DNA of 63,847 nucleotides, filler included, from Stramenopiles sp. TOSAG23-2 (taxonomy: Eukaryota), in the NCBI GenBank assembly GCA_900128395.1. It is 11 parts of 11 records of this genome, joined end to end, with 100 filler letters (N's around TTAATTAATTAA, not from the genome) between each part and the next. Parts side by side here need not be neighbours in the genome. Positions count along the whole stretch, not along the records: positions 17,477 to 23,196 come from LT650604.1; 10 more parts are not named here. One strand, written 5' to 3'. The notes under the pieces were generated by a model, which saw only the letters and a list, made by a program, of their open reading frames with translations, was not told where the DNA came from and did no database searches. Position numbers and translations under genes: made by a program. Positions 1 through 63,847 of the stretch are shown here, one piece after another (the first letter of the stretch is position 1; each line of letters opens with the position of its first letter).

Positions 1-189
1 GAAATAATTAATACTATTACCTAAACAGAATTGCATAAAATGAAAGAGTGTGAAAAGAATTATTTATGTTGTGTAGATCCCGGGGAATCAAGAGCGGTAA
101 ATGCTCGTTGTGGTTGTTTTTGTTTCTTTTTGGCTGGTCGTCGTAGCCCTTTAACTCGCGATGCTATACTTTCTGAACCTGAAGTATTG

Positions 190-507
190 AAGATAGTGAA
201 AATAGTCAATCACAATCATCTCTTGAGATGTACTCTCCGAGTATTGAAGAGACTCAGAATGAAATAAGCATTGTTGGGCGCAAAATACAATTAACGAAGG
301 ACTATACAACAGGTAATGCAACATTTAAACAAGGAAGTAGAGGGACAGTTATTGAGGCGTAAGGATGGAAAATTGAAAGTTAAACTGGATAACGACAATG
401 AGAAAACATTTAGATTGATTAAAGAATGTGATTTACAACTTTATGAAGGAGTAGCTTCTTCACCTAACTCTAAATCACAGACAGAGGAAGAATCTTTTGA
501 ATACTAA
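190..507 (+). pseudogene. Frameshifted remnant encoding a possible SH3/Tudor-like beta-barrel; its 3' end runs into a dispersed repeat
   Basis: One frame reads EDSENSQ...IVGRKIQLTKDYTTGNATFKQGSRGTVIE. After a 1-nt shift near 357 it continues RKDGKLKVKLDNDNEKTFRLIKECDLQL. The stop codon lies inside the repeat end TCTTTTGAATACTAAATAAT. Confidence 0.35.
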
Positions 508-640
508 ATAATTTACTAAACTTTTATATATATATATATACATATATATCAATGATTATTTAAATCATTTTTGATTTGAGATGTTAATGAACGGGAGCAA
601 AACAAATTTATATAATATATGAGTAAGAGAACGTTTTATA
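493..640 (-). repeat. Dispersed AT-rich repeat family A, copy 1
   Basis: Reverse complement matches TTCTCTTACTCATAT...TTTTACTCCCGTTTATTAACATCTCAAATCAAAAATGATTTA...TTATTTAGTATTCAAAAGA, also seen near 5431, 13851 and 17838. Confidence 0.8.
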
Positions 641-1208
641 TATATATAATATGATACATATCTATCTCACAAAATGTGTCAATAATTCCTGTAACAGAAA
701 ATTACCGAGATGAGGTAAATAGATGTTAAATAGATGTTTATCAACCTCCTGTTGATGAAAAATATGAAGAGGGTGGGGGAATAAATTGTTCGTATACGCT
801 TTGAGCGTAGGAATTGTCATGGGTAGAAAATAAAAAATTAAAATACGCGTATCAGTGCGTACATTTAATATTAATATATATATAATATTACACTCGTATG
901 TACGTACTAATAAAAAATATAAAAATATTTATTTTAATATGGGGTCATATATATATATATTTTTAATAAATAATGTTCAATGAATTTTCCTTTTATATAA
1001 TGTTTCCCTCTCCCCCCCCCACACGTTTAAACTCATACAACACGCACATATATATATATGCTACGAAGTCCGGCATCATATTTTTCGTATTCTCTTCAAA
1101 TATTCTCGATTAAAGCGAAGAACTAAACGACGACGACGCTTCGTATTTTATACTGCCATTGATATGATATATAAGACAAGCAAGAGGCACTCGTAAAGTG
1201 TATGATTT

Positions 1209-2588
1209 TTAAGATTCTTTGGACTCAACTCGTGGCTTTTTACTCGAAGAGTTATCAAGAGATGAGGAATCGCTATTTGAAAGCACGCGCTTCCTATTAT
1301 GATTTACACTATTATAATTATTACGAGTGTCTTTGGAGTGAGATTCTGGTCTATTATGAGAACTGAAAGTGCGCACTTTTACAATAACTTCCCGCCCATC
1401 AAGATTGCGCCCGTTCATCTTATCAATAGCTTTTTGCACACTCCCAGGATGTTCAAACTCAACAAAACCAAAACCTTTCGATTTAGAAGGGTCATGTGGA
1501 AAATATACAACTTTTGCGCTTCTTACCCGCCCTATATTTAATCTTTCAAACGCCTTTCCAAGCGATGTAGAATTTGTTCGGAAGTTTAATTGACCTACAA
1601 ATACCGTACATTCATTTCGCATTTGAATTAAGGTGCCGTCTCCACTTCCTACGCCACCAATACCAGTCCTGCCACCACTGGAAGATAGGCGATGATTCGG
1701 AATGGATAATCGATTTACACGGTGATTTCGATCGCGTACGCCCATACCACCGCTTCTGCCTTGATCCATCATATTGTTCATTCTATCATCCATGTTACGA
1801 CTAAAATAGTTTGGTTTTTGTGATACTGGATAATTGCTTTGACGAATATTGTCTCGAGGTGCATTTTGACTCTCCGCGGCATATTCCACTCTTATGATCC
1901 TGCCTTGAAATCCTTTTCGATCATATTTTTGTACAGCTTCCTTTGCATGATCCGGGCTAACGTATGTGACGAATCCAAAGCCACGTGATTTGGATGGGTT
2001 ATCTTTAAAATATACGATGTTTGTGTCCTCAACCAATCCAATACGACCAAAATAGGACTTTAAATCGCTAGAAGTTGTTTCAAATTTCAAAGAAGACACG
2101 TACAATTTTCGTTTATGCATCAATGTTGTATTTTGATCATTTTTGTTGCCTTCAGGAGAGTATCTATTATGAGTATTACTGCTGCTGCTATTTTTGTGAT
2201 GTTTATAACGCTGATCTGGCTGTCTTAAATTTGACACGTCAGGCTTTGCTTCAGTCTCATTAAATGTTCTACTCATTTTGATAGAATACTTGTTTTGATA
2301 GTTGTATTGGTGTTCCATAGTATCGCTTTGTTTACTATGATATTCCCTGGGACGCTCTTGGTTCATATATTTTCCTGTTGACTCCACGCCATTATATTTA
2401 TTACTATGGTTCCTTTGTGCATTATTATCACCCACGCCTTCATTCATCTGCAGTGATGTATGTTCCCTAGACTCCGATTTTAGTAATGGCTTTTGCCAAG
2501 TTGTTTCGTCAGTGATTTCGTTATGATAATAATATTGTTTATGCTCTTCATTATAATATCTTTTCCAGTTATTCGGTAATTCACTCAT
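1209..2588 (-). CDS. WW-domain + two RRM RNA-binding protein
   Basis: N-terminal LPNNWKRYY..YYYHNEITDETTWQKP (WW). Two RRMs with RNP2/RNP1: LYVSSL...RGFGFVTY and VFVGQL...KGFGFVEF. Confidence 0.9.
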   Translation of the reverse strand: MSELPNNWKRYYNEEHKQYYYHNEITDETTWQKPLLKSESREHTSLQMNEGVGDNNAQRNHSNKYNGVESTGKYMNQERPREYHSKQSDTMEHQYNYQNKYSIKMSRTFNETEAKPDVSNLRQPDQRYKHHKNSSSSNTHNRYSPEGNKNDQNTTLMHKRKLYVSSLKFETTSSDLKSYFGRIGLVEDTNIVYFKDNPSKSRGFGFVTYVSPDHAKEAVQKYDRKGFQGRIIRVEYAAESQNAPRDNIRQSNYPVSQKPNYFSRNMDDRMNNMMDQGRSGGMGVRDRNHRVNRLSIPNHRLSSSGGRTGIGGVGSGDGTLIQMRNECTVFVGQLNFRTNSTSLGKAFERLNIGRVRSAKVVYFPHDPSKSKGFGFVEFEHPGSVQKAIDKMNGRNLDGREVIVKVRTFSSHNRPESHSKDTRNNYNSVNHNRKRVLSNSDSSSLDNSSSKKPRVESKES

Positions 2589-2920
2589 TTCTCATAACTT
2601 TTTTAATAGAAATTATTAAAAAATTTGTTTGAACAGGAAACACAGGTTGGATATACGTAAATATATACACACAAATGCGGCTGAAATTTGCAGGTTATCG
2701 TAACAGCAATCCAAGAAAAATATATCAAATACCGTTATGAGCTTGAGTAGAGATAATAATATCTATATGATATGTATATTATTGTATTATTTTTATAATT
2801 ATACACCACAGTAATATTTTAATAATTTATATATAAAAATTTTAAATTTTATTATATTATTATTATTTTTTTATTATTATTATTATTTCAATTACTGTAT
2901 TATATTCATCATAATAATAC

Positions 2921-3099
2921 GAGCGCTGTTTCTGGATTTTATTCAAATCCAGAAAACCCTACTTAACAACATTTTGATAGGAAAAAAGACTAGTGAGTAA
3001 AGTTAATTAATCTTTACCTACCTGAAATTTAGAATGGACACAGCATTAAATAGCATAGATAGAGCATTAAAAATCTGATAAATTCCAGAAACAGCGCTC
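2921..3099. mobile_element. MITE-like element with 22-bp inverted repeats
   Basis: GAGCGCTGTTTCTGGATTTTAT (2921-2942) vs ATAAATTCCAGAAACAGCGCTC (3078-3099): 21/22 reverse-complement match. No clear target-site duplication. Confidence 0.5.
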
Positions 3100-3317
3100 C
3101 TTCTATTATTATTAATTAATTATTATTAATTAACGCGTGCCCAATTAAGGACTATTTTGGACTAACTTCACCAAACCCATTATATTTATGTTTAACTCTC
3201 GTAATTACAATTTAAATTACTTAAGTAAATATTCAAATCCTTAAAATTTAACGAAAAAAAAATAATAGCACAATATAATATTATCTACCTACTTTTTCTT
3301 TCTCTGTTTTCCTACAG

Positions 3318-3500
3318 CAGTGCTACCTACCCTCTAAACCGGTCAAAAGTGTGCAAACCGGTCAAAACTGTGCACTTAACACTGTTCACTATGGGGGAAA
3401 TATTCATCATTTTTTCTATATTTCCGGATATTTGCTATTTTCCCCAAATATATGAAAAATAAAATTGGTATTTTAGAAAACGATATATATATATTTCCTA
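3318..3500. repeat. Dispersed upstream repeat family B, copy 1
   Basis: CAGTGCTA...TCAAAACTG..CACTTAACACTGTTCACTAT followed by a ~110-bp block; homologous to 38445-38628 and partly to 16609-16655. Confidence 0.7.
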
Positions 3501-4032
3501 AAATACGAAAAATTTCGGAAATCAGCTGTGTTCTAGGTATCTTTAATATTCAAAATACAATATTCACTATTAAATTTTTGTTACTTTTACTACAAAATCC
3601 ACGGTTTCTTTCTAGTTTTTGCCAATAATTGCGGAAATTTCAATTTCTTCTTTCTTTTCTAATTTCTATCCGTCCGTTTAAATACAAAAAAATACTACTA
3701 ATACTCCTTCCAGGCCCTGGGCCGAAACATTTTTCCCCATTTTTGTGGATGGAGGAGGATGATAGGGAATTATTATTGTTTTTATATTATTATTATATTT
3801 AGCCTGGTTAGCCTGTGGTTAGCCGGTTAGCCAGGTGTTAGCACTTTATTATAGTGCTTTATGAAGTTTAAATTAGCTCTCCTGTGTGAGAGCGTCGTGT
3901 GTTCCAGTGTTCCGACTACTAACTTTAAAAAAATAAATAAAAATAATATAAAATTAAACTCTATATAGTACTTGCCATACACAACAACAGTCATACACAA
4001 CAACAACGCTCATTCTGAAACAATTACACACT

Positions 4033-5286
4033 ATGGCTTCAAAGCAAAAACAATGTTGCATATGTGGAGCGTGTACAGCAACTATCTTTCTGATTGTCAT
4101 CCTGGCTACTACCTTTAAAGTACAGAACGAAACAGATGTATGTTTGGAATACGATACAGTAACTCGTGTCATTGATCCTCAACCAAGTACAACACCTGGA
4201 ACTAAAGCTCTCGGGCCGTTTACTGATATCTTATGCTATCCAAAAACCATTCAAAAATTTGAATTTTCAAAAAGTGGGGGGACTGTGTTAAGAACACGTA
4301 CGAAGGAAGGTCTATCAATCGGTCTTGATGTTACGATTGAGTACAAATTTTTAACAGCAAATTTAAAAAACTTATTTGATTTGACAGGACCTTACCCATC
4401 ACCGACTGAGGCTGCTCAAAATCTTTATCGACGTGTAGCTTTACGCACGATTATCAATGTTGCATCCCAATATCCGGCAAACGCATTTCTGTCGGAACAA
4501 CGTGGGAATATTAGTTCTACTATGGCTGCCCATGTAAATCTAGTACTTGTGGAATACCATGCTGTTTTAGAATCATTACAAATGAGAAATATAGCCTTGG
4601 ACACAACTTTTGTAGAAGCTATTGATGATATATTAGGTGAAAAATTACAACAGGCAAAATTAGTGAAAGAACGAGACTCGACTTTAGCAACAGCATATAA
4701 AGCACGACAAGTACAAACTCAACAATATATTTCAAATAGACAAAAACAAGAAATAAATTTAAAGAAAGACATTTCATCTGCTATTTCTAACAGAGTTCAG
4801 GAAAATATATTGGTAAAACAAGTATATGAAAAATCACTTGAGGAAGTGGAAAGTCGCCGGGTTAATAAAATATCAAATAAGAAAGGTTTAGTGCTAGATG
4901 CAAAAATTGCACGTGATGGTATATTGACAAAAGGTGGAAATGATGCAGCTGTCTTGGCAATAACTATGTCCGACTTGTCTGCAGTAACAATTATTGATGC
5001 AAATTCGAAACTAGCAATAGCTAATGCAGAAGCTATTGCAACAGTTAAAAGTGGAGAAGCAAAAGCTACAAAAATTACTTACGAGAAAGATGCTGAAGCG
5101 GATCATTATGGCCATTTACTTTCTGCGGAGATAGGCATGCATACAGACGACGTATTGCGACATGCGTTTTTATCGTCTTTAGAAAAGAAACAACAAGAAG
5201 CGAAGCTATTTGTCGGTTATAAAAAAGTACCAATATTGAGTGAGGCTGGCAAAGATGTTCCATTAATGAAAAAAATTCTTCCATGA
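4033..5286 (+). CDS. SPFH/band-7 (prohibitin-like) membrane protein with coiled-coil tail
   Basis: N-terminal TM helix; band-7 motifs RTKEGLSIGLDVTIEY and LQMRNIALD..FVEAI; AEA-type coiled coil. Confidence 0.8.
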   Translation: MASKQKQCCICGACTATIFLIVILATTFKVQNETDVCLEYDTVTRVIDPQPSTTPGTKALGPFTDILCYPKTIQKFEFSKSGGTVLRTRTKEGLSIGLDVTIEYKFLTANLKNLFDLTGPYPSPTEAAQNLYRRVALRTIINVASQYPANAFLSEQRGNISSTMAAHVNLVLVEYHAVLESLQMRNIALDTTFVEAIDDILGEKLQQAKLVKERDSTLATAYKARQVQTQQYISNRQKQEINLKKDISSAISNRVQENILVKQVYEKSLEEVESRRVNKISNKKGLVLDAKIARDGILTKGGNDAAVLAITMSDLSAVTIIDANSKLAIANAEAIATVKSGEAKATKITYEKDAEADHYGHLLSAEIGMHTDDVLRHAFLSSLEKKQQEAKLFVGYKKVPILSEAGKDVPLMKKILP

Positions 5287-5430
5287 AACGATATGATACG
5301 TACAAAATAACGCGATGGGCCGATATGATATAAGACCCCGTTTATCTGAGTGTGTGCAAAATATGTATAAATATGAACCATATATGTGGTATGATATTAA
5401 ATATATATATATAAAAAATTCTCTTATATA

Positions 5431-5547
5431 TATATGTGTTTTTCTCTTACTCATATGTTATATAAAATTCTTTTACTCCCGTTTATTAACATCTCAAATC
5501 AAAAATGATTTATAAATTTTAGTAAACATTATTTAGTATTCAAAAGA
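5431..5547 (+). repeat. Dispersed repeat family A, copy 2
   Basis: Near-identical to 13885-13975 and to the reverse complement of 17838-17960. Confidence 0.85.
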
Positions 5548-5559
5548 TGTTTCCAAAAG

Positions 5560-5591
<32 letters not shown>

Positions 5592-5730
5592 TAAAAATGT
5601 TCTCTTACTCATATATATATGATCGATATGAAAGTGTGTTTGAGTATCTATAACAAGTAAAGTTTTTATAAACAACTGGAGGCCCCAGGTAGCGTAGCTA
5701 CCGTAGGGACTCCATAGAGTTATGAGGAGA

Positions 5731-5830
5731 NNNNNNNNNNNNNNNNNNNNNNNNNNNNNNNNNNNNNNNNNNNNTTAATTAATTAANNNNNNNNNNNNNN
5801 NNNNNNNNNNNNNNNNNNNNNNNNNNNNNN
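5731..5830. other. Artificial contig linker (N44-TTAATTAATTAA-N44); repeated at 11557, 17377, 23197, 29013, 34828, 40640, 46448, 52250, 58051
   Basis: Identical 100-nt spacer with stop codons in all six frames, between length-sorted contigs. Confidence 0.99.
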
Positions 5831-6510
5831 GTTCTTATACTAACAAGTATAAGAAAGTGGGAACAGTCCGAGATGTTTCGAGAGCGTTAATATAGGAATA
5901 GCATTGAAAAGATAACAATACTATTCCTATGCTATAATGCTATTCCCATTCTAGAAATATTTTGTAAAACTTCTTTGCTCTAAAAATAAAATTCCTATCA
6001 AATGGCATTAATTAATAGTCTAAATTCATATTCAAGTATAATATTAGTGCCATACATTTACATACATAACGAATAGACGACAGCAAGAAATACAACATTC
6101 GGCCAAGAAACCAATATACCTGGGTAGCATAGACACAGTGGGCATTACAACACATGAAAAACACAAATAAAAACATAGAATTACAAACAAACAAATTGTT
6201 GGTACACATTGCAAAATGACCACAGAGATATACACATATGTAAAGAGAAAGAGGAAAAACATTGAACAAGACGAAAAAACGAAAAAAGAATTAAAAAAAC
6301 ATATACAACAATGAGTGACGATAATGTCAAGTGACAGCAAACCAAATATCGTACGACTTAATTAATACAATTGATGATTTTTTATAAAAATTCACCGCTA
6401 TCGAGTGAACCCGACGTCCAGCGCGTTCAACGTTCGAACATGTTGGAAGGATAGAAACCTACTTGTGCTTGTAGAGTATTAGTTTGCAGAGGTGCATTAG
6501 AGCTTTACTA

Positions 6511-6608
6511 TAGTAGGATAACATATTATTCCTTGCGATTGAGTATTGAGCATATTACTTTAACACGAGAAGTGTAAAAATATTATAACTTAGATTTTAA
6601 CCAATATA
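6511..6608 (+). repeat. Dispersed repeat family C copy
   Basis: TAGTAGGATA..GATTGAGTATTGAGCATATTACTTTAACACGAGAAGTGTAAAAATATTATAACTTAGATTTTAACCA; related sequence at 17541-17667 and 14027-14050. Confidence 0.75.
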
Positions 6609-6690
6609 TACTAAAAATTCAAAAAAATATAATTTATAATATGAGATATTACGAAAATTCATAGCTTTTGCAGCTGCTTTTAATAAAAAA

Positions 6691-6894
6691 TCATTTACAC
6701 TTACTTCCAAATTCATCACTGCCATGATTTGCATGATTACGAATTTCAAGTAATTGATCTAAGTTCAAATCAACTGTTAAATAATAATGCGGAACTTCGC
6801 ATTTTGATTGTGTAAGTGCATTTGCGATTGCTATTTGTTCCGGCGATAAAGATAAATCAACACCAGCGGTAGCGGTGGCCCCACAATAAGCCAA
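6691..6894 (-). pseudogene. Isolated fragment of dihydrolipoamide acetyltransferase (PDH E2) catalytic domain
   Basis: IANALTQSKCEVPHYYLTVDLNLDQLLEIR matches the E2 motif IAxRLTxSKxxVPHYYLTVD; the rest of the gene is absent. Confidence 0.7.
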
Positions 6895-7263
6895 AAATTG
6901 TCCGTAGCAATTATATTATCAATTATATTATCAATTATATTAGCCATTATTTCATCAATAAAAGAGAAATTTATTTTAATATAATTAATAGCGAACAATA
7001 CAAATATCCAACTGGGACCCATCCCCAAGTGAGCTTGGGGATTAAGGATATTTTTCAGGATTCCGCTGCACTACACTCAGACAGTTGATAGGATTAATTT
7101 GACTACAAGAAATATTTCAATCAATTCCATTTGTTCCATATTTATTTGTTTAGAGACTAGAGCTAGCCCTGGCTATAGCGGGATCAAGCCACAAGCCACA
7201 GGCTACTATATGGGGTGTCCTAGTTTTCTCAATTTTAAATATTTAAACGCACTTCATTTCTCT

Positions 7264-8078
7264 TCACACTTTTTGTTCATCATCATCAACACCCCGTCTA
7301 ACTTTCTCTTCCGTATTCGTGAGTGTTTCCGACAAACTAGCATTCCATTGTTTCTCGAGTGTTTCATGAATATTTTTATCCAGCTCCCGCATCGCTTCTT
7401 GTTGTTTCTCGTTTGCGATTACCTTCTTCGTATCTTTTGGCAACAATGGGACCAAATGTTTACGAAACAAACGCTCCATGGCATCCAATTCAAAGACGCT
7501 TCTTGTTGTTTCTCGTTTGCGATTACCTTCTTCGTATCTTTTGGCAACAATGGGACCAAATGTTTACGAAACAAACGCTCCATGGCATCCAATTCAAAGA
7601 CATCGATGGGTGGGTCCCAATATTCTCGACGTTCCGGTTGTACCTCTTCTCCGTTCACTTTTCCTTGACGAACATAGGCATAATAATACAAACGATTGTC
7701 ATCCGACAACATGCCAATGGTGTTTGCAGCATCTATCTTTTTATGCAGTTTTCGCTTTGTCGCAGTGTCATTCGCTTCTTTCGACAACTGTAGCATATCT
7801 TCTAGACCGTCTATATGCAATTCGTTGGGTCCGTGTTCGGGGTCTGGCCATTTTTTGGTAAATCCTTTTACCGGTGTCTCTCGACGAAGGTACCAGCCGT
7901 TGTCCAACGGAAATAGTTTTTCTTCGTGGTTTGTCGTTACCACGTCCATGTTGGGTTGAGCAGATACACCAGAACCGGGTATACGTGTCAACATTGCCCA
8001 ATAATGATTCATTTCATTGATGTCTTGAACCATAGATGGTACAGTGATATTTTTCATATGGTCTACAAAGCTCGTCAT
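7264..8078 (-). CDS. Orphan protein (~236 aa once a 104-bp tandem duplication is removed)
   Basis: ORFs 7419-8078 and 7264-7488 join into one frame (711 bp) when one copy of the 7393-7601 duplication is deleted. No recognised domain. Confidence 0.5.
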
Positions 8079-8838
8079 ATTGAATAGTGGCGATGTTGGT
8101 ACGTGTCAACATTGCCCAATAATGATTCATTTCATTGATGTCTTGAACCATAGATGGTACAGTGATATTTTTCATATGGTCTACAAAGCTCGTCATATTG
8201 AATAGTGGCGATGTTGGTTTATAGTCGTAAACGAAAAAGTTGGCGACAAATAATCAAAACGTATCGTTGCAACCGAATAGGTGACGCATAAGTGGCGACC
8301 AACTATACCATCTGTGCAAACGCAACATCATGTATACGCCCTGCACAACTCATTGGTTTTTACCATCAAAATAAACCCCACACGTCTGACTTATCCTTTG
8401 CCAAACTGGTACCTTGTTCGCCAAAAGAGTCTCTCTATGCGTGGGGAACTCCTAAGGATGCTGGTAAGGTGAAGTATACTCACGACGATGGGGCCTTGGT
8501 GTACCGGTTTGAGACCTCTCTACCGCCGTATGAATGGCTCAACATAGCGAGAGGTTGCTATCCGTGGTTGAGCATTTGCCTACGCGTGTAAAAGATTCTA
8601 CTAATTACCTCTTGGATGTTACCAAACGATGCCTTAGTGTTCTAATTTATCTCTTCCTTTTAATTCTGGCTGCAAATAGATGGAGAAAATCCACTATGTG
8701 TATCTACGTCATTGCCAATTGCAGCTTCAAGAGATGGCGGTGATTGCGTCCGACCATTGGGATCAGATCGTGACGTTGCGGGTGGTGGGGTGTGAATGAA
8801 TGGCAGAGCGTCCGTTGCGGGTCTGAATATTAATCTGG

Positions 8839-8985
8839 TCATTGCAACATCAATTCATTTTCTTCAAACACATCTTCTACATCGTCACCATCGTATTTAC
8901 AAGTATATTCTTTTGTTTCTGCATTGTATTTTGCGACTGTTAATATCTTTCTAATGCCACCGAACCCATCAAAATTTCGCAATGT
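8839..8985 (-). pseudogene. Tudor-like domain fragment
   Basis: RNFDGFGGIRKILTVAKYNAETKEYTCKYDGDDVEDVFEENEL*; no in-frame ATG, and an in-frame stop just upstream. Confidence 0.4.
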
Positions 8986-9011
8986 ATTCCTTTAATACAC
9001 CGTGCGCCTAC

Positions 9012-11556
9012 TTAACGACTCATGTACACATACGAAATGAAAGTTATTATTATACATTCAATTTTCATAAATGGCATATTAATATTCCCTCGGCTAAGAA
9101 CTGAAATAGCACTCTCCGATGCAAGTCGTATATTGTTTAAACACGTTCGCGAAGTGTTCGTTAAATCGATACACCATTCATTTGAATTTACATCTTCAAA
9201 ATTCAACGATGCTTGAAACAATTTATCTGACTCTTTCTTTGCTTGAACACTAAATGTTGAAAAATCAACAATCGCTAGAATGCACTCCACAACTTGTGAA
9301 GTAGCAGCAGTTATAAAAAGAATTTTATCATATGAATCCCCATCATCGGATTTAATATCAAGCCAAATTTGTAATATTTCAAGTGCCATAACTCCTAATT
9401 CAATAAAACCAAGAACCGCTGCTGTGCCTAAACTTTCTTCTAATTTAACTAATGTTTCATAATGTTCCGTTCCGTGAACTTTATTTGTACACCCCGCCTC
9501 TTTAAATGTTTTTGCCAACCCAGCTGCTTCAATTGTTGCAATAAGTGCCCATGATTGCAAAAAACAGTCTATTACACCGAGGACTATTAATAACCACCAA
9601 AGCCCTTTTAAGCGCATTGTTTTATCGAATTGCAAATACGAATAGAAATATACAATTGTGGCTATGATGGCCACAATCATATCAGATATATTTAAATTCC
9701 ACAATATTCGAACGAGCGTTTCCAATTTTAACGTTTGTTTGCATTCTGTTTTACACGACTCATGAGATACATGTTCATTTTCTTTTGAAAATAAGGCAAC
9801 TGCGGCTTGTAAACAATATTCTTTATCTTTTACTTTGCATGTTATTTGAGATAACGTATCATCGCGTACTTTAAATTTAATATCGCATTTCATTCCTGTG
9901 CATTCATAACTTCCTGGTTGTATAGCATGCTTTCCAGTGGGACAATTTTTACATGTTGTTTCTGCAGTTTGTCCTTCTACATTGGAATATTTCCCAGCAG
10001 CACATGATGTGCATGCTGTTCTGGCAATTGGTTGCGTTCCTGCATCTGAGTATTTTCCTTTTCCACAATTTTTGCATTCTTTTTGTCCTAATTCGCTGTT
10101 GTATTTTCCTTCAACACATGCTTTACAATTGCTTTCATCTTGTTGGGCTGTTAAATCGTTAAACTTTCCTACAACACATTTTTTACATGCATTCTCTTCA
10201 GATATTTGAGCAATTAAATCATTGTACATTCCAACACCACAGGGTTTACATGATGCTTGTCCTAATAAATCATTGTAGGTTCCTTTTAAACATGATTTGC
10301 ATTCTTGTTGTGCCAATAAATCATTGTACCTCCCCTTTTCACACGATTTACACGATGATTCAGATTCTTGGCCGGTTAAATCGTGGTATTTTCCCGTTTC
10401 ACAACTTTTACATGCACTTTCAGTAGTTTGTTTTAAAACATCATTGTACTTGCCTGTTCCACATGGGATACTTTCTTTACCTGTTGGGCAGTAAAAACCC
10501 ATTGGACATATATCGGTGCATTTAACAACATTGCCTCCATTGGTATATCTTCCATGCGGGCATTTAGCACATTGTTTTGTATTACAAATGCAAGTATTAT
10601 CTTTGCTACAATCAACATTTGATTGAGTATTTGAGTTAAATGTATATTTATTGGATGTAGTGCGAAAACACCCGTACGGTAATGTAGTTGAATCTACGGT
10701 GGTATTGAATCCGGCATTAGTGTCAATATCATTGTCTTTGTTATTTGTTGCTGCAGTTTTGCAATTTGCTTCGGTTGTTATTGGTTCACTGCATGTACCA
10801 CTTTTTGCTTGTATGTAACTATACGCTTCTTCGATTCTGCAATTTACGTTTGTTGTTGCCACGCACGATGAAATGGAAGTTTGTGCATTTCGGTAATCTT
10901 GAGAAAGTGGTTTAATTGAAGGGCATGATGTGCATGTTGTTTGTGCGATGCTATCGGAATATTTACCAACAGCGCAAGGGAGGCAAGATGGTTGATTTTC
11001 TTTATCGCTAAAGGTACCTTTATCACATAGTTTGCAAGATAGTTGATTTTCTTTATCGCTAAAGGTACCTTTTTTACATAGTTTGCATGATTGTTCATTG
11101 AATTTAAATTTACCAGCGGTGCATTGTATTAAGCATGTTACTCCTAATTTACTGTTACCATTGTTTACTGCACTGCATGTGCCAGTAAATGGTTCTTCCG
11201 TGCATAAATTATTTGAACATGTTTTCCATGTTGGTGATCCACTACTATCTTCATAAATATTATTATTATTATTTGGATTGTTAAAATATGTATTTATTAA
11301 TGATATGGTTGGTGAGCTAGATGTATATATTTCATCACCATATACTGCATCATTATCGATAAATGATGATTGACGGAGGATGACTGTAGTGTTATCACCT
11401 GATATATAGAGGCCGCCTCCATTATCACTAGCACCATTATTTGATATGATTGCATTCTTCATATTTACATCACTATTGTATAGATGCATACCGCCACCGT
11501 ATCTAGCTTTATTATTAAATACAATAGATGAATATAAATTTAATTCACCACCGTTT
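9012..11556 (-). CDS. Cys-rich surface protein: POMP-like GGG repeats, GCC2/GCC3 (ephrin-receptor-like) repeats, multi-TM C-terminus; 5' partial
   Basis: NNKARYGGG/NNGASDNGGGLYI repeats; many CxxCxxGKY repeats; hydrophobic helices at the C-terminus; frame open to the contig end. Confidence 0.85.
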
Positions 11557-11656
11557 NNNNNNNNNNNNNNNNNNNNNNNNNNNNNNNNNNNNNNNNNNNN
11601 TTAATTAATTAANNNNNNNNNNNNNNNNNNNNNNNNNNNNNNNNNNNNNNNNNNNN

Positions 11657-11729
11657 TTTTATTTACATCATCAGCATACATAGCAGTTGTTGCCATTGGC
11701 GATAAAGAAAACCCGCCATAATAACTCAT
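11657..11729 (-). CDS. Possible 5' end of an unknown gene truncated by the contig end
   Basis: ATG then MSYYGGFSLSPMATTAMYADDVNK, open to the contig edge. Confidence 0.3.
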
Positions 11730-12365
11730 AAATTTAAATTAATAATATATGGCTACTGGTGTAAATGTAAAATATTTAATCCAATTATTCGACCGATAAG
11801 AAAAATAAATAAACCGAAGTAATTTCAATCCACACACACGCACAGATATATCTCTCTCTATATATATATAGAACGCAACTTGTATAAATGGTAATTTATA
11901 GCAAAAAATTATACACATGGAATGATTGTGCTTGCAATGTACATTTTCACATCACATTAATTATTTTTTTTGATGAATAAAATAATAAAAAAATTATTAA
12001 TCCCTTTTCGTGTTTCCACTTTAAGTATAAATTACAAATATGTGCCATTGATAGGTGAAATCAGAAAATCGAATGAGGTTGGAAGCAATCAATTTGAGGG
12101 AGTTGAACGTTACCAAAAAGACCAAATTCTCTATGCTTAAAAAAAACCCATGTATTATTATCTATTATCTATATATTTTTTTGTAGAGAAGCAATATACA
12201 TGTAAATATATATAAATATAATATACCAAATTGTATTCATAGATACAACCAATATTCGATATATATTTAGAGAGTGAATATATATATATTTACATACAAC
12301 CCCCCCTAATTTTTTTTTCCAATTATTAATTTTGTATATATCTTAATATACATACACATTATTTG

Positions 12366-13676
12366 ATGGGAGATATTATTAATATGGAAGAATGCCCAAT
12401 ACCAAAGACACCACAACAAGTTTCTATCGATAGAGGTGGTGTGAAACGACCAAATCGTATGAGTTTATTGATTGCAGGGAAAAGTAATTTATTCAATACA
12501 GGAGATTCCGATTTTAATTTTGTATCTACTCCAGAACACATGAGAAACAAAAATGGAAATGAAAGTCCTGCACAAGTTAATCCTATAGATCTTGTACATC
12601 AAATATCAGATTTACAAAAAGCTTTACGTACAGTAACAAACGAATTAGATTATACAAAGAAACTTTTAGCAGTTGAAAGTAAAAAGAGGCGTGAGCTTGA
12701 AAGTACATCTTCACCTACATCAATATCAGAACCATTTATAAATTTTAATAACAAAGGCTCTAACTATACAAACAGCCAACAAGAAATAGGTATTAAAATA
12801 TTAAATGGTGTAAGTAAAATGGCTACCGGTATTAATGAATTACAAGAATCTATTAAATTAAGTTTAAGTATGTCATTTACGGAGGAAGAAGAAGATATTC
12901 ATAATGATAATACGAATAAAAAGAAAAACAATAAAGGGAAAAAAAAAGGTAATGGAAATAATATAAATGGTAATAATAATAATAGTAATAATAATAGTAA
13001 CGATGCGATAAATGGTAGTCAACAATCTGCAAATACTACCAGATCAACATATCCTGCTGAAAATGATGTTAAAAATCAAATCAATTCATTTCAAAAATCA
13101 TTGAAAAATCCAACTGGTACGCCTTCTAGTCGAAAAAGTTCATATTCGTTACATCCGGATGTATTCTGCGGACATGGCACACCAGCATGGTGTACGACGC
13201 TGCAAATTGGTGATAAGTTAGATGCAAGGGATTCAAATAGGAAATGGTATAAATCTGTTATTGTAGATAAAAAGTATGAAGGATCAACCTGTAAAATTAA
13301 AATTCATTTCATTGGATGGAATGAAGATTGGGATTTATGGATGGATACAACGTTAGATATTGCAAATCTAGCACCATCCGGTATCCATACAGAAGAAGAA
13401 CATGATGTGGTGAAAAAGGATCATGTAGAAGAATCATCGAAAGAAGAAGAAACGGTAGAAGTTATGTTAAATTCAGGAGCATCCTCAAAACAGGAAGAAA
13501 ATGATGACGATGATAATGATGATGGCAATACAAGTAGTAAATTACAATCCCACCAGGATGATGATGACCGTCATCAAAGTCATTCACCAGGCGGTATGGA
13601 AATATCTTTAAGTCCTGTAATTATAGCAAGAACACCATCCAATAATTATCGTAGTACATCCATTACATATGTTTAA
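12366..13676 (+). CDS. Coiled-coil protein with Tudor/MBT-like (royal family) domain
   Basis: LQIGDKLDARDSNRKWYKSVIV...IKIHFIGWNEDWDLWMD aromatic-cage motif; N-terminal coiled coil; Asn-rich linker. Confidence 0.75.
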   Translation: MGDIINMEECPIPKTPQQVSIDRGGVKRPNRMSLLIAGKSNLFNTGDSDFNFVSTPEHMRNKNGNESPAQVNPIDLVHQISDLQKALRTVTNELDYTKKLLAVESKKRRELESTSSPTSISEPFINFNNKGSNYTNSQQEIGIKILNGVSKMATGINELQESIKLSLSMSFTEEEEDIHNDNTNKKKNNKGKKKGNGNNINGNNNNSNNNSNDAINGSQQSANTTRSTYPAENDVKNQINSFQKSLKNPTGTPSSRKSSYSLHPDVFCGHGTPAWCTTLQIGDKLDARDSNRKWYKSVIVDKKYEGSTCKIKIHFIGWNEDWDLWMDTTLDIANLAPSGIHTEEEHDVVKKDHVEESSKEEETVEVMLNSGASSKQEENDDDDNDDGNTSSKLQSHQDDDDRHQSHSPGGMEISLSPVIIARTPSNNYRSTSITYV

Positions 13677-13850
13677 ATGTACGCACACATAACACATACG
13701 TGAGATTATATTATAATTTAAATATTAAAGATAGAATACTTCGTGCAATGAAGTATAATATGATATATATTCCTGTTTTTTAGCATATATTAAAAAAATG
13801 TTGTGTACGAAAATTATAGCGTAAACTAAAACTTAATTTTTTATATATGA

Positions 13851-14050
13851 TATATGTGTTTTTCTCTTACTCATATGATATATATATGTGTTTTTCTCTT
13901 ACTCCTATGTTATATAAAATTCTTTTACTCCCGTTTATTAACATCTCAAATCAAAAATGATTTATAAATTTTAGATATATATTAATATATATACATATTA
14001 CTTTTTAAACAATAAATTATGCGTAAATATTATAACTTAGATTTTAACCA
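13851..14050 (+). repeat. Repeat family A copy 3 plus family C segment between convergent genes
   Basis: Two tandem TGTGTTTTTCTCTTACTC heads, then the family A core, then ATTATAACTTAGATTTTAACCA. Confidence 0.8.
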
Positions 14051-14103
14051 TCATATATTTACACTTTAAAATATACTATATATACGAGTATTATCACATA
14101 TAT

Positions 14104-15831
14104 TTAATCACTATCACTATCTGAAAATGTTTTTTTCGTGGCAGTTAACCCAATTAAATCTTCCTTTGGACCGAACCTTCCATACGTTTTATGTTCCTTT
14201 CGTTTTACTGTACTACCAAATTTCAACAATGCATCTGGTATAGGTTGCTTTGCTTCTCTTAATACATTTTGCAATTCACCACTCCTTGCTTTATCAAAGT
14301 TGGTAAAAAAAGTATGGGAAATACCATATTTACCAGCACGACCAGTACGTCCAATTCTGTGTATGTAATCCTCAATTGTCAATGGGAACGATACATTTAT
14401 AACGCATTCAACATTTGGTATATCAAGTCCACGTGCAGCCACATCAGTTGCAATTAAAAGTGGAATTTTACCATCTTTAAATGATTTCAACGCACTTGTT
14501 CTTGCCTCTTGTGTTTTGTTTCCATGAATAGCAATACAATTCCATCCATTTCTAGATAACATAGATTCCAACCGTTCTGCCTCTTTTTTGTACAATGCAA
14601 AGCATAACACACGATTTTTTCGTGATTTATGATATTTTTGTAACAGTTGCAACAATCGCTTTTCCTTTGCTCTTGGCTCAATGACTTCAACAGTTTGTGA
14701 AACACGTACGTTAGCAGTCAAATCTTTGCTGCCAATATATACATTTACTGGATTCATCATGAATTCTGATGCTAATTTACGAATGGATTCCGGCCATGTA
14801 GCACTAAATAATGATGTTTGTCGTTGTTTATTGCATAATCCAATTAATCGTCTCATATCTCTTTCAAACCCTTGATCAAGCATTCTATCTGCTTCATCCA
14901 AAATCAATTGGGATACATTGGATAAATCCAATGCATCTGTATTTTCTGCTAAATCTAACAAACGTCCAGGTGTGCCAATAACGACAGCAACGCCATTATT
15001 CAATGCACGGAATTGATCACGTTTTGGTACACCACCATATATACAAACATTTTTTAATGGCATTTCATCTGCAACAACATTTGTTTGCATAGCTAATTCT
15101 CGTGTTGGTGCAACGACTAAAATTCTTGGTTTGTTTAAATCTTTGATATTGTTATCATTTAAAATTTTCCATACTGCTGGCAATAAAAAACCAAGTGTTT
15201 TCCCAGAACCCGTCTCTGCAATACCAACAATATCACGCCCAGCTGATAATATTGGCCAACATTGTGCTTGTATTGGTGTTGGTGCCGTGAATCCTTTACA
15301 TACTGTTAATATGTTTGCACCAAATGCATTTTCTGCATTTATTAACGATTGCCATGGATAAAATTTTTCATCTTGATGACCATTACCTTCTAAAGTAAGT
15401 TCAAATTTTTCACGATATACTTTTGTATCTAAAGTTTTTACATCTGGAAAACCATTTGGAGAATTGCCATTTGATACTACTACTGCTGCTGTAGTATTAT
15501 TGTTGTTGTTGTTGTTGTTGTTATTATCATCATCATTACCACTACTATTTTTCTTTTTTTTCAATATAAATTTACCTTCTATTTCAAAGGATGATAATTT
15601 TTGTACTTCAGCTAAACATATTTTTTTCGCTTCATCCTTTGATACGGATGGATTTTCTTTTCTATATGCTCTAACGAGTTCTTTTCGTATAGGTTTAAAT
15701 TTCAACTTGTTTGTATCATTTTTTTTAAATATACTTTTAATTTGTTTTTTCCAAAATTTCGATGCTTTTTTTGCTTTTTTTGGTGATGAATTTCCGTTGG
15801 TGGCATCATTTGTACGATCACGTTTTCCCAT
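14104..15831 (-). CDS. DBP3: DEAD-box RNA helicase, Dbp3-like
   Basis: PTPIQAQCWP, AETGSGKT, PTRELA, DEAD, SAT, HRIGRTGRAG; Dbp3-type C-terminus LLKFGSTVKRKEHKTYG. Confidence 0.9.
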   Translation of the reverse strand: MGKRDRTNDATNGNSSPKKAKKASKFWKKQIKSIFKKNDTNKLKFKPIRKELVRAYRKENPSVSKDEAKKICLAEVQKLSSFEIEGKFILKKKKNSSGNDDDNNNNNNNNNNTTAAVVVSNGNSPNGFPDVKTLDTKVYREKFELTLEGNGHQDEKFYPWQSLINAENAFGANILTVCKGFTAPTPIQAQCWPILSAGRDIVGIAETGSGKTLGFLLPAVWKILNDNNIKDLNKPRILVVAPTRELAMQTNVVADEMPLKNVCIYGGVPKRDQFRALNNGVAVVIGTPGRLLDLAENTDALDLSNVSQLILDEADRMLDQGFERDMRRLIGLCNKQRQTSLFSATWPESIRKLASEFMMNPVNVYIGSKDLTANVRVSQTVEVIEPRAKEKRLLQLLQKYHKSRKNRVLCFALYKKEAERLESMLSRNGWNCIAIHGNKTQEARTSALKSFKDGKIPLLIATDVAARGLDIPNVECVINVSFPLTIEDYIHRIGRTGRAGKYGISHTFFTNFDKARSGELQNVLREAKQPIPDALLKFGSTVKRKEHKTYGRFGPKEDLIGLTATKKTFSDSDSD

Positions 15832-17303
15832 TATTGTTTCTTTACTAATTATAATAATAATAATTTCTTAATAATAATATTTTCTTGTACTAATAATGTT
15901 TATCTAATTGATTAACTTAATCTTTACTATCTGTTTTTTTTTTTTGTCCATGCCGCGCACATGACACGGACGAGCAATATACTTCTGTATTTCTATAAAA
16001 ATTGCACGAGAGAGAGAGAGTTGGAGTTATTTATGGTGTGATCAAAAGAGTGTTTGAATGTAAATTATAATGGATTATATGTGTAATAATTTATATACAC
16101 TAACAATAGAATAGTATATGTAATAATATCATACCAACACTGTTATTGTAATATCAATTTATCGGATATTTGATATATAAATGGAATAAACAAGAACATA
16201 TCAATGAACAAAATCATCCAGAATGTTTTACCTGTTTTATCTTCCTCGTTCCATTAGAGCCAATGAATCCAAATTACCTGCTATGCCCATATTAATATTG
16301 AAGCTATTGACAGAACCCTATTTCTAACTATATCTGGAAAAGACTTGGTGCTATTGTAGTGCTAATATAAGCGCTCAGAATTCCTGATTATGGGCTGTAG
16401 CTAGGGAAGACGAGGCGTTTAGTGAAGGGATCGAGTAGTGCTAATATCGGATATTTATATTGACACAAATCTATTATAGTTTTGTAATTTCGGTCAACTG
16501 GCAATAGCTTTTTGCACAAAATATGGTATTTCAGTGCTGTGTAATGCTAATAGCTATTGCCAGTAATGAAAATTTGTCTGGGTGCTGTATACCTTCTAAA
16601 TGCTATACAAAACTGTGAGCACTTTTAACACTATACACTATGGGAAAAATATTCCATCAAGATGATCCATTCATATCCACAAAATAATGAATAAACAGGC
16701 TAATATTAGCACCTTATACACATGGGAAAAATTTCTGAAAAAATATATTAAGTATATATAATTGTATACTAAGATTCCTATTTTATTTGCTAAAACTATT
16801 AGTATACAAATATATATACTTAATATATTTTTAAAAAAAAGAATGAACGATTTTTGCAGTTTTTCCCTTGTTGAACAAAACTTGGAAACCATTTTTTATA
16901 TCAAGAAATTAATAGGCATGCAATTTAATATACTAATTAAATTCACTAAATAACATATAAATACAAGGTACAACCCAATATTTAGTTTATACTTAGAAAC
17001 ATTGACTTCAAGATTATTAGTCTAAAACGTTCTGAAATTCTATATTCTATTATTGTTGTGTTAGAATATATATAAATAGATTCTATTTATCAAGGAAGAG
17101 GAAGATATAAATGATCAACAGAAACAACAAAACATTGCAACAACAATATATAACCATCATTACGAACATTATTATATAACAAATAACGGGCACGTGGGTT
17201 TTTAATATAATATATACATATATATATAAAACGACTTAGCTCAAAAAAAACAAAAAATATAAAAAATACAAAAATTATATAGATTTATTATTATTATTTA
17301 AAT

Positions 17304-17376
17304 ATGTCAGATCAAGTGAACAAAAAAGCATATCCATTAGCTGAATCTAAATTAAGTGCAACCATACTTGAAAACC
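17304..17376 (+). CDS. SNU13: Snu13/15.5K (NHP2L1) N-terminus, 3' partial; not in the ORF track
   Basis: MSDQVNKKAYPLAESKLSATILE matches the conserved VNPKAYPLAD..L...ILD start. Confidence 0.8.
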
Positions 17377-17555
17377 NNNNNNNNNNNNNNNNNNNNNNNN
17401 NNNNNNNNNNNNNNNNNNNNTTAATTAATTAANNNNNNNNNNNNNNNNNNNNNNNNNNNNNNNNNNNNNNNNNNNNTGCACAGATATTGTGCACCGTTTC
17501 TACATTTTGCAAAATTTTGAAGTACCAGATATCATACGAGTAGTAGGATAGAATT

Positions 17556-17667
17556 AATTATTCTTGAGATTGAGTATTGAGCATATATTGGTTAAAATCT
17601 AAGTTATAATATTTTTACACTTCTCGTGTTAAAGTAATATGCTCAATACTCAATCGCAAGAATAATT
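17556..17667. repeat. Family C foldback with 31-bp inverted arms
   Basis: AATTATTCTTGAGATTGAGTATTGAGCATAT (17556-17586) vs ATATGCTCAATACTCAATCGCAAGAATAATT (17637-17667), one mismatch. Confidence 0.8.
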
Positions 17668-17837
17668 GAGCATATATATACCCTGTATATATTACTTAGC
17701 ACGGGAAGTAAAATTATTACGAATTTGTATATAGCTTATAGATTTTAACCATCCTTTTAAATATGCATACGATATAATATATCATATTAAAATATAATAT
17801 ATAATACATATATATATATGTTGTATATGTTGAACAA

Positions 17838-18100
17838 TCTTTTGAATACTAAATAATTTTTACTACATAAAATTTATAAATCATTTTTGATTTGAGATGT
17901 TAATAAACGGGAGTAAAAGAATTTTATATAACATATGAGTAAGAGAAAAACACATATATGTATATGCATAAGAGTACGACTATACGTACGACGTACAAAA
18001 ACGGGAGTAAAAGAATTTTATATAACATATGAGTAAGAGAAAAACACATATATGTTGTAAAAGAAATTTATATAATATATATGAGTAAGAGAACATTTTA
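17838..18100 (-). repeat. Repeat family A copy 4 with partial tandem reiterations
   Basis: Reverse complement of the family A core; GAGTAAGAGAA sub-unit occurs three times. Confidence 0.85.
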
Positions 18101-18114
18101 TATATATATGTTGT

Positions 18115-21100
18115 TTAATTCATACGCTGCATTTCAACATGATTGCTTCTTTCTCCACCTCTACTACTAGATCCAAATAAAAGTATCAACAATATCAAAT
18201 GCATGACACCAAAATAGATGTATGTATATTGTCGAACTTTTGGACTAAGATGTTGAATTGCCATTTTAAATTCAGAAATTAAAGATCTCATTTCTCGTCT
18301 TTGCTTATCGTTATCTAAATTTTCACCACTGCTGCCATTACTTCTTAAACCAGATTCAATATCAATTGCACGAAAATCACTAATTATTTCATTACTATTA
18401 CTACCACCACCTTCATTACTTTCAACCGCAACGGCTGAACCTAATCGTTTCTTCAATGCATTTGTTTTTTGTAATTCTTCAATCGTTTTCTTTAAGTCTT
18501 CGTGTGACGCTTTTAATAAATCACTTTCACGTTTAAAATCATTTTGTAACGATTTTTTCTCTTGTACATGTTTTGCTCTTAATTCTACTATTGCATTTTC
18601 ATTACTTTGTAACGATTTTTTCTCTAGTACATGTTTTGCTTTCAATTCTACTATTGCATTTTCATTTTTAAGCTTTAACTCGGTCGCAATTCCAGCATGT
18701 TCATCCTCTAATTTACGTATTGCAAGTTGATGGTCATTATGCATATCATTTAGACTCTTTTTATTATCTTCTGCATATGTATCAAATTGCTTCTTATGAT
18801 GCAATACTAATGCATTTGCTTTTTTTAATTTCGTTTCATGTTCATCCTCTAATTTACGTATTGCAAGTTGATGGTCATTATGCATATCATTTAGACTCTT
18901 TTTATTATCTTCTGCATATGTATCAAATTGCTTCTTATGATGCAATACTAATGCATTTGCTTTTTTCAATTTCGTTTCATGTTCATCTTTTATCAATTTC
19001 ATAGCACTTTCATGCGCTTTGATCATATCCTCTTTTTCTTTGGAGTGTTGTTGTTTTAATTTCATTTCTTTGCTATTTTTTAAATGCATGTTAATTATAT
19101 CTTCTTTTTCTTTTGAATGTGCAGTCGCAATATCATCTTTTTCTTGTTGATAAACCGCTATCATCTCTTCTTTTTCTTTCGAAAATGCTTTCAACGTATC
19201 CTTTTTCTCCTTTAAATATTGCTTTTGAACACTTTGAAATTCATTTTGCAAGTCTTCAAAGCGTTTATTTGCTTGATTGTCAGTTTTCGTTTTGTTATTT
19301 GCAATTGTTTCTTCCATTTTTTTTAATTCCAATTCTTGTTTTAATTTCATTTCTTCGCTATTTTTTAAATGTGTGTTAATTATATCTTCTTTTTCTTTTG
19401 AATGTACAGTCGCAATATCATCTTTTTCTTTTTGATAAATCGCTATCATCTCTTCTTTTTCTTTCGAAAATGCTTTCAACGTATCCTTTTTCTCCTTTAA
19501 ATATTGCTTTTGAACACTTTGAAATTCATTTTGCAAGTCTTCAAAGCGTTTATTTGCTTGATTGTCAGTTTTCGTTTTGTTATTTGCAATTGTTTCTTCC
19601 ATTTTTTTTAATTCCAATTCTTGTTTTAATTTCATTTCTTCGCTATTTTTTAAATGTGTGTTAATTATATCTTCTTTTTCTTTTGAATGTGCAGTCGCAA
19701 TATCATCTTTTTCTTTTTGATAAACCGCTATCATCTCTTCTTTTTCTTTCGAAAATGCTTTCAACGTATCCTTTTTCTCCTTTAAATATTGCTTTTGAAC
19801 ACTTTGAAATTCATTTTGCAAGTCTTCAAAGCGTTTATTTGCTTGATTGTCAGTTTTCGTTTTGTTATTTGCAATTGTTTCTTCCATTTTTTTTAATTCC
19901 AATTCTTGTTTTAATTTCATTTCTTCGCTATTTTTTAAATGTGTGTTAATTATATCTTCTTTTTCTTTTGAATGTACAGTCGCAATATCATCTTTTTCTT
20001 TTGAATGTACAATCGCAATATCATCTTTTTCTTTTTGATAAACAGCTATCATCTCTTCTTTTTCTTTCGAAAATACTTTCAACATATCCTTTTTCTCTTT
20101 TAAATATTGCTTTTGAACACTTTGAAATTCATTTTGCAAGTCTTCAAAGCGTTTATTGGCTACATTGTCCATTTCTATTGTTTTCGTAGCAAATTTTTTC
20201 TCCATTTTTTTTAATTCCAATTCTTGTTTTAATTTCATTTCCTCACTATTTGCGACTAATTTTTCTTTCATTTTGAGATCATCAATGTGAATAGTGATTT
20301 GTTTTTCCAATTCTACATTTTTTGATTTCAACGTTTCAATTTTCTGATTTAGTTCATTAATTTTTTCTTCATTCTCGTTACCACTACCACTAGTACTACT
20401 ACTACTATTATTCAGCTCCTCCTCTTCTAATTTCTCCTTTGATTTTATTAATTCTTCATTTTTCGTTTCTAGCTCTTTTATTTTGTTCATCCATTCAGTT
20501 AATTTCTGTTGTGCCATATTTTCATTCATTCGTAATTCTGAAATTGTATTTTCATATTCCAACATCGATGCCTTCATTTTTTCTTCTTGCTCTTTTTTAA
20601 TCGAAATTTCTAAATGTTTTATTTCTTCTTTGTGCTTGGTTTTTAACGAATGTATTACTTTCTTATATTTATCTTGCGTTTTTTTAAGCACTTCTTTTGC
20701 TTTGACTTTTATACCTTTGATTGAATCAGAAGAGGAAGCATTATTTTTTATTTTCACCTCGTATTCATTCATTTTTACCTCGTATTTAGTAATTTCCCCC
20801 TCGTATTTGGTAATTTCCCCTTCACATTCATTAATTTTCACCTCTTGTTGTTGTTTTACGATTTCCAATTCTTGTACTTGTGTTTTAAGTTTTTCATTTT
20901 CTTCCTTGAATTGAATTGTATCCTCCTTTAAACGATCCATTTCATCGCCAGTATCATTAATTTTACCCTTGCATTTAATAATTTCCCCTTCACATTCATT
21001 AATTTTCACCTCTTGTTGTTGTTTTACGATTTCCAATTCTTGTACTTGTGTTTTAAGTTTTTCATTTTCTTCCTTGAATTGAATTGTATCCTCCTTTAAA

Positions 21101-21759
21101 CGATCCATTTCTTCTTGATTATTATTATTATTATTACTCCCATCTTTCTTTTTCTGTAACCTAATGACAGCCGCCGCATCTTCTTTTGCACGTTTAGCAC
21201 GTTCCAATGCTTTTTTCTTTTTCTTTTCCAGTGAAATGATTTCATGTTTTTGCTTTTCACATAAAATCCTACTTTCTTCTAAATCTTTTTCCAATAAAGT
21301 AGCCAAGTTACTTTTTTGCAATAATTCTTCTTGAAGTGTTGCAATTTGTTTCATTTGATCGTCACTAGCGTTATTATTATTCGTATCATTATCTTCAGGC
21401 CAACTTGGAATATCATCCCCATCGGTATTTTGTTGTTGTGGTTGTTGTTTCTTCTGTTGAGATAATACTAATTTCAAATCTTCCATTTCTTTTGTTTGTT
21501 GATGTATTAAAGTTTTTAACGATTCGTTTTCTTCTTTTAATAATTTTACTACATATTCACGTGGTGAAGTTATGTCATTATGTTCCCCTAAATTTGAATT
21601 CTGGGTTTTAGGTGAATCATCGTCCATATCTTGTTGTTGTGGTGTTAAAAAATCAGCTGCTTGTTCATCCGCTTCATTTAATAAATCTACAACTGAATTT
21701 TTTAACGGAGTGGCATAATCCGTCACCGTTTCAGTTAATGAATTCCACAATGATGCCAT
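18115..21759 (-). CDS. Long coiled-coil protein with C-terminal TM anchor (golgin-like)
   Basis: E/K-rich heptads; in-frame tandem repeats with 285-, 174- and 123-bp periods; tail anchor YIYFGVMHLILLILLF resembles golgin-84/CASP-type Y...H TM segments. Confidence 0.75.
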   Translation of the reverse strand: MASLWNSLTETVTDYATPLKNSVVDLLNEADEQAADFLTPQQQDMDDDSPKTQNSNLGEHNDITSPREYVVKLLKEENESLKTLIHQQTKEMEDLKLVLSQQKKQQPQQQNTDGDDIPSWPEDNDTNNNNASDDQMKQIATLQEELLQKSNLATLLEKDLEESRILCEKQKHEIISLEKKKKKALERAKRAKEDAAAVIRLQKKKDGSNNNNNNQEEMDRLKEDTIQFKEENEKLKTQVQELEIVKQQQEVKINECEGEIIKCKGKINDTGDEMDRLKEDTIQFKEENEKLKTQVQELEIVKQQQEVKINECEGEITKYEGEITKYEVKMNEYEVKIKNNASSSDSIKGIKVKAKEVLKKTQDKYKKVIHSLKTKHKEEIKHLEISIKKEQEEKMKASMLEYENTISELRMNENMAQQKLTEWMNKIKELETKNEELIKSKEKLEEEELNNSSSSTSGSGNENEEKINELNQKIETLKSKNVELEKQITIHIDDLKMKEKLVANSEEMKLKQELELKKMEKKFATKTIEMDNVANKRFEDLQNEFQSVQKQYLKEKKDMLKVFSKEKEEMIAVYQKEKDDIAIVHSKEKDDIATVHSKEKEDIINTHLKNSEEMKLKQELELKKMEETIANNKTKTDNQANKRFEDLQNEFQSVQKQYLKEKKDTLKAFSKEKEEMIAVYQKEKDDIATAHSKEKEDIINTHLKNSEEMKLKQELELKKMEETIANNKTKTDNQANKRFEDLQNEFQSVQKQYLKEKKDTLKAFSKEKEEMIAIYQKEKDDIATVHSKEKEDIINTHLKNSEEMKLKQELELKKMEETIANNKTKTDNQANKRFEDLQNEFQSVQKQYLKEKKDTLKAFSKEKEEMIAVYQQEKDDIATAHSKEKEDIINMHLKNSKEMKLKQQHSKEKEDMIKAHESAMKLIKDEHETKLKKANALVLHHKKQFDTYAEDNKKSLNDMHNDHQLAIRKLEDEHETKLKKANALVLHHKKQFDTYAEDNKKSLNDMHNDHQLAIRKLEDEHAGIATELKLKNENAIVELKAKHVLEKKSLQSNENAIVELRAKHVQEKKSLQNDFKRESDLLKASHEDLKKTIEELQKTNALKKRLGSAVAVESNEGGGSNSNEIISDFRAIDIESGLRSNGSSGENLDNDKQRREMRSLISEFKMAIQHLSPKVRQYTYIYFGVMHLILLILLFGSSSRGGERSNHVEMQRMN

Positions 21760-22590
21760 TTTTTGTTTGTTTATTATTTGTTGTGCGGAATGTATGCTAA
21801 AGATTAGTAGGTTATTGGGGTTATTTTATGGGGATTGTGTATATATACAGGGACTTGTACACTTGTATATTTGTGTTGGGTATATGTGGTATGGATGGTA
21901 TATGTATGAATATGCAATTCATTTTTTCTCACATACTAATACTGTTTATGTTATTCAATAATATTTTAATTATAATGTGCATGAATGTGAATATGTGAAA
22001 ACGCTTCTCTTCGGCACTTGCTTCGCACCTTCTTGGGAAAAAAAAAATTTCTGAAATCCATCATACTTTTTTTAAAATATATTAAGTACATATATTTGTA
22101 TACTAATATTCCGATTTTATTTGAACTATTTAGTGTACAAATATCAATATGTATGTAATGTGACGGCAGATATCAAAATTTAAAACGTCGGGTTGGTGAT
22201 TTAATATCGGAATAGCAGGTGTTATAATTCAGTCCTGTGTATATATTATTGCGATAGACATATTTGTACTTAGTAGAATATATATGTTACATAGGAAACA
22301 GATAATACAAATTTTGATCGGAGTATAGAAATTGTTGATGTTAGATGTAATAATTTACCTCCAATTACGGATTAGAGTAGGGAAAGTGATTCTATTTTAC
22401 ACATACAACAATATGGCAATTAAATTATGTCTAGTACAGGTTATACAAACAATACTAACACAATGGCATTGAAAAGGAGAAGAAGGAAAGAGAAGAGTAG
22501 AATTGTTTGTTTCTAAGGTCAGAAAAAGATAAAAAGTTAGTGGAATTAAAAGGTAACATGGAAAAGAAAGAAGGCATTGTAAATGTTTGC

Positions 22591-22605
22591 AAAAAAAAAA
22601 GAAAA
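22591..22605 (-). terminator. Pol III oligo-T terminator of tRNA-Val (also 23030-23044)
   Basis: TTTTCTTTTTTTTTT directly after the acceptor stem on the minus strand. Confidence 0.8.
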
Positions 22606-22678
22606 GGTCACAGTGGGAATCGAACCCACGACCTACTCGGTGTAAACGAGTCGTCATAACCAACTAGACCATGCGACC
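22605..22678 (-). tRNA. trnV-UAC: tRNA-Val(TAC), uninterrupted
   Basis: GGTCGCA TG GTCT AGTTGGTTA TGAC G ACTCG TTTACAC CGAGT AGGTC GTGGG TTCGATT CCCAC TGTGACC: complete cloverleaf with A and B boxes. Confidence 0.95.
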
Positions 22679-23043
22679 AGGTAGAAACTTGTAGAAGCTT
22701 CTTGCATGTTGTTGTTCTTACTGAAATTGGCAAAAAAAGTGTATATATATGTATCTATTGTTTTTTCCTCCTTGAAACACCTTATTCCAGATTTCACCTC
22801 CAATTACGGATTAGAGTAGGGAAAGTGATTCTATTTTACACATACAACAATATGGCAATTAAATTATGTCTAGTACAGGTTATACAAACAATACTAACAC
22901 AATGGCATTGAAAAGGAGAAGAAGGAAAGAGAAGAGTAGAATTGTTTGTTTCTAAGGTCAGAAAAAGATAAAAAGTTAGTGGAATTAAAAGGTAACATGG
23001 AAAAGAAAGAAGGCATTGTAAATGTTTGCAAAAAAAAAAGAAA

Positions 23044-23188
23044 AGGTCACAGTGGGAATCGAACCCACGACTAGAGATGGAAGAATACCTTGTATGTTAG
23101 TGTATGCTTTTTGGAGCATCGTAATTATTATATGGACGTACCCTACTCGGTGTAAACGAGTCGTCATAACCAACTAGACCATGCGACC
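23044..23188 (-). tRNA. trnV-UAC: tRNA-Val(TAC) interrupted by a 71-nt insertion at position 46/47
   Basis: Same tRNA sequence as 22605-22678, split as ...CGAGTAGG | 71 nt | TCGTGGGTTCG... Confidence 0.9.
23071..23141 (-). other. Spliceosomal-type (GT-AG) intron inside a tRNA gene
   Basis: GTACGTCCATATAATAATTACGATGCTCCAAAAAGCATACACTAACATACAAGGTATTCTTCCATCTCTAG: donor GTACGT, branch ACTAAC, pyrimidine tract, TAG. Exact removal restores the tRNA. Confidence 0.8.
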
Positions 23189-23691
23189 AGGTAGAANNNN
23201 NNNNNNNNNNNNNNNNNNNNNNNNNNNNNNNNNNNNNNNNTTAATTAATTAANNNNNNNNNNNNNNNNNNNNNNNNNNNNNNNNNNNNNNNNNNNNAGCA
23301 TGGAAATTACAATTAGTTGGTAGAAGTATCAGATCATTGTCTTCAGCAAGTAATATTAATTTGAAATCGGATGTTAAAACGTGAAAAAAAAAACACACAC
23401 ACACACAACATCATATTTTGTTCAAAGATTTGTATAAATGGTGGTTATTTACGCAAAAAAAAGAGCATCTCTTTTTAAAGATTAAAAATGAAATGTGAAT
23501 TTTTTTTTACTTCTAATTCGCTTACAAAATTAGAGACACAGAAAAATTATTTTATATGTACGCGTAAAATATTATATATAGAATAATTATTACTCGTACT
23601 CTCGTACAATATAATTTACGAACAATAATACTTCGTAGATATTAGTGCGCATTAATATTATAATTATTATGCGATGATTGTATGCTCTCTT

Positions 23692-24729
23692 TTATTCTGA
23701 CGACTTGCTATCGACAGTACCACCACCACCACCATTACTAAAAAATTCACAAACTGTATCTGCACAATCATCAACATAAAATTTATGGTGTTCTCCTGGC
23801 ATGATTTCATATTTACATAATTTTCCAATATCTCCATTAGTTAATATTTTCCATTCTTTTTCAAATTTTTTCAAATCGACTTCATCATCTTGCTCATAAT
23901 TACGTGCATAAGTAGGAATGGAAAATGCATTTAATTTTTTTAAAACTGCGCTATTTCCATTTTTATTGTAACGAACAATGGCACCATCACACATTTGTTG
24001 ATATATATGATATGCAAAACCTTTGACTCGATACATTGCTAAACATACCGATAACCCATCTGGATCACCACCTTCCCTTACTTGATCTTTGGCCCTATCT
24101 CCATATAATTTTTTTTTCACAAGATAAGGAGCAACTAAAGCACCCACTGTATCTCTTAAACAACAGAAGTAATTTATTTTTTTTGCCAACATCAATGTCT
24201 TGTAACCACCACTAGTAGTATCAAACCCCCCAAGTTGTCCAGAAATCAATGCAAGCCTTTCACAATATTGACGATTTGACTGCAAAAAATGGGTCGCGAT
24301 GAAACATCCAAGTGAAAATCCCATAAAATTAACTTTTTTATATCCAAGAATATCTAACATTTGTTTGATTTGTGATCCCCATAACTCAAATGAATTGCGC
24401 TCCGAAAAGACTTGATCTGATAAACCCATGTTAAACCTATCAAAAATAATAACAGGGCCGTTACAAAGTGTTTGCATTTTTATTGCAAAATTTTTATAAA
24501 ACATAGATGTTCCAGTCCCGCCTATGCAAAGTAAAATGGGCACTTTCTTTGATACATCTTTTCCATATACACGACACCACATTTTCCCTTGCTTTAGTTG
24601 CAATACTTCCACATCTGGTATTTTATAAAAAGTTCTTAATGTTTCTGTATTTAATATGTCTTCACCAGGATATTTTTCTTTATCTACAATTATATAAGAA
24701 TCTGATGATGGTCCAACTTTTCTCGACAT
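23692..24729 (-). CDS. Alpha/beta hydrolase
   Basis: FDRFNMGLSD, nucleophile elbow GFSLG, late His (GEHH). Confidence 0.85.
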   Translation of the reverse strand: MSRKVGPSSDSYIIVDKEKYPGEDILNTETLRTFYKIPDVEVLQLKQGKMWCRVYGKDVSKKVPILLCIGGTGTSMFYKNFAIKMQTLCNGPVIIFDRFNMGLSDQVFSERNSFELWGSQIKQMLDILGYKKVNFMGFSLGCFIATHFLQSNRQYCERLALISGQLGGFDTTSGGYKTLMLAKKINYFCCLRDTVGALVAPYLVKKKLYGDRAKDQVREGGDPDGLSVCLAMYRVKGFAYHIYQQMCDGAIVRYNKNGNSAVLKKLNAFSIPTYARNYEQDDEVDLKKFEKEWKILTNGDIGKLCKYEIMPGEHHKFYVDDCADTVCEFFSNGGGGGTVDSKSSE

Positions 24730-25248
24730 AGTATTGTTGTTATATATTACTATTATTATTATTAAACAAAAAAAAATGACTATGTATCTATATTTATATA
24801 TAATATTACGTTCGTATCAGACACACTGCATACACAAAAATAAAAATACAACACCAATTGCATTTAGTTACATACTGATGTATACACACGCAAATTAAAA
24901 TGTAACAACAAATCTATCAACAACAACAATGTTTTTTATATTATTTGTTGTTACGTAGACGCGAAGACCGACAGAGATAGAAAAATAGCATTGAAATAGG
25001 CTTGCCAGGGCTTGCTGGCTTGCCCAGGGCTTGCTAAACTAATGATGATCTTGAAATACAGAAAAAATACATACACATACAATTATTACTGAATTATTAT
25101 AATCTAAATAAATATTTCAAAAAATATATATATTATTTACTGAGACGAATTTGTAAGGTGTATATATATATATATATATACACACGTTTTTCTAGAAAAG
25201 TACAAGCCATATATTTTCCTAGTCTTAAATATTATATTCTATTTTTTT

Positions 25249-28200
25249 TTATATACCATTTGGTATGGCTTCTGAATATTCATTAACTAATCGTTGCAAG
25301 ACCCTATTAGTAGACATTTCTTTTAAAACACCTTTTAATAAATGATGTCGTGAAAGACCTAATATATGTGTTCTCCATCCTGGAAGTGGAACAGCAGGTC
25401 CTAATAATTCACTACATAATTCTTTTAATCGTTCAATTGATTCCGGGCTACCACTACGTGCAAGGAATTTTGCATACGAATTGAGCCATGATTTATATTC
25501 ACTTGGACTTTCTAATAACAGACAACACGCCAATTGATGTTCTAAATGGGCACGCGTTTCTATCCATTGCGTATCTAATGTCAAGACACCATCTCCAGAT
25601 GTTCCAGCTGCTGAACGCATGACTTCATATGTACTTATACCAGCACATGCCGTTTGCACTGAATTTAATGTACCGACACTATCAATCACGTTGCCATATG
25701 AAAGCGGGCTGAAGAAATTTGATCGAACAAAGTGATCGTTCCCAACTGGTGACCATGATTGCATGGAATAATTATATGCAAAAACTTGAGCCAAACGCGA
25801 ATCATTGTTACTAGTTGCAGTAGCAACGATAGTCACAAGTGGTGTTGGACGATTAATTCCATGTTTCAACGACACGTTGTTTATTTTTGCGTTTACGAGA
25901 ATATCATTACCAGCTGCTTCGTTGCCATCTTCCTTTCTTGCATTATGTATTAACTTTGATCTCAATTGAGAAGCTACCATGCCAATGAGGCGACCAAGTC
26001 CATTGCGATCATGTACAAGCAAACGTGCAGAAGATGCATCCCAAATCCGCATCTCACTATCACATGATATACCAAGAATAAAGTTAGATGAATTGTTATT
26101 GTTGGTTCTACTATTAGCACCACCTCCGCTACTACCACTATCGCCTAATAATGTAGATATTCGATTATTGTTGCCACTAACACATTCTAAAAATGCTAAC
26201 GGGTTTGGCAAAATAATTGGCGCACATTTACGCCTACCAGCATTTGTATAAATTAATACTTCTCCAGTTGTCATTGCAATACATGAAAATCTATCATTGC
26301 CACATAATAAGCTACCACGACCACGTATTTGATCACGCCAACAGACATCACCACCACATGATAATGTTAAAATTGTATTTGATAAGCAATCAAATTCAAC
26401 ACCTAAATCCTCTTTAGCAGCATTTGTATTTGCATTTCCATTGCCACTAGTACCACTTACACCATTACTACTAGGTGGAGTCGTATCGGCAGTAGTAGTA
26501 GTAGTAGTTGTTGTTGTTGTTGTTGGCACTGTACTTGCAGCAGCAGTTGTCACTGTTGACGCCGCCGAATTAGATGAAATAGATACACTATCGCCAGGTG
26601 CTACTACTCTATAGCTTAATGATAAAATTTTAGAACGTCTTGCATTCCCATTTGTACCTGTTGCAGTATTAACTAAAGCTAAACCATTCATGATATTGTT
26701 TGTATTACTATTATTGCCATTGTCAATAAATCGATATCCAATGACAGTTGCATATGTTAAGCGCCTGGCAGGTGCTTCTAATTGATAGGCATTCATCATT
26801 AATTGCCTATTCATCATCATCATCATATTTAGATTTTGATTCAAATTCAAACCATTTGGATTATTACTACCGTTCATCATATTATTATTATTATTGATAC
26901 CATTTATTTGCGCATTATTATTATTATTACTACTACTTTTATCTTGCTTGGACCGTTTACTCGCGCCCCCATTTAAAGAACGGTTTCTTTTCCTACTTGG
27001 TACTGCAAATGTTTTTGACTTAGGTCTTTTTTTCGCTGAGGATGAGGTACCAGATTTTCCATCGTCGTCATCGTCGTCATCATCGTCATCCATCCTGCTG
27101 CTGTTCTTGCTACGATTTGATTTTGCAGAAACACTTTTCATCAATTCAGTTATTGTCGTAACTTTCCCACTATTATTACTATCGAGTGGATTCAATGAAT
27201 TGCCACTACCACTTTTGTTATTACTATTACCCATGGGCCTTGTTATAAGCACTGGCCTTATTCTCTTTTTGCCATTTTTCTTTGAGACCTTTTGCATTTT
27301 ACGCACAGGGCTATTGGTTGATTTGAATGATTGTAAAACAATGCCCTCCGTTGAGCTGGACTGCACCTTCCCTTTTTCTTTACGCATGTATGCAGTAGCT
27401 TCATCATATGTCATCGTAGGTTGGTCAGGATTTAAATTAGCAGAGTTTCCACTGCCAAAACCAAATGGGTTATTATGACTATTTTGACTATTGCTGTTTG
27501 ATCCTTCTGAGTCATTTGCTCCTTCAAATACTAATTGCACAGTGTTTTCCACTAACATGGCATCACCTAAATCATAATTCGTATCACCATATAATTGTCG
27601 CAATAAATATGCATGATCTTCCAACGATACAACCTTTCCGATTTCATCGCCTTGAAAACGAACAACTAATATATGTCCACTTAGCGATGATGCTACTAAC
27701 GTTTTTCCATCTTTAATTGACCATGCCAAATCTGTTATAGCACTATTTAATGCTTTCTTTAAAACAACTATTGGCTTTTCCGCGGATGTCATCCAAACGC
27801 TAATGGTGCCTTCAAAATCACCAATTGCACAGCAAGTCACAGCATTTTTTTGTAATGATTTCCGTGCAACTTTTAATTTTTTCTTCTTTTTTTTATTTTT
27901 TTTTAACAAGATCCTATTATTAAATCGAGATGCAATTACAGGTACATTGTGACCTACTAACTCGCATCCATCCGTCCATGTGTTGCGATCAATTATTACT
28001 GCGCAATGTGCAGAATTTTTAAAAGCAAGTGTACCACAAATATTTCGCCCATCAGGAGACCAAGAAATACGACGTACCACATTTCCACTACTACGTTTGC
28101 CACTATTGAAAGGCTTAGTAACTTTACCCTCGCATTTCCAATCCGTCGTTCTCCATATATTCATTACGTTATCGCTACCAACACTAGCTAAATATTTACC

Positions 28201-28902
28201 AACAGGATCCCATGCTAATCCTTTTACCCATCCTTCATGCCCGGTTAATTTTGCCAATGGTTGATGCAAAACAAATCGACCAATCGTAGTATTATTAATT
28301 GCCCATACTAAAATTGTATTATCAACGCTACAAGATGCAAGTTTCGAATCGTCTGGTGCCCATGCAAGATCTTGTACATCTGAACTATGTCCCATACATG
28401 TCAATAATCTCGTCCATTCTTCCTTTACAATAGCTTTTTTCGCACTTTTAGGCTTATTACTGTTATCGCTTTTTTCACCATTGGTATTATCATCTGTCTT
28501 TTTTTCATTGGTATTGCTTTTATCATTTTCAGAGCTTGTTGTTGTTGTTTCACCATTGCTTTCAATAACTGGTGTAGCTTGTTGAGTTTGTTGCCTCATC
28601 CATATCGTAACATTTGTATCATCACTTCCACATGCTAAAAAAACACCATTTGAAGACCATCTAACACATGTAATAGCTCTTGTATGACCGCCTTGACATA
28701 CCGCCAATTGTTTTGGAAACATATTGTTTTCTTTTTCAGCTTCTTTATCAATAATTGGTTTCATAGACCAAATTCTAGCTACGCTATCTCCCGCACCAGT
28801 TGCAATTCTTGTACCATCTGGATGGATATCTACTGAATATATAGTTGCTAATTTGCCATTCTCTTGCTTATGTTGCACCCACAACGGTTTCTCGATGATC
28901 AT
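25249..28902 (-). CDS. HIRA: Histone chaperone HIRA/Hir1
   Basis: MIIEKPLWVQH start, WD40 repeats, B-domain KNGKKRIRP, C-terminal Hira domain TRAHLEHQL...SPSEYKSWL. Confidence 0.95.
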   Translation of the reverse strand: MIIEKPLWVQHKQENGKLATIYSVDIHPDGTRIATGAGDSVARIWSMKPIIDKEAEKENNMFPKQLAVCQGGHTRAITCVRWSSNGVFLACGSDDTNVTIWMRQQTQQATPVIESNGETTTTSSENDKSNTNEKKTDDNTNGEKSDNSNKPKSAKKAIVKEEWTRLLTCMGHSSDVQDLAWAPDDSKLASCSVDNTILVWAINNTTIGRFVLHQPLAKLTGHEGWVKGLAWDPVGKYLASVGSDNVMNIWRTTDWKCEGKVTKPFNSGKRSSGNVVRRISWSPDGRNICGTLAFKNSAHCAVIIDRNTWTDGCELVGHNVPVIASRFNNRILLKKNKKKKKKLKVARKSLQKNAVTCCAIGDFEGTISVWMTSAEKPIVVLKKALNSAITDLAWSIKDGKTLVASSLSGHILVVRFQGDEIGKVVSLEDHAYLLRQLYGDTNYDLGDAMLVENTVQLVFEGANDSEGSNSNSQNSHNNPFGFGSGNSANLNPDQPTMTYDEATAYMRKEKGKVQSSSTEGIVLQSFKSTNSPVRKMQKVSKKNGKKRIRPVLITRPMGNSNNKSGSGNSLNPLDSNNSGKVTTITELMKSVSAKSNRSKNSSRMDDDDDDDDDDGKSGTSSSAKKRPKSKTFAVPSRKRNRSLNGGASKRSKQDKSSSNNNNNAQINGINNNNNMMNGSNNPNGLNLNQNLNMMMMMNRQLMMNAYQLEAPARRLTYATVIGYRFIDNGNNSNTNNIMNGLALVNTATGTNGNARRSKILSLSYRVVAPGDSVSISSNSAASTVTTAAASTVPTTTTTTTTTTTADTTPPSSNGVSGTSGNGNANTNAAKEDLGVEFDCLSNTILTLSCGGDVCWRDQIRGRGSLLCGNDRFSCIAMTTGEVLIYTNAGRRKCAPIILPNPLAFLECVSGNNNRISTLLGDSGSSGGGANSRTNNNNSSNFILGISCDSEMRIWDASSARLLVHDRNGLGRLIGMVASQLRSKLIHNARKEDGNEAAGNDILVNAKINNVSLKHGINRPTPLVTIVATATSNNDSRLAQVFAYNYSMQSWSPVGNDHFVRSNFFSPLSYGNVIDSVGTLNSVQTACAGISTYEVMRSAAGTSGDGVLTLDTQWIETRAHLEHQLACCLLLESPSEYKSWLNSYAKFLARSGSPESIERLKELCSELLGPAVPLPGWRTHILGLSRHHLLKGVLKEMSTNRVLQRLVNEYSEAIPNGI

Positions 28903-29539
28903 TTTGACGTTCTTTTCCTTTCTCTATGTCTTAGATGCATCGATAATCTTTGATTACTTAGACTAAATGTATATATATATATATATATATATCACATTCT
29001 CTATTTTATTATNNNNNNNNNNNNNNNNNNNNNNNNNNNNNNNNNNNNNNNNNNNNTTAATTAATTAANNNNNNNNNNNNNNNNNNNNNNNNNNNNNNNN
29101 NNNNNNNNNNNNACTTTATGTTAATAATCCTTAAAATGAGGACCCTTGTGACGTAACAACTAATGTATAGGGGATATTATTTATACTAAGTGCAGTAGAA
29201 CTTCTCTGGACACCAGAGGCATTTCCAGGTCCAAATCTACGTTTTCCCAGGAAAGCCTCTGGTTCAGAACGCCAACTTTCCCACTATTCAGTGCTATTTT
29301 TTTGCTGTTTTTCTACTTTAAGGTCAATTCGTGTATACTAACTGCATCACAAGATAAAAACTATATGCACATATATCTAATATTATCCATCATATAAATA
29401 GTCAATAGAAATATATACTTTTCAAAACAACCAAAGATCATCAAAAAAAAAAAAGGCAGTATAAAACCTTGTTGTGGCAAATTGCAACGCATTTCTTCAT
29501 ATTAATATCTTAACATTCTCTATTATATTCATTAATACA

Positions 29540-31174
29540 ATGCCATCATCAATATGGATGAACAGAATTGCATCATGGACTGTAGTAGTAGTAGTAGTGG
29601 CAATGATTACACTTTCTTCACATGTATCCTCTCAGCCTCTAAATAATAACAACATGTTAATGTTTGGGGAAAACATTGAACAAGGTGGACCTTGTCCTTT
29701 TCAACCAGCACAATTACTTGAATTGCCAGATCCATTACCTAAAAGCATGACAGATGCATTTGATAATATAACAGAATATCTATCCAAATATTTAAATAAT
29801 GTTACTGTCCCAAGTATTGCAGGGTCAGTTACATACCGTGGGAAAGAAATATATAATATTAAAGTAGGAACTATTGATAAGAAAACAAATACGCCTCCTG
29901 AGTTAGACACGATATATAGCATTGGAAGTGTCACAAAGGTATTGCCTATTTTACAAATGTACATGTTATTGCAAGATGGTAAAATTGACTCTCTCGATGA
30001 TGAATTAAGTAAATACGCTCCAAAATTTTCCATGCCAAATCATTTTAGTGATTCACAACCAACACTTCGTCAAATTGCATCGCAATTAGGTGGACTACCA
30101 CGTGAAGCTCCTTGTGATCAACCTTTAGTTTGTAACATTTCAAATGCTGACATGTTAAATCGTTTATCAACTGTGCCATTGATACGTGAACCAAATACAT
30201 ACCCGTCCTATTCTAATCTTGGATACGCACTATTGGGAAGAGAGTTAACTGCGTATGCTGCACCTGATTTAACATTTGAAGAGTGGGTACAAAAATATAT
30301 TTTTGATGTATTAGGAATGAAAAACAGTGGCTTTGAATATAATGAAAAAATTATATCAAAAATGGCAACATCTTATGCTCAAAATGGCGAGCCTTATCCA
30401 AAAGGAGTTGTACAAAATAAAGTTGGTTGGGCGGCACCATGTGGTTCTGCATATTCAACCGTTGAAGATTTAAATATATTATCTAATGCAATCATGACGA
30501 ATGATATGTTTACACTGGCAAGGGAAGATTTTTTATTAAATCCTGTGTTTTTAAACAGTGGAGGGCAAACACTCTTTGGAACACCATGGGAAATGGCATT
30601 TGATGCAGCTACTGGTACGTTGGTTCGTCGAAAAGGTGGTAATTTAGCTGGTTTCAGCACCTTATTTTCTTTTATTCCAGAATTAGAAATAAGTGGTAAT
30701 TTTGTATTCAGTGGACAAACAGATGAATTTGGCGCATCAAAATTTTATGAAATGCTTTTGCCTCCACTCTACGATACGTTAAAATTATTACAGCAATTTC
30801 CACCAATGCCAACAGAGGATGAAATGGACTATTATGTTGGTACTTATTCTACTGGACCTAACGGTGGCAAACTTGTCATAAAAACAGCAGAAATAGCTAC
30901 ACAAGGTGGTGAAAAGAAAAAAGTGTTGATATTAAATATTTTAGGAACTAATGTACTCTTAAGAAATTCAGGGTTGCCATCTAGTAAAGACGGACCAGCT
31001 GTAAAATCATTAGCAATTTACATTCCAAAAGAGTTATTAGGTTGTCTAGCTTTTGAATTAGGTGCACTTGATAGTGAATACGTTTATTTTGGCACTGCTT
31101 CGGAAAAAAATGACGCTGGTTACGTAGAAGTACCTGGATATTTGCCTGGGATTACGTATCATAGAGAAAAGTAA
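29540..31174 (+). CDS. Secreted beta-lactamase-family serine hydrolase (LACTBL1-like)
   Basis: Signal/TM segment; IGSVTK (SxxK), PSYSNLGY (YxN), KGG in the third motif position. Confidence 0.85.
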   Translation: MPSSIWMNRIASWTVVVVVVAMITLSSHVSSQPLNNNNMLMFGENIEQGGPCPFQPAQLLELPDPLPKSMTDAFDNITEYLSKYLNNVTVPSIAGSVTYRGKEIYNIKVGTIDKKTNTPPELDTIYSIGSVTKVLPILQMYMLLQDGKIDSLDDELSKYAPKFSMPNHFSDSQPTLRQIASQLGGLPREAPCDQPLVCNISNADMLNRLSTVPLIREPNTYPSYSNLGYALLGRELTAYAAPDLTFEEWVQKYIFDVLGMKNSGFEYNEKIISKMATSYAQNGEPYPKGVVQNKVGWAAPCGSAYSTVEDLNILSNAIMTNDMFTLAREDFLLNPVFLNSGGQTLFGTPWEMAFDAATGTLVRRKGGNLAGFSTLFSFIPELEISGNFVFSGQTDEFGASKFYEMLLPPLYDTLKLLQQFPPMPTEDEMDYYVGTYSTGPNGGKLVIKTAEIATQGGEKKKVLILNILGTNVLLRNSGLPSSKDGPAVKSLAIYIPKELLGCLAFELGALDSEYVYFGTASEKNDAGYVEVPGYLPGITYHREK

Positions 31175-31877
31175 AAACATTCTTTTTTTCCCACAATATC
31201 ATACTGGGAGTATCATACAGAGTACACAGAGTGTCTTTCTTTTATTGTTATATCATATTAATACTTCGGACGAATTATATTATCAATTTTTGAGTAAAAA
31301 AAATTACGAACTACGAGTATGACCATTATGATTAAAAAAATAAAAAATTAAAAATATTAAAATGCATTTTTTATTAAAAATTACGTCCGTATTTTAAAAA
31401 TAATGTTCGTGTACCTTTTTTTAAAATTTTATTTTTTCAAAAATCTCTCTCTCTGTCTTATTGTAATATGACATACATACATCTATCTATTAATATATAA
31501 ACATGTGTCCCACGCGTGTATATTAATATAAATTAGATATATATTTATTCATTTTTTTTATTCTTCATCTAAAATTATGGCTGATCCTAATGCTGTGTCC
31601 ATATTAATATAGAAGCAATATTTGGCATATTTTAATTTGTATGGTGTGCCTATTTTTGTCATCATGCAAAGGAAAAAAATGAAACGATTCTCAAGAAAAA
31701 ATGTCTGAGATTATTTCCCTATATAATTATATATATTCTAATAAGTATAAATTATTCAAACACCGGTTAGTGCGGTTTATTAATAAACATGATATACGAA
31801 GTGTATATAGTAAAACATTTAAAAAATCACATACTCGGTAACAATTTACACTACACTGCCACCCCCCCACACACACT

Positions 31878-34827
31878 TTACCGATTATTAATCCTACCAA
31901 GCAACTGTTCCAACGTAACAATATTACGTTGTGACAATGCTTGTTGTTTCTTAACTTTTCTCATCGATGTTCCATTACCACGACGGTGACCAAAAGCATT
32001 TTCTTTGCTTTCGCTTTTTGCTTTGCGTTTTAATAATCGCAATACACCACTTAAACGTTTCATTAAATCTTTACTTTTAGATAAGTTTCTTGCAAATTCT
32101 TCATCTTTACATACATCAGCAATTAAATATAAAATTTGTCTTAAGCGAATAGGTTGATCTCGGAATGTTTGTAATAATTCAACAAGCGTTTCAATTCTAT
32201 ATTCTCGTGATGGTGAAAAATTATTTAAAATAATTTCAAACGATGAAACTTGACGTAGTACATTCAAAGCATGTGATAATACTGCACGATGTGGTTCGCT
32301 ACGATTGCATGAGCGTATTAGTCTATAAATAATTGCAACAGCGCCTTTTTCTACAAATCGTTTTGCACATACATGACTAATCTTTGTGGAGACTTCCAAC
32401 GTCACTGCCGCTCGTTTGACACCACTTAAATTGTTAGATGTCAATAAAACGTTTAATGCAACATCCGTTCTATTCCCAAGCTTTTCCTCTTCTTTACCCC
32501 GTTCTATAGCCTTTTGTACTCGAATACGCGCTTCAATTAAAAGATTTGAACTTCTTCTTCGCGCAATAATACCACGAATAACAGATTGAAGTTTTAAAAT
32601 ACATTTTTTCTTAAATCGTACATGTCGTTTTGCAATAATGATCTGTGTGAATTGTTGTAAAATTTTAACACTTTTGGATACTTTATATGATTTATAAAGT
32701 CTACGTATTACATTTGCTGCATTTACACGTTGAATATATTGATCCTCTTCATATTTTTTGTATGTTTTTAACAATACATATTGTTTTCTAGCTCTACTTC
32801 CACGATATATTTTTTGAAATAATATTGCCGCTTTCTCTTTCATTTTTATTAATCGCAGTGATACAATCCTTAAATACCATTTTTGTAAACATACAGACGC
32901 ATTTTTTACTTTCATAAATGTTTGTTTTTGAATAAATCGACGTACAAAACACTGTATTGTTACTATGTTGGTTTTCAATGATTGGTATTTTTGAAATGCT
33001 TTTCTTGCACGATATATTGTTTGTATTTGAATGCATGATGATTTAATATTTGCATAACGCTGATTAAAACGTAATTGGCGATATTTATTTTGAATGATAA
33101 TTGCTGCATTACGCTTCTGTAGAAATGATTTACGAGCATTATACATACGTACAATGGATTGGATCTTTATCGATGCAGCTTTATACGCTTTGAAACGTCG
33201 GCGGGCAAATGATTTGCGCCACATTGTTTGTAACTTTACAATTGATATTTTTTCGCTAAAACCTTTTTTTCTGGTAACGTATCCACGGAATATACTTTGA
33301 ATTAAACAGGTAGATTTTAATTTATATGCTTCTTTTGCCATTTGAAGTTCATGTAATCGCTGTTTAGCAATAAATGTTCGCACGCATTGTTGCATTAATA
33401 CAATTTTCGACTTTATCGACATGTATTTTGTTTGGCGATTTGCTTTACGAATGAAGCTTTGAATTTTAACAATTGATGATTGCTGTTTTTTATATTTCTT
33501 TTCTGCTATATTTTTACGAATAACTAATTGTATTTGTATTATACATTTCAACATTATATTGTAGTTTTTCATTGCAATATATTTACGCATAAAACTTTGA
33601 ATTTTTATTGCATTATGTTTCATTTGATGAAATTTGAAATACGATTGACGCATACGTGTAACCTTTTGTATAGTAGATGCTGCATGATGTTGTTTCATTT
33701 CCATTTGCTTAAATAATGTTTGTTTTAATACTTTCGCTTGACATGATCGTACAAATGTTTGCATTTGTACAATACATTTCAACATCATTTTATATTTTTT
33801 AGCGACAACATATTTACGCATAAAACTTTGAATTTTTATTGCATTATGTTTCATTTGATGAAATTTGAAATACGATTGACGCATACGTGTAACCTTTTGT
33901 ATATTAGATGCTGCATGATATTGTTTCATTTCCATTTGTTTAAATAATGTTTGTTTTAATGCTTTCGCTTGACATGATCGTACAAATGTTTGCATTTGTA
34001 CAATACGTTTCACGATATTTTTAAATTGTAATTTATTAACAAATCCACGAATACGTTTTTGTAAAACAATACCTGCAACTTGCATTTGTTGATATTTATT
34101 CATCAAAAGATATTTTCGAAAATATGTTTGAATCTTAATTACACTATATCTTCGTGACATATATTTTTTATGTTCCATTTTTCTCCTAAATGCAGTTTGG
34201 ATTTTTAATACGGAATGCATTTTCACACGATGGGTTTGCAACAACAGTTGAAATTTTGCTTGTTGCAACTTCATTCGCAACGTTTTTTGCAGAAATACAC
34301 ACATCTTCTTCGTCAATTTAAATACTTTTTTACATTTAAATGTTCTAAATAGACTTTGAAACAAAAGTATAGAGCGTTGAAATCTATGTTTACGCTGTTG
34401 AATCAAATTCCTTGCAAAAGCATTTTTAATTATCATTCCAGATGCTCTATGTTTTAAAAGCATTTTTTTACGATAAAATAATCTCCATACACCTTGTAAT
34501 TTAACGGCAGCATGGATTTCTTTAGATGATTCTAACAATCTTGAGCATAAATAAGCAACGCAAACTACTACGGATTTTTCCTCTGGAACATATTCGGAAC
34601 AATAATCATCATTAAGTGTAGCTGGTACAGATCCTAAGGATTTGATTGCATTATTAAAGTTATTAAAATTTTCGCTCTCATTTGAAATAATCTTTGCATA
34701 TTTATGTGCTGGTAATTCAACATCTGAATCAAACGCATCATCGCACCAACGGTTATCATTCAATTTTGTAGCATATGATTTAAAACAATTTATCATTGAA
34801 AAATTTGAAAATTTTACAAATGTTGAT
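31878..34827 (-). CDS. ASPM: Abnormal spindle protein (IQ repeats + C-terminal ARM-like region), 5' partial
   Basis: End of CH domain (PEEKSVVVCVAYLCSRL), many IQxxxR repeats, KLGNRT..AL..LL and LIRSCNRSEPH. Confidence 0.9.
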
Positions 34828-34927
34828 NNNNNNNNNNNNNNNNNNNNNNNNNNNNNNNNNNNNNNNNNNNNTTAATTAATTAANNNNNNNNNNNNNNNNN
34901 NNNNNNNNNNNNNNNNNNNNNNNNNNN

Positions 34928-35087
34928 ATTCTTGCAAGTGTTTAATCGTTGGTATTATTGAACGTACACGCGTATCATCCGTGATTTTCGTCGGGTCTTG
35001 TTTATCCAACGGTGCATTTAAGTCCGCACGTACAAATACACGTGTACCACGTAATACATTGATATTTTTTAATGATTTTTTCAACAT
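34928..35087 (-). CDS. PGK: Phosphoglycerate kinase N-terminus, 3' partial
   Basis: [12 protein letters not shown]...[17 protein letters not shown]. Confidence 0.9.
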
Positions 35088-35944
35088 ATTTTTGTTGTTG
35101 TATAATTGTATTATTGCTATATATCTTTGTATTGTTGTTATATCTGTGGGGAAAAAAATAATAATAATAATTTGATCTGTATTGATTTCTTCTAAGAGTG
35201 ATGCGGTTATCTATCATTCTTCATAAATAATATTCATAATTCTGGCTAAATATAAATAATGGAGCGAGATTGATGACGATTCAATCCGGGTGTTACCACA
35301 AGGTATAGCTTAAGCTAACTTGGCTATAGCTAAATCACCTGTAAAATATATACTGTGATAAAATATGATTACCCTTAACATGAATTAATAGTAATACATT
35401 ATTAATACTGTGTAGGATGAAAAATAAAGTGCAAGCCCAGGGCAAGCCTAAGGCAAGAAGCAAAAAATATTATTAAAGATCCATCACAGATTTATAAAAA
35501 GATATACCACACTGGCACAATCAAATGCTATTTCGATATAAAAACAGCTTTGTACAAAATGTGAGAATAGATCTGAGAAATCATAAATTCCTTAATTTTA
35601 AAAATGAAATCTGGTAGAGAGCAGCTTAAGCTGGAAAGCCTGGAAAGCCCATATAAAGCCTGGAAAGCCCAGAAAGATCGAAGCTGCTATAGGAGGAAAG
35701 CTAGCTGGCCGGCTAAGTGCAAAAATGAAAATTCAATCAGAAAAAAGATTTATTATATACATGTATTTATTGTATTTATTATCGATACTACTGTGGTTAC
35801 TGTGATTGTGTATATATATTGTAGATATATATATATAAAATGTTAATGTATTTATAGAGATACTACATCACCACAAAAACTCTTTCGTAATTCAGTTAAA
35901 AAATATCTTTCAACAACAATAATAGTAAAATAATAATAATAATC

Positions 35945-37462
35945 ATGATAAAAACGAATGATAAAAATACTACCAGATTAATGGAAAATGGTAGACATGT
36001 AAATTATTCTTCATTAAATGATGAAGACGACGGTCCAAAAAAAAAGCAAGACAACGTTGTTAATAATAATACAATATATAAAAGTACACCTTGGCGTTGG
36101 TTCGTTTTGTTTTATTTTTCATTATCTAATTGTAATCAATGCTTATCATGGTTTTCATTTTCTTCCATTGATGAAAAGACTATGGGTATTTATTTTGGAG
36201 AAAAAATGGATCATGACACGTTGGATTTATTATTAAATTGGGGCCCAATTATCGGAGTTTTGGTTTTCTTTCCGCAAACAAAATTAGCAGAAAAACCAGG
36301 TGGTTTTCAAAAAGGATGTTGGCTTGGTATTATATTAGTATTATTAGGAAATATCATACGTTGTATACCAATTGTTATAACAGAAATTTCGCAGAATAAT
36401 TTTGCAAAAACAGATATTGCTTTTATTTGTTACCATTTTGGACAAATCTTAATTGCTGCAGCTGGTCCATTTTTTATGGGAACAGTCACTGCATTATCAC
36501 AAATATGGTTTCTTGAAAATGAACGTACAACAGCCACTGCTATTGCAACAACAGCTAATGCATTAGGTACTACAATTGGATATTTAAATCCACAATGGTT
36601 AACATTAAATCCATCACAAATTCCTAATTTGTTTTATTTTTCATTAATTTTAGCATTTATCCCATTGTTTTGTGCACTTTTGTATTTACCTGCACAACCG
36701 GTGAATGCTCCAAGTCGAGCTGCAGCATTAAGTCGTGATGATGAAATGGCAAGTATTACTAATGATAATAATAATAATGATAATAAATCAAACAGTATTA
36801 TTGATGATAACAAGGAAAGAAATGTTACTAGTACAAAACAAGAAAGTTACATTGAAAAATTATTCAATGCAGGGTCAAACCGTTCATTTGTAACTCTTGT
36901 AGTAGCAGCATCTGTTTTAAGTGGTGTACAATCATGTTGGGGTTCGTTGTTTCAATCGATTTTAGGACCAGCAGGAATTTCATCATCCTCAGTTTCTTGG
37001 ATTGGATTTGGAAATGGATGTACACAAAATTTAGGTGCTATATTATCCGGATGGACTATCGATAGATTTTTCACAAGACGATTAAAGTTTGGTATGATTT
37101 TAGGATTGATTGGTTGTGTATTGGCAACTGGATGGTTTACTTTTATGATATGGAATAGTTCTGCAACGGATCGTCCATCTGAATTTGCATTGGTGCTTGC
37201 ATTATGTATCAGTGGATTTTTCAGTGGTTCAACAACACCATTGTTTTATGAATTATCAGCAGAGTTGATATATCCAGTCAAAGAAGGTGTTTCCGCTGGA
37301 ATTTTAGTCATGTTACTAAATGCAACATCTTGTATTACTATTTTTTTAAATAATATTGCAAGTGGCACATCGATGAATATGATTATGACAGGAACGGTGT
37401 TCTTTGTTTTACTTGCTGTTGTATTTTTCATTCATGAAGAATATCGAAGACCGCAAAATTAA
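35945..37462 (+). CDS. MFS transporter, FLVCR/DIRC2 (SLC49)-like
   Basis: WRWFVL, WFLENERTTATAI, FYELSAELIYPVKEG; many predicted TM segments. Confidence 0.9.
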   Translation: MIKTNDKNTTRLMENGRHVNYSSLNDEDDGPKKKQDNVVNNNTIYKSTPWRWFVLFYFSLSNCNQCLSWFSFSSIDEKTMGIYFGEKMDHDTLDLLLNWGPIIGVLVFFPQTKLAEKPGGFQKGCWLGIILVLLGNIIRCIPIVITEISQNNFAKTDIAFICYHFGQILIAAAGPFFMGTVTALSQIWFLENERTTATAIATTANALGTTIGYLNPQWLTLNPSQIPNLFYFSLILAFIPLFCALLYLPAQPVNAPSRAAALSRDDEMASITNDNNNNDNKSNSIIDDNKERNVTSTKQESYIEKLFNAGSNRSFVTLVVAASVLSGVQSCWGSLFQSILGPAGISSSSVSWIGFGNGCTQNLGAILSGWTIDRFFTRRLKFGMILGLIGCVLATGWFTFMIWNSSATDRPSEFALVLALCISGFFSGSTTPLFYELSAELIYPVKEGVSAGILVMLLNATSCITIFLNNIASGTSMNMIMTGTVFFVLLAVVFFIHEEYRRPQN

Positions 37463-37738
37463 AATCTTTATCTAAAAAATTAAAAAAAAAATCTTTTATA
37501 CGAAGCTTCGTATATATAAAAATATACGTCGTATATACATATATAACATATAACTTAATTTTAATGCATAACTGTATATATATTATTAAATAAAATTGAA
37601 AAATTTGTGGTCAAATTTAAATGGTACGAAGTAATACGATATGATAAATATAACAAATATACTGCGTGAAAGTATACGTTCGTATTATTTTACACATCCA
37701 TCTTCTGGCTTAGTCAAATTACCTCTTGCCATACATTT

Positions 37739-37957
37739 TCATTGCCCAATCTCTTCACCATCTTTCCATGTACCTTCATATACATCGCCATTAGAAGAAA
37801 TACATTTTCCTTGTCCATGTCTTTTGCCATCTTTCCATGCACCTTCATATACATTACCATTAGAATAAATACATTTTCCTTGTCCATTCGCTATACCATC
37901 TTCCCATGCACCTTCATATACATCGCCATTTGGCCGAACAAATTTTCCTTGTCCATT
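37739..37957 (-). pseudogene. MORN-repeat gene remnant (three repeats); not in the ORF track
   Basis: NGQGKFVRPNGDVYEGAWEDGIANGQGKCIYSNGNVYEGAWKDGKRHGQGK...GQ*KC; preceded by TAG, and TGA stands where the repeat has GGA. Confidence 0.7.
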
Positions 37958-38444
37958 CTACCTTAACCTGGTAAATCACATCTAAAAAAATTTTTGGTGA
38001 TGTATTATTTATACGTTTAGGCATTATAGTGCACATTTCCACTTGAAATAAAATATATAATTAAAATCATAGTACTATAATTTAATATGCGAAATGGATG
38101 TTGTACATTGTATGCGATGACTCGTGTATTGTATAAAATTATTTATGCAATATAATCGTTGGAAAAAAACATTTATTCATTTATGTTTGTCATAAGATAA
38201 TGATATTTAGATGTTATTTTTTGAGCATACACGAACCAAAAATAAAAAAAAGCTATCTGTACGTAAAAAACCAGTGCTTTATGATATTTATATGCTACTC
38301 TAAAGTAATTTGCTGAAAATACGGTTTACGATCTTTTCGTGCGTGCCACATAAAAACATGGTACATTTGTAACTGATGTGATTAATGATTAACTTGATTG
38401 GAGTTGAGCTAGCCCAGCTAGCCCAGGGCTAGCTACCCAGTACG

Positions 38445-38628
38445 CAGTGCTAAAACCCTCGTGTCAAAACTGAACACTTAACAAATTAACACTATTCACT
38501 ATTAGAACTGTAGGAAATATTAATATATATATATATATATATCGTTTTTTAAAATGCCAATTTTATTTTTCATATAGTTGTTAAAAATATCCGAAAATAT
38601 AGAAAAAAATTATGAATATTTCCCCCCC
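38445..38628. repeat. Upstream repeat family B copy with the internal block inverted
   Basis: Head matches 3318-3392 directly; 38511-38628 matches 3393-3500 as reverse complement. Confidence 0.7.
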
Positions 38629-38853
38629 AAAAAATCCCACTATTATTTTTTTGAAATTTGTTTACTACTACTACGAGCTACTTTAACTTCAACAACATTA
38701 TATTTTATATTGTGGTTGGTATAAATATACATGTAGTTCCCTTTTCTTCAAATATTTTTAATATATATAAAATATATATTTACATATTAATATAGAACTA
38801 ACATATCAGATAGAGAACTATATATATATATTATATATATAAGAAACTACTCG

Positions 38854-40254
38854 ATGAACTTGTTCCTCTCTTTGTTACTACTTTGTTCCTTAGGGTTTTC
38901 TCAAGAGGCTGAGGTTGTGGTAACCCCAGAAGACTTTGGCGCTGTCGGTGACGGTAAAACCAGTGACTGGTTGCCAATACAAAATGCACTTGCATTCTGC
39001 TCCACTATTGTTTATAAAGAAAGTAATCAAACTAATACGTGGTGTCGTGTGCGTTTTTCCAAGTCATACGTCTCGGGTCCACTGGTCATAAACAGTTCGC
39101 GAACGACTTTGGAGATTGTGCAGGGTGCAGAAGTCCTGATGCTCCCAAAAGTTGATTATGAAACTGCTTGTCCACAAAAAGGATGTCCTTTCATTTCTAC
39201 GTCACCTGGATTACACGGGTGCCACACCATTTATCCTAATAGAAATTCACCCACGGATGGATACAAGGTGTGCCTCTCTGATATCACCATCACTGGCGAA
39301 GGCACGATTAATGGTGCTTCTACTTGGGATCCAAACAGTTGGTGGCTGTGTGCAAGGTTGCAACTTAAAAATTGCTGGCGGCCAATCTTGAATCACTTGA
39401 CAAACGTTCATCGCCTTACTATCAATGGTTCACTCGCCATGAAAAATCCGCCGACTGGGTTCTTGAGGCTGAATGAAAACGTAGAGACAAGGGTTTCAGG
39501 TTTGAATTTCAATGCGCCATACTTTACCAGAAACACGGATGGGATCAATGTCTATGGTGGCTTCGATACACTTCTCGAGAATTCTGTAATCGATAATGGC
39601 GATGATTGTGTATCCATCGTCCCCACTGGTGAATGGATCGATAATGGAAATTTTTGCTTCAAGGATCCATCTAATATTCTATGCAGTGGTGGCCATGCGA
39701 TTATTCGAAACTTTACTTGCAATGGTGGGCACGGTTTGTCCATCGGCGGAATTCGTCATGGGACTGTCAAAAACGTGACATTTTTAAATATTACAGCGAC
39801 AGGTGGTCAAGAAGGAAGCACACAAGATGGTGCGGCTGGTGGAGGGTGCAGGATCAAGAGCAGACCAAACTCAACGGGTACCGTGAGGGACATACGCTAC
39901 GAAAACATGTACTTCGATAAAGTATACTGGCCACTACAGTTACTTGGTCATTACTGCCCTTTCCCTTGCCATCAACCAAACGGGAATACAAGCACACTCT
40001 TCACCAACATTTCTTTTGAGCGAGTGAGTGGAAGTACTAGCCAGAAGAGCCTTCTCCCATACACCAAGACGACGGTGGCCCAGTTCAAGTGCACAAAGTA
40101 TGCTCCTTGTAGGAATATCACAATGCGCAAAGTTACTTTAACCGACCGTGATGGGAAGAAAGGAAAGCTTGAATGTGAAAATGTTGCCAGCATGAGCATT
40201 GACAATGCATCCTCGCCAAATGCGTGTTCAGATGGAAGTAAAGTCTTACGTTAG
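38854..40254 (+). CDS. Secreted GH28 polygalacturonase-like glycoside hydrolase
   Basis: Signal peptide; DFGAVGDG; catalytic motifs NTDG, GDDC, GHG, RIK. Confidence 0.92.
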   Translation: MNLFLSLLLLCSLGFSQEAEVVVTPEDFGAVGDGKTSDWLPIQNALAFCSTIVYKESNQTNTWCRVRFSKSYVSGPLVINSSRTTLEIVQGAEVLMLPKVDYETACPQKGCPFISTSPGLHGCHTIYPNRNSPTDGYKVCLSDITITGEGTINGASTWDPNSWWLCARLQLKNCWRPILNHLTNVHRLTINGSLAMKNPPTGFLRLNENVETRVSGLNFNAPYFTRNTDGINVYGGFDTLLENSVIDNGDDCVSIVPTGEWIDNGNFCFKDPSNILCSGGHAIIRNFTCNGGHGLSIGGIRHGTVKNVTFLNITATGGQEGSTQDGAAGGGCRIKSRPNSTGTVRDIRYENMYFDKVYWPLQLLGHYCPFPCHQPNGNTSTLFTNISFERVSGSTSQKSLLPYTKTTVAQFKCTKYAPCRNITMRKVTLTDRDGKKGKLECENVASMSIDNASSPNACSDGSKVLR

Positions 40255-40740
40255 ATGTTTCGGCCCGTGATAACAGTGTGTTTCAAGACTTAAATAATTT
40301 ACTTGGACTTCCTTTACGAAATAAAAGAAGGAAGCGGCGTTGACATGGCTGCTTTAAAGGCAGTACAAAAAAATCGTTTGGAAAGGGGAGTGAAAAAATT
40401 ATTTTTGTTTTTTGTTTTTTTAAATATATAAAAAATTAGAGTAAAATAAAATGTAAAATAATTATATATTAATTTTGAAAAAAACACAATCATTAGTAGC
40501 AGTATATAATTTCACAAGAGATATTTGTAAAATAATACGCACGCACACACACACAAAAGCACTTTTTTTAACAAAACACACGTTGTGTGTCCAACTTTTT
40601 TAATCCTCCTCTTCCTCATCAGGCAATTTCATATAAAAANNNNNNNNNNNNNNNNNNNNNNNNNNNNNNNNNNNNNNNNNNNNTTAATTAATTAANNNNN
40701 NNNNNNNNNNNNNNNNNNNNNNNNNNNNNNNNNNNNNNNG

Positions 40741-42117
40741 TCGGAACGGAGGAGAAGTAGGAAACTAAAAGAAGAACTTGATCGTGTTACAAGAGATGCA
40801 AAAAATTTTAGTCTACATAGTAAAAATTTTTCATCATCAAAACATCGATCATCACGCAACGATTATTTATCATCTGTGTCTGAAAATACAAGAGCTCATC
40901 GTACACCACCAAGACCAAGAGGTTTAAGGCGTGTTGGTAGTTATGATTCTTTGCAACAAAATATAAATAGTACATTTTCTAACGATCGCATTCAGCGGTT
41001 TAAAAGTAATAGTTTCGATTCGTCCCCAACCAATAAATCTACATCTAGGAAAGCATTTACTTTTGCAAATGGAAACAATAGGCTTGCAAATGCACCCCGT
41101 GTCTCGAAAACAGGTGAAAAATATAAATTATACCCAGATTATTCAAAGAGAAGTCGTACGTCATCATGGGCAACCGGCCAGGGCTCTAGTAATAATAATG
41201 ATAAACATAAATCGACTAAAAGTAAAGCTATGAAAAAAATTGCAAGTTGGAATGAGGAACATAAAAGTGCTAGTCAATTGCGAAAGCAGCGGCAACGGGA
41301 ACAAATAGAAAAGAAATTAAAAGAAAAATTAGGAAGTAAAAAATCCAATATGGAAAAACAATACGAAGTTGGCTTAGAATCACAATATGTATCTCCATTA
41401 TCATGGTCAAAAGCAGAATCAACCGTTGATCGTGGAGACACTATTGTTGTGAACCCTGTATATTATAAATCAAGTGCAATGCCGCCTGGACCATCAATGT
41501 ATGAACGGTATATTCGTTGCTGTGCCTATCAAGAATCTACGTTTGAAACACCATCACCAGTATTAAGTTGGTTGTATTTAGGTGATCGCCATGATGCGCG
41601 AGATCGCGCGACGTTTGAAGATTTAGGTATTAATTATGTAATAAATGCAACTACGGATATAGATAATTATTTTGAAGGTGAAATTATCAATGGACGTCCT
41701 ATGAGATATATGAATGTTGATTTAAATGATGCGGAAGGTGTTGATATTATGTGCCATTTCGCAAAGACAAATAGATTTTTGATGAAATGCAAACGTTTGG
41801 GTGGAAAAGCACTTGTACATTGTCGAGCAGGTGTTTCAAGAAGTACATCTATAACCTGTGCATTTTTAATGTTTAATGAAACATGGCGATTATGTGATTC
41901 AATTGATTATTGTAGAAAAAAACGTTTTATAATTGATCCAAATATTGATTTTAGATTACAATTAGCATTATATGAAATCTTTTTATTTGGTAAATCAACT
42001 GTAAAAGCAAGATTAAGTTGGAAAGAATGGGATTCCTATCGTTTACGTTCATTATTAAATAAACCTGGTGTAGAAGTTTGTTATACTGCTTCACAAAGTC
42101 CTTGTACAATCATGTAG
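40741..42117 (+). CDS. Dual-specificity protein phosphatase, 5' partial
   Basis: LYLG, HCRAGVSRS (CX5R), PNIDF; frame open to the contig start; ends in CTIM. Confidence 0.9.
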   Translation, partial: SERRRSRKLKEELDRVTRDAKNFSLHSKNFSSSKHRSSRNDYLSSVSENTRAHRTPPRPRGLRRVGSYDSLQQNINSTFSNDRIQRFKSNSFDSSPTNKSTSRKAFTFANGNNRLANAPRVSKTGEKYKLYPDYSKRSRTSSWATGQGSSNNNDKHKSTKSKAMKKIASWNEEHKSASQLRKQRQREQIEKKLKEKLGSKKSNMEKQYEVGLESQYVSPLSWSKAESTVDRGDTIVVNPVYYKSSAMPPGPSMYERYIRCCAYQESTFETPSPVLSWLYLGDRHDARDRATFEDLGINYVINATTDIDNYFEGEIINGRPMRYMNVDLNDAEGVDIMCHFAKTNRFLMKCKRLGGKALVHCRAGVSRSTSITCAFLMFNETWRLCDSIDYCRKKRFIIDPNIDFRLQLALYEIFLFGKSTVKARLSWKEWDSYRLRSLLNKPGVEVCYTASQSPCTIM

Positions 42118-42638
42118 TGTGGCGTGTGTACTGTGTAGTTGTTTTTAATTTTTTTACGTAATTAAAAAGTGTTTTTGCACCTCGTGTTTCTCTGGACACC
42201 ATAGATATATACGTTTCCCAGGAAGACTAATAACTCCTTGTGTCATATAATAATATGATACAGTATTATTATTATATGTTCAAGAGACAGAGATGTGTTA
42301 TTATAGCATTTGCAAATACCTGGTACATACAGACATCAGTATCAAGTATCAAGAATACCAGGAATAGCACAGAATAGTGAGAACACATCTTTTTACACAC
42401 AGCATATATCTAAAAAAGCCTGTTTTGCCAAGGCAGGATAGCATGTAAATAGCACACGGATGTAATAATAATTAATTTACCCTCATCATCATCCATTTTA
42501 TCTAGAAGAGTTCCCAGAGTTCGAAGAAGAAATACAATACGTCACACTGAAAAGGTAAAACGTGAAAGTATAAAAACACACACACACAAAAGAGAGAGAT
42601 ACATTTATACAAACAGAATCAAACATAACAACAACAAC

Positions 42639-43538
42639 ATGGGGGATAATGATAAATATGCAAAATTGACACCATACCAAAATACGAAATTAGGTATGTA
42701 TTGTGGATCCCTAGAGGTCATGTTATTACAACCAATTTTATATTTAAAAAATGCTACACAGCAAAGGTTACCTTTAACAATAAACCCACGTTATCTGTAT
42801 CGCGGGTTATCTTCATCTATTGCAAATATGGGAGCATTAACGGCGATCCAATTTCCGTTAACTAGCACAGTAAAAAAGGTCATGTTAGGTGGTAATGTAA
42901 CTAAACGAAAATTAACAGATTTTGAAAAAATATCTGCTAGTTTTACAGGAGGATTCCTGTCTGGGATTGTTTGTACTCCTATCGAACTTGTAATGATACA
43001 ACAACAACGAAATGGAGGTACAATACTTCGAACTCCAAGCCAAATTATTAAAACATATGGTGGTAGTAAATTAATGCGTGGTTTATTGCCTTCTTGTGTC
43101 CGTGAAGGTTTTTGGACATGTGCATATTTAGGAGTCGGCCCTGTGCTATCTTCACGATTACAAAGTGATTATAATTTTAGTTTATGGCAAGCTAAAATTG
43201 GTGGATCTATTATAGGTGGAATATTTGCTGCAACTGTAAGTCATCCAGCTGATACGATTAAAACCTGCATGCAAGGTGATTTAGGAAATGAAACATATAA
43301 AGGTGTAATTGATACTGGAAAACGACTAATTCAACAATCAAAACTTGAAGGTGGATATGGTATGGAACGTTTTTTCAGTGGCTTACATTGGAGAATTGGA
43401 AGGTCTATTCTTTCAATATTTGTTATCATGGAACTCATGGAGCGTATAACACCTGTTTTATATCCCGATGTATTTTTAAGTGATGATGATGATAATTATG
43501 AAAAAAAAGTAAGAAACAATAGAATTTGTAGTGTGTAA
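42639..43538 (+). CDS. Mitochondrial carrier (SLC25 family)
   Basis: Three PX[DE]XX[KR]-like repeats: QPILYLKN, TPIELVMIQQQ, HPADTIKTCMQ. Confidence 0.9.
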   Translation: MGDNDKYAKLTPYQNTKLGMYCGSLEVMLLQPILYLKNATQQRLPLTINPRYLYRGLSSSIANMGALTAIQFPLTSTVKKVMLGGNVTKRKLTDFEKISASFTGGFLSGIVCTPIELVMIQQQRNGGTILRTPSQIIKTYGGSKLMRGLLPSCVREGFWTCAYLGVGPVLSSRLQSDYNFSLWQAKIGGSIIGGIFAATVSHPADTIKTCMQGDLGNETYKGVIDTGKRLIQQSKLEGGYGMERFFSGLHWRIGRSILSIFVIMELMERITPVLYPDVFLSDDDDNYEKKVRNNRICSV

Positions 43539-43648
43539 AATATTGTAAAAATTAAACACGCGACGTAAAAAAATATGTATATTATATATATATATATATA
43601 TATAATATACATATTTTTTTACGTCGCGTGTTTAATTTTTACAATATT

Positions 43649-44548
43649 TTACACACTACAAATTCTATTGTTTCTTACTTTTTTTTCATAATTATCATCA
43701 TCATCACTTAAAAATACATCGGGATATAAAACAGGTGTTATACGCTCCATGAGTTCCATGATAACAAATATTGAAAGAATAGACCTTCCAATTCTCCAAT
43801 GTAAGCCACTGAAAAAACGTTCCATACCATATCCACCTTCAAGTTTTGATTGTTGAATTAGTCGTTTTCCAGTATCAATTACACCTTTATATGTTTCATT
43901 TCCTAAATCACCTTGCATGCAGGTTTTAATCGTATCAGCTGGATGACTTACAGTTGCAGCAAATATTCCACCTATAATAGATCCACCAATTTTAGCTTGC
44001 CATAAACTAAAATTATAATCACTTTGTAATCGTGAAGATAGCACAGGGCCGACTCCTAAATATGCACATGTCCAAAAACCTTCACGGACACAAGAAGGCA
44101 ATAAACCACGCATTAATTTACTACCACCATATGTTTTAATAATTTGGCTTGGAGTTCGAAGTATTGTACCTCCATTTCGTTGTTGTTGTATCATTACAAG
44201 TTCGATAGGAGTACAAACAATCCCAGACAGGAATCCTCCTGTAAAACTAGCAGATATTTTTTCAAAATCTGTTAATTTTCGTTTAGTTACATTACCACCT
44301 AACATGACCTTTTTTACTGTGCTAGTTAACGGAAATTGGATCGCCGTTAATGCTCCCATATTTGCAATAGATGAAGATAACCCGCGATACAGATAACGTG
44401 GGTTTATTGTTAAAGGTAACCTTTGCTGTGTAGCATTTTTTAAATATAAAATTGGTTGTAATAACATGACCTCTAGGGATCCACAATACATACCTAATTT
44501 CGTATTTTGGTATGGTGTCAATTTTGCATATTTATCATTATCCCCCAT
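43649..44548 (-). CDS. Mitochondrial carrier, mirror copy in the palindrome
   Basis: Identical translation to 42639-43538. Confidence 0.6.
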   Translation of the reverse strand: MGDNDKYAKLTPYQNTKLGMYCGSLEVMLLQPILYLKNATQQRLPLTINPRYLYRGLSSSIANMGALTAIQFPLTSTVKKVMLGGNVTKRKLTDFEKISASFTGGFLSGIVCTPIELVMIQQQRNGGTILRTPSQIIKTYGGSKLMRGLLPSCVREGFWTCAYLGVGPVLSSRLQSDYNFSLWQAKIGGSIIGGIFAATVSHPADTIKTCMQGDLGNETYKGVIDTGKRLIQQSKLEGGYGMERFFSGLHWRIGRSILSIFVIMELMERITPVLYPDVFLSDDDDNYEKKVRNNRICSV

Positions 44549-45069
44549 GTTGTTGTTGTTATGTTTGATTCTGTTTGTATAAATGTATCTCTCTCTTTTG
44601 TGTGTGTGTGTTTTTATACTTTCACGTTTTACCTTTTCAGTGTGACGTATTGTATTTCTTCTTCGAACTCTGGGAACTCTTCTAGATAAAATGGATGATG
44701 ATGAGGGTAAATTAATTATTATTACATCCGTGTGCTATTTACATGCTATCCTGCCTTGGCAAAACAGGCTTTTTTAGATATATGCTGTGTGTAAAAAGAT
44801 GTGTTCTCACTATTCTGTGCTATTCCTGGTATTCTTGATACTTGATACTGATGTCTGTATGTACCAGGTATTTGCAAATGCTATAATAACACATCTCTGT
44901 CTCTTGAACATATAATAATAATACTGTATCATATTATTATATGACACAAGGAGTTATTAGTCTTCCTGGGAAACGTATATATCTATGGTGTCCAGAGAAA
45001 CACGAGGTGCAAAAACACTTTTTAATTACGTAAAAAAATTAAAAACAACTACACAGTACACACGCCACA

Positions 45070-46446
45070 CTACATGATTGTACAAGGACTTTGTGAAGCA
45101 GTATAACAAACTTCTACACCAGGTTTATTTAATAATGAACGTAAACGATAGGAATCCCATTCTTTCCAACTTAATCTTGCTTTTACAGTTGATTTACCAA
45201 ATAAAAAGATTTCATATAATGCTAATTGTAATCTAAAATCAATATTTGGATCAATTATAAAACGTTTTTTTCTACAATAATCAATTGAATCACATAATCG
45301 CCATGTTTCATTAAACATTAAAAATGCACAGGTTATAGATGTACTTCTTGAAACACCTGCTCGACAATGTACAAGTGCTTTTCCACCCAAACGTTTGCAT
45401 TTCATCAAAAATCTATTTGTCTTTGCGAAATGGCACATAATATCAACACCTTCCGCATCATTTAAATCAACATTCATATATCTCATAGGACGTCCATTGA
45501 TAATTTCACCTTCAAAATAATTATCTATATCCGTAGTTGCATTTATTACATAATTAATACCTAAATCTTCAAACGTCGCGCGATCTCGCGCATCATGGCG
45601 ATCACCTAAATACAACCAACTTAATACTGGTGATGGTGTTTCAAACGTAGATTCTTGATAGGCACAGCAACGAATATACCGTTCATACATTGATGGTCCA
45701 GGCGGCATTGCACTTGATTTATAATATACAGGGTTCACAACAATAGTGTCTCCACGATCAACGGTTGATTCTGCTTTTGACCATGATAATGGAGATACAT
45801 ATTGTGATTCTAAGCCAACTTCGTATTGTTTTTCCATATTGGATTTTTTACTTCCTAATTTTTCTTTTAATTTCTTTTCTATTTGTTCCCGTTGCCGCTG
45901 CTTTCGCAATTGACTAGCACTTTTATGTTCCTCATTCCAACTTGCAATTTTTTTCATAGCTTTACTTTTAGTCGATTTATGTTTATCATTATTATTACTA
46001 GAGCCCTGGCCGGTTGCCCATGATGACGTACGACTTCTCTTTGAATAATCTGGGTATAATTTATATTTTTCACCTGTTTTCGAGACACGGGGTGCATTTG
46101 CAAGCCTATTGTTTCCATTTGCAAAAGTAAATGCTTTCCTAGATGTAGATTTATTGGTTGGGGACGAATCGAAACTATTACTTTTAAACCGCTGAATGCG
46201 ATCGTTAGAAAATGTACTATTTATATTTTGTTGCAAAGAATCATAACTACCAACACGCCTTAAACCTCTTGGTCTTGGTGGTGTACGATGAGCTCTTGTA
46301 TTTTCAGACACAGATGATAAATAATCGTTGCGTGATGATCGATGTTTTGATGATGAAAAATTTTTACTATGTAGACTAAAATTTTTTGCATCTCTTCTAA
46401 CACGATCAAGTTCTTCTTTTAGTTTCCTACTTCTCCTCCGTTCCGA
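45070..46446 (-). CDS. Dual-specificity phosphatase, mirror copy in the palindrome
   Basis: Identical to 40741-42117 apart from one codon (ACA vs AGA). Confidence 0.6.
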   Translation of the reverse strand, partial: SERRRSRKLKEELDRVRRDAKNFSLHSKNFSSSKHRSSRNDYLSSVSENTRAHRTPPRPRGLRRVGSYDSLQQNINSTFSNDRIQRFKSNSFDSSPTNKSTSRKAFTFANGNNRLANAPRVSKTGEKYKLYPDYSKRSRTSSWATGQGSSNNNDKHKSTKSKAMKKIASWNEEHKSASQLRKQRQREQIEKKLKEKLGSKKSNMEKQYEVGLESQYVSPLSWSKAESTVDRGDTIVVNPVYYKSSAMPPGPSMYERYIRCCAYQESTFETPSPVLSWLYLGDRHDARDRATFEDLGINYVINATTDIDNYFEGEIINGRPMRYMNVDLNDAEGVDIMCHFAKTNRFLMKCKRLGGKALVHCRAGVSRSTSITCAFLMFNETWRLCDSIDYCRKKRFIIDPNIDFRLQLALYEIFLFGKSTVKARLSWKEWDSYRLRSLLNKPGVEVCYTASQSPCTIM

Positions 46447-46794
46447 CNNNNNNNNNNNNNNNNNNNNNNNNNNNNNNNNNNNNNNNNNNNNTTAATTAAT
46501 TAANNNNNNNNNNNNNNNNNNNNNNNNNNNNNNNNNNNNNNNNNNNNTCTCTGGACAGCCCCAATGCACTCTAATGCAGGGGAAATGTTATTAATTTCAT
46601 TATACCGCCAACAACCAGCCAGCCAGCTGGGCCAGCCAGGTATTAATAATGTAGCTATAGTAAAAAAAAGAAGTTATTAAATTGCCCAGAGGGAGGATCG
46701 CAGTGTGTATTTGTTGGTAATACCGTCGTTGTAAACAAAAATTGAATAAAACCATTTGTATAGATTTATTTATCTATATATATATATATATATT

Positions 46795-48739
46795 ATGTCA
46801 TCTAGTAGTAGTAGTAGTAGTAGTAGCGATTCATCGTCATCCTCCTCCTCAAGTGAAGATGAAATGGAAAATGAAAGAGAAATGATATCAACAACAACAA
46901 AATTAGAGAAAGCAAAATCAAATGCAAACCGTACGTTGCCATCTGCACCAAGTGAATATATTGACGAAAGTATGTATACTACAATATTATTGATGTATCA
47001 ATATGTTGAGCCAATGTGGACAAAGAAAGAACATAAATTAGCACGTAAAACGGTCATTGAATTGGCAGCAAAACATCATATTACTGGTCGAGGACGTTGT
47101 GCACGTGAAGGTCTGAACTGTACATTAACTGGCCAAGCACAAAATATAAGGGGTTTTTGTAATGCTTTGCGAAAATGGAATCCTATATTTCTGCAAACAG
47201 ATTTTAAATTTACAGATGGTGTACCGATAGGAAAGCAATTTAAAAGTTTAACAATGAGAAAAGTAGACGAATTAGTGGCTTATAAATTGGAAGGAGAAGC
47301 AGCTCCATCATTAACTCATTCAGCTGGCGTTCATTTAGAAGCTGATAAATATGATAAAATGTTACGGCAATCTGATACAGTTGTAATAGATGTAAGAAAT
47401 GCATATGAAAGTGCTATTGGTCATTTTCAACCACCATCAACAGGGGCAACATTAATTGATCCAAAAATGAGAAATAGTAAAGATTTTGGTAAGTAAATAT
47501 ACAGATACATACACATACACACACATATGTATAAACTTATTACACATAATAAATTGAAGAGATGAAATGTTTTGGCGGGACAAGCCTCTCCTTGGTCGTT
47601 CTTGGAGTGGAAGCAGTCTTGGGTAGAGATTCGGTACAGTGGAACTCTACTTTTTAAGGCCTATTATATAGCGTATGACGTTGGCCCCTGCCAATTCTGA
47701 TCTTTGTTCATGTTGTACACACACACACACACACACACACATACATTTATTCATCAAATACAATGTTTGACTTATTTCTAACTGAATATATATATCTATA
47801 GCACCATGGTTAAATATGCCAGAAACGAAAAAAAAATTAAATGGTAAAAAAGTAATGATGTATTGTACAGGTGGAATTAGGTGTGAACGAGCTACTGCTT
47901 TGTTAAATGATATGACTGCAGTAGATCCAAGTTTTAAAACACAAGGTGTATATGAGCTTCGTGGAGGTGTTGATAGGTATTTAAAAACATTTCCTGATGG
48001 TGGATTATGGAAAGGTAAAAATTATGTATTTGATAGAAGATTAGTACAAGTTCCAGAAAATAAAACGATTGAAAAATTAAATGCTGATATTGAAAGTAAA
48101 TGTGTTGTATGTAGAAAGCTGTGGGATGAATATCGTGGTAAATATAAATGTGCAATGCGTGAATGTGGTGTACCTGTAATTGTTTGTATTGATTGTGTAC
48201 AAGATACGGAAACTCCTTTAAATATTAAGTCATTACAATGCGAACTTTGTAGAGAAAATTATAAAGCTCCACGTGCAAGGCCAAATTTAAAAAGTATTAA
48301 AAAACAAGTATTGAAAAGACAACATCAAGTAGCTTCGTCAAGTAGTAGTAATAATAATAATATGCAATTAAAAAAGAAGAGGAAAACAGATTTTAGTAGT
48401 AGTAATACTGGTAATGTCACTGCAAGAATATTTGTTGGGAAAATGCCATTTATCGTTACAGCAACAGAATTAAAATCTGTATTATTACCAAATGAGAAAA
48501 ATGTTGATAATAAAATTGAAATTATTGAATGGAAAAAAGATTATAAAACTGGAATATTTTATGGTTCAGCATTTGTTAAATTTAAATCAGCAAGTGATGC
48601 ACAGATTGTTTTTGAAACGAATATGGAACAACCTATAATATTAAAAGGAAAAAAATTAAAAATTAATTTAGCACCATTACGAGATGGTGAGATATGGCCG
48701 AAAAAAAATCATACGAATGAAGAAAGACCACCAATGTAA
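46795..48739 (+). CDS. TrhO/TSTD2 (UPF0176) rhodanese-domain protein with C-terminal RRM; exons 46795-47488 and 47802-48739
   Basis: [49 protein letters not shown], then RRM (IFVGKMP...GSAFVKF). Phase-1 intron 47489-47801 (GTAAGT...TTCTAAC...TAG) gives KDF-A-PWLNM in frame. Confidence 0.9.
47555..47710 (+). ncRNA. Candidate intron-encoded structured RNA with box C/D-like ends
   Basis: GC-richer island in an AT/CA-repeat intron; GAGATGA at the 5' end and CTGA at the 3' end; AAGA/TCTT closing pairs; outer stem TTGGCGGG/CCTGCCAA; internal hairpins. Confidence 0.55.
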
Positions 48740-49043
48740 ATTTAATTATATATATTACTTAGTGGAAATGTATCCATTTCTGTGTTATTTTACACGACGG
48801 ATCTATGTAAAAGGGTTTTTTCAAATTTAAATATCTCTCTAACTTGTACTTCGTAAAATTTTCAACCTTCTTCTTTATTACCTGCTTTTCAGATATAAGC
48901 TATACCAGGTAGATCTACTATGTATCGCACTATCATTGAAATTAATGCATGTGATTTTAAAAAATTTGACCATTCCATCCAGCGGTGATTTTGATAACTA
49001 TACCATTTTCATCGCACCCCCTTCGTCGTCGTTGCCATGCACA

Positions 49044-50435
49044 ATGATTCAGACAAAGTTTACGAAATTGTTTAAATGTAAAATACCAATATTAGGCGCA
49101 CCCATGGCAGGAGTTAGTGGTGGGTTGCTTGCATCAACAACAACAAATGCACATGCTTGCGGTTTAATTGCTGGGGGTTACTTAGATAATTTAGAAAAAT
49201 TAAACAAGGAAATTCAGATATACCGTTCGAATACAATGGAAGGAACGCCAGTTCATATAGGGTTTATTGGGTACGCTGCTATGAAAGATGGGTTAGAACG
49301 GGTTGAATCTGTTCTAAAACAGCACCAACCATTCTCTGTACAATTTTTTGCCCCGGCACATACACCTAATGGAACATTTCAAAATTTTGAATTGGCAAGA
49401 AAATATAACTGTAAAATAATAGCGCAAGTTGGTTGTGAAAAAGATGCAATAGATTGCTTAGAAGCTGGGGTTGACTGTTTAGTAGCACAAGGCACAGAAG
49501 CAGGGGGGCATGGTTTACATTCAGAATTGGGATCTGGTACTTTACCCTTTTCAAGGCGTTGCGTTGAACTTGCTGACCAAATTTCTTCACACACAAGTGT
49601 TTTGGCTGCAGGTGGAATTACAGATGGGAAAGGACTTGCAGCAGCATTAAGTTTAGGGTGTGATGGTGCAGTTTTTGGTACTCGTCTATGGGCAAGCAAG
49701 GAGGCACTTGGTCATGTAAAATTAAAATCTATGTTAAACGATGCAACGTGTGATGATATTATACGAACAAATGTTTTTGATAAAATAATAGGAGCAACAA
49801 GTCCAAATCCGTGGGAATATCCTTTTGATTCTGTTGGTTGTATACACAATGAAACATCAAAGAAATATCATGGAAAAGAAGATGTTGAGTTGGATAATGA
49901 TTTAAAAGAAGTTGGTGACAACAATTTATTAAATATTTATAAAACAGCGGTGGAAAATGGTAATGGGGATATTTGTGGCGTATGGGCTGGGGAAGGTGTT
50001 GGTATGATAACAAATTATAACATTTCTGCAAATGAAATTATCAAAACTGCAGAAATTGAGTGTCTTGAACAAATTGAAAAATTAAAATCAATGGTAAAAG
50101 TCAGTGTCGTCAACAACAAGTACATGCACGAGGGCAAGCAAGTGGTGCGGATCACTGGTTGTGGTGAAATGAGGTCGGGGTTCGGGAGCAAAATCATTTA
50201 TGCCGATGGTACCACGAAAGAGTCAAGCAGGTATGATGCGTTTGACGACCTTATAGAAGAGTTCGACTTTGTTGTCTATAAGAGAATGCAAACTGACCGG
50301 TACCATGGTGGCCCATCGTTTGAGGCAGTTCCTAAAGAGGACCCAGGAGAGTGGGAGGAATTTGGAGAGAAACCGATAAACAGGATGACATCGACTCAGT
50401 ATGGTTGGCGGAGGAAGGGTTGCGGCCATACATAA
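49044..50435 (+). CDS. Nitronate monooxygenase (2-nitropropane dioxygenase) family flavoprotein with a C-terminal extension
   Basis: PILGAPMAGVSGG, VAQGTEAGGHG, LAAGGITDGKG, VFGTR, WAGEGVG. Confidence 0.9.
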   Translation: MIQTKFTKLFKCKIPILGAPMAGVSGGLLASTTTNAHACGLIAGGYLDNLEKLNKEIQIYRSNTMEGTPVHIGFIGYAAMKDGLERVESVLKQHQPFSVQFFAPAHTPNGTFQNFELARKYNCKIIAQVGCEKDAIDCLEAGVDCLVAQGTEAGGHGLHSELGSGTLPFSRRCVELADQISSHTSVLAAGGITDGKGLAAALSLGCDGAVFGTRLWASKEALGHVKLKSMLNDATCDDIIRTNVFDKIIGATSPNPWEYPFDSVGCIHNETSKKYHGKEDVELDNDLKEVGDNNLLNIYKTAVENGNGDICGVWAGEGVGMITNYNISANEIIKTAEIECLEQIEKLKSMVKVSVVNNKYMHEGKQVVRITGCGEMRSGFGSKIIYADGTTKESSRYDAFDDLIEEFDFVVYKRMQTDRYHGGPSFEAVPKEDPGEWEEFGEKPINRMTSTQYGWRRKGCGHT

Positions 50436-50671
50436 AATATATTAGATAACTTAACTCGTTCTTTCATATATATGATATAATTCGATATAACTCGGCCATG
50501 AACATTTAATCTGCATCTACATTTGTTCTCTCGATTGTACCAGTTGTTCGTGTATTTTTTTTTTATTCTAATCTATCTAATGAAATCATACCAGGTGTAT
50601 AGATAATATTTTTAAATGGTATATTTTAATAAGTATATTATAAATACATACGAAGTAAATGTAATATTTAA

Positions 50672-51874
50672 TCACATTTTATTTGTTTTTGCAAAATTTT
50701 TACTCTTCTTTTTCTTTTCTTTATATTTATCAAATGCTTCTTGTGCCATCTTTGCATATTCAGCACTATTTGCTTTTTGTTGTGCAACTGTTCGTTTTAC
50801 TACTTGTACAACATCTTGATCATGTAATTCATGTTTTAATCCACAACGTTGTGGACTATGTCGTGTACTTGTACCCCATACCAATGCATAATTAAATTCA
50901 CTTATTAATGATTTATGTATATGACGACATAAATGTTCAATCGTAACACCACCTGTACGATCTTCACTAACAATAACTGGTTCCCAGCTTGGCGGTTCCC
51001 CACGACGTTTAGTATATATTCGTACCAATCCCATTGCATCCCATAAGCGTCGTAATAAAAAATCAAAATTTAATTTCCACATAACAGATGCAACAACTGT
51101 ATCCGGTGTATTTGCTAATCTTTCTGTCTCTTCAATACTTATCATATCGATTTTATTATATAAATATAAACAACGCACGTATTTACGATTACCTTCAATA
51201 ACATCAATTAATTGATCACCTATTATTTCTTGCCTAATAATTAACTCTGCATTGTGAATTTTATATTCTTGTAATATACCTTTCACCGTTTTCGTTGGAT
51301 CATCTCCTAATTTCGTTTGATCGCATGTAAATGTTATTTTAACACCACCAGTTTTTTTTTTCGTATATGTAATTTTCGGTGGTTTTTGATTTAAACGAAT
51401 GCCGACTAAATTTAATTCTTTTTCTAAAATGTGTTTATGATTTTTCATTTGTTCTTTCGCTGCATCCAATACTATTAAAATTAAATCCGCTGTCTTTGCA
51501 CAAGCAACAACTTGCCTTCCACGCCCACGTCCATATGCTGCACCTTCAATAATACCAGGCAAATCCAACATTTGAATTTTTGCTTCATTATATATAATAT
51601 TTCCTGGAATAGCAGTTAAAGTTGTGAATTCATATGCTGCTGCTTCACTTTCTGTACCTGTTAATGCGCCTAATAAAGACGATTTACCGACGGATGGAAA
51701 GCCAATTAATGCTACACGCCCATCCCCACTTTTTGCCACTTCAAAACCTTCTCCTTTACCACCACCACCACCTTTCCCCCCTTCCGTCAATAATTGAGTT
51801 CTTAACTTTGCTAATTGTGCTCTTAAACGCATTAAATGACTATTGGTTGCTTTGTTTTTTTGAGTACGTGCCAT
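50672..51874 (-). CDS. DRG2: Developmentally regulated GTP-binding protein (DRG, DRG2/Rbg2-like)
   Basis: MARTQKNKATN, GFPSVGKS, YEFTTLT, DLPGIIEGA, NKID, TGS domain. Confidence 0.88.
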   Translation of the reverse strand: MARTQKNKATNSHLMRLRAQLAKLRTQLLTEGGKGGGGGKGEGFEVAKSGDGRVALIGFPSVGKSSLLGALTGTESEAAAYEFTTLTAIPGNIIYNEAKIQMLDLPGIIEGAAYGRGRGRQVVACAKTADLILIVLDAAKEQMKNHKHILEKELNLVGIRLNQKPPKITYTKKKTGGVKITFTCDQTKLGDDPTKTVKGILQEYKIHNAELIIRQEIIGDQLIDVIEGNRKYVRCLYLYNKIDMISIEETERLANTPDTVVASVMWKLNFDFLLRRLWDAMGLVRIYTKRRGEPPSWEPVIVSEDRTGGVTIEHLCRHIHKSLISEFNYALVWGTSTRHSPQRCGLKHELHDQDVVQVVKRTVAQQKANSAEYAKMAQEAFDKYKEKKKKSKNFAKTNKM

Positions 51875-52349
51875 CTCATTTTCATAAAAATTTTATATGT
51901 TTTATTTTCGTATATATTATATATATATATATATTATTGGTTTTAAAATAAACGCATCCAACACTACATCACATCATTACACAAACAATTATTTTTATCA
52001 CTAGTAATTCTGTCAATCTATTTAAACACGCAGATATATCAAATATTATTACATTTTTTATGACATGATCATCTATAAACTGTGTGTATATATAATAATA
52101 TATTTTACCTAATTTTTGTTTTTGCTATTCCGTATTTATCTTTGTTGCTTTTTGATAATATGTATGTGTATGTATGTATTCTACATTTATATCTTGCATC
52201 TACGCCTTCAATATATATTCATTCCTTCTCTCTCTCTCTCTTTCTTGATNNNNNNNNNNNNNNNNNNNNNNNNNNNNNNNNNNNNNNNNNNNNTTAATTA
52301 ATTAANNNNNNNNNNNNNNNNNNNNNNNNNNNNNNNNNNNNNNNNNNNN

Positions 52350-55300
52350 GTGACAAACTACGATGAGGTTAAAAATTCTATTATTGAAACGTTGGAGAAA
52401 TTGAGAGATCAACCAAGGCGAAAAGAAGAACCTGTCATATACCATTTGGATGTTGCTGCGATGTATCCAAATATCATTTTAACAAATCGTTTACAGCCAA
52501 CTGCAATTGTTGATGATTCAATATGTGCTACTTGCGATTTCAATCGTGCGGAAAATGCATGTAAACGTAAAATGACGTGGACATGGAGAGGCGATATGTA
52601 CCCAAGTACACGATCGGAATATAATTCTATTAAAAACCAAGTGGAACATGAAATGGCAAATGAGCTAACGCGCATGAGTTTAGGGTACGAGGCCAATACG
52701 AACAAAGATAAAAATCGTAATATAAATATGAAACAAGGATATAGGGAGCAAACACGAGAACAAGCATTGGATACTGCAGTTAAGAAACGTTTAAAAACAT
52801 ATTGCCAAACGGTTTATAAAAAAGTAAAAGTTACCGTAGAAGAAGATAGGGAAGATATTGTTTGTCAGCGTGAGAATCCATTTTACGTAGATACCGTACG
52901 TGCATTTCGTGATCGTCGTTATAAATATAAAAAATTAACGAAAAAATGGGCGAAGGAGGTAAAGGTTCAAGAAAGAACTGGTGATCAAATTAAATTAACA
53001 GATGCGAAAAATAAATCCGTTTTATACGACTCTTTACAATTAGCGCACAAATGTATTTTAAATTCATTTTATGGTTATGTGATGCGTCGCGGTGCTAGAT
53101 GGTATTCCATGCCAATGGCCGGTATCGTAACGAAGACTGGTGCAGATTTGATCAAGCAAGCGAGAGAATTAGTAGAACGTATCGGACGCCCGCTTGAATT
53201 GGATACGGATGGAATTTGGTGTATCTTACCGTCCTCCTTTCCAGAAAATTATAAATTCAAATTCAAAGATGGATCGAAGTTAAATATATCCTATCCATGT
53301 GTGATGCTTAACGCTGATGTGCATCAAAATTACACAAATGATCAATATCAAACCTTAGTCGATAAATCATTGCAAAATTACGATACGAAAAGCGAATGTT
53401 CCATTTTCTTCGAAGTGGATGGGCCATATAGATGTATGGTGTTGCCGGCATCGCAAGAGAAAGGTAAATTATTAAAAAAAAGATATGCTGTTTTCAACGA
53501 TGATGGTTCTTTAGCTGAATTAAAAGGTTTTGAAATCAAACGTCGTGGTGAATTGCAAATCATTAAATTATTCCAAGGTGAAGTTTTTGAAAAGTTCTTA
53601 AATGGCGAAACCATTGAAGAATGTTATGCAGCCGTAGGAGAAGTAGGAAAGCATTGGCTGAATATATTGTTAAATGAAGGAAATGATTTGGAAGATGAAG
53701 AATTAATTGATTTGATTTCTGAAAACAAAAATATGAGCAAAACGATGGCGGAATATGGTGATCGCAAAAGTACATCTATTACCGTTGCTAAGCGGTTGGC
53801 ACAATTTTTAGGCGCTGAAATGATTAAAGACAAAGGTTTAAATTGCCGCATGGTTATTTCGAAGTATCCAATCGGCGGTGCAACGTCAGAACGCGCCGTG
53901 CCAACTGCAATTTTCTCAGCAGACATGAACGTGCGTAAAAAATATTTAAAGAAATGGTCAAAAAAGAATGATATTGAATTTGGTATCCGCGATATTCTTG
54001 ATTGGCCATATTACACGAAAAGGCTTGCATCGAATATACAAAAAATTATTACCATTCCAGCTGGATTACAAAAAGTACCAAATCCAATTCCAAAGATAGT
54101 ACACCCTGATTGGTTGTTGAAAGCTGATAAAGATCGTGATGATCCTTTAAAACAGAAAAAAATTAGTGATATGTTCAAAGGAGTGCCTACAAAACCACTT
54201 AGTTTTGATATCGAAGATATTGGTAAAAACGGTTCATCTTCATTAACTAGTAATAATTTGCCAAAAGGAAATGGGGCTGCAACCATCTTCAGCAGTAGTA
54301 ATAGCAACAACAACAATAGGAATAACAACAATAAGAACAGCGGTAATGCCACCATGAATGTTGAAAATAATGACCCAAATTCGTTTGATGGATGGTTGAA
54401 GCAACGAAAATCCAAATGGAAAGCAAAACGTTTGGAACGAAAGCGAATAAGAAATGGCGTTATGAACGGTCGCCACCGTGGTGGTGGTGGTGATGGCGAT
54501 GAGTCTTCAAATAGTAATAACAGTAACATCAGGCAAGGTGTCGCAGCATTTTATCGTGGTCAAACGCGTGCAATTATGGAACATTATTGGCAAATTATTG
54601 AAGTACGTGAAACGATTATACCAGGAACGTTTGATATTTTCGCACTAACTGGCGCAGGTTCAATGCAAAAGATTAGGCTAAAGGTGCCACGTGTACTTTA
54701 TATAAATAGCCGTGTGCCACATGATACGGCAGGTAGACTAGTCAAACGATATTTACCACATGGTAAAAATTCGCAGTTTGTTTATGAATTCGTATTGGAA
54801 GAAACAAAATATCAACGCAACCCGAAGGAACTGTCAAATTTTTTAACGCATCCAGACTTTGAAGGTGTGTATGAAAGGCATACACCGTTGCTTTTTCGCG
54901 TGTTGGTACGATTAGGTTGTGTAGCTCGTGTTTCAAATTCTGCTTCCCTCGCCAGACGGCGTGCAAAGGCCGGTTCGGAAGAACGCGAGAGGCCGTACAA
55001 TCTAGATGAAATGGAATTTTTGACAACGGCAACACATAATTATTTAGATATTGAAAATGAAAGTAAAAACAATATCAAGCGCATATATTTATATCATAGT
55101 CGAGTTGGCGATAGGGGCGTAGTTGGTTTTTTCTTCATCGGTCAACGTGTTGGAGAAGAAGGGGAAAACTATCTTGCTGAATCCTGTGTATGGGTAGTCG
55201 ATAAAGGGAAAAAGAAAAACGGCGAAGAGAATCAAATGTTGCCGAAATTAAATGCGACATTCAAACGTTTCGCACCTAAAGAGTCAAAGTGTGTTTTCCA

Positions 55301-63847: not shown

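What the first reader, a model, noticed from the sequence alone, without database searches (positions are those of the whole stretch)
23044..23188. tRNA-Val gene interrupted by a spliceosomal-type intron in the variable loop
Seen: a 71-nt insertion (23071-23141, minus strand) between G46 and U47. It starts GTACGT, has ACTAAC with the branch A 26 nt from the end, and ends TTCTTCCATCTCTAG. GT-AG removal regenerates the intronless tRNA at 22605-22678 exactly. It lies between the A and B boxes and has no T4 run, so Pol III transcription could be preserved. Its layout matches this genome's mRNA intron at 47489-47801 (GTAAGT...CTAAC...TAG). Established: eukaryotic tRNA introns are normally at 37/38 and removed by the TSEN endonuclease; spliceosomal introns in non-mRNA genes are known for fungal U6 snRNA and some ascomycete rRNAs. 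I know of no established case in tRNA. Inference: a tRNA matured by the spliceosome, or a fresh insertion of a mobile intron (introner or reverse splicing) into a Pol III gene.
Basis: partly seen in the sequence, partly recalled or inferred. Interest (0 to 1): 0.92.

Follow-up and report, generated by a model that had tools for sequence, protein, structure and literature searches.

The report
Spliceosome-type introns inside a tRNA gene
A transfer-RNA gene of an uncultured marine microbe is interrupted by one or two short inserts that carry every signal of an ordinary messenger-RNA intron, which I could not find described for any tRNA gene, although it is not yet shown that the cell splices them out.

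Summary
A 71-nt insert (23071-23141, minus strand) splits a tRNA-Val(UAC) gene. Removing it gives the intronless copy at 22605-22678 exactly. It has GTACGT, ACTAAC 26 nt from the end, a pyrimidine tract and TAG. Only 1 of 124,154 71-nt windows here has all three signals, and that one is the insert.

It is not an assembly artefact. A marine metagenome and an RNA library both hold the insert-bearing unit, joined head to tail as a 510-nt repeat.

Two related environmental contigs add more. One has the orthologous, single-copy gene with a 69-nt variant. That variant differs at 6 of 71 aligned columns but still ends in AG at the same junction. The other has the identical insert plus a second, unrelated 64-nt insert (GTATGT..ACTAAC..TAG) in the anticodon stem.

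No bulge-helix-bulge motif fits. Nine literature searches found no precedent.

Best reading (0.55): true spliceosomal-type introns, removed by the spliceosome from a functional gene. Splicing itself is not shown. The main rival is inert insertions in dead copies (0.25). The "fresh insertion" idea is not supported, because the insert predates the divergence of these lineages.

The parts
23044..23188 (-). Interrupted tRNA-Val(UAC) gene: 47-nt 5' exon, 71-nt insert, 27-nt 3' exon
   Evidence: Rfam tRNA model 50.0 bits, full length. ARAGORN does not call it. Removing the insert gives the intronless gene exactly.
23142..23188 (-). 5' exon: acceptor 5' strand, D arm with the A box, anticodon arm with anticodon UAC, first part of the variable loop
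   Evidence: Identical to 22632-22678.
23071..23141 (-). Insert B: 71-nt spliceosomal-type intron in the variable loop
   Evidence: All three signals are present, found in 1 of 124,154 windows. Also present in metagenome run X5, RNA-library run X17, L003 (69-nt variant) and L005 (identical).
23136..23141 (-). 5' splice-site motif GTACGT
   Evidence: Read directly. Unchanged in L003, L005 and X17.
23096..23101 (-). Branch-site motif ACTAAC; branch A at 23097, 26 nt from the insert's 3' end
   Evidence: Read directly. Unchanged in L003 and L005.
23071..23085 (-). Pyrimidine-rich tract and 3' splice site, TTCTTCCATCTCTAG
   Evidence: Read directly. Variable in relatives: C>A at insert position 63 in X17 and L003, and a 2-nt shorter end in L003. 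AG is kept at the same junction.
23044..23070 (-). 3' exon: end of the variable loop, T arm with the B box, acceptor 3' strand
   Evidence: Identical to 22605-22631.
23030..23043 (-). T-rich run (T3 C T10, directly after a T at the gene's last base): a terminator of the RNA polymerase III type
   Evidence: Read directly. Conserved in L003 and L005. Its function is inferred.
22605..22678 (-). Intronless tRNA-Val(UAC) gene
   Evidence: ARAGORN. Rfam 66.3 bits.
22687..23196 (-). One full 510-nt unit of a head-to-tail array: 106-nt spacer, 8 nt, interrupted tRNA, 251 nt downstream
   Evidence: The joint 23196->22687 is carried by contigs of X1, X5 and X17. The X5 contig of 540 nt equals 510 + 30, a closed cycle that includes the insert.
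22354..22686 (-). Partial intronless unit at the edge of the array, 100% identical to 22793-23196 apart from the insert
   Evidence: the repeat finder families D1 and D3.
23197..23296 (.). Artificial spacer N44-TTAATTAATTAA-N44, a contig boundary
   Evidence: 20 N-runs of 44, making 10 spacers.
47489..47801 (+). The one credible mRNA intron in the window, on a different contig: GTAAGT..TTTCTAAC..TAG, 313 nt
   Evidence: It joins 246 open codons to 311 open codons in a compatible phase. UPF0176_N lies upstream and Rhodanese_C downstream. Sequence.
21797..21936 (-). Candidate 5'-UTR intron of the coiled-coil gene: GTATGT..TACTAAT..TTTAG (TACTAAC in L003). Unverified.
   Evidence: Read. Conserved between L003 and the window. 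No RNA evidence.

Best explanation
The inserts are genuine spliceosomal-type (U2-type, GT-AG) introns sitting inside a nuclear tRNA-Val(UAC) gene family of an uncultured, AT-rich, intron-poor marine eukaryote.

Insert B (71 nt, variable loop, after nucleotide 47) is old. It is shared by the window, two environmental runs and two related contigs. Insert A (64 nt, anticodon stem, after nucleotide 29) is a second, independent case seen in one relative.

I think the interrupted genes are most likely still functional. On this reading the precursor is transcribed, the spliceosome recognises GTAYGT, ACTAAC and YAG, and it removes each insert as a lariat. Removal rebuilds the exact mature tRNA sequence, which RNase P, RNase Z and CCA addition then finish. 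The A and B boxes, the T-run terminator and the lack of T4 in the inserts fit RNA polymerase III. One RNA-library contig runs from -53 to +127 around the gene, which leaves a longer transcript open.

Shown: the sequence anatomy, its occurrence in independent data sets, the absence of a bulge-helix-bulge, and exact restoration of the tRNA on removal. Inferred: transcription, spliceosomal removal, and origin by reverse splicing or intron transposition.
For: 1. Signals beyond chance. Only 1 of 124,154 windows has all three, and the product of the marginals is 5e-7. A second insert of different sequence carries GTATGT, AACTAAC 20 nt from its end, and TAG.

2. Exact restoration. Removing the inserts from the window copy, from L003 and from L005 (both inserts) gives the intronless tRNA letter for letter.

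3. Real in nature. The X5 metagenome contig is a closed 510-nt cycle that includes the insert, at depth 7.8, with no intronless joint. The X17 RNA-library contig of 325 nt carries the insert.

4. Persistence. L003 is the orthologous locus: the same coiled-coil gene lies downstream at 96.7% identity. Its only tRNA copy on that contig carries the insert.

5. Pattern of change between the window and L003. Exons differ at 0 of 74 columns, the insert at 6 of 71 (4 substitutions plus 2 gap columns), and the upstream spacer at 10 of 112. All changes avoid GTACGT and ACTAAC. The reshaped 3' end still puts AG at the same junction.

6. Not endonuclease-type. 0 of 20 registers give a 4-bp central helix, and the positions are 29/30 and 47/48, not 37/38.

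7. No T4 inside any of the 3 precursors. The A box, B box and T-run are intact.

8. Host signals match. The window's mRNA intron uses GTAAGT..CTAAC..TAG with the branch 20 nt from its end.

9. Precedent for spliceosomal introns in non-coding RNA genes: U6, U2, U5, U1 and rRNA (PMC5855946, passages read). That U6 is transcribed by RNA polymerase III comes from a search-listing abstract.
Against: - No datum shows splicing. All runs were contigs, and the spliced form cannot be told from transcripts of intronless copies.
- The only RNA-library contig (X17) carries the insert unspliced and extends past the T-run. It could be contaminating DNA from a multi-copy array.
- RNA run X15 gave nothing on this stretch.
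- The exon-conservation argument is weak. The 250 nt downstream of the gene also show few substitutions between L003 and the window. The contrast of 4 of 69 insert positions against 0 of 74 exon positions is borderline; my hand calculation of a one-sided Fisher test gives about 0.05.
- Intronless copies exist in the window and dominate run X1. The cell may therefore not need the interrupted ones.
- Insert A has no real pyrimidine tract.
- The gene's last base (the discriminator) is T. From recall, A is usual for tRNA-Val.
- The whole genome was not available, so I could not count tRNA-Val(UAC) genes.
Confidence: 0.55

Rival explanations
1. Inert insertions. Spliceosomal introns (or short introner-like elements) were copied into tRNA-Val gene copies by reverse splicing into tRNA transcripts or by another transposition route. 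The interrupted copies are dead or useless members of a multi-copy family, tolerated because intronless copies supply the tRNA.
For: - Intronless copies exist beside the interrupted one and form the only cycle seen in run X1, at depth 77.
- The family is multi-copy, a head-to-tail array, so single copies are dispensable.
- No splicing evidence exists. The X17 contig is unspliced.
- The exon identity could come from recent homogenisation within arrays. The insert plus exons are 0 of 145 different between the window and L005, although the spacer differs at 7 of 110 columns.
Against: - The insert-bearing unit is the form kept in the X5 metagenome contig, and it is the only copy at the orthologous locus in L003.
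- Exons show 0 of 74 changes while the insert between them has changed at 6 of 71 columns.
- Homogenisation by intronless donors would erase the inserts.
- Splice signals and the exact AG junction survive a reshaped 3' end.
- Two hits in one 74-nt gene are hard to explain if such hits are simply lethal to the copy and decay.
Confidence: 0.25
2. The tRNA sequence lies within a longer RNA polymerase II transcript that starts near the TATA-like run about 60-75 nt upstream. The inserts are ordinary introns of that transcript. The tRNA is either released from the spliced RNA by RNase P and RNase Z, or it is only a passenger.
For: - The X17 RNA-library contig covers -53 to +127 around the gene, beyond a normal pre-tRNA on both sides and past the T-run.
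- An ATACATATATATAC run lies at 22741-22754 and is conserved in L003 and L005.
Against: - The contig may be DNA. The tool warns that holes and ends of contigs prove nothing.
- The gene has intact A and B boxes and an immediate T4CT10 run, and the inserts avoid T4. That avoidance matters only for polymerase III.
Confidence: 0.1
3. Non-canonical tRNA introns cut out by the tRNA splicing endonuclease or another protein enzyme, as in Cyanidioschyzon merolae and Archaea. On this reading the GT..AG signals are coincidental.
For: - Introns at many tRNA positions, including an archaeal variable-loop intron, are known for the endonuclease pathway. This rests on the text and reference list of PMC3978253 (passages read).
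Against: - No bulge-helix-bulge: 0 of 20 registers have a 4/4 central helix, and the flanking helices are poor.
- The minimum-free-energy and centroid folds show no such motif.
- The L003 variant changes the 3' junction region.
- The triple signal by chance has a frequency of about 5e-7, and it occurs twice.
Confidence: 0.04
4. Assembly or amplification artefact. On this reading the insert or the duplication was created by whole-genome amplification chimeras or by co-assembly.
For: - The assembly does contain artefact-like contigs. Contig 40740-46447 is a perfect 2,854-nt palindrome.
- The interrupted copy abuts a contig end.
- Run X1 shows only the intronless cycle.
Against: - The insert-bearing unit and the head-to-tail joint occur in an unrelated metagenome (X5) and an RNA library (X17).
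- They also occur in two other assemblies' contigs (L003, L005).
Confidence: 0.02

Closest known systems
mRNA-type (spliceosomal) introns in U6 snRNA genes of fission yeast and other fungi (Tani and Ohshima 1989, 1991, as cited in PMC5855946; passages read)
   Same: A GT..branch..AG intron inside a small, structured non-coding RNA gene. U6 is transcribed by RNA polymerase III (stated in a search-listing abstract). Origin by reverse splicing has been proposed. Some insertions are species-specific.
   Different: The host here is a tRNA, not a component of the spliceosome, so 'proximity to the active site' does not explain it. There are two separate sites in one 74-nt gene, and the gene lies in head-to-tail arrays with presence/absence variation. 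There is no experimental proof of splicing here.
Spliceosomal introns in U1, U2 and U5 snRNA genes of Rhodotorula hasegawae and in rRNA genes of ascomycetes (cited in PMC5855946; passage read)
   Same: Spliceosomal introns in abundant non-coding RNAs, including RNAs not at the catalytic centre (U1, rRNA).
   Different: None of these is a tRNA. The review's list of such host genes does not include tRNA.
Non-canonical (bulge-helix-bulge) tRNA introns of Archaea and Cyanidioschyzon merolae, including a variable-loop intron in Thermofilum pendens (PMC3978253, text and reference list; passages read)
   Same: Introns at tRNA positions other than 37/38, including the variable loop. Removing them restores a standard tRNA.
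   Different: Those depend on a bulge-helix-bulge cut by the splicing endonuclease. No such motif fits here, and spliceosomal signals are present instead.
Short introner-like elements without terminal repeats or target duplications (under 200 nt, algae and fungi; passage in PMC11146597)
   Same: Short size (64-71 nt). No terminal inverted repeats (3 of 12 matches) and no target duplication beyond 1 nt. Marine microbial host. Inserts A and B are faintly alike.
   Different: No multi-copy family was found in the data I could reach. Known introners are described in protein-coding genes.
Group II intron of plastid trnV(UAC) and group I intron of trnL(UAA)
   Same: A tRNA gene (even tRNA-Val UAC) interrupted by a non-endonuclease intron.
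   Different: Those are organellar, hundreds of nucleotides long, self-splicing folds in the anticodon loop. Here the inserts are 64-71 nt with no Rfam intron match, on a nuclear-type contig.

Membership tests
U2-type spliceosomal (GT-AG) intron | 5' splice-site motif GTRNGT at the exact start of the insert | tested here: met
   B has GTACGT (window, L003, L005). A has GTATGT (L005).. Frequency among random 71-nt windows is 0.0016.
U2-type spliceosomal (GT-AG) intron | Branch motif (CTAAC here) with the branch A 10-40 nt upstream of the 3' end | tested here: met
   B has ACTAAC with the A 26 nt from the end. A has ACTAAC with the A 20 nt from the end. The host mRNA intron has CTAAC 20 nt from its end.
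U2-type spliceosomal (GT-AG) intron | Pyrimidine tract and YAG at the exact 3' end | tested here: met
   B ends TTCTTCCATCTCTAG, and the L003 variant ends TTCTTCAATTCAG. A ends in TAG but has a purine-rich stretch before it, so the tract is met for B only.
U2-type spliceosomal (GT-AG) intron | Removal at GT/AG restores an intact product | tested here: met
   String identity to the intronless tRNA for the window copy, L003 and L005.
U2-type spliceosomal (GT-AG) intron | Excision by the spliceosome as a lariat in vivo | not testable with these tools
   Only assembled contigs of runs were available. The one RNA-library contig is unspliced and may be DNA.
tRNA-endonuclease intron (eukaryotic TSEN / archaeal bulge-helix-bulge) | Position 37/38 in the anticodon loop (nuclear eukaryotic rule) | tested here: not met
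   The inserts follow nucleotides 29 and 47 of the 74-nt gene.
tRNA-endonuclease intron (eukaryotic TSEN / archaeal bulge-helix-bulge) | Two 3-nt bulges holding the cut sites, separated by a 4-bp helix. The geometry is as I recall it from the literature. | tested here: not met
   0 of 20 register tests (5 junction settings x 4 bulge offsets) give 4 of 4 pairs in the central helix, and the flanking helices are weak. None appears in the minimum-free-energy or centroid fold.
Introner / introner-like element family | Many near-identical copies at different loci of one genome | tested here: inconclusive
   No other copy in the 63-kb window; the best other match is 12 nt. No contig of X1 or X5 matched the insert alone. 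0 hits in viral contigs and genome contigs. The organism's whole genome was not available.
Introner / introner-like element family | Terminal inverted repeats and target-site duplication (the transposase class) | tested here: not met
   3 of 12 terminal positions are complementary for both A and B. The junction overlap is 1 nt for B and 0 nt for A.
Functional nuclear tRNA gene (RNA polymerase III, internal promoter) | Cloverleaf after removal, A and B boxes, downstream T-run, no internal T4 | tested here: met
   Rfam 66.3 bits for the restored sequence. The boxes and T4CT10 were read. No T4 in any of the 3 precursors.
Functional nuclear tRNA gene (RNA polymerase III, internal promoter) | Expression and aminoacylation | tested here: inconclusive
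   One 325-nt contig from an rRNA-depleted RNA library covers the interrupted gene. A second RNA run gave nothing.
Group I / group II self-splicing intron | Conserved catalytic fold, hundreds of nucleotides | tested here: not met
   The inserts are 64-71 nt. No Rfam intron family matched in the window or in L003/L005.

The most novel reading that the evidence does not exclude
A lineage of abundant marine picoeukaryotes matures a nuclear tRNA with the spliceosome. Short, mobile, transposase-free introns have entered tRNA-Val(UAC) transcripts by reverse splicing at least twice, both times directly in front of the only two TCGT sites of the tRNA. They were fixed in the genome and are now spliced out of the precursor. 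The exact intronless copy, with 100%-identical flanks, next to an interrupted one would then be a precise intron loss through a cDNA of the spliced tRNA. On this reading the boundary between the tRNA-intron and mRNA-intron systems is not absolute. Standard tRNA finders miss such genes, so more may exist.
Probability: 0.45. Interest if true: 0.93.

Novelty: new variant of a known kind. Interest (0 to 1): 0.86.

Why it matters
From recall, textbook accounts assign nuclear tRNA introns to one position (37/38) and one protein enzyme, and assign spliceosomal introns to polymerase II transcripts. The known exceptions are spliceosomal introns in a few snRNA and rRNA genes.

A tRNA gene carrying one or two spliceosomal-type introns, found repeatedly in natural marine populations, would extend those exceptions to the most abundant small RNA class. 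It would also give a compact natural test case for three open questions:
- Can the spliceosome act on polymerase III transcripts in general?
- Do new introns arise by reverse splicing into abundant RNAs?
- How precisely are introns gained and lost? Here both states sit side by side with identical flanks.

There is a practical point as well. ARAGORN missed all three interrupted genes, and the Rfam model missed the two-intron gene. tRNA gene sets of protist genomes may therefore be under-counted.

Tried and rejected
- Whole genome: none is held. I could not census tRNA-Val genes or look for an introner family genome-wide.
- The DNA search with a gapped IUPAC pattern failed on syntax. I replaced it with scripts.
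- The loose regular expression for GTRNGT..CTAAC..YAG was not informative: 26 matches in the window against a mean of 36.2 in shuffles.
- The shared 5' motif GTAYGTCMATA is not enriched: 6 matches against 5.9 expected.
- B-box scan: only the two known copies. The Rfam E-value scan found no further tRNA or snRNA.
- RNA run X15: no contig on the stretch. This says nothing either way.
- The X17 RNA-library contig leaves 22732-22916 uncovered. It is tempting to read that as a transcript boundary, but the tool states that holes prove nothing.
- Scans for the insert core: 0 hits in viral contigs and 0 in genome contigs.
- Metagenome hits L001, L002 and L004 were false. The pattern bridged adjacent tRNA-Val and tRNA-Pro genes of a compact cluster.
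- Taxon: the listing of cluster members found 1 of 6 proteins, without names. The protein-atlas search gave only 'Eukaryota'. I leave the organism unnamed.
- Exon conservation as proof of function was downgraded after one search showed low substitution in the downstream 250 nt too.
- Literature: 9 searches found no tRNA gene with a spliceosomal intron. Subscription-only papers are not covered, and no supplements were consulted.
- Not used: protein structure, complex or homology tools, because the finding contains no protein.
Full report
**What the window is.** The 63,847-base window is not one locus. Twenty N-runs of 44 bases flank ten TTAATTAATTAA spacers, which split it into about eleven contigs of roughly 5.7 kb each. 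GC content is 32.6%. Genes are eukaryotic: DRG GTPase, DNA polymerase epsilon, HIRA and a DEAD-box helicase. They appear as long uninterrupted ORFs, 25 of at least 200 aa. The finding lies on contig 17477-23196. The interrupted tRNA copy starts 8 nt from that contig's end. No whole genome is held for the window.

**The observation.**
- ARAGORN finds one tRNA in the window, tRNA-Val(tac) at 22605-22678 on the minus strand.
- Rfam's tRNA model finds that copy at 66.3 bits. It also finds a second copy at 23044-23188 at 50.0 bits, with a long insertion.
- Deleting 23071-23141 from the second copy gives the first copy exactly.
- The 71-nt insert begins GTACGT. ACTAAC is at positions 41-46, so the branch A is 26 nt from the end. 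The insert ends TTCTTCCATCTCTAG.
- It contains no run of four T.
- It follows nucleotide 47 of the 74-nt gene, in the variable loop between the A and B boxes.
- One G makes the junction ambiguous by one position. Only one of the two registers is GT-AG.
- Among 124,154 71-nt windows of this window (both strands), exactly one has a GTRNGT start, CTAAC with the branch A 10-40 nt from the end, and a YAG end. That one is the insert itself. The product of the marginal frequencies is 5e-7.

**Surroundings.**
- The two copies lie in a direct repeat that is 100% identical over 279 + 55 nt. The spacing is 439 nt without the insert and 510 nt with it.
- Downstream, on the same strand, is a 1,214-aa repetitive coiled-coil ORF with no Pfam match.
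- The one credible mRNA intron in the window is 47489-47801, on another contig. It reads GTAAGT..TTTCTAAC..TAG and joins 246 to 311 open codons in a compatible phase. UPF0176_N lies before it and Rhodanese_C after it.
- The host's own splice signals are therefore of the same strong type as those of the insert.

**Independent data.** A search of public runs with the whole contig listed 24 runs, of which 20 hold part of the contig and 12 hold half or more of its sampled words. These come from 13 studies, mostly marine or seawater metagenomes. I laid four runs on 22687-23196; all four are assembled contigs, not reads.
- In X5 (a marine metagenome), a 540-nt contig at depth 7.8 reads 23040-23196 and then continues at 22687-23069. 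That is a closed cycle of 510 + 30 nt containing the insert. No contig skips the insert.
- In X1 (DNA, 'organism A'), a 469-nt contig at depth 77 is the corresponding 439 + 30 nt cycle without the insert. The insert itself is not covered.
- In X17 (an rRNA-depleted metatranscriptome library), a 325-nt contig at depth 5.2 covers 22917-23196 and then 22687-22731. That spans -53 to +127 around the gene with the insert retained. It carries one change, C>A at insert position 63.
- X15 (RNA) gave nothing.
- The joint 23196->22687 in three runs shows that the unit is repeated head to tail.

So the insert and the repeat are real and occur in nature, and individuals or populations differ in which form dominates. 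No contig matched the insert alone with unlike flanks, so there is no sign of further copies elsewhere. The tool warns that contigs show presence, not absence.

**Relatives.** I scanned metagenome contigs for the two exon flanks separated by any 56-86 bases, without requiring GT or AG. Five loci came back.
- L001, L002 and L004 are false hits. The pattern bridged neighbouring tRNA-Val and tRNA-Pro genes of a compact cluster.
- L003 (2,656 nt) is the orthologous locus. It has the same spacer upstream and the same coiled-coil gene downstream at 96.7% identity. It has a single tRNA copy carrying a 69-nt variant of the insert, with G22>A, C63>A and a 3' end changed from CCATCTCTAG to CAATTCAG. GTACGT, ACTAAC and an AG at the very same junction are kept.
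- L005 (6,460 nt) has a different downstream context. Its gene carries the 71-nt insert unchanged.
- L005 also carries a second insert of 64 nt after nucleotide 29, inside the anticodon stem. It reads GTATGT..AACTAAC..TGTAG, with the branch A 20 nt from the end.
- Removing the inserts from L003 and from L005 gives the window's intronless tRNA exactly.
- ARAGORN calls neither gene. Rfam calls L003 at 50.2 bits but not the two-insert gene.

**How the parts evolve.**

| Comparison | Upstream spacer | Exons | Insert B | Downstream |
|---|---|---|---|---|
| Window vs L003 | 10 of 112 columns differ | 0 of 74 | 6 of 71 (4 substitutions + 2 gap columns) | next 45 nt: 0 differ |
| Window vs L005 | 7 of 110 | 0 of 74 | 0 of 71 | unrelated |

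- The exons are thus more conserved than the insert that splits them. My hand calculation of a one-sided Fisher test (4 of 69 against 0 of 74) gives about 0.05.
- However, the 250 nt downstream also show few substitutions, though many gaps, between L003 and the window. I therefore treat the exon-conservation argument as weak support only.
- The insert predates the split of these lineages. A 'fresh insertion' is not supported.
- The intronless neighbour in the window has flanks 100% identical to those of the interrupted copy. It looks more like a recent precise loss, or a conversion by an intronless copy, than like the ancestral state. This is inference.

**What it is not.**
- A bulge-helix-bulge needs a 4-bp helix between two 3-nt bulges that hold the cut sites. 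Five junction settings times four bulge offsets gave 0 of 20 with 4 of 4 pairs, and the flanking helices were poor.
- The free fold shows none either. The minimum free energy is -37.1 kcal/mol, with a z-score of -1.6.
- The positions (29/30 and 47/48) are not the nuclear 37/38.
- The inserts have no terminal inverted repeats (3 of 12 positions) and no target duplication beyond 1 nt.
- They match no Rfam intron family.
- The assembly does contain an artefact-like contig, a perfect 2,854-nt palindrome at 40740-46447. The insert itself is confirmed in unrelated data, so it is not such an artefact.

**Hints on origin.**
- Inserts A and B are faintly alike. The global alignment score is 11, against 3.0 +/- 3.7 for shuffles, and 10 of 500 shuffles reach it. 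The shared branch motif explains part of this.
- Both inserts sit directly in front of TCGT. The mature tRNA has exactly two TCGT sites, at nucleotides 30 and 48.
- Given the first site, my estimate of the chance that a second random junction shares its downstream 4-mer is about 1 in 72.
- This suggests a target preference. It fits insertion by reverse splicing or by a short transposase-free introner-like element (see the passage in PMC11146597). It is not proof.

**Mechanism.** I commit to the following, at 0.55. These are spliceosomal-type introns in a still-functional tRNA gene, removed by the spliceosome at GT/AG to give the exact mature sequence.
- RNA polymerase III is favoured. The A and B boxes are intact, a T4CT10 run follows the gene, and none of the 3 precursors contains T4.
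- The -53..+127 RNA-library contig and a conserved TATA-like run 60-75 nt upstream leave a longer transcript open (0.10).
- The main rival is that the interrupted copies are dead members of a multi-copy family (0.25).
- Removal by the endonuclease (0.04) and an artefact (0.02) are unlikely.
- Nothing here shows splicing. The spliced product cannot be told from the product of intronless copies. Only contigs, not reads, could be laid.

**Comparison with what is known.** The closest systems are:
- the mRNA-type introns of U6 snRNA genes, a polymerase III gene (polymerase from a search-listing abstract);
- spliceosomal introns in U1, U2 and U5 snRNA genes and in rRNA genes.

The review whose passages I read lists exactly these hosts and no tRNA (PMC5855946). 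Non-canonical tRNA introns of Archaea and Cyanidioschyzon share the odd positions but depend on the bulge-helix-bulge (PMC3978253, passages read).

Nine full-text searches found no tRNA gene with a spliceosomal intron. Subscription-only literature is not covered, and I consulted no supplements.

I file this as a new variant of a known kind, namely spliceosomal introns in non-coding RNA genes. The host class, a tRNA, would surprise specialists.

**Verdict.** Interest is 0.86.

Noticed in passing
window 40740-46447: This whole 5,708-nt contig is a perfect palindrome: two 2,854-nt arms, 100% complementary, with 0 nt between them. It duplicates two ORF pairs in mirror image. It looks like an amplification or assembly chimera. 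The Rfam microRNA-like hits at 43546-43641 are just its AT-rich centre.
   Followed up: partly
window 1-63847: The window is a concatenation of about 11 contigs of 5.70-5.73 kb in descending size, joined by N44-TTAATTAATTAA-N44 spacers. Features on different contigs are not neighbours in the genome.
   Followed up: yes
L005 662-725 (minus strand) and window 23071-23141: Both inserts sit immediately 5' of TCGT. These are the only two TCGT sites in the 74-nt tRNA (nucleotides 30 and 48). This may reflect a target-site preference of the insertion process.
   Followed up: partly
L001 1-467 (also L002, L004): A compact cluster of five tRNA genes (Arg-tct, Val-tac, Pro-tgg, Ala-tgc, Thr-tgt) within 467 nt. 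By eye, most of its tRNA-Val D arm, anticodon arm and variable-loop start matches the eukaryote's tRNA-Val, while the acceptor and T stems differ. The source organism (virus, bacterium or organelle) was not determined.
   Followed up: no
window 21797-21936 (minus strand): Candidate 5'-UTR intron of the coiled-coil gene: GTATGT..TACTAAT..TTTAG, ending 37 nt before the ATG. L003 has TACTAAC at the same place. No RNA evidence.
   Followed up: partly
window 18115-21759 (minus strand): A 1,214-aa ORF made largely of long near-identical coding repeats, for example a 168-nt tandem pair at 20790-21125. By eye it is glutamate- and lysine-rich and ends in a hydrophobic tail. It has no Pfam match.
   Followed up: no
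L003 versus L005: The gene upstream of the tRNA in L003 (2030-2656, plus strand) is 98.9% identical to L005 3265-4059 but lies in the opposite relative orientation and further away. The tRNA locus has been rearranged or duplicated between these two assemblies.
   Followed up: partly
window 22741-22754 (minus strand): An ATACATATATATAC run 60-75 nt upstream of each tRNA copy is conserved in L003 and L005. The RNA-library contig of run X17 begins about 10-20 nt downstream of it.
   Followed up: no
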